Notes under the pieces: model-generated
What the model was told of the DNA's origin: nothing
The model's input: only the letters and a program-made list of their open reading frames with translations
Database searches by the model: none
In this document: one piece after another, positions 1 through 64,000 of the stretch
Position numbering within the stretch: position 1 is the first letter of the stretch
Layout of the letters: each line of letters starts with the position of its first letter
Source of the DNA: Eledone cirrhosa
Taxonomy: Eukaryota
Direction: 5' to 3'
NCBI GenBank assembly: GCA_964016885.1
Contig: OZ024752.1
Location: forward strand, 37,696,001-37,760,000
DNA length: 64,000 nt
Translations under genes and position numbers: made by a program

Positions 1-3000
1 CCAAGTTAGTACTGAAGTGGGGCTACTGACCTCCCAGGCAGGCCAGAGATCTACATCTAATTGATGTATGGTCTCACATTCTACTGAGTGCACAGGAAAG
101 GCTGTCATATCTTTGACACAACTGAAGGGTCCTCACAACAGCTTTGTGCAGCTGGATACCCTTCCTATCACCATTACATTTATTTTGTGCTGACATGGGT
201 GGGATGGGTTGTCATGGGTCTGAGACTACACAGGTTTAAGAACCACATCTTGATCAGATGTTCCATTTTTGACTATGATTTCCACAGCTGGATACCCTCC
301 CTGATACCAACCTCTTTACAGGATGTACTGAGGTTACTGGTTGCAGTTTATCATTTCACCAGCATTTGAGGATTCAACAGTCAATCATTTCGTATTTTCA
401 TATTGATTTTCAAAATTATTCTATTAATATTATGGATACTATGCTCAAAGTAGAAATACATTTTTATTTTTGTATCTCACTTGTTCACTTAACCATGTTT
501 TGACAAACATTTTGGTTTTCCTGTTAAATGTCTAAATATTTGAGTCATTGTTAATAATAGAAGTTTTCAGACTATTGATTTCTTCTTTAGAAATAAAATT
601 GGTTTTAATATTTATAGTGGGTGTGATTTGCTGATTGCCCAGTGATCAAAATCGTGGATTTTGCATGTAGTTATATCACATTTATTTATTAGAATTATGT
701 TAAAACTATGATTCTATGAGTGGGATTTTTAAAATAATTTTACATCTACTTTCCCATGCTGTCATGGATTGAATGGGAGTTTTAAGGCCAAATGTCTTTT
801 CTCGCACCAAACCTTTTACCAGCATACAGGTGTGTGTATGTATATTTATCTGAAATACTAGCAGTTGGTACTTTATAAGAAAAATAACTCAATACATAAG
901 AGTGTGTATTTTTAATGGGGGAAGGGGTACAATTCCTGACAATGAGGTGATAATCAGAAGTCTAATGATTCTCAGCTGAGATGAAAATGGTCAGTCCCTG
1001 TAAGAAATTGTACCTTCAATTCTATCAGATTGTGTGTGTATATAATATATATACACACACAATCTGTGTACATGTGTGTGTGTATCTGTGTAAAAATCCT
1101 CCTCAGTTGAAAATGTCCTCTTAGATTAAAAGGGCAGTCAATCCCAAAATGTGAGATTCCTCTTCACTGTATGACATACCAATACTTATGAATTTCACTG
1201 TATAATTTGTTTCATCACAGATCATTACTAATCTCCACAGACTATTTCTTATATAATGTGTGTGTGTATTTTTAGAGTGTATCAAAAAGAATCATCCGAT
1301 TTCAAAAGGCTATATTTTTTAAACAAATGACCATATAATCATGCAGTGACTTGCACAATACATATCTGAATATAAAGTTTTATTCTTTTTTATAACTTTT
1401 ATAAAGTTAAACATATTTTCTTTCCATATATGGAGTTACTATCAGTTCAATAGCATCATTGTTAACAATCCCAAGGGAGTTCAGATTGGTTGACCCCTAA
1501 AGTTAACTCCTGTGGAACAGCATAAGAATCTGTAGAACAATCTAGAAGGTCACCAGGCATTTGTTGTCTCATGTGAGAAAAGGAAATCAGGACCAGGTGG
1601 GTAGAGCATAAAGTATAATTTAAAAGAATAGAGAAAAAGGATGATCAGGTGTATTTTTTTTCCTAACCACTCATATTCATTCTTTTTTTCCAGGTGTCTG
1701 TGTATATTTACACACAAACATAGTTTAACTTATGTCAAAGTCTCCATGGAGGGGAAGGTGCAGGTCAAACAAATTAATACGAGAGAAATAAATGTCTCCT
1801 ATATAAATGACAATTTTTGTCTTTTTCACTGTTGGTTATGTGTGTGTGTGTGTGTGCATATATATTTGCGTGTGCCTGTGTAATGTGAGAGTGTGCGCGC
1901 GCGCATGTATATCACTGTCATTCTTTTCTAAAATATCTTCAGAAACAATGTTTTCACTGGAGCCATGCTCGCCTCTCTCACTTGGAAATAGTATGGGGAA
2001 CTCAATAATGTTATGTAGCAGGGGTGGGCTTTCTATCGGAGACAAATATTTCATTGTCATGTCATGTCATGCTATGCTAAGGAAAAATTTAAAACTGTGT
2101 GCAGTGCCACTAAACTTACATATAATTGCTACATGAAGTCTCAAATAATCTAATAATGTCAGTCCCTTAACCAGCCTGGGTTTATGATAAAAAAAAAAAA
2201 ACTATTTTAAAATGTTTATACTTATATTAAAACCTATCAGAATTTTTTGATAGTTTCAAAATCTATTAAAATACATAAGCAGTGGGTATCATTAAAAATA
2301 TGGAATGTAGATGTTATTTGAATATTAATCTTGGGTTTTGAGTTTCTATAGGGTGGTTTGCATCTAAGCAATAGTGATGATAATTTTTATGCTTTGGTTC
2401 AACTATTATAGGAGGGCTCTGGATCTTCTGGAAATATTATTTTCATTTGGATTTATCCAGAGGGGCATTCGTCGCTGATCCATTTATCACATTTTCCAGA
2501 GCTAAGCGTCAAAGTTTAGATGCCCCTATTGCTCGTGGAAATGGTGTATATGTATATAATTAGTTTATCAAACTGTATCTATCTAACTAGGTGTGTGTCT
2601 ATACGTATGCACACACACGCACATAAATGCTCTGCTTGACATTTTCTCTCCTGGTAACGATGACCTTCTGTAAATGTTAGCGGAATAGGGAAGGTATGTG
2701 TAAAACCACATTTACAAGTCGTTAACAACACGGTTCAACAACTTTCTAGTCGAAATAAAATATCTAGTTGCACACAGCAGTTACTTCAGCTCACTATAAA
2801 CGGTCTCCATAGGTATTTCCCCCTCAGCCATATTATTACTAAACCGCTAAGGTAGTCCACCTGTTGTAAAAGTCACCCTGCTGATAATAATAATAAGAAA
2901 AGAAGATTAAAAAAAAAAAAACAAACACGCAGGAGTAAAAGCTAATTAACCAACACTATTATAATCCCGAGTTAAGTCCCTTGCACTACCCATTTTGTTT

Positions 3001-4359
3001 TTTAGAAACAACTTTTGGGGAATTTTTTAAACTTTGCACGCGTAGGTTACGTAGCGACGACTGACCACAGAAAAACTAATGAACCTCACAACTTCCCATT
3101 CTTTTTTCTAGCCTAAAGCAATCTAAAACTTTGTTTAAGGAGAAACTTTATTAACAGAAATAACAGAGTAGATCTTGAAGGTTTTTTTTACAGTATTTAG
3201 TTTGATAACTCCAGTTCTAAATTCCAGTCTAGCCGATTTCAATAAAATATTTGAAATTTTTCATTACTCTACTAAAGACAAATTTTAGTAATACAAGCAT
3301 TTTATTCGTAATAAATGCTACACTCGCGTTTAACCCAAATGTTTCTAGCTGGTAAAAAAAAGCGAATTATCTAACTAGATTTCATATTTCAATAATTGTT
3401 TGCTAACGTGACACGCCCTTTGTCACCGAATATCAAATCATCCGATTCTAGTAGTATTTTCTAGATACTAATTCCTATTCTAAATTAGAATATTCATTTT
3501 AAAAGATAAGAATAATTGGTTTACAGTAAAAAAAAAAAAGGAATTTTCGAATTCCATTTATTAAAGATAGAGAATACTTATATTTTTACGTGGGGAAAAT
3601 TATATACCATACAATAAATAAAATACAAGTTCAACTACAAAAAGCAGAATTTTTAAAGAAATTTTATAATATTCGTTAGTATTAATTTACATACTATTAA
3701 AATATACAATAATCTGGAGAGAGAGAAAAATGTTTGCGCCATAAACAAAACAAAAAACCTAACTGAAGATGTTGATTTAGGGATGAGCGGGTCCTTGTAG
3801 CAATGTATAACAGCCATATCGAATACAGGTGGTTGGTGACAATGTAATTTGAAAGAACTGAAAACTAGGGAGCGACATCGGAGTATTGTCTTGACTGTTG
3901 CAGTTTAAATAAATGCTGTATATGACAAACCTTTGTTTTCTCCCACACTTTTTTCTTGTTTTCTTTTTCGTACATTCCTTAACGCTTATTTCCCGTTCTA
4001 CAAATAGTTTCCTAATCGCCCTTTTCCTTTGTTCCTATTACTCTACTCATACAGTTGTTTCCTCGGATAATAGTTGCAATAACCGAACTGATCCGTGGTA
4101 TGTACTTAAAAGATTAGCCAAAGCTCCAACTTGGAAATAAATGTTTGTTTTTTCCTCTCATAGTTTGTCATTTCCGTTTTAGGTGAGGAAATAAATTTTT
4201 GCAAAGATAGAAATCAAAATTTATGTTATGCGCTCTTAAAAACACTCTAAACTAAACTTCCTATTTCCCCTTTCTTGACGACGACAACTTGTTCTTATAT
4301 TAAATCCATCAATAAGAAAATTTACTTTATCTTTCTCTCTCTCTCTTTTGTTCTAGGTC

Positions 4360-4369
4360 CCATATAAGG
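4360..4369 (+). promoter_or_regulatory. CArG box (SRF site) upstream of exon 1b
   Basis: CCATATAAGG fits CC(A/T)6GG and lies ~640 bp upstream of the exon 1b ATG. Confidence 0.55.
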
Positions 4370-4552
4370 AATAATAAATTGCCGTCTCATCCGTCATTCG
4401 TTTTTTGTCACCAGCGACTAGATTAAGTCCTCCGCCCCCTTTCTGTCATCTCCTGTCCTTCTTCTAGCAGTGGGAGGTGTGATAAATACCAGAAAAGCGC
4501 TTATTCCAGGTGTAGCAGTACTACTGCATATCACATGATTAAAATGGCCATC

Positions 4553-4562
4553 CCTTATTAGG
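4553..4562 (+). promoter_or_regulatory. Second CArG box upstream of exon 1b
   Basis: CCTTATTAGG fits CC(A/T)6GG and lies ~190 bp from the first box. Confidence 0.55.
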
Positions 4563-5001
4563 ACGCGGATAGATATATTTGATGAATCATAACATAGATT
4601 TCCTAAATAAAATTGTATTGATAGATTCTCTAAAGTATTTCCTCTTGACAAAATCCTATACTTTGATATGCCAACTATAAGTAGCCGTAATTGTGTAAAT
4701 AGAGCGCTATTTTCGCAAATTACATGAGTGTTAAATTTTGTCCAGTGTAGTAACACAACAGGGTGCACAGTCAACCGGCTTCACAACGTAACAATTCAAC
4801 TGTCCGCCATTAGTGTTGCCGCATACTTAGTAGTTATTTCATACTACTTTCATATAGCCTTTTTTTTCCCCAAAAAAGCTTCGGATTATTATCGTCAAGG
4901 ATTTATCGCTCGGCATTTATATATATATACATATATTTGTTTTAAAACTGGGATTATAATACCATTACTTTTAATCGAACACTTAATTATTTGGCATCAA
5001 A

Positions 5002-5121
5002 ATGGCTTTGGATTTAGTTAAAGCTAGACTCCGTACACTTGCGGACCAACTAACAAAAATTACTGAAGAAAGGGATGACTTCAAATTAAAGTTGGATGCT
5101 GAAAAAAATGCGAGAGAAGCA
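5002..5121 (+). CDS. TPM: Tropomyosin exon 1b (first coding exon of the short/low-MW isoform)
   Basis: caaaATGG start; 40 codons MALDLVKARLRTLADQLTKITEERDDFKLKLDAEKNAREA; phase-0 donor GCA|GTACGT matches the phase of exon 3; resembles vertebrate exon 1b (..EAVKRKIQ...ERRAREQ). Confidence 0.85.
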
Positions 5122-8100
5122 GTACGTAGATATATATATATATATACATAAACATACATGTATAATCACAATTTCAAAACTATTTGTATTATCTCTCCCT
5201 TATTTTTGTCTATCTTTAATGACACTTCTGTCTGATTTTCTTCCATCCGTTATGTTCAGCATAGTTTACCTTTTAATCTAATTTTTTTTCTGTTAGGTTT
5301 GTAGGTAATTTGGTTTATATACTATATAGTTGTTTGATCGTTTAAACTCCATGTATTATTGGCAGTTGACCCCCGGCTTTATTTGAACGCTGGAACCTGA
5401 GGCACTGAACTACATAGATACCATAAAACATTTAACCCGTCTCCTCTGCAGATATTCACCCGCCCTCCTTCACCTATAACTGGTTTTCATTTAATGCTGT
5501 TTTTACTATTACACCTATAATAATTTGTTTTATTTTTTTCACTTTTTTCATTCTTTAATTTCATATCTGCACATATATTTTAGATCTAGATTGTTTCTTA
5601 TATATATATATAACCTTTGAAACAATTTGATTAGTGTATGTTTTTACATAGGTTCAAAGTGACTGTCTATTGTAATTTAATATAAATTATCATTAGTATT
5701 AGGATCTGATTTATCTTGACTTGAGCCATTCCGATGATCTGGACGAAATAATAGACAGTTTCGCTTTTCAGTATCAATTGGATGTGTAAGCAAATTTGAC
5801 CGCTTTCTTCATTAACCTCGCCCAACAACCATTTTATAACCTCCTTCAGACAGACAACACTCAACTATGATTTTGTCTGGAAGCTCCCTTAGTGACACAC
5901 CACACTCATATCCATGAAAAAAAAAATATATATATATTTATTTAAGATAAGCAATGCAAATTATTTAGATGGAACTCCCAAGTTTCCTGAGAATTTCTGA
6001 TCGTTTAAAAATCACCATATATTTTTTGATTTCTTGGGTGTAATCTCTACCTTTTAGTCCCAAGATGTGAAACTGATAACAATCGTTTAATATTGTTCTT
6101 GTGTTAAAAGAGTGGTTACCATTCTACTTAGCATACAGTTGCATATATATTCTTGTCTGTAAATGCAAAAAAGTCTTGACAATATGTGAATGTTCATGTG
6201 CAAAAGGTTTATTCAAACACTAATTAGATCACGCCTTCAAAAAAAAAATGGTAATGATTTCCATTGCTATGTTAGAGATTCGTATGTCTCTGTGTTGAAA
6301 GTATATTTAATTGATTACTACATGTATCTATCTGGTTATGTTAACCTAGAAAAATAAAGAGAAAGTTTCTGGCATGAAACTGGTTTAGCCTAGCTGAGTG
6401 TCATTTCAGAATTATGAATGTTGGCTTTCAAGGGAGGTAAATTGTATCTATTGACGCCTTATTCAAGGAAAGATAATAACCTTAATCTTGAACCACCCAT
6501 TTCACTGCATGTCTCTTTTTTCCTGTTTGACATTTAATTTTTTTCTCTTTTCATATTTAATTATAACCAACATTATTCTTATATTCTACAATTTTCTAAA
6601 TAATTTTTTTTATTGACAAAAATTGCATCTATACAATTAATTCTAAACTTGGGTGGGTGTTAAGTCTTCGATTTAAAAAGAAAATTATATTGTTAATAAT
6701 ATTTATTTGCAGGGGGTTAATCTGGGTAATTGTTTGCATTTTTAGCATTAAATCTATATTTTCTATATAGCAAATATATCGCTGGTTCCATAATTTAAAT
6801 GTCTGTCTTATATATGTTGAGGGTCCAACACTTTTTTATCTAACAGAAAAAGGATGTTTATATTCAGTCAAAAAAACAATGCCCCCACTCCAATCTGGCG
6901 CTAATCCAGTTTCACATCTCACTTAACATTCGTTTACAATAACTACACGTAAAAACCTGCTAGAAATAGCAGTAAAAACCGTCCTTCTACCATCTTATAA
7001 AAAAAAAAGAGAGCGTTGGGTAACATTGTTCTAGAGACACTGAAATAAGTCGGAATGGTCACGGTTAGAATGTTTTTGATCATGGGTCTGCTCGTCTGAG
7101 GCTAAATAATATTTAAAAAAGGATAATTAAAAAATTTCTTTTAAAGCAATTGTGGGGAAATAAATTATAAATATCATTGTATTTATCACCGCTTCTCCCA
7201 CCCCGTCACCTTCCTTTTTAATATTTATATCCGATGATCTAAACCTAAAATAAATTAGAGAAATTATTTTAGTAAAACATTTTTAAAAAGTCGACTAGAT
7301 AAATGACAATCTCATTAGTATTATTAGTATATTCCACGAAAACCATTAGTTATTCCCTTTGAGAGGCGAGTCTCTATAGTAAGTGTCAAAAATCGACACT
7401 TCCACGCCGCATTAAAAAAAAAAAAAAAAAAGAGAAACTATGTATGAATGAAGAAAGAAGCTGTACTAACTCGCATGGCTGAAAAGCAAGTCAGACTAAT
7501 TTATTATGCGATTTCTAAGTGTTGGCTTTTCAAAACACAGTCTCTGCATAGATGGAGATAAAATAGAATGAGTCATTCTGAAATGAAATCAGAGATATTG
7601 CTGTTTGACAAAGGTTTTAATTAAAAATAAGTTTGCCCCTCTTTTTCTTATAAAATACATCACCGGTTTTGTAATGTTTAAATACTTCTAGATAAAATTG
7701 TATTTCTTAGATAATTATTTCATTTACCAGTGGTTTCTTGAAGACAAATGTTGTCTCTGTCTTCGGTCGTCAGAATGAATAAAAAAAACATGGTGTTTTT
7801 ATTAAATATGGATTTGAAAACAAATCTCTGTAGCCTACATAGAGCACTTTTTTTCCTGTACATTTCTGACGGAAATACTTCATAAAATTTTATTTCTATA
7901 GATTGCACCTAAAATCAATCACTTGTTTTAGAATCTTCTTCCTTATTGATCAATATCATATCTGGGTGTATCGATTGTGTTTCTATCATATTCCTATCTT
8001 CGGTACTCTCCAAGAATTCGTTAAACCCTAAAATCCTTTTTCTCTTTCATATTATTACCTGTTAGTCAATAATGAATATCCCTTAACCCCACATGCAGAT

Positions 8101-8757
8101 GACGATCTCCTCTTTCCCCCTCCCCCGGGGCCTTTTCTTTTAAACCAACTTGACTACACATTCATTTTGTCTTTAAATGAGTGCCTCGCCTACATTCTTC
8201 AGTTACTATTTGACAACCTGGCCATTAACAATATAAAGCGACTGTAACTTAATTCATGCTGAAAAAATAATAATTAAAAGCTCCTGTCCCACTTATAGAT
8301 GTTCTGACACTGCTATGTACGACTACATAGCCATTTTTTAAAACTCCATATTGTCAACTCCGCTAATCGCATAAAATAGCCGATAAATATTTAACTGTGA
8401 ATGATTGTTCAATTATTTTTTCTCCTATTGTGTATGCTTCTTTCATCTAAAATACTGTAGTAGTAGTGGCTAGTTGGTATCAATAGGTCTCTCTCTATTC
8501 TGGACATGGCCAATCCTCTATCTTCTCTGACTAAATACCGCTCCTACAAAATACTTTTTTTTTTTTTTTTTAAATGTTTTTGTGTTCTGTCCACCCCGCT
8601 TAAACAAACCTGTTGCACCAGTATTTCGTCCTCTCACCAAAATGTAGCCGTTTTTATTTTAGTAACTCTTACACGCTCAATCATATCCCTGAACTGAAGC
8701 AACGCTCATGTGCTGCTGGCGATATTCCTTGGAAACGAGGATATAAAATTGTTGCGG

Positions 8758-8794
<37 letters not shown>

Positions 8795-9008
8795 GAAAAA
8801 TAATTGGGAGGTAGAGTTAAGAAAAGGTGTTTTAAATAACTGGAATATGTAATTTCTGTACCGCTTTCTTGTGATGTTGCTCTATTGAAAATTATATATA
8901 GTGTATGTAGTTTTGGGTGGAGTGATTCTGTGCTGAAAGAAGTTAGATGCTAGTAGTAGAAATATGAAGTAGCTTAGATATATACAAGTAGTACGTCTAT
9001 GTCGACTT

Positions 9009-9050
<42 letters not shown>

Positions 9051-11394
9051 TGTGTAGAAAAATTATGTTAATAAAAGTTTCGTAACATTGATGGCTAGTA
9101 AAATATGTAGTACTTTCAAAGGGAGTGGTCAGTAAGTGTTGGCAGTTGAAAATGCAGTGAGATGAGATGGACTTTTTTTTTTTTTTTTTAAACATGGCAT
9201 GATGCTTCAAGTTATTGATAGCTTATGAGGGTAATTCTGTCTAGACCTTATTAATAAATACGACCAGTCCCGTTATCTTATTGTATATTTTATTAACTTG
9301 GGATTTTAGCAGCGGTAAAAAAGCTAGATCTGTCAATGGCAAAATGTGTCATCAAATTAACTACTATACATCATCGCACCTGAAATACTATCTCAGCCAT
9401 CAACGCTAGAAAGATATTTCCTCATCTCGTGTAGATTTTATCGCCATTTCATGGAATGTAATTAGTTAAAAATTAACTTTATGAGAGAGAGAGAGAGATT
9501 ATGTTGGCATATAATTTCCACTTTTAGAAATTTATCTTTCAGTTGTCAAATATAACATTAGTATTTTTTTTTTTTTTTTGTGGTATTTGCATGATTTAAT
9601 TAATTGTTTTGTTCTTCCCAAATAATTTATTATACACTCATTCTTCAGTGGTTATCAAACAATTCTGTTTTAGTAACTTTATTTAAGGCAACTATTTAGG
9701 TATAACTAGTTTAGCCACCACTCCCTCCAACTTTCGTTTCTTAACTTGATACAGCTTTGCAGAGATTCTTCATTTTCGATTATTTTGATGGCTTAAAGAA
9801 AAAAGTTTGGCGGGGGAGCGGGTGTTTCCCTCCTGCAATTCAGAGTTGTAAAAATTGACATTACGTTCCAGCATAAAATCGACGGCATTATCCTAATTAA
9901 TAATATTCATTATCAACATAAATTTGGAAAATAATCATTATCATCATCTCATTAACATAATCGTAATCTTTATCTCCAAAAACATCTTTGTATTTTCATT
10001 TAAAAATAGGATTATTAAGAAAGTTATGGAGAAACAAAGTCAGTAGAACAGGTTGGAGGTGTCTTAAATTAAACTAGTTATGTTACCTATGTATTACAAC
10101 TATCATTGATAGTGTTAGATGACTTAATAAGAGGGGTTCGGACAGGTACGTCATTTAACAGTGATACCTCAAATTCCGCCTGGGTTGAATTTCACATTAA
10201 ATGTTTTTCGAGGGTATTAACATAATTATTGGTTAAATACTGGTATAGTTTGGTCAAATGTCGTATGGTGCTTAATTTAGAAATCATTGTTATTTCCAGT
10301 ATTATCAATTAGATATCTTGCGGTGTTTAGTTGGCGGATTTGAACCTGTAACTAAATACTTTTGTATTTGGTTCGAATTTTGTAAAGATCACTAAATTAT
10401 TGGTATTACTGTAGGTGGTGAAAAGACCAAATTCATTTGCCTATAAGATTTCTTTCTCACTCTGAGTTCAATTCATGATGGAGTCAGCTTCTTCATTTCA
10501 TCCCTCCATGGTAACATAAAATAAGTATTGATGTACTAAGCACACTTTCCCACCGCCATAGTAAAAGATCGCCGTTGTTGTTATTCAGACTTTTAAATAT
10601 TTCTACTTAAAGAAGTGAACATCACAAATTCTCATTCCGATTTATAAATTTGACGCTACATTACATAAATTATATTTTAATCATTGTGTAATGATTATAT
10701 ACATTGCTTATTTTCGTGAGGGGTGGAAGGAAAATGAAGTTGCCGGGTGTGGTACATAATAGAATTTTATAGAAAGGAGTGTCAATTTGTAGGGGATTAT
10801 ATTAAAACTCTTTAAAATTTTGATGACTATTTGATGGAAAGTGTCTATATAAGATGTGATGTATAATGAAGCTGAATAAAACTTAGAAACAATAATCGTT
10901 CTTTATTTATGCACAAGTCCAACAATTTTAAGGATGAAAAGCGAAGCTAACCTCGGCTGGATTTGAATTCATAACGTAAAGGAACGTAACTAAATGCCGC
11001 GGAGCATGTTGTCTGGCGCTCTGCCGATTTTACTGCCTAACCACCGCCCTTAGAAACAATATACAGGAGACTGGAAGCATCATATACTTTCATATGACAC
11101 ATATGACTGACTACATTGTGTTTTACCATGTCATGAGCCATACAAATCATTGGCTTGATGCCTACAATAGATTTCTATGTATTATGTAATACTTTCTACT
11201 ATTAATGGTTAAAGCTTATCAGATATTTATAATATATATTAATGCATATAATTATCAATATTCTTTCCTTTCGTTGCTGCCATTGTTAAGCTGGATGGGT
11301 CTGCAATAAAGCAACCATATCACCATTTCTCTAAACTATCTGCCATCTCTCTCTTGAGTGCCTATACAATAGCACATATATCAATGTTATAATG

Positions 11395-11453
11395 ATATAT
11401 TTATACATACGTGTGTATGTATGTATGTATGTATGTATATATATGTATGTATG

Positions 11454-11484
<31 letters not shown>

Positions 11485-11827
11485 ATATATATATATATAT
11501 GTGTATGTATGTATATATATATATATATGTGTATGTATGTATATATATATATGTGTATGTATATATATATATATGTGTATGTATATATATATATATGTGT
11601 ATGTATATATATATATATGTGTATGTATGTATATATATGTGTATGTATGTATATATATATGTGTATGTATGTATATATATATGTGTATGTATGTATATAT
11701 ATATGTGTATGTATGTATATATATATGTGTGTATGTATGTATATATATATGTGTGTATGTATGTATATATATATGTGTGTATGTATGTATATATATATGT
11801 GTATGTATATGTATGTATGTATATGTG

Positions 11828-11859
<32 letters not shown>

Positions 11860-12147
11860 TATATATATATGTATATGTATGTATATGTATATATGTATGT
11901 ATATGTATATATGTATGTATATGTATATATGTATGTATATGTATATATGTATATGTATGTATGTATATATGTATATGTATGTATATATGTATGTATATGT
12001 ATATATGTATATGTATGTATGTATATGTATATATGTATATGTATGTATATGTATATATGTATATGTATGTATATATGTATGTATATGTATATATATATGT
12101 ATATGTATATATATATGTATATGTATATGTATGTATATATGTATATG

Positions 12148-12180
<33 letters not shown>

Positions 12181-12295
12181 ATATATATATGTATATATAT
12201 GTATATGTATATATATATATATGTATATATATGTGTATATATATGTATATGTATATATATATGTATATGTATATGTATATATATATATATGTATG

Positions 12296-12329
<34 letters not shown>

Positions 12330-12663
12330 TGTATATGTATATATGTATATGTATATGTATATATATATATGTATATATATATATGTATGTATATGTATAT
12401 GTATATATATATATGTATATGTATATATATATATGTATGTATATGTATATATATGTATATATATGTATGTATATGTATATATATGTATGTATATGTATAT
12501 GTATGTATATGTATATGTATATGTATATATATATGTATATATATATGTATATGTATATATATATGTATATGTATATGTATATATATGTATATGTATATAT
12601 ATGTATATATATATGTATATATATGTATATGTATATATATGTATATGTATATATATGTATATA

Positions 12664-12698
<35 letters not shown>

Positions 12699-13366
12699 AT
12701 ATATGTATATGTATGTATATGTATATATATGTATGTATATGTATGTATATGTATATGTATGTATATGTATATGTATATGTATATATATGTATGTATATGT
12801 ATATATATGTATGTATATGTATATATATGTATATATATGTATATATATATATATATGTATATATATGTAAATATTTTATGTATATATATATGTATATGTA
12901 TATGTATATAAATATATATATATGTATGTATATGTATATATATGTATATATATGTATATATATGTATGTGTATGTATGTATGTATATATATGTATGTATG
13001 TATATATATATATGTATATATATATGTATGTATATGTATATATATATATGTATATGTATATGTATATATGTATGTATATGTATATATATATATGTATATA
13101 TATGTATATATGTATATATGTATATGTATATATGTATATATATATATGTATATATATATATGTATATATATATATGTATATATATATATGTATGTATATG
13201 TATGTATATATATATATGTATATATATATATGTATGTATATGTATGTATATATATATATGTATGTATATGTATGTATATATATATATGTATGTATATGTA
13301 TGTATATATATATGTATGTATATATATATGTATGTGTATATATATATGTATGTGTATATATATATG

Positions 13367-13462
<96 letters not shown>

Positions 13463-13489
13463 TATGTATGTATATATATATATGTATGT

Positions 13490-13569
<80 letters not shown>

Positions 13570-13571
13570 GT

Positions 13572-13611
<40 letters not shown>

Positions 13612-13612
13612 G

Positions 13613-13678
<66 letters not shown>

Positions 13679-13705
13679 TATGTATGTATATATATATATG
13701 TATGT

Positions 13706-13759
<54 letters not shown>

Positions 13760-13770
13760 GTATATATATG

Positions 13771-13801
<31 letters not shown>

Positions 13802-13802
13802 G

Positions 13803-13833
<31 letters not shown>

Positions 13834-13835
13834 GT

Positions 13836-13875
<40 letters not shown>

Positions 13876-13913
13876 GTATATATATGTATGTATGTATATA
13901 TATGTATGTATGT

Positions 13914-13993
<80 letters not shown>

Positions 13994-13995
13994 GT

Positions 13996-14049
<54 letters not shown>

Positions 14050-14050
14050 G

Positions 14051-14102
<52 letters not shown>

Positions 14103-14106
14103 TATG

Positions 14107-14179
<73 letters not shown>

Positions 14180-14272
14180 GTATATATATATATGTATGTA
14201 TATATATATATGTATGTATATATAGGTATGTATATATAGGTATGTATATATAGGTATGTATATATAGGTATG

Positions 14273-14310
<38 letters not shown>

Positions 14311-14343
14311 TATGTATGTATATATATATATATATATGTATGT

Positions 14344-14423
<80 letters not shown>

Positions 14424-14434
14424 GTATATATATG

Positions 14435-14494
<60 letters not shown>

Positions 14495-15740
14495 TATGTA
14501 TGTATATGTATATGTATATATATGTATATAAATATATATATATGTATATAAATATATATATATGTATATAAATATATATATATGTATATAAATATATATA
14601 TATGTATATAAATATATATATATGTATATAAATATATATATATGTATATAAATATATATATATGTATATAAATATATATATATGTATATAAATATATATA
14701 TATGTATATAAATATATATATATGTATATAAATATATATATATGTATATAAATATATATATATGTATATAAATATATGTATATGTATATAAATATATATA
14801 TATGTATATAAATATATATATATGTATATATATATATGTATATAAATATATATATATGTATATAAAAATATATATATGTATATAAATATATATATATGTA
14901 TATAAATATATATATATGTATATAAATATATATATATATGTATATAAATATATATGTATATAAATATATATATATGTATATAAATATATATATATGTATA
15001 TAAATATATATATATATGTATATAAATATATATATATATGTATATAAATATATATATATATGTATATAAATATATATATATGTATATAAATATATATATA
15101 TGTATATAAATATATATATATGTATATAAATATATATATATGTATATAAATATATATATATGTATATAAATATATATATATGTATATAAATATATATATA
15201 TGTATATAAATATATATATATGTATATAAATATATATATATGTATATAAATATATATATATGTATATAAATATATATATATGTATATAAATATATATATA
15301 TGTATATAAATATATGTATATATGTATATAAATATATGTATATATGTATATAAATATATGTATATAAATATATATATATGTATATAAATATATATATATG
15401 TATATAAATATATATATATGTATATAAATATATATATATGTATATAAATATATATATGTGTATATAAATATATATATATGTATATAAATATATATATGTG
15501 TATATAAATATATATATGTGTATATAAATATATATATGTGTATATAAATATATATATGTGTATATAAATATATATATGTGTATATAAATATATATATGTG
15601 TATATAAATATATATATGTGTATATAAATATATATATGTGTATATAAATATATATATATGTATATAAATATGTATATAAATATATATATGAATATAAATA
15701 TATATATGAATATAAATATATATATGAATATAAATATACG

Positions 15741-15771
<31 letters not shown>
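11395..15771. repeat. ~4.4 kb compound AT-rich simple repeat (TA/TATG/TATATG, then a 20-bp unit TATGTATATAAATATATATA from ~14521)
   Basis: Directly visible; source of all the Y/I/H/M/C/V-rich ORFs. Confidence 0.98.
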
Positions 15772-15799
15772 GGCTTACTGAATACACACGTGCTTCTTT

Positions 15800-15990
15800 C
15801 AAGAGATTTCTTACCGTTCCTTCCTCTTTTCATACTCTTTCGATTTCATCTTTTATTTCTCATTCTGTCTTCTGATGAAGGACTAGTGTCCAAAACGTAA
15901 AGACTCTTTTCCTACTATATCAAGTGTTAAATTAATATATTTCTTCATTGTACTGTGTTGTTTGCTTTATTGTTCCATTTTGTAATGGTT
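15800..15990 (+). mobile_element. Penelope-like terminal-repeat relic with a degenerate minimal hammerhead
   Basis: GTCTT-CTGATGA-A-GGAC(TAGT)GTCC-AAAA-CGTA-AAGAC at 15867-15904. Confidence 0.5.
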
Positions 15991-16059
15991 TTTGCGTTAG
16001 GGAAGCTAGTTAACCTTGATATAAAGTGTCTGTGTGTATATATATATATATATTAGTGG

Positions 16060-16290
16060 TTCAACAACAAATAATTTGAAAAAATAAGTAGTTGGCCCCG
16101 TCTGAAGCACCTGTGTCCAATTGAATTAGCTGGATCCCTCAAGCAAGACCAACCAGGCTCACAGATGTTATCCAACCATCTTGTTCTGGGTCTACTCCTG
16201 AGTCTTGTGCTGGTTGCCCTCCCCGCTCCCTCTTCCATAAAATCTGTCCAGCAATTTCCTCAGGTATTTTAACCACATGCCTGTATGTAG
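16060..16290 (-). mobile_element. LINE (RTE-like) ORF2 3'-end remnant
   Basis: RSRPRTRWLDNI motif; related copies at ~50420-50550 (-) and ~60440-60810 (+). Confidence 0.6.
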
Positions 16291-17571
16291 TATCAGAGTT
16301 GTGATATTTTAATTATACAGTGGAAGCATGTAGCTTAGAGCTAGCTATGAGAAATTTGTATGCAGTGCAAATATGATTCCCATGCATATGTGTAATAGAC
16401 ATGCTTTCAGTCTTACTGTGTAAATAAATGCTATGGTTAATCCAAAGAGCTCTTTTCACAGAGTGAACATGACAATTCAACTAGGTTATTGACATCTTAT
16501 CAGCAATATGGAATTCTCTTTGTCTTATTTACACAACATGGCTGAATATATATTTGTTAAACATATGTCGACTTATTCACAATTTATCCACACACATGCT
16601 GTCTGAGTACTTTAGTTATTTTATACCCATTGCATGTGATATATGTGTATGTGTGTGTATGTGTATATATAGCGATTTTTACATCCGTTTTTGTTTTGTT
16701 TTTGTCGTGTTGATATGATTTAGATGTGGATTTTTTGTCAGGTTTATGATTTGATAACTTTTCTCATATTAATCCCTTCAGTTGCTTCTTATGGTGTGCA
16801 GGATAGAAAGAACACCCAGTCATAGAAAACTTCCAAACAAAGGGTTAATGGTCTCTTCAGTTGTGTCAAACACATGACAACCTCACTAGTGCTGGTGCCA
16901 CAGAAATGCATTTGGGGTGCTCTTTCAAGGGAAAGTATGTAAACGAGATACATCCCCAGCCCATGAGAGGTCAGTGACTCTGGAAGGTACTGACATTGTC
17001 TGTGATGACCTGTCCAACCTTGCTAGCAGGGAGACTGGATGTTAAATAATGATAATGATGAGATATGTGCAACTCACAGCTTAATTGAGTAGCGTTTAAT
17101 ATATCAATGACAAACACAAGCATTCCAAACATTGACAAGTTTCCATAGTTTCCATCTTTCTAATTTCATTCACAAGGCTTAGCTCTGGTAAAGGACATTT
17201 CCCCCATGATGCCATGCAACACAGTCATACTAAACCTGGTGCCTCATGATTGCAAAGCAAACAGTTTCATCCCCTTTGCTCTGTTTGCATCTACACAAAC
17301 CTACATACACATATAAGTGTATGTATGTATTTAATATAACACAACCCTTTATTATTTTCATTTGGATTTTTCAGAAAGCTAATCTTGCTAATTTCTGTTG
17401 TATTTTGTTGATTTCATGTAAATTATTAAATAGTTCAACATTTTATTGCATTTTAAATTTGGAAATTTCACATTGAAAGAAATATTAGATTTATTCCTTT
17501 GTAAGAAAGATGAGTGTGTGAATGAAGGAATCTTGTTATAAAATGTTCTGATTTAAATCCCTCCTCTCTCT

Positions 17572-18176
17572 ATCATCATCATCGTTTAACGTCCATCTTC
17601 CACGCTTGCATGGGTTTGGGCGGGAATTTTCTCACTTGAGGCAAGATTGGTTGTCTTGCTCGTATAGGACTGTCTGGCGGGTTTTCTACGGCTGGATGCC
17701 CTTCCTAACACCAACCACGTTTACAGTGTGGAACTGGGAGGTTTTTACACGGCCACATTACAGCGTGGACTGTGTGTTTTTTTGTCGTGACACCTACACG
17801 ACCTCATTTGTTTCGGACTGGATGTTGTGGTACCAACATAACTTTACATTGAAAGGGGTGGTGTGGATGGGGTGGGGGTAGTGGGACGGGGGTGTGTTTT
17901 TGTTAGAGGTGCCTACTGACTGTAGGTTTCGCTTTGTACTTAGGCAAGGTGGGTCTTCTGTATTACTGTGTAGTGCCAAAGATCTCGGTCCAGTGACATT
18001 GTCTTGGAGAGGTGTAAGTGTGTGAGGTCAGAATTTATCAAGTCGTCCCAGGTTTTTCTGGGTCTGCCTACTCCGTGGCTACCGTCTATTTTTATCGCCC
18101 TGCACTTTTTATACAGCTGTCGTCTTTCATGCGCATCACGTAACCGTACCAACGTAGTCTTCTCTCGAGTAAACAT
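17572..18176 (-). mobile_element. 5'-truncated RTE LINE (ORF2 C-terminus, 3'UTR, (GAT)n tail)
   Basis: KKCRAIKIDGSHGVGRPRKTWDDLINSDL...DRDLW; tail on the - strand GGAAGATGGACGTTAAACGATGATGATGAT. Confidence 0.85.
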
Positions 18177-18708
18177 CTGATCCCTTTTATTCCTAATATA
18201 TATATATTATAACAAAAAATACACAACTCGCTATAGAATGGTGTGTTCATACACAGAGAGGCTGTAAAATAGAGTAAAGACTCTTTTAAAGGTGGGAAAA
18301 GAAGGTGCTATCGGCTACTATGAGATATATATAATGTAGGGGTGGGGTTAAAGACAAAACGTATTTATAACAAAATACATTTGTTTATAAGGGATAATTA
18401 TATTCCAGCATATGAATTAATTAAAATATATTACAAATAGAACCATTTTTGCAAAGAGAAGCAGATATTTGTAATATATCTTTTAGATGATATATGTTGC
18501 TTTATTTTTGTATCTATACAGTACATAATCTACTAGAATACAATACCAAGTAGTCTTATAACTGTTTTGATTTTATTTCATATTGTTTGTTTAGCTTTTA
18601 CTATTTGGAAATATGTTTATGAGTATTTTGTTTGTTTTCTGTTCAATAACAATTTGTTTTTATCTGACTCTATAATATCCTTTGCTTTTTTTTTTTCTAT
18701 CAATTCAG

Positions 18709-18842
18709 TGTGAATCTGAAATTGCTGGTCTGAACCGACGAATTCAGCTTTTGGAGGAAGATCTTGAACGATCAGAAGAGAGGCTGACAACTGCCCAATC
18801 TAAATTAGAAGAGGCTTCAAAGGCTGCAGATGAGAGTGAGAG
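18709..18842 (+). CDS. TPM: Tropomyosin exon 3 (single copy)
   Basis: Polypyrimidine tract then cag|; 134 nt; [44 protein letters not shown](R); donor AG|GTAATG. Confidence 0.97.
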
Positions 18843-21800
18843 GTAATGCTTTCTTAAAGCACCATTTTCTAGATTTTATTAAAAGGGTCTAGAGTAGTGA
18901 TAGTAATAATTGATAGTGTTTATGGTTTCCATAACCGATAAATCAAGTTAATATTGATTTTTTTCCTGTAACAAATTAACCTTCAATAGGGTGCTGTTTA
19001 ACAAAAAGTGCTTTGATTTTTTGTTTTATTTCATTGTATCGAAATAAAAAGTTTATTAGATTATCCAAAAACTTTTTAGACAAGTTTGGATAAGTTTATA
19101 AACTTAAGTTGTGAAGTGTAAACTCCAAGCAGCTTCATCCAAAAAGAGCTATTTATCTTTTAGTGTATAGGGATGTTGCATGAGTTTTTCTATATAAAGG
19201 GCTATGAATTTGAAGAAAATTAAGGCAACAAATCTCTAAAACATTGATGTATTTATATAGTTTTATTTAAAATGTTCTGGTCTAGGTCAGAATGTATGAA
19301 TTATGTTCAATGATAAAATAATAAAATAATGGTTAGAGGTATTATTGCTGTCAGTTTTGAAGTTTTGAAAGCTTACCTTATGTACACATGCTAAGGTATT
19401 TGGTGAAACTATCATAGTTTATACTTACAGTGAAGTTTTGTGGAAGTTTGTCTTCTCAAACATAAAGTTTAGATCAGCTACAGAAACTGTTGGTAAAGTT
19501 ATTCTGTATTTATGATAGAAGTAGGGCAAAATGGCAGTGACCCCTATCAATGCTCAGCAAAGGTTGCTGGTCACTGCTTCCCCACAAAAGATGAGATGGT
19601 TTCACACCTCTTGTCTCATGTTGTAGGAAACCTCTTCTACCAGAAAGCTCAGGTAACAGGATACCATAGCAAGAGAAACTGAATTGACAAGGATGACTTA
19701 GAAACGTCGAGGGGGAAACACTGTTGTTGTGAAGTTGAGCTTGCTGTCTCGCAATGGATAAGATAAGACAGTAGATATTCAATCACTTAGAACACTTAGA
19801 AATTTAATTATCATACCTAGTATTAAAATGTTTAGACATAGGTCTAAATACGTTTAGATGTATTAAATATTAATCATATTGCCTTGAAATATAACATAAG
19901 TTGTACCAGTTGAAATATATGAAGGACAGTTTTTAAATGTAAAAATGTTTCTATTTGCAATCTATTTAAAATTAGTTAATTGTAATATGCATCATGAATG
20001 ATTTTTCACCAAATTCTTCTACAGTTAAATTTATTACATTTTTTAAAAAATCATTCCATAAATTCTCTGGATATAACTTATTTTTAATATGTTCAAGAAG
20101 TGTCTTTGAAATGTTGAGACATATTTTCTAAGCTCTATTGGGCATTCTTTTCATATTTACCATAATTTCATGATGCATGTTAATTCTAACGGATTGGCTA
20201 CATAACTTGATTTTAGTTATAAATACATTTATACATACACATATGTATACATTTATCTATATATATCTCTGTGTGTGTCTAAATGTATATATGTATATAT
20301 ATATGTTTTTTTTTCCTTTTTTTCCTTTTTTGTTTTGTTTTTTGTAGTCTAGTGCATGTGTTAGCAGTTGTTATTTTTTTATTTTTTGGTTGAGTGGTGA
20401 CAAGATTTTATCTTATTTACTCTCTTTTATTAAATGTTGGTTTTGTTCCTTTTTTAGTAATTAAAGCATGTAAATTATGATTCAATTTCATATACATGGT
20501 TCCATCTTGTAGCAGCATCAAAAAGTTGGTTAGGTTTTAGAAAAATTAGCCCATTGTACCACTTTGTACTGTTTTTGCTTTCTAGTGGCAAATTGACTGT
20601 CATTAGAGCCTTGTGGTATTGGTTCCAGCTCTCTTGCTCTCTGTTCTGAGTTCAAATTCCACTATGGTCAATTTACCCTTTCATTCTTTGAGTCGACAAA
20701 ATAAAATATTAGTCCAGTTTAGTAGCAAGTAGCTTGGTGGAATTGTTTGAACATTAGGTGTTGTATTAGCTTTGGCTCATGCATTGAGTTCAAATCCTGT
20801 TGTGGCTTAATCTATTGCCTGATTTAACACCACCACCTGGCTCTTGGTTGCCATTACTAGAGTCCATACTATTGATAGCTCCGGTTTGAGGATACCTTCC
20901 TTCCAGTCTGAGATTCTGAAAACTGTTATTAGCAGTGTCCTTCCCTCTTAGACTAAATATAAATAATAAACAAATAAGGTTTGTTTGGAAATCTATATTA
21001 TTCAAACCAACATTTCCAAAAATGTTCCCATAAACCAAATACTAAATGTTTTGAATACTCAGTCAGGATGTTTGGCAGAGTTGATGCCAATAAAATAAAG
21101 AACCAGTGAAGTGCTGTGGTTTATGTAATAAACTATATTTATATGATTTCTTTTTAAATTGATAAAAAGTGCATCTTCAAATAGCAATATATCATACATG
21201 TTGAAGGTTGTGGTATTACTGTTGTGAATATATTGTATCACTCCATAGTAACTCCTTCAAGATCAAAGGAAATATCTTTCAAACTTTTAAATCACTTTTT
21301 AATGTTCTGATGCTTTGAAATAAATTATGAGATGCAAACAACAGTTGGGAATAATGTAGCAATGGACTGTTATCCCATCCCATCTATCACATTACACCTC
21401 CTGAAACAGTGATAAACTTCAGAGAGACTTTCACTTTTTAGCTCATACTTCATTTTGAATTATAGATATTCATCACACATATAAGAAAACAAAATGCTTC
21501 TTACATAAATATATATTTTTGTTTACAATTCCAAAGCAAGAATTTCATCTCATTTGTGTGATTTTGCTTTATTTTGATTTTATTTTTATTATTATTATTT
21601 TTCTTGCATGCATCATTATTTTACTATTGTATCAATAGTAATGGTGAATAAAGGTTTTGTAAATATCTTTAGAAATGAGTAAACCTTTCATTTTAGATGA
21701 CTTATTCACTCTTTCCTAAAATTTCATATCATTAAACATGTGCTTTGAACTTTTATTGGAACATAAACCAGTCTTACGTGACTGATTAGTCAATATTTAA

Positions 21801-22589
21801 ATATGTAAATTTTTTGTTTTTAACAATTATCTTGAGATAATAAACTTCACATTTCATGTGTCATACTTTCTTTAAGATAAAACGGAAATTATCAACACTG
21901 TTCTGATTATAGTTGCTTTAATAACCTAGACATATCTATGAATAAATAGAGGTGTGGTGGCTAGTGGCTTGATAAAGGCTAAATGACGACCATAATTCCA
22001 TTAAGATAATAATAGAAGCTACCTTTCTAACAATTTATTAATGGGCTTGGTTAGATAAATTAGGTATACGTGTTTTGGCAGATTACTAAAAAAAAAATAA
22101 AAAATGGGTTATTGTTCTAGTTGTGATTTTTATCCATATGCTATCCCGATAATTAGAACTAACAATATTTTTTAAAAGGATTAATAAAATTTGACTATTA
22201 AGAGGTTCAATGATAGCATAGAATAATAATAGTATTGATAATAGAAGCTATCCTGATATTTAGAACTAAAAATACTTTTTTAAAAGGCATGTTAATAAAG
22301 TTTGGCTGTTAGTTATTAAGAGGTTCAATGAAGTGTATGTAATCTGCATAAGTCAGTCTAATGAGCAGGAAATATGTGTTTTGTACTATTTGTAATTTCA
22401 TATGCATGCGTGCTGTTGTGTATGTATTCATTATTCATCATCACAATTATTTGTCTAGTTTTTTATGTTGTCTCAATCAGAATGTATTGATTTGTGTGAT
22501 AAGTGTTGTTCTGTTGTTGCCTCAATAGGAGGAATTCAGTGTTGCAATTCAACTCGAAGCTATAGTACAAGTTGCTAGGGTTGTTCCAT

Positions 22590-22879
22590 TAAAAAAAAAA
22601 GTCTTGAGGCTAAAGGCTCATTAGGCCAGTGCTTATCCTGATTTCCGTAGTGTTGAGTGACTGAGAGTACAAGACTCCACTCTGGACAGGACACCAGTCC
22701 ATCACATGGTTAAACTCTTAACTATTGCTGTTGGTATTCATTGTCAGCTGAGTATACTGGAGCAACATGAAATTAAGTGTTTTGCTCGAGAACACAACAT
22801 ACAACCCGGTCCAGGAATGTAACCTACCGCATCATGATTTGTAAGTCCAACACCCTTACCACTAGGCCACGTGCCTCTA
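22590..22879 (-). mobile_element. tRNA-derived SINE with CORE- and V-like domains
   Basis: The - strand reads GTGGCCTAGTGGTAAGG (A box)...TGTGTTCTCGAGCAAAACACTTAA (CORE-like)...GATGGACTGGTGTCCTGTCCAG (V-like). Partial copies at ~46516-46640 and ~49960-50070. Confidence 0.7.
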
Positions 22880-23821
22880 CGCCCTTCATAGGCCCTGTGT
22901 ACTTTATAGTAGTAGGATTAGCTGTACATTGTAAGATATATGGTGGCATTATGTGGAGTGCCATTGCAATCTAGACATATGTTAGTGATTTCTAGATCTG
23001 TTCACCTACAATGATCAGTTGTACTAGTGTCTACCTTGTTTTTTTGTGGTAGACAATCTTCTTCCTTATTGATCATGAGCATGTCTGATAATGGGTGGCT
23101 GGCCTTTAGTTTGGTAGCCATGAATCGTGTAGAACAGCATTTATGACATGGAGCCATATCCTCAGTGGAATACAGATTGTGCTATCAAACTACCAAACTT
23201 ATCTGAGGCATAGTCCTCATTACTTAAGTTCTCCTCAGAAGTTTTATTGTTAAATGACTTCCCATTGAAACAACCGTATTGACAGAAATAGTCATGAGTG
23301 TAATATGACTTTAATATTAGCAATGGTCTTTTTTAGAATTACCAACTCGGTCTTTATTTACAGAATTGTCAATGTCATTTTGACAAATATGAACATTTTT
23401 TTTTTTTTTTTTTTTTTTTTTCTCTGGCATGTATGTAGTTGAGCCTACCTTTGCATGTCTGTACTCACTACAGAAAACTTATTACAATAGTATAGCTGGA
23501 TGGTGTTTTTGATGTTACTGTGTTAAGCTATCTTTATTTCAAGAAACATTTTATTAAGATTAAAGATTGAACTTCGCTTGATTATTATAGTTTCTCTATA
23601 TATTTACTTAAAGAAAGTATGTTACATGAAAGAATAATTTTGTCACCACTAAACTACAGTAGGATTTTCATAACATTACTATCATTCAATATTTTTTTTT
23701 TAATATTTACTTTACTGGCAAAGTAGAACAAAATACTATCTAATTCTTACTGTGTTCACTTAATTATTCCAAGTTTTGTGCATGTGATTGTATGTTCTGC
23801 TTTTGCTGTGGTGGTGACTAG

Positions 23822-23939
23822 ATCTGTCCAAGTGTTGAGAAATCGCAGCTCCATGGATGATGACCGCATTTGTGATTTGGAGCAGAAATGCAAAGATGCA
23901 GAGCTGTTTGCTTCTGAAAGCCAGAAAAAATATGATGAG
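23822..23939 (+). CDS. TPM: Tropomyosin alternative exon 4a
   Basis: tag|, 118 nt, open in the correct phase: (R)SVQVLRNRSSMDDDRICDLEQKCKDAELFASESQKKYDE; donor GAG|GTATGT. Confidence 0.88.
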
Positions 23940-24000
23940 GTATGTTGTACTGGCCACTTAGTTTGCATGCACATATTGACACCATTTTTTCCCCATTCAG

Positions 24001-24118
24001 ATCTAAGAAAGCACTAGAGAGCAGAGGTACACACGATTATGACCGAATCTGCCGTCTAGAAGATTTGGCAAGGGAAAATACACAAATTGCCGTTGATGCA
24101 GAACAGAAATACGTCGAG
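24001..24118 (+). CDS. TPM: Tropomyosin alternative exon 4b
   Basis: ttttttccccattcag|, 118 nt: (R)SKKALESRGTHDYDRICRLEDLARENTQIAVDAEQKYVE; donor GAG|GTATGT. Confidence 0.88.
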
Positions 24119-24454
24119 GTATGTTTACGTCAGACGTGTTAAGCACAGTTAATTTAAAAACAGTACGAAAATGATTTAAAGGTGTGAACAAAGAAGCAGA
24201 CGGTTGTTATATATCTATATATTACTTTTTTATATTAATATTTATTTGTTTTTATTTCAGTGTATAAAACAAAGGCTTGTTCATTGTGAAACAAAGTCAC
24301 ATGGTTTTTATTATTATTATTATTATTATTATTAATTGACATATTTCTTTCAGTGTCTCAAATTTTTTTTTTAAATGTCCATGAAGTTGATATGCTGAAA
24401 TTTGGCCTAGTTCATTTCGATTTAACTTTTTATTCTTCCACTGTCCGCTGGCAG

Positions 24455-24572
24455 AGCGCTCAAAGTACTTGAAAACAGGAGTCAAGTTGATGATGAAAGG
24501 ATAGATCAACTTGAGGCTAATCTCAAAGAAGCTAAGTACATAGCTGAAGAAGGTGATCGCAAATATGATGAG
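24455..24572 (+). CDS. TPM: Tropomyosin alternative exon 4c
   Basis: cag|, 118 nt: (R)[39 protein letters not shown]; donor GAG|GTGATT. Confidence 0.93.
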
Positions 24573-24773
24573 GTGATTTTACGCACCAAGTGTATGCATG
24601 CTTTATTCACTAAAGGTCAATTCACTACAGTTGAACTTCATATTATCAACATAATAATATAAATAATGAAGCCACATCCGTTTATAACATAGTTAACCCA
24701 ACTAATACTATCGCCTGCGCTTTCATTGTACCAATTTCTTAACTTATGAGCAATATCTGTTCTGCACCACTAG

Positions 24774-24891
24774 AGGGCGCAAAGTGTTGGAAAACAGGAG
24801 CCAGGGAGATGAAGAACGTATCGACTTACTGGAGAAGCAATTAGAGGAAGCCAAATGGATTGCTGAAGATGCTGATCGGAAATTTGATGAG
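24774..24891 (+). CDS. TPM: Tropomyosin alternative exon 4d (canonical muscle form)
   Basis: tag|, 118 nt: (R)[39 protein letters not shown]; donor GAG|GTGACA. Confidence 0.96.
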
Positions 24892-25419
24892 GTGACAGCT
24901 TGGCGTTTGCTGTGCCAGCCTGATGAATTTGGCAAAGTGTTATGATGCTTTCGGAAAAAAAAATGAGATTTTTGACCCAAATTTGGCATTGCATTGTTTT
25001 TGAAGCCAAAAAGTTTGCTTGGCACTTTTAGAACTCAGATGAAATATGTTTACAGTTCCAATTTCTGCAAAAAAAAATTTTTTTAAATAATAATAAAAAA
25101 AAAAAAGAGAAATGTAATTAGAAGAAAGACTCTAGAAGAAATAATAGTCATTAGTTTTAGTTGTAGTAATTAATGCATGATTTTACAAATGTTTTAAAGG
25201 CATGTTAAATGACCTTGTTCATATTGGTATTTTAATTCAGGATAATGTGTTAAAATGAAGTAGGTAGTTATATAATTTAGTAAATTGTTATCTAACATAG
25301 TGTAACTCAGATACTAATCTATCAGATTAGATGCCTACAGCGTGTTTAGTACTAAACCGTGTTTTGTTAAAATTTGATGTTTTCATTTTGCGTGTGTGTG
25401 TGTTCGTTCATAATTGGAT

Positions 25420-25590
25420 TTTTTATTATTTTTTTATTTTTTAGTTTTTATTTTTTATTTTTTATTTTTTATTTTTTATTTTTTATTTTTTATTTTTTAT
25501 TTTTTATTTTTTATTTTTTATTTTTATTTTTAAGATTCCTTCAATTTGATTTAATTTTGTAACATTTTACTTTATTTTATTTTTATTTTT
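25420..25590. repeat. (TTTTTTA)n low-complexity tract
   Basis: Directly visible. Confidence 0.85.
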
Positions 25591-26780
25591 TTAATCCAAA
25601 TTAATTAGATATTTTAACGATAGGGTATTATCTACTAATTTAGTTATTTACATATCCTGTTTGGAATTCTTTAATAATTTTGTTCAATAACTTACTGATC
25701 AAAATTCATCATATTTTATAATTAATGAGCACATTTTTAATTTAATTTAATTGTATTTTATAATTAACGACCACATTCCACATTCTAATTTAATTTAATC
25801 TTAGACAATACAATACTCTTGACTAAATAATTTGATTTTGTAAGATTTGGAGGAATCTTAAATTTGGCATTTTTCAAACCAGATATTGATATAATTTTGT
25901 ATTTATTATTTGTCTTTAAATTCTTCATCATTATCATTATTGTTATTTTGTGCATTTTTCTATGCTGGTTATTTGTTTTTTGTTTTTAAAGTTCTTGTTA
26001 CACTGAACTTCACATATGGAACATGCAAAACATTATCAGACAAACAGTGTTAGTACAAGAAACATGGCGGAGCATGTGCATACACACATATATATATATA
26101 TCATTAGCTAGTAAAATAGTGCTTACGCCATATTTTGACTAAGTAAATTAGTCTATTAGTTGGGGTTATAAAAAACCCATAGAATGAAAAAAAGGGATGA
26201 ACATTGACGTACATGGGACACCAAATTATCCGCTGTTTGTAAACAAAGCCAAGCTTTGTATCTTCTATATACATATATATCATGATTTTCACATCCGTTT
26301 TCCCATATTAGCATGGGTTGGACAAGGTCACTTTTCTTGTATGTTCTGCTACAACCAGATGCCCTTCTTGGTGCCAACCCATGCCTTTATTCTAAATATG
26401 GTACGGTACATGTCACAAGTCTTTTTATCGCACCAATGTGCTGCCTGACATTGTTTGTGGGGAACATAAACAGCTCTCACTGTTGGTTTGTGTGTGTCAA
26501 TGGCATTGGATGTGCCTGGCGCACACACACACACACACACAGATATGGTTCTTACAGTGCCTATTCTACCAAATTCAATCGCAAGGCATTGGTCAGCCTG
26601 GAAACATTCACCCCAAATGTCTTGGAGTGGGGCTAAAAGTAAATCTGCATAATGCAGGAGTGATTTTATTAACCACACAGCTATGCACACATCTAAATAC
26701 ACACACACACACACATATATATATATTGACCTTTTATCTATGGATATCTTGCATATATATATATAATGTATGTATATATA

Positions 26781-27282
26781 CAGATGATGCTGTTATAAAA
26801 AGGTGCAGAGCACTAGAAGTTGATGGAAACCGCGGAGTGGGGAGACCCAAGATGACTTGGGATGAGGTGATAAAAGCCGACCTTACCCAACTACACCTCT
26901 CAAAGTCAATGACACACGACCGTGACTTCTGGCGTCACGCAGTAATACAGGGTACCCGACCTCCCATGGGTACATGCTGAAGCATATAAACAATATGCCC
27001 CCACTCCCCCCACCGCAAGGTGGTCGTGGAGGTGCCACGGCAAAAAAGCACCCAGCCCACACTGTAAAGTGGACGTGTAGGTGCCACGAAAAAGCACCCA
27101 GCACTCACTGTAAATGAGGTTGGTGTTAGGAAGGGCATCCAGCTGTAGAAATCAAGCCAGATCAGTTCCTGTATGAGCAAGGCATGGTCAGCCGACCAGA
27201 CACTGCCCACAACAGGACAACCCGTCTAACCCATGCTAGCGTGGAAGAACGGACGTAAAACGGTGATGATGATGATGATGAT
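26781..27282 (+). mobile_element. 5'-truncated RTE LINE (same family as 17572-18176)
   Basis: KRCRALEVDGNRGVGRPKMTWDEVIKADL...DRDFW, then 3'UTR and GGACGTAAAACGGT(GAT)n tail. Confidence 0.85.
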
Positions 27283-28140
27283 ACACACATACACACATAT
27301 ACATTGTAAGCATATCAAAACGGATCAGGAAACTCAATGCATTAGGATATTTATATATATAATATATTATATTATATATTTGAGAAACAACTTAAAACTG
27401 AATGAATTAAGCCTCATAAATGCCCTTCATATAATAATATATGCCATCTTACGGTTGAGAGAAAAACTATATTAATATCTGGTTCTTTGTATTTTGTCAA
27501 AGTAGATTTTTTTTTTATTTTTAGTTTGTTTGTTTGTTTGTTTTTGTTGTAGTTTTTTATTTTATTTTATTTTATTTTATTTTATTTTATTTCTTTAGTT
27601 TTTTTTTTAAACATTAATCAGAATTCTTTAAATTTAAAACTATCATTGAAAACTTTAAATAACCAACAAAGGAACAAGATTATATTTATTAATTTGTGAT
27701 TTTTTTTATTCCTATATGCAAAAACATTTTCCATGTAAACTGAAGTGTGTATTTCTTTATAAAATATATTTTCTAAATTTAAATTTACTCTTTTGTTAAT
27801 AATGAATTGGTATATTTGTACATATTAACATATTTTTATACATTAAATGAGAAAGATAATAATATTCTTCCATGTATATATAAATATTACTTATTTTATT
27901 ACTGTAAATTCTTTTTAAAACGTTAAGGTTGTTAATATAGAATTTTGTAAAATTATATATATATATAATATATATATATATATAAAAAAAAAAAAGAAAA
28001 TTGCATGATAATTCAGTACATAGATTATAAAGGAACTTGCATGTTTTATGGGAATGCGTGCAAGCTGTGTGCCACTAATGTTCAGCTACTAACACAAAAT
28101 CTTTAAAGAACATAGTGGTAACACATCTTTCTTAACGCAG

Positions 28141-28211
28141 GCTGCCCGTAAACTGGCAATAACAGAAGTAGACCTTGAGCGTGCTGAGGCCCGTTTAGAG
28201 GCTGCAGAAGC
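28141..28211 (+). CDS. TPM: Tropomyosin exon 5a (canonical)
   Basis: cag|, 71 nt: AARKLAITEVDLERAEARLEAAE(A); donor GC|GTAAGT. Confidence 0.97.
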
Positions 28212-28314
28212 GTAAGTATTTTATTTTTCTATATATTTCTCCATCATGCAGTCCACAGCTGACTTGCCTCCCTTTTTTCTTCTTTTTTTTTCTACCTTTT
28301 ATCTTTTTCACTAG

Positions 28315-28385
28315 ACAGTACGCAGACTTAAAGTTGTTGAACATGAATTAGGAATTGCTGAAGAAACCAGCTTACATAATAAAAG
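28315..28385 (+). CDS. TPM: Tropomyosin alternative exon 5b (divergent)
   Basis: Long polypyrimidine tract then tag|; exactly 71 nt: TVRRLKVVEHELGIAEETSLHNK(R/S); donor AG|GTTGGT; keeps R167, L169, E173, L176, A179 and E180. Confidence 0.8.
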
Positions 28386-31131
28386 GTTGGTTATTTGGTA
28401 TCAGTCTTGTCGGAGAAAGGAAAATGATATATGCTATCAGACCTGCTAAACATTGATCTCCTGGCTTTATTATGCCAGAGACTGCTTCAATCATACCAAC
28501 GTTAATTTTCCACACAAAAAAAAACCAACCTTGAGTAGCTTTCCAAGTTGATTACTTATGATCTTTGAAACTGTTGGACTGTGAATGACACAGTCAGAAA
28601 GCTGTAGAAATATGATACACAACATCTTAATGGATGTTTAGTTATCAATGATTATAAATCATTTAGTTATATTTAGTTCTCTCAAAAATTATAACTCATT
28701 TCATGTAAATTTGAGAAGAGAAAAATGTGTTCATGGAATTCATTTTTATTTTATCTTTTTTTTTACATTCAGCTTTAGATTTATATTTTAGTTGATTTGT
28801 TTTTATTTTTATTTTTATTTTTATTTATTTTTGTTTATAGTTTAGCAAATTTTAATTCAAAAGTTACATTCTTTTTTATTTATATATTTGTTTATTTATT
28901 ATTATAGTAAAATTGATTATGTCTGCATATTTTTTATTAATTTTTTTAAAGCAATCTGATGTTTTATTTATTTGCTATGGAAATCTTTCGGATTTTTTCT
29001 GCATCTTGTTCTTTCTCAATTTTATGCTAACCATTATTGTAGTCACTAACTCCATTCCTTTACACTCTTCCAACTTCAATGTAGAGACTAGTTAACTGTG
29101 CTTGGATTTGCTACCATTTGTGGTAAGAATTAATGCTGGAAATTAAAACCATCATAGACAAATTAGACTTTACTAATGGATCATGGTGCTGTCTGATAGC
29201 ATGTTCCATTTGCATAACATTTTCTCTTCCCTGCCATTATCTTCAATTTGAAATGAAAGAAAGAAGCAATAATCTTTGCAACTCTTACAGGTAATTCAAT
29301 GTAATTTCTAATCTAATGTTAATAAATTACATTGATACATTGATTTCTAATCAAATTAAATTCCTTATTATGGTATTTGATTACATTGTTCTTTTAGAAC
29401 TATACATTAACAGTTTGTGTGAATATTTCATTAACTATTTCTGCTTAGATATTGCCTGCCAATCTAAAATATCAATAAATTCCCTTATGTAGTTTTACAG
29501 ACTTTATCTGATGGCAGCAATATTATTGGATACAAGTCAGAGTTTTGTCTGACATCAAATATTATTGCTTCTTTTATTTATGGAAATATTTTCTACAAAT
29601 ATTTCCATTTTCTTTTTCTTTTTTTTTTCTTTTTTTTTTTTCCTAATAAAAAAAAAGAAATCTTAGAATGAGTATTTACTTTCTGTCAAAAGACTTAAAT
29701 GAAATGTTACACATTTAAAGAAATATATATATTGTAAAAATAACTTTTTATATATATTTGTTTAATACTCATTGTATGATTTTTATTTTTCTCAATATCT
29801 TTCTCAAATCCAAGATAAAACTTATTAATGAACAACTGCTCAGTAAAGAGAATTTTTACAAATTTCTCTCTATATATACTATGAAGTATACTGAGCTATA
29901 CATTTGGGCTTTCCATCAAAAAATATATTTTCAAAATATGTTCTGGTGTTTTCTAGAAAAAAACTATATTTTCAAAATATGCCCAGGTGTTTTCTAGAAA
30001 AAAATCTTTCTAGATTATACTGAATAAAAAGAGTACTACATTATATCTATATGATATACCCTTGCCTCATAATTTGTTGCTGTTAAAGTAGCATTCAGTG
30101 CCTTATGCAACAATATTGCAAAAAAAAACATTAAAAGGGTTGAATAATATTAGATTATTTTTGTCTTAGTTTGCATTTTTACTAATTCTGCTATTTAATA
30201 TCACCATAATGCTTTGCTTCTTTCAATAGCAACAACTAATGTTCTATTAACTAATTGATTAAAACTAATTCTACTAATTAAAGTTGGATGATAACTTTTA
30301 ATTTAGTGATAAATCTTTGAACTCTTTCAGAATTCACCATAAAAGTATTAAAAAATGGTCCAATATTGACCATTTTCTACATAATTCTTCTCCATTTTCA
30401 AGTTCAATGACATAGGTTGCTGAAGGATAGGTGAATTCACACCTGTGTTCATATCCTTTCATCTACCTAACATTGACAATATATATATTTACATATATAC
30501 ATATTGGAAATCAAATTGGTGAAATTAAATTCTTCAATGAGGGACTTATATTATTGTTTATCATCCAGCTTCTTTTAGAACATGATTTCTCTAACTAAAA
30601 AACTCCACAAACCATGTTGTCCCACCTATTTCATGCTTATCTTAGACCTACTTCTTCAGCTTTCACACCCACTCCACTTGCTGCCTTTCTTCATATTCCC
30701 CTTAGCTTAAAATTTTCTCCCCTCCCTCCTTCCCACTCTTCAAGACTTTAAAACATACCCTTTTCAGTTTTAATTCATTTTAAAACTTTCCAAGTTTTAA
30801 AATATTCAACTCCTCCACACCCCATAAATGATAGTTTATCTGTAAGAAACTTATTGAAATTAACTTTGATTTGGGTGACACACATGGACTAATTCTGTTG
30901 ACTGACACAATTATTTCCCCCATTATTGATAAATGTTTTTATGTAGATTTATTTAAAATATTTTGGCTCAAAAATTCTTTCCACAAATAATTTTTGGAAA
31001 CAAATTATACTTTCATATATATTTCATTAAAAAGAATCAGAAAAATTGAATAGTCTTCAATGGACATAACAAAAAATAAAACTATGTGGAATGTACAAAT
31101 TGTTTGTTAAAAACTCACCAAAGTTATCTTA

Positions 31132-31339
31132 CCCTTTAGCATTTACATTACTCTATATTTACTATTATATTTTCACAGTAAAGGCTTTACCTCACATAAT
31201 AACGAATCTATGAGATTTTGATATTATTTATTTTGAGAACACTACCTTAACATCAGTATAAGCGGCTGGTTACAGCCAGTTTGAACAGAACGAGGTCAGA
31301 GAATTCTGGCTGGATATAGCCGGTTTAAATGCTAAAGGG
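31132..31339. mobile_element. piggyBac-type MITE
   Basis: TIRs CCCTTTAGCATTTA / TAAATGCTAAAGGG with TTAA on the right flank; same family at 57073 and 61389. Confidence 0.8.
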
Positions 31340-31544
31340 TTAATAGGAAAAATTCTATAGTACAAAGAGTTCCATGTCAAGTTATCATTAATGGAGCTCT
31401 TTGTTGTCATCTACCCTCCCGATATAATCCTGTGTCAGTTAGCTGATTTTTTTTTTTTCTTCCGCTGGCAAGCCTTCGAAAGGAAATTACTAGTCAGTTT
31501 TCCTAGCATGTGACTGATAGCATGTGTGCTGTTGGATTTTATAG

Positions 31545-31620
31545 GCGAGCAAAACAGTTGGAAGATGAAATGAGCCAAATCAGTAGAAATCTCAAATCAC
31601 TACAGATTAAAGAAGTAGAG
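31545..31620 (+). CDS. TPM: Tropomyosin alternative exon 6a
   Basis: tag|, 76 nt: RAKQLEDEMSQISRNLKSLQIKEVE; donor GAG|GTAAGC. Confidence 0.9.
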
Positions 31621-31875
31621 GTAAGCTAGTTGTGGTAACTTGTTGGTAATGTTTGATGTTTTACTAATTAGTTCTCTTTTTAGAAGTCTTCCTACGAATC
31701 ATTATCAATATACAAGGATGCAAAAATATTTGAAGAAACTTGTAAGATTTTGGGGGGGTAAAAAAAATTAAAATTAAAATTTTGAAAATCTTACAGGTGT
31801 TTCAAATATTGTGAACACTTGCAATCCTTCTATTTTGATACATGGTGATTTTTTTTTTTTTTTTTTTTTTTTTAT

Positions 31876-31906
<31 letters not shown>

Positions 31907-32118
31907 GTACCTTGTACAACAGAACAATTTATTAGAAATCTCAATTGGCTTTTTCTTCTCTCTGTTGCTGGTTCTGATTTGGCTGCCTAAGAAGCTGTTT
32001 TGGCATAATGCTGGTTGTGGGCATGCACTGCCTGGACTAGAAACTTCATTGGTCATCTATTTGGCTATCCCCTCCCCCCTTCAGATAATGATCCCTGTTT
32101 TCTCTTATGCCATTACAG

Positions 32119-32194
32119 CAAAAGGCTTGACATTGAAGAACAGCTACATGTAGTTGGTAATACTTGCAAAACAATTGAGGTCCAATGCGAACAG
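32119..32194 (+). CDS. TPM: Tropomyosin alternative exon 6b
   Basis: cag|, 76 nt: KRLDIEEQLHVVGNTCKTIEVQCEQ; donor CAG|GTAAGG. Confidence 0.9.
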
Positions 32195-32255
32195 GTAAGG
32201 TGCCAATGGGCAGGTCGCAATGCTATTTCTGATCATTCTGCATTCTGTATTACAG

Positions 32256-32331
32256 GAAAATCGTAGAGTTGGAGGAAGAGTTGAAGGTTGTGGGCAACAA
32301 TATGAAATCACTGGAGATCAGTGAGCAAGAG
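32256..32331 (+). CDS. TPM: Tropomyosin alternative exon 6c (canonical muscle form)
   Basis: cag|, 76 nt: [25 protein letters not shown]; donor GAG|GTAACG. Confidence 0.97.
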
Positions 32332-32606
32332 GTAACGCCACACCTGCATGGTGTTGTTCGATGACGTCAACAAGCTTGAAGCCTCTTGCATGATGAAAAA
32401 AAAATATATTAAAACTTCAGCGCTTTTACATTTTCCCACCCTAAAATGTAGATTCAAACAATTTTCACAATAGTCTATTAACTGTCTGAAATTGATTATT
32501 TTGAAGTGGATGGCCTTAATATATTAATTATATACTGGGTTTTGAAGATATAATTGAAGCCTTCATAATTTTGATACATGTGGTAACTGATGACAGTGTG
32601 TTGTCA

Positions 32607-32802
32607 ATGAAAATCTATTTGGTTTTTGTTTAAACCTATATGAAAATCTATATGGTTTTTGTTTAAACCTATATGAAAATCTATATGGTTTTTGTTTAAA
32701 CCTATATGAAAATCTATATGGTTTTTGTTTAAACCTATATGAAAATCTATATGGTTTTTGTTTAAACCTATATTGAAAATCTATACAGTTTCCGTTTAAA
32801 CC
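32607..32802. repeat. 33-bp minisatellite (5 copies plus a degenerate 6th)
   Basis: Unit ATGAAAATCTATATGGTTTTTGTTTAAACCTAT. Confidence 0.95.
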
Positions 32803-34596
32803 AACCATTAAGCTGAATCCACTAGATACATCTGAAATTTAAGCTTTAGCATATTTCAAAAATTCTGTACAACTTTTTAAATATACTAGTTTCTCCGAGT
32901 AACCGATCATTTCAATAATAAATGATCATAGCCTGTCATTTGTTAAAATATGTAACCAGACATATTAAAGCTATCTTAAGAATGAGATTTCTTTTCCATA
33001 CATTATATTTATTATATATATGTACATATATAATGTGTAATGTTCACAAAATTTACTGTAAAAACGTATTATAAAAGCATCGACAGAGTTTGAAAAGTTC
33101 ATACATTTGATATATCTTTGGAAATTACATATCTATATTCAATCTCATTCTCCTCCTTTGATATGGACTTGATTGCAAAACAGTTATAACTTCTAAATCT
33201 TAGTATTTTAATATTTTTTTGCTTTAGATATATTATTTTCTCTGGTGGGGTCATATAATTTCTAATGTTTTAGACAAGAGCTTGCTTTTAACTTTTGTAT
33301 GAATTGAAAGTCATTTTATTTGAATGACTTTTATATTTAATTTTAATTTTTTTTTTTTTTCAAAAAGCAACCAATCCCTTTAATTTTACTGAATAGAAAA
33401 TTATGCTTGGATTTTCTAACCAGTTACTGAAACAGGCTTGTGTTAGGGAATTTTATATAATTAACTTTTTAAAAAATAGACAACAAAAAAAACATCGTAA
33501 CTCCTATATAAGAAACACCAAATTTATTGTGTGGTGTGCTTAAAACCAACCAAAGTGTGATTTATTCAATGATTAATCCCATTTTTCAGCTGTTGATAAC
33601 AGTGTTTGAGATTCAAGTTATACTGCAGCAAATCTTTATATAAATTTCATAGAATTTAAAATATCAAACAGAAAATAAAAAAAATAAAAATATCAAAGTT
33701 AACAATTGCAATTGTGATATTTCCAAAAATGTATATTCTGCTAATTTCTTGGGTCTCAAGCATCAGTCCCTATTTGTAATATTGTAGTGTGAGTGTCTTG
33801 TGGACATCAAAATTGAAAGTAAAAAAATTCTATTTAATGTTTGTATTTCTGTCAGGTCTGTTAGTCTGTCTGTCTGTGTGAGGGTGGGTGTGCACGTGTA
33901 TGTACTTACATTCACTCAAACATGCATGGTTGTGTGTATACATACATGTATATATGTATATATATATATGTATATATACACACACACACATGCACATGTT
34001 ATACATAGAAAATATGTACAGTGGCATCACTTAATTTAAAGATAGGTATCCTAATCATTAAATGTTAATTATTTCTGTTTATGTATTCACACTTCAGACT
34101 ATATATATATAGTGATTTTTTTTTTTACTCTTAAATTATCTAAGTTTAAACAAAGATATTGGCTTCATGCAGTTGTTGACAGTAATGTCATTTGATTTAA
34201 GAAGATTTAAAACAGAAATTTTTCTTTCAACAAAATGGAGTGTCTATATTAATTAATTGAGAAGAATAAAATCCTATGGTTTTAATATCTGGTCAGGTAA
34301 CCAAAATATTTCAAAACAGAATCACATCTATAAGGCATTAAATCTAAATATATTGAATGTATCAGTTCGTCCTTTTATTAATTATTTTCACAGCTGCCCT
34401 AATTAAGGACAGTGGAAATAGCCACCAGTTTCATTAGTCTAGTGAGCAGCTACTGAACATCCAGCTTCAGCAGGTATCGTCCCCCAAAAATTCGGCTTTG
34501 GTTTATACAGTTGAGCAATTCTTGGTGATAAACCTTTTCATTTACCCATCACAACATATCTTAGGAAAATAGTTTGATATTTAGATAGCATACAAT

Positions 34597-34880
34597 ATTA
34601 TCATCATTGTTTGATGTCCATTTTACCATGCTACCATGGATTGGACGAGTTGTCCCATTGTGAGAAAAGTCAGATCAGGTGACCATGTCTTGCTCATATA
34701 GAACTGATTCTGGTTTGGTTTCTATGGCTGGATGCCCTTCCTAACACTAACCACATTTACGTGGACCAAAACGACCAATTGACAGGTTGGACTGGGTACT
34801 TTTACATTGTGTCGCCAGCGCAACCACCTTACAGGGTGAACCAGGTGTTTTTTGTTGTCACCAACATGACCACCTTGCAT
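34597..34880 (-). mobile_element. RTE 3'UTR / RTE-tailed SINE remnant
   Basis: ttctatggctggatgcccttcctaacac motif shared with 17690 and 27130; related pieces at ~190-370, ~16790-17060, ~46985-47150 and ~51960-52300. Confidence 0.65.
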
Positions 34881-35254
34881 TAAAAATTTTAATATTCTTT
34901 GAAAATGTGGTTTTTTTAGGGGGCTTTATTTCATGCTTAAACTTACATCGAGTAAAAGAAAATGTTTCTTTAATATATATATTTGGAATTTTAAGTGATA
35001 ATAAGTAGAACTGATTAACATTTAGTCATGAATATACTTTTATCTTTAAACTAAGTGATGTGACTGTATAAACAATTAAAATTTTCCCCATTTGGTCCAC
35101 TTGACATTTTTTTTTTTTTTTTGTGCATGACCAACTTTCAGACAGTACAATTGAAACAAACTCAAATATTTTTCTATGGATTCGTGCCTGACAACTTCAA
35201 GTAATTCTCTTTGGGTTGTATTTATCATTAGAGTCAATACTGTCAAACTACAAT

Positions 35255-35600
35255 CATTTAAACTACTGGCAAACTTCATATGTAGAGCATGGGTGCTGTT
35301 GAACTTTGCTCATAGAGTGAATATGCTGGTGAACTTGAGTCATAAAATAAGGTTACTGGCATACTTCATTCATAAAGTGAGGGTACAAGTAAGGGGGATA
35401 GTGAACTTTACTGATAAAGCAAGGGTACCTACAAACTTCACTCATAAAGCAAAAGTACCACCAACAAACTTCAGTGATTAAGCAAAGGTGCCACCAGCAA
35501 GCTTCACTAATAAAGTTAAGCTACAAATGAACTTCTCTCGTAAAGCCAGGTTATCAGTGAAATTCACTCAAAGTGAGGATACTGGCAAGCTTCACTCTTG
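35255..35600. repeat. Degenerate ~30-bp minisatellite (~11 copies)
   Basis: Recurring AACTTCACTCATAAAGCAAGGGTAC-like unit. Confidence 0.75.
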
Positions 35601-36044
35601 GAATGAGGGAATCAGCTCACTATGCTGTTCAATAGCATTCTTTTTTTTTTTAACCTTTACTATATCTAAGAATCCATTCTTATGTTTAGTAGTTGACTTG
35701 TTTCATTTGTATAGCTGATTTCTAATATAATTATGAATCTTGTGCATTAATAATCAACTGGATCTTAACATTAAACTTGTATTATAAATTTAAATATATT
35801 AAAGTAAATACATATTTGCAGTTTTCAGTTCTCTTACATTATTTATTCATTATAAATTTTTCCATCCAACTTCATTCCTTCAAATAACTAAAACCTTTTA
35901 TTAATTATAAAATAATAGATAAATAAATAAATAAATAAAGACTTTCTGCAACATTGATTCTTAAAGTTTGATTTTTAGATCCAGGTGTTAATAATTGAAA
36001 ACTGTTGGTTATTCTGTTTGCTTATATGGACTTATGTTTTCTAG

Positions 36045-36107
36045 GCCTCCCAAAGAGAGGACAGCTATGAAGAAACTATTCGAGATCTGACACACAGACT
36101 GAAGGAG
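36045..36107 (+). CDS. TPM: Tropomyosin exon 7 (single copy)
   Basis: tag|, 63 nt: ASQREDSYEETIRDLTHRLKE (includes conserved E218); donor GAG|GTGAGA. Confidence 0.97.
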
Positions 36108-36547
36108 GTGAGACTTTTTTTCTTTTCTTAATAACTATTCTCATTGGAATTATCTACTTTTATCTTAATAACATCAGCTCAAAATCTACCAAAGAAGCTG
36201 TAATATAAACATACATATAGTTTATTGACCATGGCCTCTTGTTTTTCTTTGAGACTTGCATTCTTCAAATCTTACATTGATGTCCTGAGAATATTTTAGT
36301 GTTACCTGCTAACATTAAAATTGAAACCTGTGTAGATGCTAAAAGGATGTGAAGTGTCATTTTTGAATTGTCACTTGATGAAAATTATATATATATATAT
36401 AATGGGTATGAATCGAAGTTGTAACTGTCATATATATATATAAAGGAATTCTCATTTGGAGAGATACATATGAGATGTATCTTTAATAAAGCAAGCATCT
36501 CAGCTAACAGGAGGAACTTTTGTCTGCCATTATTTTTTTATCTTGAG

Positions 36548-36731
36548 GGCGGTGGATTGGTAGTATCGGTAGAGGGTCGGACGCCATGCTTTACAGCATA
36601 GTTACGTCCCTTTACAATCTGAGTTCAAATCCCGCCGAGGTTGACTTTGCCTTTCATCCTTACGGGGTCGATAAAATAAAGTACCAGTAATGCACTGGGT
36701 AATTGCTGGCCTTGTGCCTAAAGTAGAAACA
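36548..36731 (+). mobile_element. tRNA-derived SINE with Nin/Deu-like domain and 19-bp TSD
   Basis: B box GAGTTCAAATCCC, then GACTTTGCCTTTCATCCTTACGGGGTCGATAAAATAAAGTACCAG; TSD ATTATTTTTTTATCTTGAG at 36529-36547 and 36732-36750. Confidence 0.88.
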
Positions 36732-37975
36732 ATTATTTTTTTATCTTGAGCAACATCCTTATGATGAAATGATAAACATCTTTGCCTAGAAGATTTGGGC
36801 TTCTGCTCTTTGAGGTGCATAAAGAATCATGCATATTCTAAAACCCTTTATGTTGAAAGAACCAAATTATTTTGATAGAAATATGGTCACAAAAGGTTTT
36901 TTTCTTTTTCTCTTTTTTTTTTTTTTTTTTTTTTATATCAAGTTTCAAATTTTAATAACTAATTCTGAAATGTAAAAGATATTATATAGACAATTTTTAT
37001 AATTATTGATTTGTTTTTCTTCTCAGCAGCACAGGTTATTTCACAATATAGTAGTTTCAAATTTATATTCCTTTAACTTAAAATTAAGGTTATGTTTTCA
37101 ATTCTCTGATGTTTCTTTAGAAGAATTCCATCAGTTTCTTTAGAAGACATTCTTTATTTAGGATGTAATCTATAATGAGTTTCAATTATTATCATTGAAA
37201 ATATTATTGATTTTCATTTCTCAAAATTAGTTCTAAGCAAAAAATCAATATTTTGACAGATTCTTTATTATATTCTTCAGCAATAGATTTGACATTTTAC
37301 TGTTCTATTGCACAATCAAACAACTTTTCTAAAAGATTACTTGGTATCTCTATTATGGAATGATATGAACCCATAGGGGCTCCATAGTAGCATGCACTGT
37401 ATCTAGGGCATTTTAAAACCTGGGGGAGTCCTTCTCCTCTCCAGGTCTGAACATGGCAGATTTCTTCCAGAGAAGGATAAAAAGAAAGGAAGAATTAAAT
37501 AATACATAATTCATTATAACTTTATATGATGTATTTATACCATGAAGTTGTGACATGTTTACTGGTTATCAGATGAGACACAATGTTTTAATGGATTAGA
37601 TCCTTGCCACTGATTTATGGTAGCTTTTGTATTGTCTCACAAAGAAGATTAAAGATTATTTGCTTCACTTTATTCAATGAGTGAGCTGAGCAAATTCAAC
37701 TACAATACACTGCCATCTTATCTCATTTATTTAATGAGTTGTTTTAATATTCAAATGCTAACCAAACAATATTTTGTTTATTGTTTTAAAACTTACATTT
37801 GAAGAAGAATATGCTGGAAACTTAATTTTGTTAGGTGTAATTAATTGAAATGTTGTTGAAACATTTTTCTCTAGATTCTGCATGGAGAGTTGTTCTTACT
37901 TTTCATTTCATTTGTTTGTTTATTTATTTGTTCTACATGGTGTTTCACTGGCCTCCTGTCTTTGTCTAATGCTAG

Positions 37976-38045
37976 GCTGAGAACCGTGCCGCTGAGGCTG
38001 AAAGAACTGTTTCCAAGTTGCAGAAAGAGGTTGACAGACTGGAAG
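37976..38045 (+). CDS. TPM: Tropomyosin exon 8a (canonical)
   Basis: tag|, 70 nt: AENRAAEAERTVSKLQKEVDRLE; donor AAG|GTATTG. Confidence 0.97.
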
Positions 38046-38271
38046 GTATTGTCAAAGACTGTGTGTCTTTGCTTGTGTGTGTTTGGTTGTCCTTGTTGGT
38101 ACAACAGAGCTGCTATTGCTGTTTTAATTTAGAAAAACTTGGCAGCTCTCTATCACAGATAGTCTCAAATAACAGCAGACATTATTGTTGTATTCACTGC
38201 TAACTGCATGTATAAAGTTAAAATGCATGGCTTTGGTTGTCTTATAGATGTGATTCTAATTAATTTATTAG

Positions 38272-38341
38272 GCTGAAAATCGTACAGAATGTGCTGAGCG
38301 CGAATGTAACCTGTTACATAAAGGAAAAGAGGTGTTAGAGG
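38272..38341 (+). CDS. TPM: Tropomyosin alternative exon 8b
   Basis: tag|, 70 nt: AENRTECAERECNLLHKGKEVLE; donor AGG|GTGAGT. Confidence 0.9.
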
Positions 38342-40192
38342 GTGAGTATTGGTGCCATGAAACCCTGACATAATATCTACTATTTTATTCCTTACTTGAA
38401 AAGAAACGCGGCAACACCAGTATTTAAATATAAATTTATTTCAATTAAATTTGCTACGGTGACAAATGAAAATACATTAATTTTATTCTTAAAGATGCTT
38501 TCGAAACAATCAGAGAAAATAATAAACATCTATTAGATAGGTCTGTTGTCAAACATGCTCTTTACAATATTTTGAAAGAGGGATTTTAAAATATATCCAC
38601 AACAATGAACTGTAGTAAAAAGAAATAATAATATGTACAAGTCAGGCAAATGATTACTTGTATATAAGATTTGGCTTTAACTAGCTTTTGTGATGTTTTA
38701 TTGTAATTTCAACAATATTTGTTATATTTTATAGCTAGAAGTTTTATAGTTAAATGAAAAGAATTTTTGAAACGTAGTAAGAAAAGAAAAGAAAAGAAAT
38801 ACATACGCATGTGTTGTGTTAAATATTTCAGTTGTTGTTAGGCATGTTTTGTTTTAGTTGTTGCCTTTTTTGACTTGTGAAGTGAATTTTTATAACATAC
38901 ATTTTTGTAATAAAACAATTGCTGACATTTGTAAAAGCTGATTGCTACTTAACATAGGATTAAAAATTTTTTTAATTTTCCTAATAATTTCAAATATCTT
39001 TTAATATAATCAGTGTTTCTGTTATGGCAGAAACCTTCATTAGACTTTTATGTTATTTGTCAGCTTCTGTTTATTGCATTAATGACATATTGAATTTAGT
39101 TTGTTGATGCCTACTAACATCGACAAATGGGCTACTTTCTGGACAAATGTTAACATGACAGCTTACTAATTGGTCAGCATAGGTTCTGTTTAAACGTTGG
39201 GCATAGGTTATTGGAAATATAATATAACAGTTGTCACTAAAACACTTCTTGATAAGTAGTTTTCTTCAGGTTTCACTGAATAGATTTCTGGTACTTAGAA
39301 TGGTAGGAGACATCTTGGAATTATTATACAAAGTTTGAATAACTCTTCTATCATTTTTCTGTGTTGATTATCAGTTGGGTATGTCTATAAGTTTAGAGAT
39401 CTGATCTACGGACATGTGGTTAGAATGTCTCAGTGAGATGCTGTTTTTGAAAAAGGTTCAAAACTATTTTATGATATGACAATGTCTATGTATTAAAATA
39501 AAATTCCAATTGTATTATGTACAATAACTAGACTGATAGTAATAGTATATTTATATGCAGCGCCTTATTCCTGAATATGTACAAGTGCTCCAGGCTGTAT
39601 TCACACTTAGTCTATCTTTCTTAACAAAGAATGGTATCATATCATTATTGCCACCACAGTTGGACATTCCTGACACAGTCTCTTCACAATTCATGATTTT
39701 GTATTGCTCCTAGCAACTGCTCCTTACTGAATTTTTATATCGTCTGAGAGTTGATCGATGAAGGTTCGAGCAGGTCTTCCACCTCTGCATCTCCCATGAG
39801 GTAGTTACCACAATACTAAACTGTGTATAACTTCCTGCTTACTTCTCCAGTAATGTCCTGCAATTCATAATTGTCTTTGTATATAATGTTAGATATAGGT
39901 GTGTTACAATACACATATTTACCTGAAGGATAATGGCCTGAAAAATTGTCATCTTAATAGCAATAACTTATCTCAAAATACCTCAGAAATATAGACATAA
40001 CTAATTCTAAATAACATAAAATACTATCTATGTAGATTTAGATTGAATTTTTTTTTCCTCAAGCTCAATTTTTAAGTTAAAATTTTAACGGGGTTGGGAC
40101 ATTAATCTCTCTAACTGCTGGCTAAATGGTAAGTTGTCATGTAATATGCATGACTTGCTTTGTGTGATTCCTGACCCATTGGCATGTTCCAG

Positions 40193-40281
40193 GCGATTTG
40201 GAGAAAGAACAGCTGAAGACTAAGAAGCTGCAGGAAGAGATGCAACAGACTTACATGGAGATTCATGAACTTATGCAGTAA
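40193..40281 (+). CDS. TPM: Tropomyosin alternative terminal exon 9a (non-muscle-like C-terminus)
   Basis: Branch-like cctgac then cag|; phase 1: (G)DLEKEQLKTKKLQEEMQQTYMEIHELMQ*; heptad pattern aligns with exon 9b. Confidence 0.9.
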
Positions 40282-41253
40282 GATGCCCAATGTTAGCCAC
40301 CCTTTTCTAATGTTGAGGTAGTATACTAGAACTTTTATAGCTGCCTCCAACTGAAGTTGTCAGGCTTATTATATCACTAATCTCTTGCTTTTCTGTTTTT
40401 TTGTTCCGTCCCTCTTCAATACAGATTGTGTGTGTATGTGTGTGTGAGTATATTCATTTAAGAAATGTGAGGGTTTTGTGCATGTATTGTGAGTTGACTA
40501 AAAAAAAAAAGATTTGGTTTTTTTTTAGTATTAGATTTTAGACAAACTTACTGACACTAAAACAGTTTATACAGAGAAGATTTTAAATATCCAATTGTCT
40601 TGAGATAAGTTATTGTTAATACTTTACAATTTTTTTGGTTTAACTCCTTTAAAGACGAAAAATTAAAAAAATATTTATATCTACATTGTTTCGGTCAATT
40701 TGATCTGATGATCTTTAGGTTTCTTATTCCTAGATTGGTGGATTGTACCAGACTAGGAACCCTTATTTCTAAACTAAGGGTAATAATACTCTTATCCATT
40801 ATTTCACTGACACGTGTACTTCCTTCAGTGGTATAGTGCATAAGTGTTAGTACCTTTAGTTATGAACAGTCTCGTACTATGTCAACACCCAAGGATAAAA
40901 CACCTGAATGCAATCAGAGATCAAAGCAGTGTAGGTGTCAATATTTTTAAAGGTTTCATATTTGAAGATGAGGGTTATAGTTAATTGTAAGAGAAAATAT
41001 TTTTGTTAATTTTTACTTTTGTTTTCTTTATACATTTCTTATAGGTCACATTTATAAAGATCACTTATTAGAATTTTAATGCCTTTCCCGTGGGTGTTGG
41101 TAAAATGGAACTATTCCTAGATAGAGACTAGTTATATTACTGCTTACAGCTACTGATCTCAGTTGTAGACATTAACATGATATAATATGATGTCAAGTCA
41201 TAACTATTTATATTTATATTTTGTTATGTACTTCTATATTAGAACTGATTTAA

Positions 41254-41361
<108 letters not shown>

Positions 41362-41510
41362 GTTCACTATTATGACAATGACAGATCAACTGCTATTGCG
41401 TCAGACTATTAGATAGGTCTTTCTGCAGTCATGTGATGATCAGAAAAAAAGAAAAAAGAAAAATTATTATAATAATGAACAGCTGTAACATTTCTGAGCT
41501 GCACTTGATG

Positions 41511-41516
41511 AATAAA
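41511..41516 (+). terminator. Candidate polyadenylation signal of exon 9b (further AATAAA at 42317, 42357, 42437)
   Basis: First AATAAA seen after the stop codon, ~150 nt downstream; usage unverified. Confidence 0.35.
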
Positions 41517-43761
41517 TACCTTCTTGTCCAGAGTGGAACAGACTATCAAAAATTTACTCTTGCAGACAAATAAGTAAAAAAAAAAATATCATAAAAAATT
41601 TAACCTACCAAAAACCTGTATCCAAAGTAAAAAGAGAAAATAACAACACTCCCAGATCACATATTTTCTTCTTTCATCTTCCTCTGTAACTAGACCAAAA
41701 CTTTGTGGGGTTACTGGTTGACACCTTTGCCGATTCATTTTTCGAATCACTATGGGGCGAGCAGAACCAAGTTTTAGATAATTGACTGCAAGGAAGAAGT
41801 ATTTAAGGTTGGCTGGATGCATTTATTTCATTCTCATTAGCTTTTAAAATTCAACAGATTATGGTTCAGTTACATATGTCCAAAATGCCTGTCAAATTTT
41901 ATATAGCACAAGATTATTTCTTATTTGATAACTTGATGAGTTTCCAGCCTTCATTAACATAGCCAGCAAACAGTATGTAAGCTCTTTGGAAGGTTCTAAA
42001 CATCTTTATATTTTATTTCTTTAGTTAAACTTTGCTACTTCTTTGCTGTTCTCTGAGTGTTTCCAGCAGAAATGCCATCTTAATCTAGCACTTTTTACTG
42101 AGGCCTCTCTTAGATTCTAGGGGGGATCTATAATGACATTACTGTTACGATTATGGTTATTCGCTCTTTCTTAGATAATCTTCTCAACTATGTCTGACTT
42201 CTTTTCGCTGGATCTAGTTGTGTAATGGATCTTGTAACTCTCTAGGCATTATAAAACATTAGCCTAGCTTTGCTGCCACATCCCCCCAGAATATATAGCC
42301 AGTTTGTTCTAATACTAATAAAATCCATATGCTCTCCAATTTGTGTTGTTTTCACAAATAAACACACATATTTCAATAGTGTCTCTCTCTCTCTTTCTTT
42401 CTACTTGTTTTGCTTTTGCTTCATTTTAAAGCTTATAATAAATGGAATATTGAGTTTTTCTATGAAAACATTATTTTCTTCTTCCAAACTATGTGTAACC
42501 TGCAGTCACATCAACAACTTCTGTTTCTATTTTAATTGCAATTCATATTCCATTTATCTATTTAATAATTAAAAAAGAAAATTAAGGTACAGTTAACCCA
42601 TATCAAAGTTTTGTTTTTTAAAAGGCAGATTTATTGCTAATGTTGCTTTTTAATTTCTGCCAAATAAATTCCCCATCTATTTAAAAAAATACTGCTCATT
42701 CATCAAGTATGATTAAAGCAAATTTCTTCATTTCGTAAAACTCAAAATAGTTAGCTTAAGAATTAGATATTTTTAATAGATATTTTTATCATATTTTCAC
42801 AAAGCTATTTGTGAAGTTAGTTATAAAAATTCTTTTAGATTAATATCCCATAACTTTTATATAGTTTCAAAATAAAATTTTAAAGACGCACATATCTTTT
42901 TTTTTATCCTGCTGTTTATAGTTTTTCATCTTAAAACCAATCGTGCCTTGCTAAAATAAATTTTAACTTCAATATACTGAAAAATATTTTAGTTGTATTG
43001 ATAAATAATCTTGTCATGTAATTTCAACATTTTGGAAGAAAAATGTAAATTTTTAAACGTAACACAGTACTTAATAAAATTAGTGTCAACTTTCTAGATT
43101 TCTGATATATATATATATTTTTTTCTTGTAATGAAATCCCTAATAAATATTACCAATATTATAAGCGATCCCCTTTATCATTTTGAATTTTGTTCATGCT
43201 TATTAATTGTCCAATTTTTATTTATTTTCCTCCTTGACCTATCGAATATCCTTGAAATTATAGTTTACGTATGCTTTTTTTCTTTGTCGCCTTCTGCATT
43301 TATTTTATTTTTTCTAGAACTTAGTTTTGCTGGTTTATTTTAGCCTCTTTCTGCAACCTTTTGAGAGAAAAAAGAAAAAAAACTTTATGAAAATGCATTT
43401 TATAGAAATTTAAAATTCTTTAAGTATCAGCAATGGAAAGACCAATGGAAACATTGATTCCTTGGTCAGATTGGGCGAGGTCTGGGATCTTGTCGATCAA
43501 TTCCTTTTCTTATGTTGGGGTATAAAATGTTTGAACAAATTATTTCAGTAGTGTACCTGGTCATAACAAGCAAAAGTTAATTTCGATATTCAACTTATAT
43601 AATTGCCGGCTTTAAGAATCACCATGTAGACGGTAATAAGTGTTTTGATTAATTAGCAATTGACAAAATAATACTTGGCAATGATCAAAGAGACATAAGA
43701 TTTACATTATTCAATATTTTCATTCTCTATACTTAGGGACATTTTTCTATAAAGGATATCT

Positions 43762-43806
43762 AACCCATGCTAGCATGGAAGATGGACGTTAAACGATGAT
43801 GATGAT
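43762..43806 (+). mobile_element. 45-bp RTE-type 3' tail insertion with 7-bp TSD
   Basis: AACCCATGCTAGCATGGAAGATGGACGTTAAAC(GAT)n flanked by GATATCT at 43755 and 43807. Confidence 0.8.
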
Positions 43807-44779
43807 GATATCTCTGACTGGTATATAATATTATCATTCTTTAATACTTAGTCATTTTTCTATAAAGGATATCTCTGACTGATATCTAGGTTTTGTAAGT
43901 GTTGCTATTGAAAAATTCAACAAGTGTCATGTGCAAGCATTTATCTCTTTATATGTGTATAGTGAAGCCTGTCTTATATATGGAGGCCATTCATTAATAA
44001 TTCTTATTATTGCTGCTATTCTATAATCCAAAACACAAGACGGAAAAAGAATGTGCCATCAGCCCCTATGAGGAAACAAACCCATATCTGCCAGATACCA
44101 TTTTTTTCAAATTTCGGCATTAGCAAAGATGCAGTGCCTGCTTCTAGATATGATATGACATTCCTGTAGACATTTAAGGACATAATTATGACTGATATTA
44201 TTAACATGAAATTTGAAGGCAGGATTTAAAAGCTTAACGAGTTTATTTTATCAAGCCACTATAAAGAATGAATATATACAAAAAATGGAAATATTCAATT
44301 GAAAAAAAACCTTCACTTTCTACTTGTTGATTCTTAAGGTCTGCCATGGATCTGGAATTAGATATATATAACTAGGTTTAAACAAAAAATAAAAAATGCT
44401 TAGCTTATTTTTGGTGATTGAGTGTATGCGAACTCTAATGGCTCATATATAGTATAAACATGTACAAACCAGTGTATATGTGAATATTTTTGTGTGTGTG
44501 GATATATATATATATCTCCAGCCAGTTCATATACACTAACATTCTCATGGTTTGAAAATCCGCTCAGTGAAACGCTTCCCCAAGTATGGTTTGCTAATTT
44601 GTTGTGGAACTCTCTCTATATCTATATATATATATATATATTTAATTATTTTAGCTATTCAGAGTTTTTGCAGTTATAGTTTGTGTATATCTGGGATTAA
44701 CTTTTTTAACTTGGATCAGTTTCTCTGTGTGCGTGAGAGATATTTGGAGGAATATATATGTGTTCAGCATTATTTCTTA

Positions 44780-46130
44780 ACATCTGCTTTTCCCAGCTTG
44801 CTCTGGTTTCAACAGGTTTTCCCTAGCATGGTCTCTTGATTTGTTTCTGTCCTTGTGTATGTAATTCAGCTTTCACCATTTCTCCCCATGTCTTCCTCTT
44901 TCATTTGGATCACTTATCACTTCTTTATGCAACTCTTATCTTTCTTCTGTATCCCATGTCTGTACCAGCACAGTCTTCTCTCTCTCTCTCACACACTACA
45001 TTCAATCCCTCTTATATCAAAGCTCCATTTCAGTTCATTTGTGCTTTGTCCTTCACGTGAAGCATACTTGTTTCATTTCCTCTCTATTCAGTACTCTTGT
45101 CTTACTGCCATACTACATTACATTTTGTACACAAGCATCTGCCCTAAACTCAGAGTATTACTCCCTCCCCTTGTTTGCAGAAGTAATAGCTCCCTAAACT
45201 TATTCCACTCTGGTTGTTCTGTTTTCAAAATGCCTGTCTTCTCTGCTAATTAAGTCAACGAGGCAACAGAAGCTATCAACTTCTTCTAGCTTCTAGAAAG
45301 CCTTTCGAGCATTTGAAAGAATATATTTTACAGGTGCGAAGTACTCCTGTACATCGCTACATACAAAATATTTCTTGTTTGCTTATTATCTCTGTCTTCT
45401 TTCCTGTTAACTAAAACTTTTGGCTTTACTAGGTATACTTTGAGGCCTCTTGATTTTAGGTTTTGCTTCCACGTTAGGAATTTCTTCTAATTTTAAACAG
45501 ATTCAGCTATGTCAACTAGGTTATTGGCATGTCTCCTGTGGACAGCCAGTCATAAACTCCTTTTTTATAGCCTGAAAATCTATAATAAACAAGAGGTGGT
45601 GGCTGAGAACCAAGCTCTGGATATCTACCTATGTGCTAAATTCATTGCTGAACTCGGCCAACGGTAACTCTATACATGGCTCTCTGAAGCCATTTATTTT
45701 CTGAGCAATCACCAGACTACTGAGTGCAATACTCTATTAAAGACCTTCCCCAGGTCAACAAATTCTAGGTTAGGGGCTTACTCTTAGCTAAAAACGTCAC
45801 CTATATATATATATATAATGTGTGTGTGTGTGTGTGTGTCGGAAGAGGGCATAGAGCGGGGTACTCTGTCAAAGACCTCACCAGGTTAACAAATGCTAAG
45901 TATAGTGGCTTATTCTTAGCTAAAAACATCTCATATATATATGTCTAGGAAGATGCCTTAGTGGTAGCCCTAATGGCATAAACCAACTGCATTTCAGCTA
46001 AGCTTTTTTCTAATAACTTATACATTTTTCTGCTTTCTAACCTGGTCTATCATCTTGATGCCCCTGTATTTGTTTATATCAGTTGATCATGATATTAGTA
46101 TGATACTCTCCCCTGCTAATAGTTGCTGGA
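44780..46130 (-). mobile_element. Decayed RTE LINE reverse-transcriptase region
   Basis: The - strand reads LEFVDLGKVFNRV (cf. FVDLEKAFDRV) at ~45730-45770 and a YADD-like ANNLV at ~45515; many stops and frameshifts. Confidence 0.65.
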
Positions 46131-49028
46131 TCCCCTTCAAATTGCATATCAACTTAGAAAAAGACGTATTTGATATTGTGTACATGGGGGAAACATTCTT
46201 GTCACTGCTGGAAAGCTTTTGATTATAATTCTCCAAGATCAGGCTGACCTAGGGCTAAACAACCACCACCACTACCTAAGTGATTAGTGCATGTCCAACT
46301 TCACTTGATATTTTCATCTTAATGACTCCCTGGTGCCAATGCTGTTCTGCCTGTCTTCATATACTTATTAATTGTGCTTTTCACTGTATAGTTGTTATAT
46401 TTTTTATATTAACAGTCAATCGACTTTCGACTTTTATCAAAACGGACTGAGGAAACAAAGTTTCCATTGGTCTTTCCAATTGCTAATACTATCTATCAGT
46501 CTCAAATCTAGGTAGAAGGAGCAGCATGAAATAAAGTGTCTTGCTCAAGGACATAACGCATCACCCGGTCTGGGAATCGAATTCACAACCTCATGATTGC
46601 GAATCCAATTCTCTAACCACCCAGCCATGTACCTTCACTTTTATATATATTTAGGGTTAACACAGGGAAACAAATTTCTAATTTTTACTAGTTTTATTGT
46701 TTTATTACTTCCTTGCAGTAGATATCTCAAACTAAATCAGTGAGTGAGAAAAATAGTCTGTATGTCTATATTCAAATTATTTCAAGCATGTTGCTGTTTT
46801 TGTTTCTCTCTCACTCTCCCCCACATATACAAGGACCTCCAGAGGTTGACTGATAAGATACTATCCTGTGCTTTGTCTGTTTTTTCCCTTGTCTTTGCCC
46901 AACTTTTTTATTAGTTAATCTTATCTTAGTGACACCAGTCATTCTTTCAAGTTGATTTATTTATATATTTATATATATATATATATCATCATCACCATTT
47001 CATGCCTATTTTCCATATTTGCATGGGTTAGGCAAGCTTTCACGTTATTAGGTTAAACACGGGTCAGGTGACCACATCTTGCTCGTACACTCTGTTTTTG
47101 GCTTGGTTTTCTATGGCTGGGTGTCCTTCTGAATGCCAGCCACCTTACATATATAAGGTTCAATTCCCACAGGTGATTCTGTCCACTTTCCTCTCCTCCA
47201 GTGTTTATATCCCAGATTTATTTTCAACTGTCTCATAGTTAAAATTGTGTAGTAGTAGCTTTGCATAAAAGCTAAACACTGAAATTCCAGTCATACTACA
47301 TGCTTCGTAGATATTCTCATAAATATCTATATATATCATTCAACCCATGTAAGCATGAACAAGTGAACATAAAAACGATGATGACGATGATATGATCATA
47401 ATTTTTATACCAGCCATGCCAACCTTGGTTGGTTTAGCCTGAGTCAGTTCTTCAGGGTTACTAACCTCCTAGGTATGTTAGGGGGAACTACACCTTTCTT
47501 ATTCCATGTTTGGAATGGTTACTATGTTGAGATGCACCTTCAAATATCAACTACTTCATTTTATTGTGGCACCGACTCTACGGAGGTTGTATTGTTCTCT
47601 CTTCTCTACATAGTTTCTTTCATTCTTTTAAGGTAGATATGATTGATGTCCAGGACAAAGTATGAAATGGGAGAAACAGTTAAAGAATGGTCAAAAGGAG
47701 GAGGAACATAGTTGTTGGTAGGTGTAAACAGCAGTAGTAGGGGAGGATGGTGTCCTTGTGTAATATTCACATTAGATATATCTGATGAGTTGTGAAGTGG
47801 TCTTTGTTTTAGAGGTTTCAGCTGGTTTTATATGTAAATCGTATCATATAGTTATCTGTTGTTTTCACATCCTTACAAGTAAAATATATATAATAGGTCA
47901 AGAGAAGTGAAAAGAATCTTTAGAATAAGTCTGGCCAATATTTTCTGACGGATCTTTTAATGTCTTGTTAATGATGAGTTGATGATGATGATAAGGTTTC
48001 CACAGATATTTAATTTTCTAAGTTCTCCTTTCTCTATTCCCATTCTGTGCTGTTCTGTATATCAGTCCATCAATGGGTGCTTTCAGGTTTGGTTTTTTTC
48101 TGTTAGAAGTCGTTGCTGGACCCTTCATTGAACCCTTATCTAATTCTGAAAAAAAATAGGGGCATGGTATGAACAGCTGCCCATTCTTCTCACAGTGTAA
48201 AATAATTGATTCCAAGGAAAAGAAACAGAAAGAATTGATTCCAGTATATGTCTAATACTCAATTGATCCCAGAAGAATGAAAGCTGAATTTAACCTCCGC
48301 AGGATACAAATACTGTAAAATATTCTATGCACCACCAGAAATATTTCATTGTTATACCTATTCTATTTAATGTTATAGTTTTGTACTTCTATTTATTTTA
48401 ATATGTACCTTTATGACTTAGTCTTGCATATCTACATGTAGAGCCATGAATAGATTGTCAAATTATCGGCCACTCTCTGATAGATTTGTGGTCAAACTTG
48501 TGGCAGTGGAGACTTCTAACATTCATTGGCGGTGATTTAAATTAATATATGATCTAAGTTTTTATTATTTTCAATTCTCTGCAATTATCTATCAATCAAA
48601 AGTTAGGGTAAAATAAGTGGCAACAAAATCTATGTAGAGGGTATGTGAGAAAATATGCTTCATGTAGTATATTTATAGACTTTACTTCGGTTGACCCTTC
48701 TGGGTCATGTTGGCACTGCAGTATGGAGTAGCGTACCACCTCCCTCTCTGTTGTGAAGTCTTTACCAATCCATTCCTCACTGTTTTCCGCTGGGAGCCAA
48801 GCTAATGCTGTAAGGTACATGACGACTTTGATACCTGTCTGTAACTTACAACTTATTTGGAATTTAAGCAGTTCAAAACTGGTATTGATCTTTACAAGAT
48901 CAATATAATTATCAATAAATCCATCTCTAACATTTCCTGTCAGGAAGTGAGGAGAAATAGTTGTAGGATTAAACTGTGAGACTTGCTAAACCACATCTAT
49001 ACTTGGAATTTATATTTTCATTATTTAG

Positions 49029-49240
49029 TAGGGTAGTAGATTGTTAGGATCTGTAGTGTGTTGTACCAATGCTTTACAGCATAGGTACAACCCTTTACGT
49101 TCTGATTTTAAATCCTGCCAAGATTAGCTTTGCCTTTCATCCTTACGAGCTTGATAAAATAAAGTCCCGGTAATGGGGTTGATTTAATCAACTTTCCCCT
49201 CCCAAAAATTGCTAGCCTTGTGCCTAAATCAGAAACCAAA
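49029..49240 (+). mobile_element. Nin/Deu-type SINE copy
   Basis: ctttgcctttcatccttacgagcttgataaaataaagtccc...ccttgtgcctaaatcagaaac. Confidence 0.75.
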
Positions 49241-49480
49241 TATTTAATTATTTAGTGTGTTGTATTATTAAGCTGTGAGACTTGCTAAACCACATCTATC
49301 ATCTATACCTGCAATTTATATTTAATTATTTAGAGTTAGCAAGATCTAACAGTTCACATAAATTCTATAAAACAAAGTGTTGAAATGAAGTACAAAAACA
49401 AACATCGCTTGTATAAAATATCTCCAAGGAAACTTATCTAAGAACAAAACTTGAGAAAGAAATTTCAGTATTAAGCTAAT

Positions 49481-49720
49481 GACCAAGAAAAGCGGAGGTA
49501 AATAATTGGTTTTACCTGAGAATAGATTTTATCATTACCATTTTATACCTGGTTTCCAAGCTGACAGACCAAGAAAAGCACAGGTAAATAGTTGGTTCTA
49601 CCTAGAGTAGATTTTATCATTTTACACCTGGTTTCCAGGCTGACAGACCAAGAAAAGCACAGGTAAATAGCTGGATCTACCTGAGAATAGATTTTTATCA
49701 TTGTCATTTTACACCTGGTT
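49481..49720. repeat. ~80-bp tandem repeat x3
   Basis: GACCAAGAAAAGCACAGGTAAATAG...TAGATTTTATCAT...ACCTGGTTTCC repeated three times. Confidence 0.85.
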
Positions 49721-52369
49721 CCCATTACATGAGCTGGATCATTCATGATGGTCCATGTCAGTTCTTATACAAAATTACTACCCCCATAAATAGGTGAAGG
49801 ACCATGTACTATATATTCCATTGTTGGCATGGCTGCTCTTCTAACACCAACCATTTTACAGAGTTTACAAGGTGCATTTTATCATGGCATCAACACTAGA
49901 GAAGTGTACTCAGCCAGACTAAAGAATCTTCACTACTTTGTTGTCCCCACTTGTTGAACACATGTGGGCTAATAGGGAGTTGGACTTGTGATCATATGGT
50001 CATGGATTTGATACCTAGACCAAACTGTGTTATATTCTTGATCAAGATATTTCATTTCACATCGCCCTTTTCATGGGTGCTTCTTATCACTAAAACTTCA
50101 ATGCATCCTTGTAGGAAGCAAGCTAAACATGCATAGGTGCAGGCTGTAATTTCTTGTTATATCACTTTCAAGGCAGCTTGACCAAGAGATAAGTTGAATT
50201 GGGTTAACTTAGTGAAGGAAGCAACAGTATAACGAGAAAACCAAAATGATTTGAGTGAGGTAATGGTAGAAGGAAGAGTAATAGAAAAAAAGATATTGAT
50301 GGTCAATGGTAAGAGCCTGATTGATATCAATGAGTGACTTGGGACAGAAGGTGAGATGGTAAGGGTTATTAAGCTACGAGGCATATACCATTTATATGCT
50401 TATTCATGGGGAAAGAGTGCTCAAGTACTCCTTCCAGCAGGTCCTGTTAGAAGCAACTGGTGTCCAGTTGATCCAGCTGAGCTCATGGATGTTATCCAAC
50501 CGTCTTGCTCTGGGTCTCCTGCCAGTTGATTTTACCCATAAAATCTGTCCAGTGATTATTTCCTTTTTTATGCTTAGTTTTTGATTTTCATGCAACACAT
50601 CTTGGAGCAACTTAAGCTATAGATGATAATCCCTAGAATAATATATATATATATATATATATCACAACTGATTGACTCCATAACCAAAAGTTGCTCAGTA
50701 ATCTAAAAAAAAAAAAAAGCTTCTATAATTTATGTTTACAATTTTGATGGGTTTAACTTGTTCAGAGAATCAACAACAGGACAACGTAATAGATGAAACA
50801 ACCATACCTGATGATGATGAAGAAACTGACTGATGAACGTTAAAAACAATACAATTTAAAAGATACATAAGTATAAAGGATGATGTATTCATGTGCAAAC
50901 ATGCTATAAAATAGGGTGGAAACCTTTAATGGTTAAAGCACCTAGCAGATATCTGAGAGGTATGGGGGTTCGATTCCTCATAATGGCCAATGGCAACTTC
51001 TTTTTTCATCTTTTATTTTCACCCATTTTATAAGTTATTTTATAGCATCTCTGTCCATGAGCACACCATCCTTTATACTTTATATATATATATATAATAG
51101 GTGGTTCAGTAGATTCGTGGTTTACTGATGAGGGTACGAAAATCGGCACTATACTAAGGCAAGCGTATATATTGAAAACAAAGCGAGGTTTAATATTAAG
51201 GTCTTTATTGATAATACACAGTTACGATTGTTTCACAAATGGGTGGCTCAGGATCTATATAAATGCTGTAGACGCGACGTAACATTTTGGTTTTGCTTGA
51301 TTAATAAGTCTGATGAGCAGATTGGGCTATGAAATGATCGTAACTGTATAAAAGACTATGTAAAACTTTGCTTTGTTTTCAATATATATATAATATTGGG
51401 TATGAATCGAAGTTGTAGCTGTCAGGTACTAATCGAGTTTGAGGCAATCACAAAACATTCAATGGACCGAGAAGTTCAACACAGTTAAAAAGTGACACCA
51501 AGAAAAACGACCGAATGGAGTGCTTATACCACAACAACGATAAATACAAAAAGGTATATATATATATAATGTGTGTGTGTATTCTCGGTGCTTAAAAGTC
51601 CGAAAGATCGACTATGTATATTGTTAATTTTGCAGTATTTTAATGTAAAGACTAAAATACTCACAATTCAGAAATAAAATAAATTTTTAAAAGACACTAA
51701 TTTTTCGTGTTGGTCATTTCGAGTTATTGTCCATAATCAATACTTGTGAAATAAACATCTTTTCATGCTAAATATTCGTCATCATTATCAACAGCAGCAG
51801 TATCATTCCTGGAAAGTCCGTTGTTGGACATAGGCCTTCCCCGAGCTGCGCTAAATATTACAAAACTATATATTTTCATACATGTTTATTTGGCAATAAC
51901 TAAAACTAAAATATCTGAAGCCTTTTTCCAGTTCATGTGTTTAGTAAAACTCGTATAATCATTTTTTGTCGTCCAGTTTCCATGTTGACATAATGGTTGA
52001 CAGATTGTCAAGTTCTGAGACTAAACAGCAGATGGCCATGTCTTGTTTGTACAATCCAGTCTACACTTGGATATCCTGCCTAATGCTGACCACTTTACAG
52101 GGTGGACTGGGTGTATTTTATCATGTCATTAGTACTACCACTTTATACTGTGGACTGGGTGTATTTTATCGTGGCATTAACATTACAATTTTACAGACTG
52201 GACTTAGTGTATTTTATCATGACACTAGCATTACCACTTTACACTGTAGACAGGATGAATTTTGTTAGGGTACCAGCTCTACTACTTTACAGGGTATCTA
52301 GTTTGATAAGTCTACTACCCAGTGAGCGAATGAGGTATCAGATGTTGTTGATCGATTCCTCATAGAATC

Positions 52370-52925
52370 CTAAAAAGCAAATTTGGGGAAAGGACAAGGT
52401 TGATTAAATCAACCTCAGTAGATGACTGGTACTTTATTGTTATCACATACACCCGCTGGAAGGATAAAAAAAGCAAAGTTCAGTTGACACCGACGGGATT
52501 TGAACTCAAAACAGAAACGTAACTAAACTCTGACGTTGTAACGACTCTGTCAATTCCTATTCTAAGGGAATAATGGTTCTGATTTAGGCACAAGGCCAAC
52601 AATTTCGGGGAAATGGGAAAGTCGATTAAATCAACTCCAGTTGGTACTTTATTGTATTGATCCCGTAAGGATGAAAGGCAAAGCTAACATCGGCGGCAGT
52701 TGAACTCAGAGAGCTCAAAATAATAATAATGGTTTCTGATTTAGGCACAAGGCCAACAATTTTGGAGGAGGGGAAGTCGATTAAATCAACCCCAGTGCGT
52801 TACTAGTACTTTATTTAATCGACTCCGTAAGGATGAAATGCGAAGCTAACCTCGGCAGGATATGAACTCAGAACTTAAAAAGACATAATTAAACCTGACG
52901 CTGTAACGAATCTGCCAATTCACAT
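52370..52925 (-). mobile_element. Three head-to-tail Nin/Deu-type SINE copies
   Basis: Repeated gattaaatcaac...ggtactttatt...gtaaggatgaaaggcaaag...tgaactcaga. Confidence 0.75.
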
Positions 52926-54056
52926 TATAAGGGAATATTGATCGATGTTTAGCGTAGGATGGCAGTCGAATGGAGTCGCTCTGCATTGGTGAGTGTATGT
53001 TTTAACTGTTTGCTTAATTCTTTAATCGTTCGTGTAAGTTATTGGTTTCACAGAGTCCTAAAAACCGTGTCCCAAATACCTAGAAAAAAAACTGGCGTCT
53101 GTTCAAGTTGAGAAGATGAATTAGAAGAATTAAGATGAACTAGCTAAAGTATGACAGTAGCAGATCAATTGTTATTGTTTTTCAACTGCATTCATGTCTA
53201 CGATTTATCAAAAACATCCGCTAGATGATCGATTTCTTCTGTAATTATATCAAATCGGGTGAACATTGTAAACAATCACGTTTTAACAATTATATATACA
53301 TCAGCACATTGCTATACATTGCTACACATGTTAATTTTAGATTGTCAAAGAGAAATGGTAAACGATATTAGAAAATAGGTAGGTTGTTGTGGTTTAGTCC
53401 TAGTTTAGCCGTGTTTCAACAAAACCTTCCAGTCGTGGCCATCTATTTTATATTTTATTTTTATTTTTCAGACATTATAGACTTTATTTTCATTTATTAT
53501 ATTTTTGAAGCCGTTCAGGTGTGATTTAAGGGAGATTTTACTGCTATTTCTAGGAGATTAAATGGTCACATACATACTCCCTTGTAAGGCTCGGTCTACC
53601 TGAAACCGTGAACAACAAGATTTTATTCACAGTTGTATATATAACATTACAAATTGAATGTCTTAAATCATATACAGCTTCAACTATATTCGAAAAAATA
53701 AACCTTATCTATAAATCTGTTTAAATGTTTACATGTCATTGACATATAAACAGTTTCAATGCTGAAAAAAGCTACGGTATTTTATGATTGGCAATCAACA
53801 TGTATGTGTGTGTGTGTGTGTGTGTGCGTTGTTTTCTCTCGTTGATATATATGTCCCACCCTTGCAAGCAGGGAAAAGCGGACGTAAAATGATGATGATG
53901 ATGATGATGATATATATATTCAGCAAAATACATGATACTTGGGATAGTGGAGTGTGACTATATTAGAAAAAGTCTGAGCCCCACGGTTGATCTCTTGCCG
54001 TTTCGACAGCTAATTCCTGACTCAATATGTAAATGTATATATATATATATATATAC

Positions 54057-54169
54057 AGGAACGAGTAGGACCCCGGTGGCTGAGCTCAAGTCGTTTCGAC
54101 GGCTAATTCTAGTCCAGAATTAGCCGTCGAAACGGCTTGAGCTCAGCCGTCGGGCCCCTACTCGTTCCT
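54057..54169. repeat. 54-bp imperfect inverted repeat (Penelope-like hairpin)
   Basis: AGGAACGAGTAGG...GCTAATTCT agtcc AGAATTAGC...CCTACTCGTTCCT. Confidence 0.85.
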
Positions 54170-54248
54170 ATTACCCACTCTACTACCCTAAGTATTGAGT
54201 ACTTTGGTGCGTTATGGTCCACCTGGTTCCTTACCACATTTCCTTCGT

Positions 54249-54281
<33 letters not shown>

Positions 54282-55415
54282 GTGTATGTGTGTATGTGTG
54301 TGTGTGCGCGCGCGTGTCTTAACGGATTTATTATCATATAACAAATATATAAGATCAAATAGAAGTACTTACATATAATCAATTAATTATTGCTAGCAAC
54401 CTTATATAAATATAATACCTAAAAATAGATAGTCTATGAATTTGATCAATCTCGGTACATGTTTCCTAGTCATTTTATCAAATACGGAACAATAAAGGTA
54501 AATGTTGACATGAATGGAATAAGAATACAGTGAGGTGAAAAAATATAATCACTAAAGATTATTTTTGATCCGACCCCCCCCCCCACACACACACACTCTC
54601 TCTATCTCTCAGACACACATACACATTTCTCTCTTTCTCTCACACACACATACACACACACTCTATCTCTCACACACATACATATACGTGCTCTCTCTCT
54701 CCCTCTCTCACTTTCGCACACACACACACACACACACACACACTCTATCTATCTATCCCCCCCTCCTCTTTCTCTATCTATCTATCTATCTCCCACTCTC
54801 ACTCTCTTTCTCTCTCTACGTTCCAACCACTCGTTGCGCTGAATATCGTTGAGATAATAATAGTAGGTTATAAATGACAATCAATAATCGTTAATTATAG
54901 ATAAAAACAGTGTAGCAATACACCTAATTATAGAATACCTGGACAGTGACTAAGATATAGTAATACTATAGCTGATATCAGCATTCACGTAATCTGTTAA
55001 TAGGCCACTCATTAGAAACGTGAACGAATTTAAAGGCCATAACACCTGTGAAGGTGCTTGGCTATTCCAGCACCTTAGCATCCCTATCTACCGTGATAAT
55101 GCTGCCAGTGTGTTTGGTTTGCCTCAAAAGGTATTAGAGGGGGACTCTGGCACATCTTACGATCTTATGGTGTCTGATGGAGTGACACACTTAGTGTTGA
55201 CTTAATATTTTCTTTCGTTTTGATTCTATATTTTCATGTGAAATATTTATGTAATTAAATAATAGATATATATGTGTTGGATTGTGATAGTTATGGTATT
55301 TGTGTCTGTAATTTCAAGGTATCTATATTGTCAGGATATTTGTTTGGGAAAAAATGTGAACTTTGCTATTGTGTATTTTCATGCACATCGTTTATGTTTA
55401 TTTCCATAAAATAAC

Positions 55416-55807
55416 TGTTTCTACGTTAGGCACAAGGCCAGCAAATACCCTGTGCATTACTGGTACTTTATTTTATCGACCCCCGTAAGGATGAAAGGCA
55501 AAGTTAACCTCGGCGGGATTTGAACTCAGAATGGCAAGGCCCGTAACTCTATACGTCAAAGCATGGCGTCCGACCCTCTAGCAATACTGCCAATCCACCA
55601 CCCTTTCCATATAATAACTGTTTCTATTTTTGGCACAAGGCCAGAAATAACCCAGTGTATTACTGGTACTTAATTTTATCGACCCCCGTAAGGATGAAAG
55701 GCAAAGTTAACCTCGGCGGGATTTGAACTCAGAATGGCAAGGACCGTAACTCTATACGCCAAAGCATGGCGTCCGACCCTCTACCAATACTGCCAATCCA
55801 CCGCCCC
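55416..55807 (-). mobile_element. Tandem dimer of a young Nin/Deu-type SINE
   Basis: Two near-identical ~190-bp copies, separated and flanked by TTTCCATA(T/A)AATAAC. Confidence 0.85.
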
Positions 55808-55947
55808 TTTCCATATAATAACGAAATGTTATAATAGTATCAGGCAGCCAATTGAATAGAATGCTTCGGAGTATTCGTTTCAGCTTTCTGTTCTCTCAGT
55901 TCAAATCCTGTCGAGGTTAACTTTGCCGCTCAGCCTTTTCAAGATTG

Positions 55948-55948
<1 letters not shown>

Positions 55949-56027
<79 letters not shown>
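55949..56027. repeat. (CT)n microsatellite
   Basis: Directly visible. Confidence 0.95.
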
Positions 56028-56034
<7 letters not shown>

Positions 56035-56147
56035 GAAATCTGCTGTATTCAGACCTGGAGAGGCGATGGGCCCCAACAGGTTTTTAAAAAAATTTCTTAG
56101 AGGCGCCATATGCCACTACAGCACCCTACAACTCCACCAAGAATTAC

Positions 56148-56520
56148 ATGTTTTCAATTTCTAGGAGACCTAGAGGCCTCCAAGTTTTATATAGTTTAGG
56201 GGCTCACCAAATCTAAATCTGCCGCTGGGTGTGGGGAGCTGGTTATAGCTACCACACAGTGCCAAGGGGAAAGTAATATTGATAATATATGGCTTATGGC
56301 TATTATACTATAATATGTGCATGTAACAATAGTATATATTGTTACATGCACATATTATAGTATAATAGCCATAAGCCATATATTATCAATATTACTTTCC
56401 CCTTGGCACTGTGTGGTAGCTATAACCAGCTCCCCACACCCAGCGGCAGATTTAGATTTGGTGAGCCCCTAAACTATATAAAACTTGGAGGCCTCTAGGT
56501 CTCCTAGAAATTGAAAACAT
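56148..56520. repeat. Perfect palindrome, 184-bp arms, 5-nt spacer
   Basis: 56148-56331 is the exact reverse complement of 56337-56520. Confidence 0.95.
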
Positions 56521-56621
56521 TTATACCTTTATTTTGAGGATGTGGGGCTCAGAGCTGTAACTTGTTGAGCCTATGTCTAAACCTCATACTGTCCATTATG
56601 CCTAAACCTGACTCTGTACAC

Positions 56622-56945
56622 CAGGGGTCCCCAACCCCCGGCCTCTGAAGGGTTTCAATCTAGCCCGTGAAGGCCTTTATGCTAGCCACAAGGGTTCTAT
56701 AAAGGGTACAGTTTGCAATAAATTTGCACCTGATCTATCAATATTTCCGAATAAAACAATGTTTAAATGTATTTTTCTGCTTGGGACAGCTCTAAGTATC
56801 AATATTGAATTTTGTTTCAAATCTAACATAAGGGATAAATAAATGATTACTTATTTGTATATAAGTAGTATTAAATGTATCCGACCGGCAGAGCCACCGC
56901 TGCATGGCTATCCGGCCCGCAGACCCAAAAGGTTGGGGACCCCTG
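56622..56945. mobile_element. hAT (Charlie-like) MITE with 8-bp TSD
   Basis: TIRs CAGGGGTCCCCAAC / GTTGGGGACCCCTG; TSD CTGTACAC at 56614-56621 and 56946-56953. Confidence 0.9.
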
Positions 56946-57072
56946 CTGTACACTATTGTTTAGCTTATGTGTAACTCTGGCATTGTCCATTATGTCTAAA
57001 CCTGGCACTGTCCATTGTGTGACCCTGGCCCTGCCTATTATGTCTAAACCTGGTACTGCCCATTATGTTTAA

Positions 57073-57280
57073 CCCTTTAGCATTTACATTACTCCATATA
57101 TACTATTATGTTTTTGTGGTAAAGGCTTTATCTTACATAATTATCTCACAGAATATCGAATCTATGACATTTTGATATTTATTTTGCGAACAATACCTTA
57201 ACATTGGTATGAGTGACCGGTCATAGCCGGTTTGAACAGAAAGAGGTGAGAGAATTCTGGCCAGTTTAAATGCTAAAGGG
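57073..57280. mobile_element. piggyBac-type MITE
   Basis: TTAA|CCCTTTAGCATTTA ... TAAATGCTAAAGGG. Confidence 0.8.
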
Positions 57281-57732
57281 CTAAATCTGACACTGCCCAC
57301 TATTGTCTAAACCTGGCACTGTCCATTACGTCTAACTCTGGCACTGTCCATTTTTGTGCAATAATAATATTTTATAAGACAATAAAGAAATACTAACTAC
57401 TGCCATATAGTTAGTGTCTTTCTGTTATTTTCCTAAATAGTTTTATTTTTCTTTCTCAGTCATATTTTAAAACCTAAAATAGTGTTATGTATTTTCTATT
57501 TTAAAATATCCAATATTTTATTTCAGGTTTTATGGTTAGAATTAAAGATTTGAATATGTAACCAATTAACCACCTTGATTTTGGATTAAAATATACAAAT
57601 ATACAAGTCAGTTTTTCTATAAGAATTACACAATTGAAATGCAAACATGCCAACAGAGGCTGATTTTAATATCTATATATAATAAATTATTTCATATGAA
57701 ACTAAAAATTATCGACAATATTTCCTGAAGTC

Positions 57733-60045
57733 ATGCCTCCTAAACAATTTCAATTCATTTTCCTGTTCTTCGGATGTTTAATATCTTGGTTCTGTATAAC
57801 CTCTTGGATGGAGACAAGCATAGAAAGCCAACTAACTGTGAATAAGAAATATGATTCTGGTCAACATTTTGAAGATTTCAGGAGAAGTTTATCAACAAGT
57901 TATGCCTCAAACACCAAAAATGATTTCCCTATCATTCAACGATGTCATTTTTACAACATTTCTGACCCTAATGTATGTTTTGTTCAGATACGATGCTACC
58001 AAAATGACACCTCTAATTTCTGCCTCAATATATCTTGTCGTAACTGCAGTCAACATTATTTAGAAAAGAAAGCCGCAGCCTTTCAATACAAAATATTGAA
58101 AGAACCTAAACTGAAACAAGACAAGCTATGCCGACTTCTTGAAGACTATTACGTTTCCAAGAAATATAATTCCTCAGGACAAAGCATTATTCGCTGTGTA
58201 GTATGTGATAAACTGGAAAGAAAATTTAACTCAGCCAAACAATTTAATTCTTTCAGTTCTAAGACTAATTGTAAACCTTTAGACAAAGAAAACCGAACTA
58301 CACCCAATATACATTTGATATATTTTCGCTTTTTTTCTCGTCAAGAATTTAAGAGTAAATTTCACCAAACACATTCTCAGTTAATGAAAATAAATAACCA
58401 AAATATTGCCCATGTCTATAATTTTGCCAAACATCAAAGTACAAGAGTTCAATATTCAGCAGGATTGCATCAACTGCTATGTGGTGAAACATTTGATATG
58501 AATACTAAACAAGAGTCCCTGTGTTCACAATCACTGGCTAAAACAGCGATCAAATATGGTTATCAAACTTTCCTTTTTGATCACACATGTGAAGAATCGA
58601 CCTCTGAGAAAATCAATTTTTTATTTACCAAATATTACCAAGGTTTTGATTACAACCCTAAAGATTCTTCATTTGCCCTCTACAATGACCTTCCACCCAA
58701 CTTAAAAGAGAAAACTTGCCACAAAAGCAATTCTGACAAAAAAAGAAAGATTTCTGGAACCGGTATTTTTGATTATCACCAAATTGTTAACAAAGAAAGC
58801 AATGGCAAGTATATTTTGTTATCGATATTAAGAACATCTGATGTGGCTGACTCGCAACTAAGAATTATTGATTCCCAATTAGCCAGGGTTATAGAAAACT
58901 TAAGTCAGCAAAAAAACTCTGTCATTATCTTAACTGGTGATATTGGCCATGGATGGAGTGTATCTGGCTGGAATAATTCAAAAATTACTCAACTTTCAAA
59001 CCCACCACTTTACTTAGTACTTTCAAAACCGTTTCAACAAAAACTGGGTAAAGTTAAAGCCAAAAATATTTTGAGAAATACACATAAACTGGTCACACTG
59101 AAAGATGTCCATTTTACTTTGCATGACATCATGTCGATAAATGATCCAAAACCACATTTGAGGAACAACAAAAGTTCAAAAGATTCAATTAAAAATGAAA
59201 CAACGTTTGGTCTTTTCCAATCTCTTAACAAAGGAAGAAGTTGTGGATTTCTCGATGTCATGCAACCACATATATGTCTAACGGAGAATCAAGCTGTTGC
59301 ATTTGATAACGATAGTATCCAAGTTGGATTGGCAGAATTTGTATTGGGTGAAATGAATGAAAAAATTCAAGAAGAAATAGAAACTGAAGAAAACGAAACA
59401 GATTTGTTTCTTCTTTCACCTTTTGGCAATTGTCAAAGACTGAAGGGTCTTTCATTCGGTAAAATCAATAAATGGCGTGATAATGGTAAAGTAATGACTC
59501 AAATGGACATTCACGTGATTGGTAAAGACACAAAAGAATCTAATATTCTCACAGTGTTACTGTCAACCAACGACGACAGTAAGAATCCAGACATTCAGGT
59601 ATTATCTTATCATCGGAAAATACCATCAAACGAAGGTTTGCAAATCTGTTTCCGAAGTAAGCTTGATTACGACTTATGTCGATGTGTTGAAACCGTTAAC
59701 CAAAGTTTATCAGCATGGCGGTCTGCATATTTAAGAATGGTGTTCAGCAAGTCTTTTGGTGTTCCTCTGAAAGTGGCAAATATCCATAACCAATGTTTGT
59801 TACTAATAATGAGGGATTATACCAATAGTATTGTCTTTGAAGCAGTCAATATCTGTGAAGGGAGAGAATATATTCTGGGGTTTTATATTGATACATTCAA
59901 CATGATATCATTAGTGCCACTTCCTATTAAGAAAACTATCAAACCACTCCAAGTTAGATTTCTTACTTCTATCATACAATCTTCCTACTTAAGACCAGGC
60001 CGATTCACAAAATACAAAACTTATTTCAGTGTTAAAATGAGATAA
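57733..60045 (+). CDS. 770-aa DUF229-like (alkaline phosphatase/sulfatase-fold) type II membrane protein, single coding exon
   Basis: Only long non-repetitive ORF; N-terminal hydrophobic anchor and Cys-rich stem. Motifs VIILTGDIGHG, NPPLYLVLSKPFQQKLG...RNTHKLVTLKDVHFTLHDI, GLFQSLNKGRSC and LAEFVLGEMNEKI...CQRL resemble DUF229 proteins (recalled, not searched). Candidate upstream acceptor tttcag| at 57526. Confidence 0.75.
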   Translation: MPPKQFQFIFLFFGCLISWFCITSWMETSIESQLTVNKKYDSGQHFEDFRRSLSTSYASNTKNDFPIIQRCHFYNISDPNVCFVQIRCYQNDTSNFCLNISCRNCSQHYLEKKAAAFQYKILKEPKLKQDKLCRLLEDYYVSKKYNSSGQSIIRCVVCDKLERKFNSAKQFNSFSSKTNCKPLDKENRTTPNIHLIYFRFFSRQEFKSKFHQTHSQLMKINNQNIAHVYNFAKHQSTRVQYSAGLHQLLCGETFDMNTKQESLCSQSLAKTAIKYGYQTFLFDHTCEESTSEKINFLFTKYYQGFDYNPKDSSFALYNDLPPNLKEKTCHKSNSDKKRKISGTGIFDYHQIVNKESNGKYILLSILRTSDVADSQLRIIDSQLARVIENLSQQKNSVIILTGDIGHGWSVSGWNNSKITQLSNPPLYLVLSKPFQQKLGKVKAKNILRNTHKLVTLKDVHFTLHDIMSINDPKPHLRNNKSSKDSIKNETTFGLFQSLNKGRSCGFLDVMQPHICLTENQAVAFDNDSIQVGLAEFVLGEMNEKIQEEIETEENETDLFLLSPFGNCQRLKGLSFGKINKWRDNGKVMTQMDIHVIGKDTKESNILTVLLSTNDDSKNPDIQVLSYHRKIPSNEGLQICFRSKLDYDLCRCVETVNQSLSAWRSAYLRMVFSKSFGVPLKVANIHNQCLLLIMRDYTNSIVFEAVNICEGREYILGFYIDTFNMISLVPLPIKKTIKPLQVRFLTSIIQSSYLRPGRFTKYKTYFSVKMR

Positions 60046-60439
60046 GCTATTATAAAAAGGGTTGTTTTTTCACAGTTGATTTTAAAATGTATCAAGAATT
60101 CTAGTGGACATTCATATAAAATATATCACTGTATTTTTTTATAAAAAGCTTCAATATTACATCAGCAAAATTAGAAGAAGAAATATCTAGTTATAAACAG
60201 CTTTATACAAATAACAACACTTCTAGCCACAAAATGAACAGTACTTCATTTTATCAATTTAATTACTGTAGATATATTTGTTATAATCACAAGAATTCAA
60301 CAAATATAAAATATAATACATGAATGATTGATTGATTATATTGTAAATATAGATAGGAATCTTATCTTTATTAAAACACATGGTGATGCCAACCAAATCT
60401 CAAAGATGGACACATTTAATTATTTATATACATGTAGTC

Positions 60440-60810
60440 TCCAAATTGAGAGATCACAGCTCCGATATTGTGGACATGTGGCTAGAATGTCTCAGGAAAG
60501 AATCGCTGGATAGATTTTATGGGCAAAACCAAATGGCAGGAGACCCAGGGGTAGACCCTGGGTAAGATGGTTGGATAACATCTCAATTTTATCAATATTT
60601 AAAGTGGATTAAACAACATTTTGTATAAAATGAAACACATAGCATACAGTTAATTAATGGAAAGAATTGTTGGACAGATTTTTCAGGCAAAAACCAACTG
60701 ACAGGAGGCCCAAGGGTAGACCCCAAGCGAGATGGTTGGATAACATCCATGAGCTTGACTAGTTTCACTTGGATCAATTGGAGATGGTTGCTTTTGACAG
60801 GACCTGCTTA
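60440..60810 (+). mobile_element. LINE (RTE-like) ORF2 C-terminal remnants, partly duplicated
   Basis: QLRYCGHVARM and GRRPRGRPWVRWLDNI-type motifs. Confidence 0.65.
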
Positions 60811-61039
60811 CTCTTTTACTCTTTTACCTGTTTCAGCCATCCGGCTGAGGCCATGCTGGGGCACCGCCCTTGTATATTATTTTCTATAATTTCATTTGAT
60901 ATTTTCATAAGTTTTATGTATTGTTATAAATATTATAAATATATGTCTTATATAATTGTTATATATGTCTGTGAATGAGTAAAAGGATGTTTAATATTGT
61001 TATCATCAAATGTGGTATATTTGATGACATATATCTCTG

Positions 61040-61350
61040 TACGGCAGCGTATTGGCAGAGTCATTTAACGTCTGATAAAATGCTTTGTGGTATTCACTCT
61101 GGCTCTCTCAGTTCAAATCCTGCCACGGTCAACTTTGACTTTCATTCACTCAACGTCGATAAAAAAAGTAACAGTCTAGTACTGGGGTTGATTCTTCCGA
61201 TATCACTTTCTCACTCTCTATCCTTCTCTGGAAGAAATCTGCTGTATTCAGATCTGGAGAGATGGGTTCCCCCAGGTTTAAAAAACATCCAAGAAACCCC
61301 ATATGCCACTACAGCGCCCCTATAACTTACCCAACAGTTACGGGACCATG
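61040..61350 (+). mobile_element. SINE-headed composite repeat (related copies at ~55845-56145 and ~62565-62870)
   Basis: gttcaaatcc...aactttg...gtcgataaaaaa followed by gaaatctgctgtattcaga...ccatatgccactacagc. Confidence 0.6.
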
Positions 61351-61388
61351 CCATCTCTCTACCTCAAAATTCAAGAACTTGTCATTAA

Positions 61389-61760
61389 CCCTTTAACATT
61401 TACATTACTCTATATATACTATTATATTTTCATGGTAAAGGCTTTACCTCGCATAATTATCTCACATAATATCGAATCTATGAGATTTTGAAAGTATTTA
61501 TTTTGAGAACAATACCTTAACATCAGTTTGAGTGACCGGTTACAGCCAGTTTCAACAGAAAGAGGTAGAGAATTCTGGCTGGTTTGAACATTAAAACCGG
61601 CTAGAATTCTCTCACCTCTTTATGTTCAAACCAGCCTCTCATACTGATGTTAAAGTATTGTTCCCAAAATAAATATCAAAACCCTCATAGATTTGATATT
61701 ATATGAGGTAAAGTGTTTACTGTGAAAATATAATAGTAAATATAAAGTAATGTTAAAGGG
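61389..61760. mobile_element. Long fold-back version of the piggyBac-type MITE
   Basis: TTAA|CCCTTTAACATT ... AATGTTAAAGGG|TTAA; the two halves are imperfect reverse complements. Confidence 0.8.
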
Positions 61761-62275
61761 TTAAAGCAGTAATGTATAATAATATACAAATGGCCCACCA
61801 GTGGTTCAAACTAAAGGTTTGGTGGCCTACAATAAGTTTTCTCCCCTACTGGTTTACACGTTACAATACAATACAATAGTAAATATATATTTAGTGGTTC
61901 AAATTTTCCCTCATATTTGCTGGTCCATCAAGTTATTTTGCTTTTGTTATTTTTTCCTTGTAAATTTTGTGTGTCCACCCGCCGCCTTCTGAAAAAGTTG
62001 TGCATCACCGATATAAAGTATATTATGATGATGATGATGATGATGGCAGTAGAACACACAACTAATATACTTTAGTGTGTTATATTTTCAGCCCCACCAC
62101 CATCATCTGTTTGAATAAATATCCTGCTTTGCTTTTCATCTCTCTCTCTCTCTAGATATATTATTGTTATTAACACTCTACTTCTTAAGGATACCAACTA
62201 TGAAGAAATACCAAACATAGAATCCCACATCGGCTGTCGGATCCAAATTAGCATTGAGTGCTCAAAGATTATACA

Positions 62276-62327
<52 letters not shown>

Positions 62328-62524
62328 TAAGAAAGTAATTTTTTTTATTATATCTCACATGGGTAAAAATATAGGGAAAAGAAGTTGAAAGTTCAATTGG
62401 AGTCTTTAAGAAGATTTATTTACTGGTTTCACAGTTTCATGATTTTTAAAAGTTAAGTGAGATGGAGATGGTGGCTATGCTGTGATGTCTCACATCTGAC
62501 GGGTTGGGAAATTTCTTTCTATTT

Positions 62525-62560
<36 letters not shown>

Positions 62561-64000
62561 TTAAGGCAGAAAATTGGCAGTCCTTAGAGCATCAGATAGA
62601 ATGCTTTGTGGAATTTGTTTCAGCCCTCCGAGTTCCAAATTGCTGAGGTCAACTTTGCCTTTCACCCATTCAAGGTCGATAAAAAAGTACCAGTCAAGTA
62701 CTGGGGTTGATTCTTCCTCTATACCTCTTTCTCACTCTCTCTATCCTTCTGTGGAAGAAATATTTAAATATTTAAACTTGGAGAGGCTCTGTCAGGTTTT
62801 AAAAAGCCCTAGAAGTGCTCTATGTCAATATGCTGTCCCTACAACTGCATCAGAAGTTACGGGACCATACATTCATACATATATATATAAGTACTACAGT
62901 GCCTGAAATCTTTTCTAGGTTATATTGATTACAATTACAGAAAAAATGTCATAAATTTGTATTAAAACATTAAATCAACAAACAGGGTAACTGAATTTGT
63001 ATGAAAATATTTTTATTTATTTTAATGTTGAATCCCAATTTTAATTTTACACAAACTTAATTGTACATGATATCGCAGGAAATTAATTGCTGTAAAAATG
63101 AAAACAAATAATTTATTCAATATTTTATTTACATGGAAATCTTGAAATAAAATTCATTGTAAATGTTTTAATCTCCATTTGTAAATTTCTAATGAGTGTG
63201 TTTGTGTGTGTGTATTATATATATTCCATTTATGTTGGATGGTCTAACTAATAGTAGATCTAGTCATTCAGATTAGCAGATCATCATGTAATAAGCAAAA
63301 GCACTCAACGTTATGCATATCATGATCTGATGACATTAGCCTGTCAGCCATAGAAATACGTATTGTGAATTTTGCAACATTAAAGAAATACTAGGAATCC
63401 GGCCTCCTTTTTTCATTGTATATATACACACATATATATATATATATATATACATACATATATAAAATAACATGTAGGACAAATAAAAGTCACAGAAAAT
63501 TTGGAAAAGACGGATATATGGACAGTTCGTGCTCATCTGTCCTCTTCTGGGAATCGGTTTCAGATGCTTCAAAAGACAAGACTATTCTTCCCAATGCATC
63601 ATTAGTATTTAAAGGAAGATAGCTATGATATTTTGGATGAAAACACAAACAAGATGAAATATCTACAAACTAATACAGTACAGGAGAACTGCTACAATCA
63701 AATGCAGCACATATGTAGGCAGGCAACAGTCAGAGGAATAGAGATCACTAGAAGTTAATTTGAGCAATGATCCTGCAATTAATAAAAATAGTAGACATAT
63801 AGAGATGAAACAGAGTGAATTGACCAGTCCGGTGGTTAAATTACAAAGGGATGAGAGAAAAGGGCTTGATTGTAAGGTGGTAGGTAGGACAGTAGTATGA
63901 ACAGAAAGAGAGATAGACTGTAGGTAAGAAGATGCTACGATTTTCAATGTATATATATATACATACATACATACATACATGACCGTTTCACAGATGAGTG

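Follow-up and report, generated by a model that had tools for sequence, protein, structure and literature searches.

Divergent, cysteine-bearing alternative exons in a tropomyosin gene of the octopod Eledone cirrhosa

Exon organization of the locus

The window analyzed here, a stretch of 64,000 nucleotides from Eledone cirrhosa, contains at positions 23822..38341 the central, alternatively spliced part of an octopod tropomyosin gene (all features lie on the forward strand). Every tropomyosin exon has AG/GT boundaries and an open frame, and homologous neighbors that share length and phase, and have intact splice sites, stand in tandem in sets of 118, 71, 76, and 70 nt. Exon choice spans 4 × 2 × 3 × 2 × 2 internal and terminal options, together with three first exons. 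Exon 1b, an alternative first exon (coding part, 5002..5121), provides a short non-muscle-type start, and constitutive exon 3 (18709..18842) encodes residues 81–125. The fourth slot holds the divergent copies 4a (23822..23939) and 4b (24001..24118), the latter fast-evolving, near-canonical 4c (24455..24572), and canonical, probably muscle-type 4d (24774..24891). Next come canonical 5a (28141..28211) and strongly divergent 5b (28315..28385), followed by divergent 6a (31545..31620) and 6b (32119..32194) and canonical 6c (32256..32331). Constitutive exon 7 (36045..36107) precedes canonical 8a (37976..38045) and divergent 8b (38272..38341), and the terminal exons are 9a (40193..40281), probably of non-muscle type, and canonical 9b (41279..41361).

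All three divergent-exon isoforms scored 182–207 bits against the PF00261 profile, as compared to a curated cut-off of 38.6, and a 4a-5a-6b isoform was colinear, without gaps, with residues 81–277 of vertebrate alpha-tropomyosin. This alignment upholds the numbering used throughout, in which residue 1 of the 284-residue isoform is heptad position a. The heptad register is unbroken and free of proline, and D137 (heptad d) is present in all four exon 4 copies. A search for inverted repeats beside the four exon clusters that might form docking-type RNA pairs returned only low-complexity or short matches. The E. cirrhosa genome holds at least one tropomyosin locus; one was found, a lower bound, and a second tropomyosin gene was considered and set aside.

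Cysteines in the divergent exons

An initial annotation of this DNA had placed seven cysteines in the divergent exons, and the translations agree with it at every site and heptad position: C142(b) and C148(a) in 4a, C142(b) in 4b, C204(a) and C211(a) in 6b, and C241(c) and C246(a) in 8b. C81 at heptad d, encoded by exon 3, and the lack of cysteine in canonical 4d, 5a, 6c, 8a, and 9b were likewise correctly read. Cysteine is also absent from exons 1a, 1b, 2, 4c, 5b, 6a, 7, and 9a, which makes 5b and 6a the two divergent exons of the interval without any. Four of the residues (C148, C204, C211, and C246) thus occupy heptad a, and three lie at outer b or c positions. C148 is flanked by lysine on both sides and C204 has one lysine neighbor. 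Cysteines encoded by the window's exons are spaced 5, 6, or 7 residues apart, never 3–4. Exon 8b also encodes H250(e), four residues from C246, and K253(a); other histidines stand 6 residues from a cysteine.

The excess of cysteine in the divergent exons is real and beyond chance. The six divergent exons hold 7 cysteines in 174 residues, as compared to 1 in 268 in the others (Fisher p = 0.007, or ~0.14 allowing for 20 amino acids). Against the rate in the family, 0.76 would be expected (Poisson p = 1.5e-5), a roughly ninefold enrichment; this expectation was calculated from 60–125 database tropomyosin rows per exon slot, chosen for their resemblance to canonical exons, which leaves divergent copies under-sampled. 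The sites themselves are nearly unique, being cysteine in 0/107 family rows at 148, 0/108 at 204, 0/108 at 211, 0/60 at 241, 0/60 at 246, and 1/107 at 142. Three octopus exons carry two cysteines each, a pairing seen in none of 400 family slot-rows.

Placement in the core, on the other hand, is unremarkable and not more than chance would give. Four of the seven cysteines fall at a or d, as compared to 30 of the 50 V/I/L/M/F/A residues that these exons encode, and position a is where the family usually carries cysteine (41 of 46 cysteines in the family rows were at a or d, 32 of them at a). Between 7 and 11 conserved positions, many of them acidic, are altered in each divergent exon, as compared to 2–3 in each canonical exon, and the lowest family-profile scores belonged to cysteine-free 5b and 6a; cysteine is therefore one change among many.

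Splicing, flanking motifs, and conservation

Searches aimed at 4a and 4b retrieved an incomplete sample of 26 annotated isoforms containing one or the other, 25 of them full-length. All 26 open with exon 1b (10) or 1c (16), and none in this 4a/4b-directed sample begins with 1a-2, as the 284-residue muscle form does. Exon 9a closes 19 of the 25 full-length isoforms. The initial annotation had envisaged an isoform combining 4a, 6b, and 8b, with four a-position cysteine pairs. It was not found: 6b occurred with 8b in 0/25 full-length isoforms (P = 0.10 under independence, in an incomplete sample), and the partial combinations 4a+6b and 4a+8b occurred in 4 and 1, respectively.

Splicing of the exon 4 cluster was read from contigs of four runs of related animals (that of 6b and 8b comes from gene models only). 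The runs belong to 24 that matched, none recorded as RNA and 18 guessed to be RNA. The annotated isoforms use one copy per slot throughout, as do the contigs with spliced 4a or 4d. The 4a-5a joint was present in all four runs, with the upstream intron retained in X5, and spliced 4a contigs were found in X1, X9, and X13. Exon 3 was joined to both 4a and 4d in X1, and 4a was joined to 5b in X9; 4a-5a and 4a-5b were thus both expressed in a single sample. Contig depth, a rough guide, was greater for 4a than for 4d in X1 (1723 vs. 841) and X9, with the reverse in X5, where 4d was dominant; 4d was absent among the contigs of X13. No cleanly spliced 4b contig was among those listed for the four runs, and one X5 contig contains 4b and 4c with the intervening intron retained. 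Because the tissues of these runs are coded, we infer, rather than read from them, that the divergent exons are used in non-muscle cells.

A GCATG motif of the Rbfox type lies 42 nt upstream of 4a (23780..23784). Exons 4b, 6a, 8b, and 9a are also preceded by such a motif at a distance of no more than 70 nt, and further motifs lie downstream of 4c and 6c, such that 5/7 exons assigned to the non-muscle type, as compared to 0/8 others, have GCATG in the upstream 70 nt. Around the alternative exons GCATG ranked first among 5-mers, with 15 occurrences in 3052 nt as compared to 32 in 32112 (p = 6e-6) and reverse-strand control counts of 4 vs. 26. According to the available text of PMC8419188, the non-muscle exon 6a of rat Tpm1 is repressed by RBFOX2.

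In two Octopus species, 38 of 39 residues of 4a are identical to the window, as compared to 9–10 of 39 residues changed in 4b (9–10/39 vs. 1/39, p = 0.007), both species also having C143 in 4b. Octopus isoforms are identical at 23/23 residues of 5b, 25/25 of 6b, and 22/23 of 8b, and differ at 5/25 of 6a. All six a, b, and c cysteines of 4a, 6b, and 8b are kept in Octopus, but at no higher a rate than neighboring residues. A more distant 4a (31/39 identical) retains C148(a) and has lost C142(b). The introns flanking 4a, 5b, 6b, and 8b differ by roughly a tenth while these exons are nearly invariant, and the intron beside 4a is itself conserved upstream of the exon, at 14 of 15 codons' worth of sequence, in the more distant animal. 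Nucleotide differences in run X1, counted by eye, were 0/121 in 4a and 0/121 in 4d, as compared to 3/27 in exon 3. Squid and cuttlefish counterparts were sought with word-based searches, which depend on common 5-residue words; apart from a single further cluster, the matches were all Octopus records. No close copies of 5b, 6a, 6b, or 8b were among the best 150 of 167 profile matches; the 50% clusters hide isoforms, so absence is not implied. Slots 4, 5, and 6 of a gastropod gene also include divergent copies, which lack the octopus cysteine sites.

Possible roles of the divergent exons

The data are probably best explained by splice-tuned non-muscle, or cytoskeletal, tropomyosins, with cysteines that stay reduced and serve as small apolar residues. 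In non-muscle cells, exons 4a, 4b, 5b, 6a, 6b, and 8b would likely stand in for their canonical counterparts, and the resulting coiled coil would be looser, as well as less acidic. One copy would be chosen per slot; double inclusion would shift the frame, as the copy lengths are not multiples of three, and joining across the 61-nt introns between 4a and 4b and between 6b and 6c may be blocked. In muscle, an Rbfox-type protein may repress the divergent exons through the upstream GCATG. C148, C204, and C246, in place of larger Leu, Met, and Val, could loosen core packing, with C211 replacing a buried Glu, and actin affinity and partner access may be tuned as they are by the alternative exons of worm and vertebrate tropomyosins. 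In the sections available, PMC8152229 lists Cys190 among the residues that destabilize vertebrate exon 6b, PMC6274839 describes it as mainly in the reduced state in healthy vertebrate muscle, and exon 7c of worm lev-11 can by itself abolish actin binding (PMC10512467). That cysteine might act as a small core residue was the fallback of the initial annotation, and it fits best, except at the three outer b and c sites, to which a packing role does not apply. The cytoskeletal reading does not explain the ninefold cysteine rate, the presence of two cysteines in each of three exons, or the near-uniqueness of the sites.

A redox-sensitive form selected by splicing is a reading that we regard as unlikely overall. 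In an in-register homodimer, C148, C204, C211, or C246 would pair with its twin, or be glutathionylated, upon oxidation, leaving a stiffer chain with lower actin affinity. Seven cysteines against 0.76 expected, their complete retention at the six Octopus sites, and the survival of C148 in a more distant 4a that has lost C142 all point this way, as do the lysines beside C148 and C204. A neighboring lysine can raise thiol reactivity. In the 4a+6b models (4/25), there would be three such pairs at position a, with C81 in addition. The a-position Cys190 cross-links, with a fall in actin affinity, in the part of PMC6274839 available, and by this precedent the a-position cysteines should be cross-linkable in vitro. 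Against an oxidative role, the cysteines are no more conserved in Octopus than their neighbors, in exons that seem constrained at the nucleotide level (4a and 4d as compared to exon 3 in X1), 6b is never paired with 8b in the 25 isoforms, and the gastropod divergent copies do without these residues. Heterodimers may form, given that a single sample co-expresses 4a-5a and 4a-5b, and the cytosol is reducing. The further proposal that octopods choose by splicing the number of cross-linkable pairs (up to three or four in the core, plus C81) in their main non-muscle tropomyosin, as a graded actin redox switch without a muscle counterpart, is more doubtful still. It is improbable that the cysteines accumulated, and were tolerated, as selection relaxed on minor duplicated exons. 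The rapid change and variable cysteine count of 4b, its missing clean splice among the contigs listed, and the five changes in 6a would suit that idea, but 4a, 5b, 6b, and 8b are nearly invariant between diverging introns, 4a is well represented in three of the four runs, and its flanking intron is conserved in the more distant animal.

Upstream first exon 1c may resemble a helix unique to Drosophila atypical Tm1 (Tm1-I/C), and a segment like it was present in 13 of 42 representatives examined; the portions of the Tm1-I/C literature at hand yielded nothing on its spread beyond flies. The atypical Tm1 extension is credited with an antiparallel fold and kinesin binding in the available text of PMC8247599. 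A role away from actin, through partner binding or lipid modification, for the divergent exons and their cysteines in 1c-start isoforms has a slim chance of being correct. It would accord with the 16/26 isoforms that open with 1c, with the three cysteines on the outer surface, and with a 1c isoform that matches atypical Tm1 crystal chains 20–25 residues ahead of exon 3, with equal lengths on both sides as judged from match ranges rather than residue-level alignment. If 1c chains were antiparallel, as in the fly protein, a-position cysteines would not face their twins. However, the coiled coil of atypical Tm1 is shortened and 15 of 16 octopus 1c models reach through exon 9 (P0024 stops after 5a), and exon 1c alone does not match atypical Tm1 structures, gives nothing relevant among solved structures, and belongs to no Pfam family. 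Coordination of zinc or another metal across the dimer, also raised in the initial annotation, is the least probable reading. Metal-binding Cys/His coiled coils are expected to have ligands 3–4 residues apart that give four donors. In 8b, H250(e) stands at a distance of four residues from C246(a) and Octopus retains the two, so a pair of chains could offer two cysteines and two histidines; the claim is nevertheless poorly supported, since no two cysteines in the window's exons are 3–4 residues apart, other histidines lie 6 residues from a cysteine, and each a site supplies only two thiols.

As far as the available text goes, vertebrate TPM1 exons 6a and 6b are likewise mutually exclusive internal exons differing in cysteine, stability, and actin binding (PMC6274839, PMC8152229), with an a-position cysteine and RBFOX-motif control of a non-muscle exon (PMC8419188). 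Vertebrates have a single such cysteine, 190, in the muscle exon, whereas in octopods the canonical exons are cysteine-free and the divergent ones have up to two each (142, 148, 204, 211, 241, and 246), across four duplicated slots. C. elegans lev-11 has tandem copies 7a, 7b, and 7c, one of which is highly divergent, is without the conserved acidic residues, and is used in a short isoform (PMC10512467, in part); the word 'cysteine' does not occur in the text available, and actin binding was measured in the worm, whereas the octopod exons are known from sequence. Slots 4, 5, and 6 are also duplicated in the gastropod Batillaria (P0050) and in arthropod- and nematode-type records, with one canonical and at least one divergent copy, but the other protostome copies retrieved lack the octopus cysteine sites. 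Drosophila atypical Tm1, which the octopus 1c isoforms may parallel, joins a long low-complexity first exon to residue 81, its helix end extending the coiled coil (PMC8247599, in part); there the coiled coil is shortened, unlike the mostly full C-terminal coiled coil of octopus 1c models. A literature search found no paper on the octopod tropomyosin exon set, which seems undescribed beyond automatic gene models, and none on disulfide strain at a as compared to d positions.

Tropomyosin isoform choice determines the role of an actin filament, and the octopod exons are a natural series for probing core cysteines at positions besides 190. If their oxidation is functional, the cytoskeleton would be under a redox control that splicing selects; if it is not, the exons would be another case of a tropomyosin tuned by exon duplication.

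Exon inventory of the tropomyosin gene

The window covers most of one tropomyosin gene, on the + strand of a 3.0-Gb genome. The gene belongs to a known kind, tropomyosins whose alternative exons lie in tandem. It is near kin to records from Octopus vulgaris and O. bimaculoides and identical to neither; no second locus turned up in the genome, which puts the count at one or more. Exons were located by a canonical-exon scan of the entire window followed by translation by coordinate. Exons 3 and 7 are single; exon 4 (118 nt) is present four times, exon 6 (76 nt) three times, and exons 5 (71 nt) and 8 (70 nt) twice each, and there are two terminal exons. First exon 1b lies inside the window; upstream of it are the long exon 1c and the two cysteine-free exons that open the 284-residue form, 1a and 2 (stretch L004:6566-7623). 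Exon 5b (28315-28385), the most divergent copy (6/23 identical to 5a, net charge 0), is absent from the initial annotation and scored at the edge of noise in the scan; its confirmation came from a spliced contig and from annotated proteins. It is invariant in Octopus and follows 4a by splicing in run X9. Between 6c and 7, an 80-nt AG..GT-bounded stretch (34394-34473) with an early stop in the exon 7 frame is possibly nothing. What is new is the extent of the duplicated exon set and its cysteine sites, on which a literature search, judged from result listings, returned nothing.

Cysteines and conservation of the divergent exons

The initial annotation had proposed that divergent exons (4a, 4b, 6b and 8b) place cysteines in the coiled-coil core. 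All of its cysteine sites and heptad assignments proved correct in the translated exons, in a register colinear with vertebrate alpha-tropomyosin 81-277. C148, C204 and C246 stand in for Leu, Met and Val, respectively, and C211 for Glu, where vertebrates have Ala. The cysteine excess also held, with 7 in the 174 residues of the six divergent exons (these four plus 5b and 6a) versus 1 in 268 of the others (p 0.007, post hoc). For comparison with the family, database tropomyosins were aligned per slot (107, 125, 108 and 60 of 149 representatives above the score threshold, the others being dropped), which biases the rows toward canonical exons. Against these canonical-leaning rows, 0.76 cysteines were expected and 7 seen (p 1.5e-5), two cysteines within one slot occurred in 0/400 rows, again with this lean, and the six octopus sites were almost never cysteine. 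Core placement, however, carries no signal: family cysteines occupy a or d at 41/46 sites, as do 30/50 apolar residues of the divergent exons. With 3/7 on the surface, the octopus cysteines are, if anything, less core-bound than is usual for the family.

The cysteines are retained in Octopus, as is almost everything else in 4a (38/39 residues identical), 6b (25/25) and 8b (22/23); 5b is identical at 23/23. Change is much more rapid in exons 4b (24001-24118) and 6a (31545-31620) than in their sisters (29-30/39 and 20/25 identical to Octopus; 4a versus 4b p 0.007), with frame and splice sites intact. Exon 4a and its flanking intron (23778-23985) are highly conserved in nucleotides, with 0-1 differences per 120 nt in three runs. 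In run X1, counts made by eye give 0/121 differences from the window for each of 4a and 4d, versus 3/27 bases seen in exon 3, a pattern suggestive of constraint acting on the RNA of 4a and 4d. A genomic reading frame, P0005, keeps 31/39 residues of 4a (80%), C148 and the upstream intron, with Thr at 142. The gastropod Batillaria has three exon 4, two exon 5 and two exon 6 copies without the octopus cysteine sites; word-based and profile searches, of a sensitivity too low for inferring absence, retrieved no squid or cuttlefish copies.

Splicing and isoform combinations

The 4a/4b stretch is present in 24 sequencing runs, 18 of them guessed to be RNA, with organisms and tissues coded; contigs from four were compared with the exon 4 cluster (23500-25040). 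X1 yielded a 170-nt contig containing 4a with zero intron cover; its overhangs correspond to the last bases of exon 3 on one side and the first bases of 5a on the other. X13 has a 4a-5a joint, and X9 both 4a-5a and 4a-5b joints at similar depth. In X5, 4d dominates and 4a appears only together with its upstream intron, alongside an additional 3-4b-intron-4c-5a piece. Contig depth is a poor measure of exon use, but 4a is no rarity among the four runs, and 4a and 4d seem to take turns from one sample to the next. Because contigs were compared at the exon 4 cluster only, use of 6b and 8b rests on gene models.

Among 26 annotated octopus isoforms containing exon 3, 4a occurs in 9 and 4b in 17, and the start is 1c in 16, 1b in 10 and 1a-2 in 0. 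The 25 full-length isoforms include 6b in 7, 8b in 6, 4a with 6b in 4 and 4a with 8b in 1; 6b with 8b occurs in 0/25 (P 0.10; sample from 4a/4b-aimed searches). Of an O. vulgaris series that runs over 35 numbers, the sample includes 14 accessions; the models likely rest on short reads. A 4a+6b+8b chain, with four a-position cysteine pairs, is absent from the 25 full-length models and counts as simply unseen, since the sample is partial and 4a/4b-aimed and the models are likely short-read based.

Within 23700-40300, GCATG is about fivefold enriched beside alternative exons. No other 5-mer is as enriched in the 150 nt around them (15 in 3052 nt versus 32 in 32112, p 6e-6; reverse-strand control, 4 versus 26). 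Among the seven presumed non-muscle-type exons, 4a, 4b, 6a, 8b and 9a have it no more than 70 nt upstream, versus 0/8 other exons (p 0.007), a grouping and width picked after the list was seen (100 nt gives 6/7 versus 1/8). It also lies downstream of 4c and 6c. Upstream of an exon, Rbfox leads to repression; downstream, to activation. PMC8419188 gives GCATG as the RBFOX motif and describes repression of rat Tpm1 exon 6a by RBFOX2. The introns between sister exons 4a/4b (23940-24000) and 6b/6c (32195-32255) are 61 nt, so short that they may hinder sister-exon joining. Nothing stood out in a search for RNA pairing elements near the exon clusters.

Candidate roles of the divergent exons and exon 1c

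Each divergent exon changes 7-11 conserved family positions, versus 2-3 per canonical exon; the changes include many acidic residues and core sites, e.g. R190 and K253. The exons fitting the family profile worst, 5b and 6a, both lack cysteine. A parallel is worm exon 7c, in which charged residues and actin binding are lost (PMC10512467). Swapping in the divergent exons would thus probably loosen the coiled coil and lower its acidity, giving tropomyosins that would serve non-muscle cells with their cysteines reduced. The cysteine excess, the paired cysteines per exon and their Lys neighbours lend genuine support to a rival reading, a tropomyosin switched by cross-linking on oxidation, although overall redox sensitivity appears unlikely. 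Cys190 does cross-link, with a drop in actin affinity, yet in healthy muscle it is mostly reduced (PMC6274839). Drift, with cysteines tolerated under relaxed selection, is more doubtful still and would fit only 4b and 6a, and metal binding is highly improbable, as ligand spacing is absent except at C246/H250.

Exon 1c (stretch L003:5833-6426) encodes 198 charged, low-complexity residues ending in a helix that resembles a segment peculiar to Drosophila atypical Tm1 (Tm1-I/C); in the match table, a 1c isoform matches these chains from 20-25 residues ahead of exon 3. That segment gives an antiparallel fold, binds kinesin and is described for Drosophilidae (PMC8247599). Of 42 representatives examined, 13 carry a comparable segment ahead of residue 81; records from springtail, spider, Trichinella and Schistosoma are among them, suggesting that a 1c-type exon may be protostome-wide. 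If 1c isoforms are antiparallel, their twin cysteines would not face one another.
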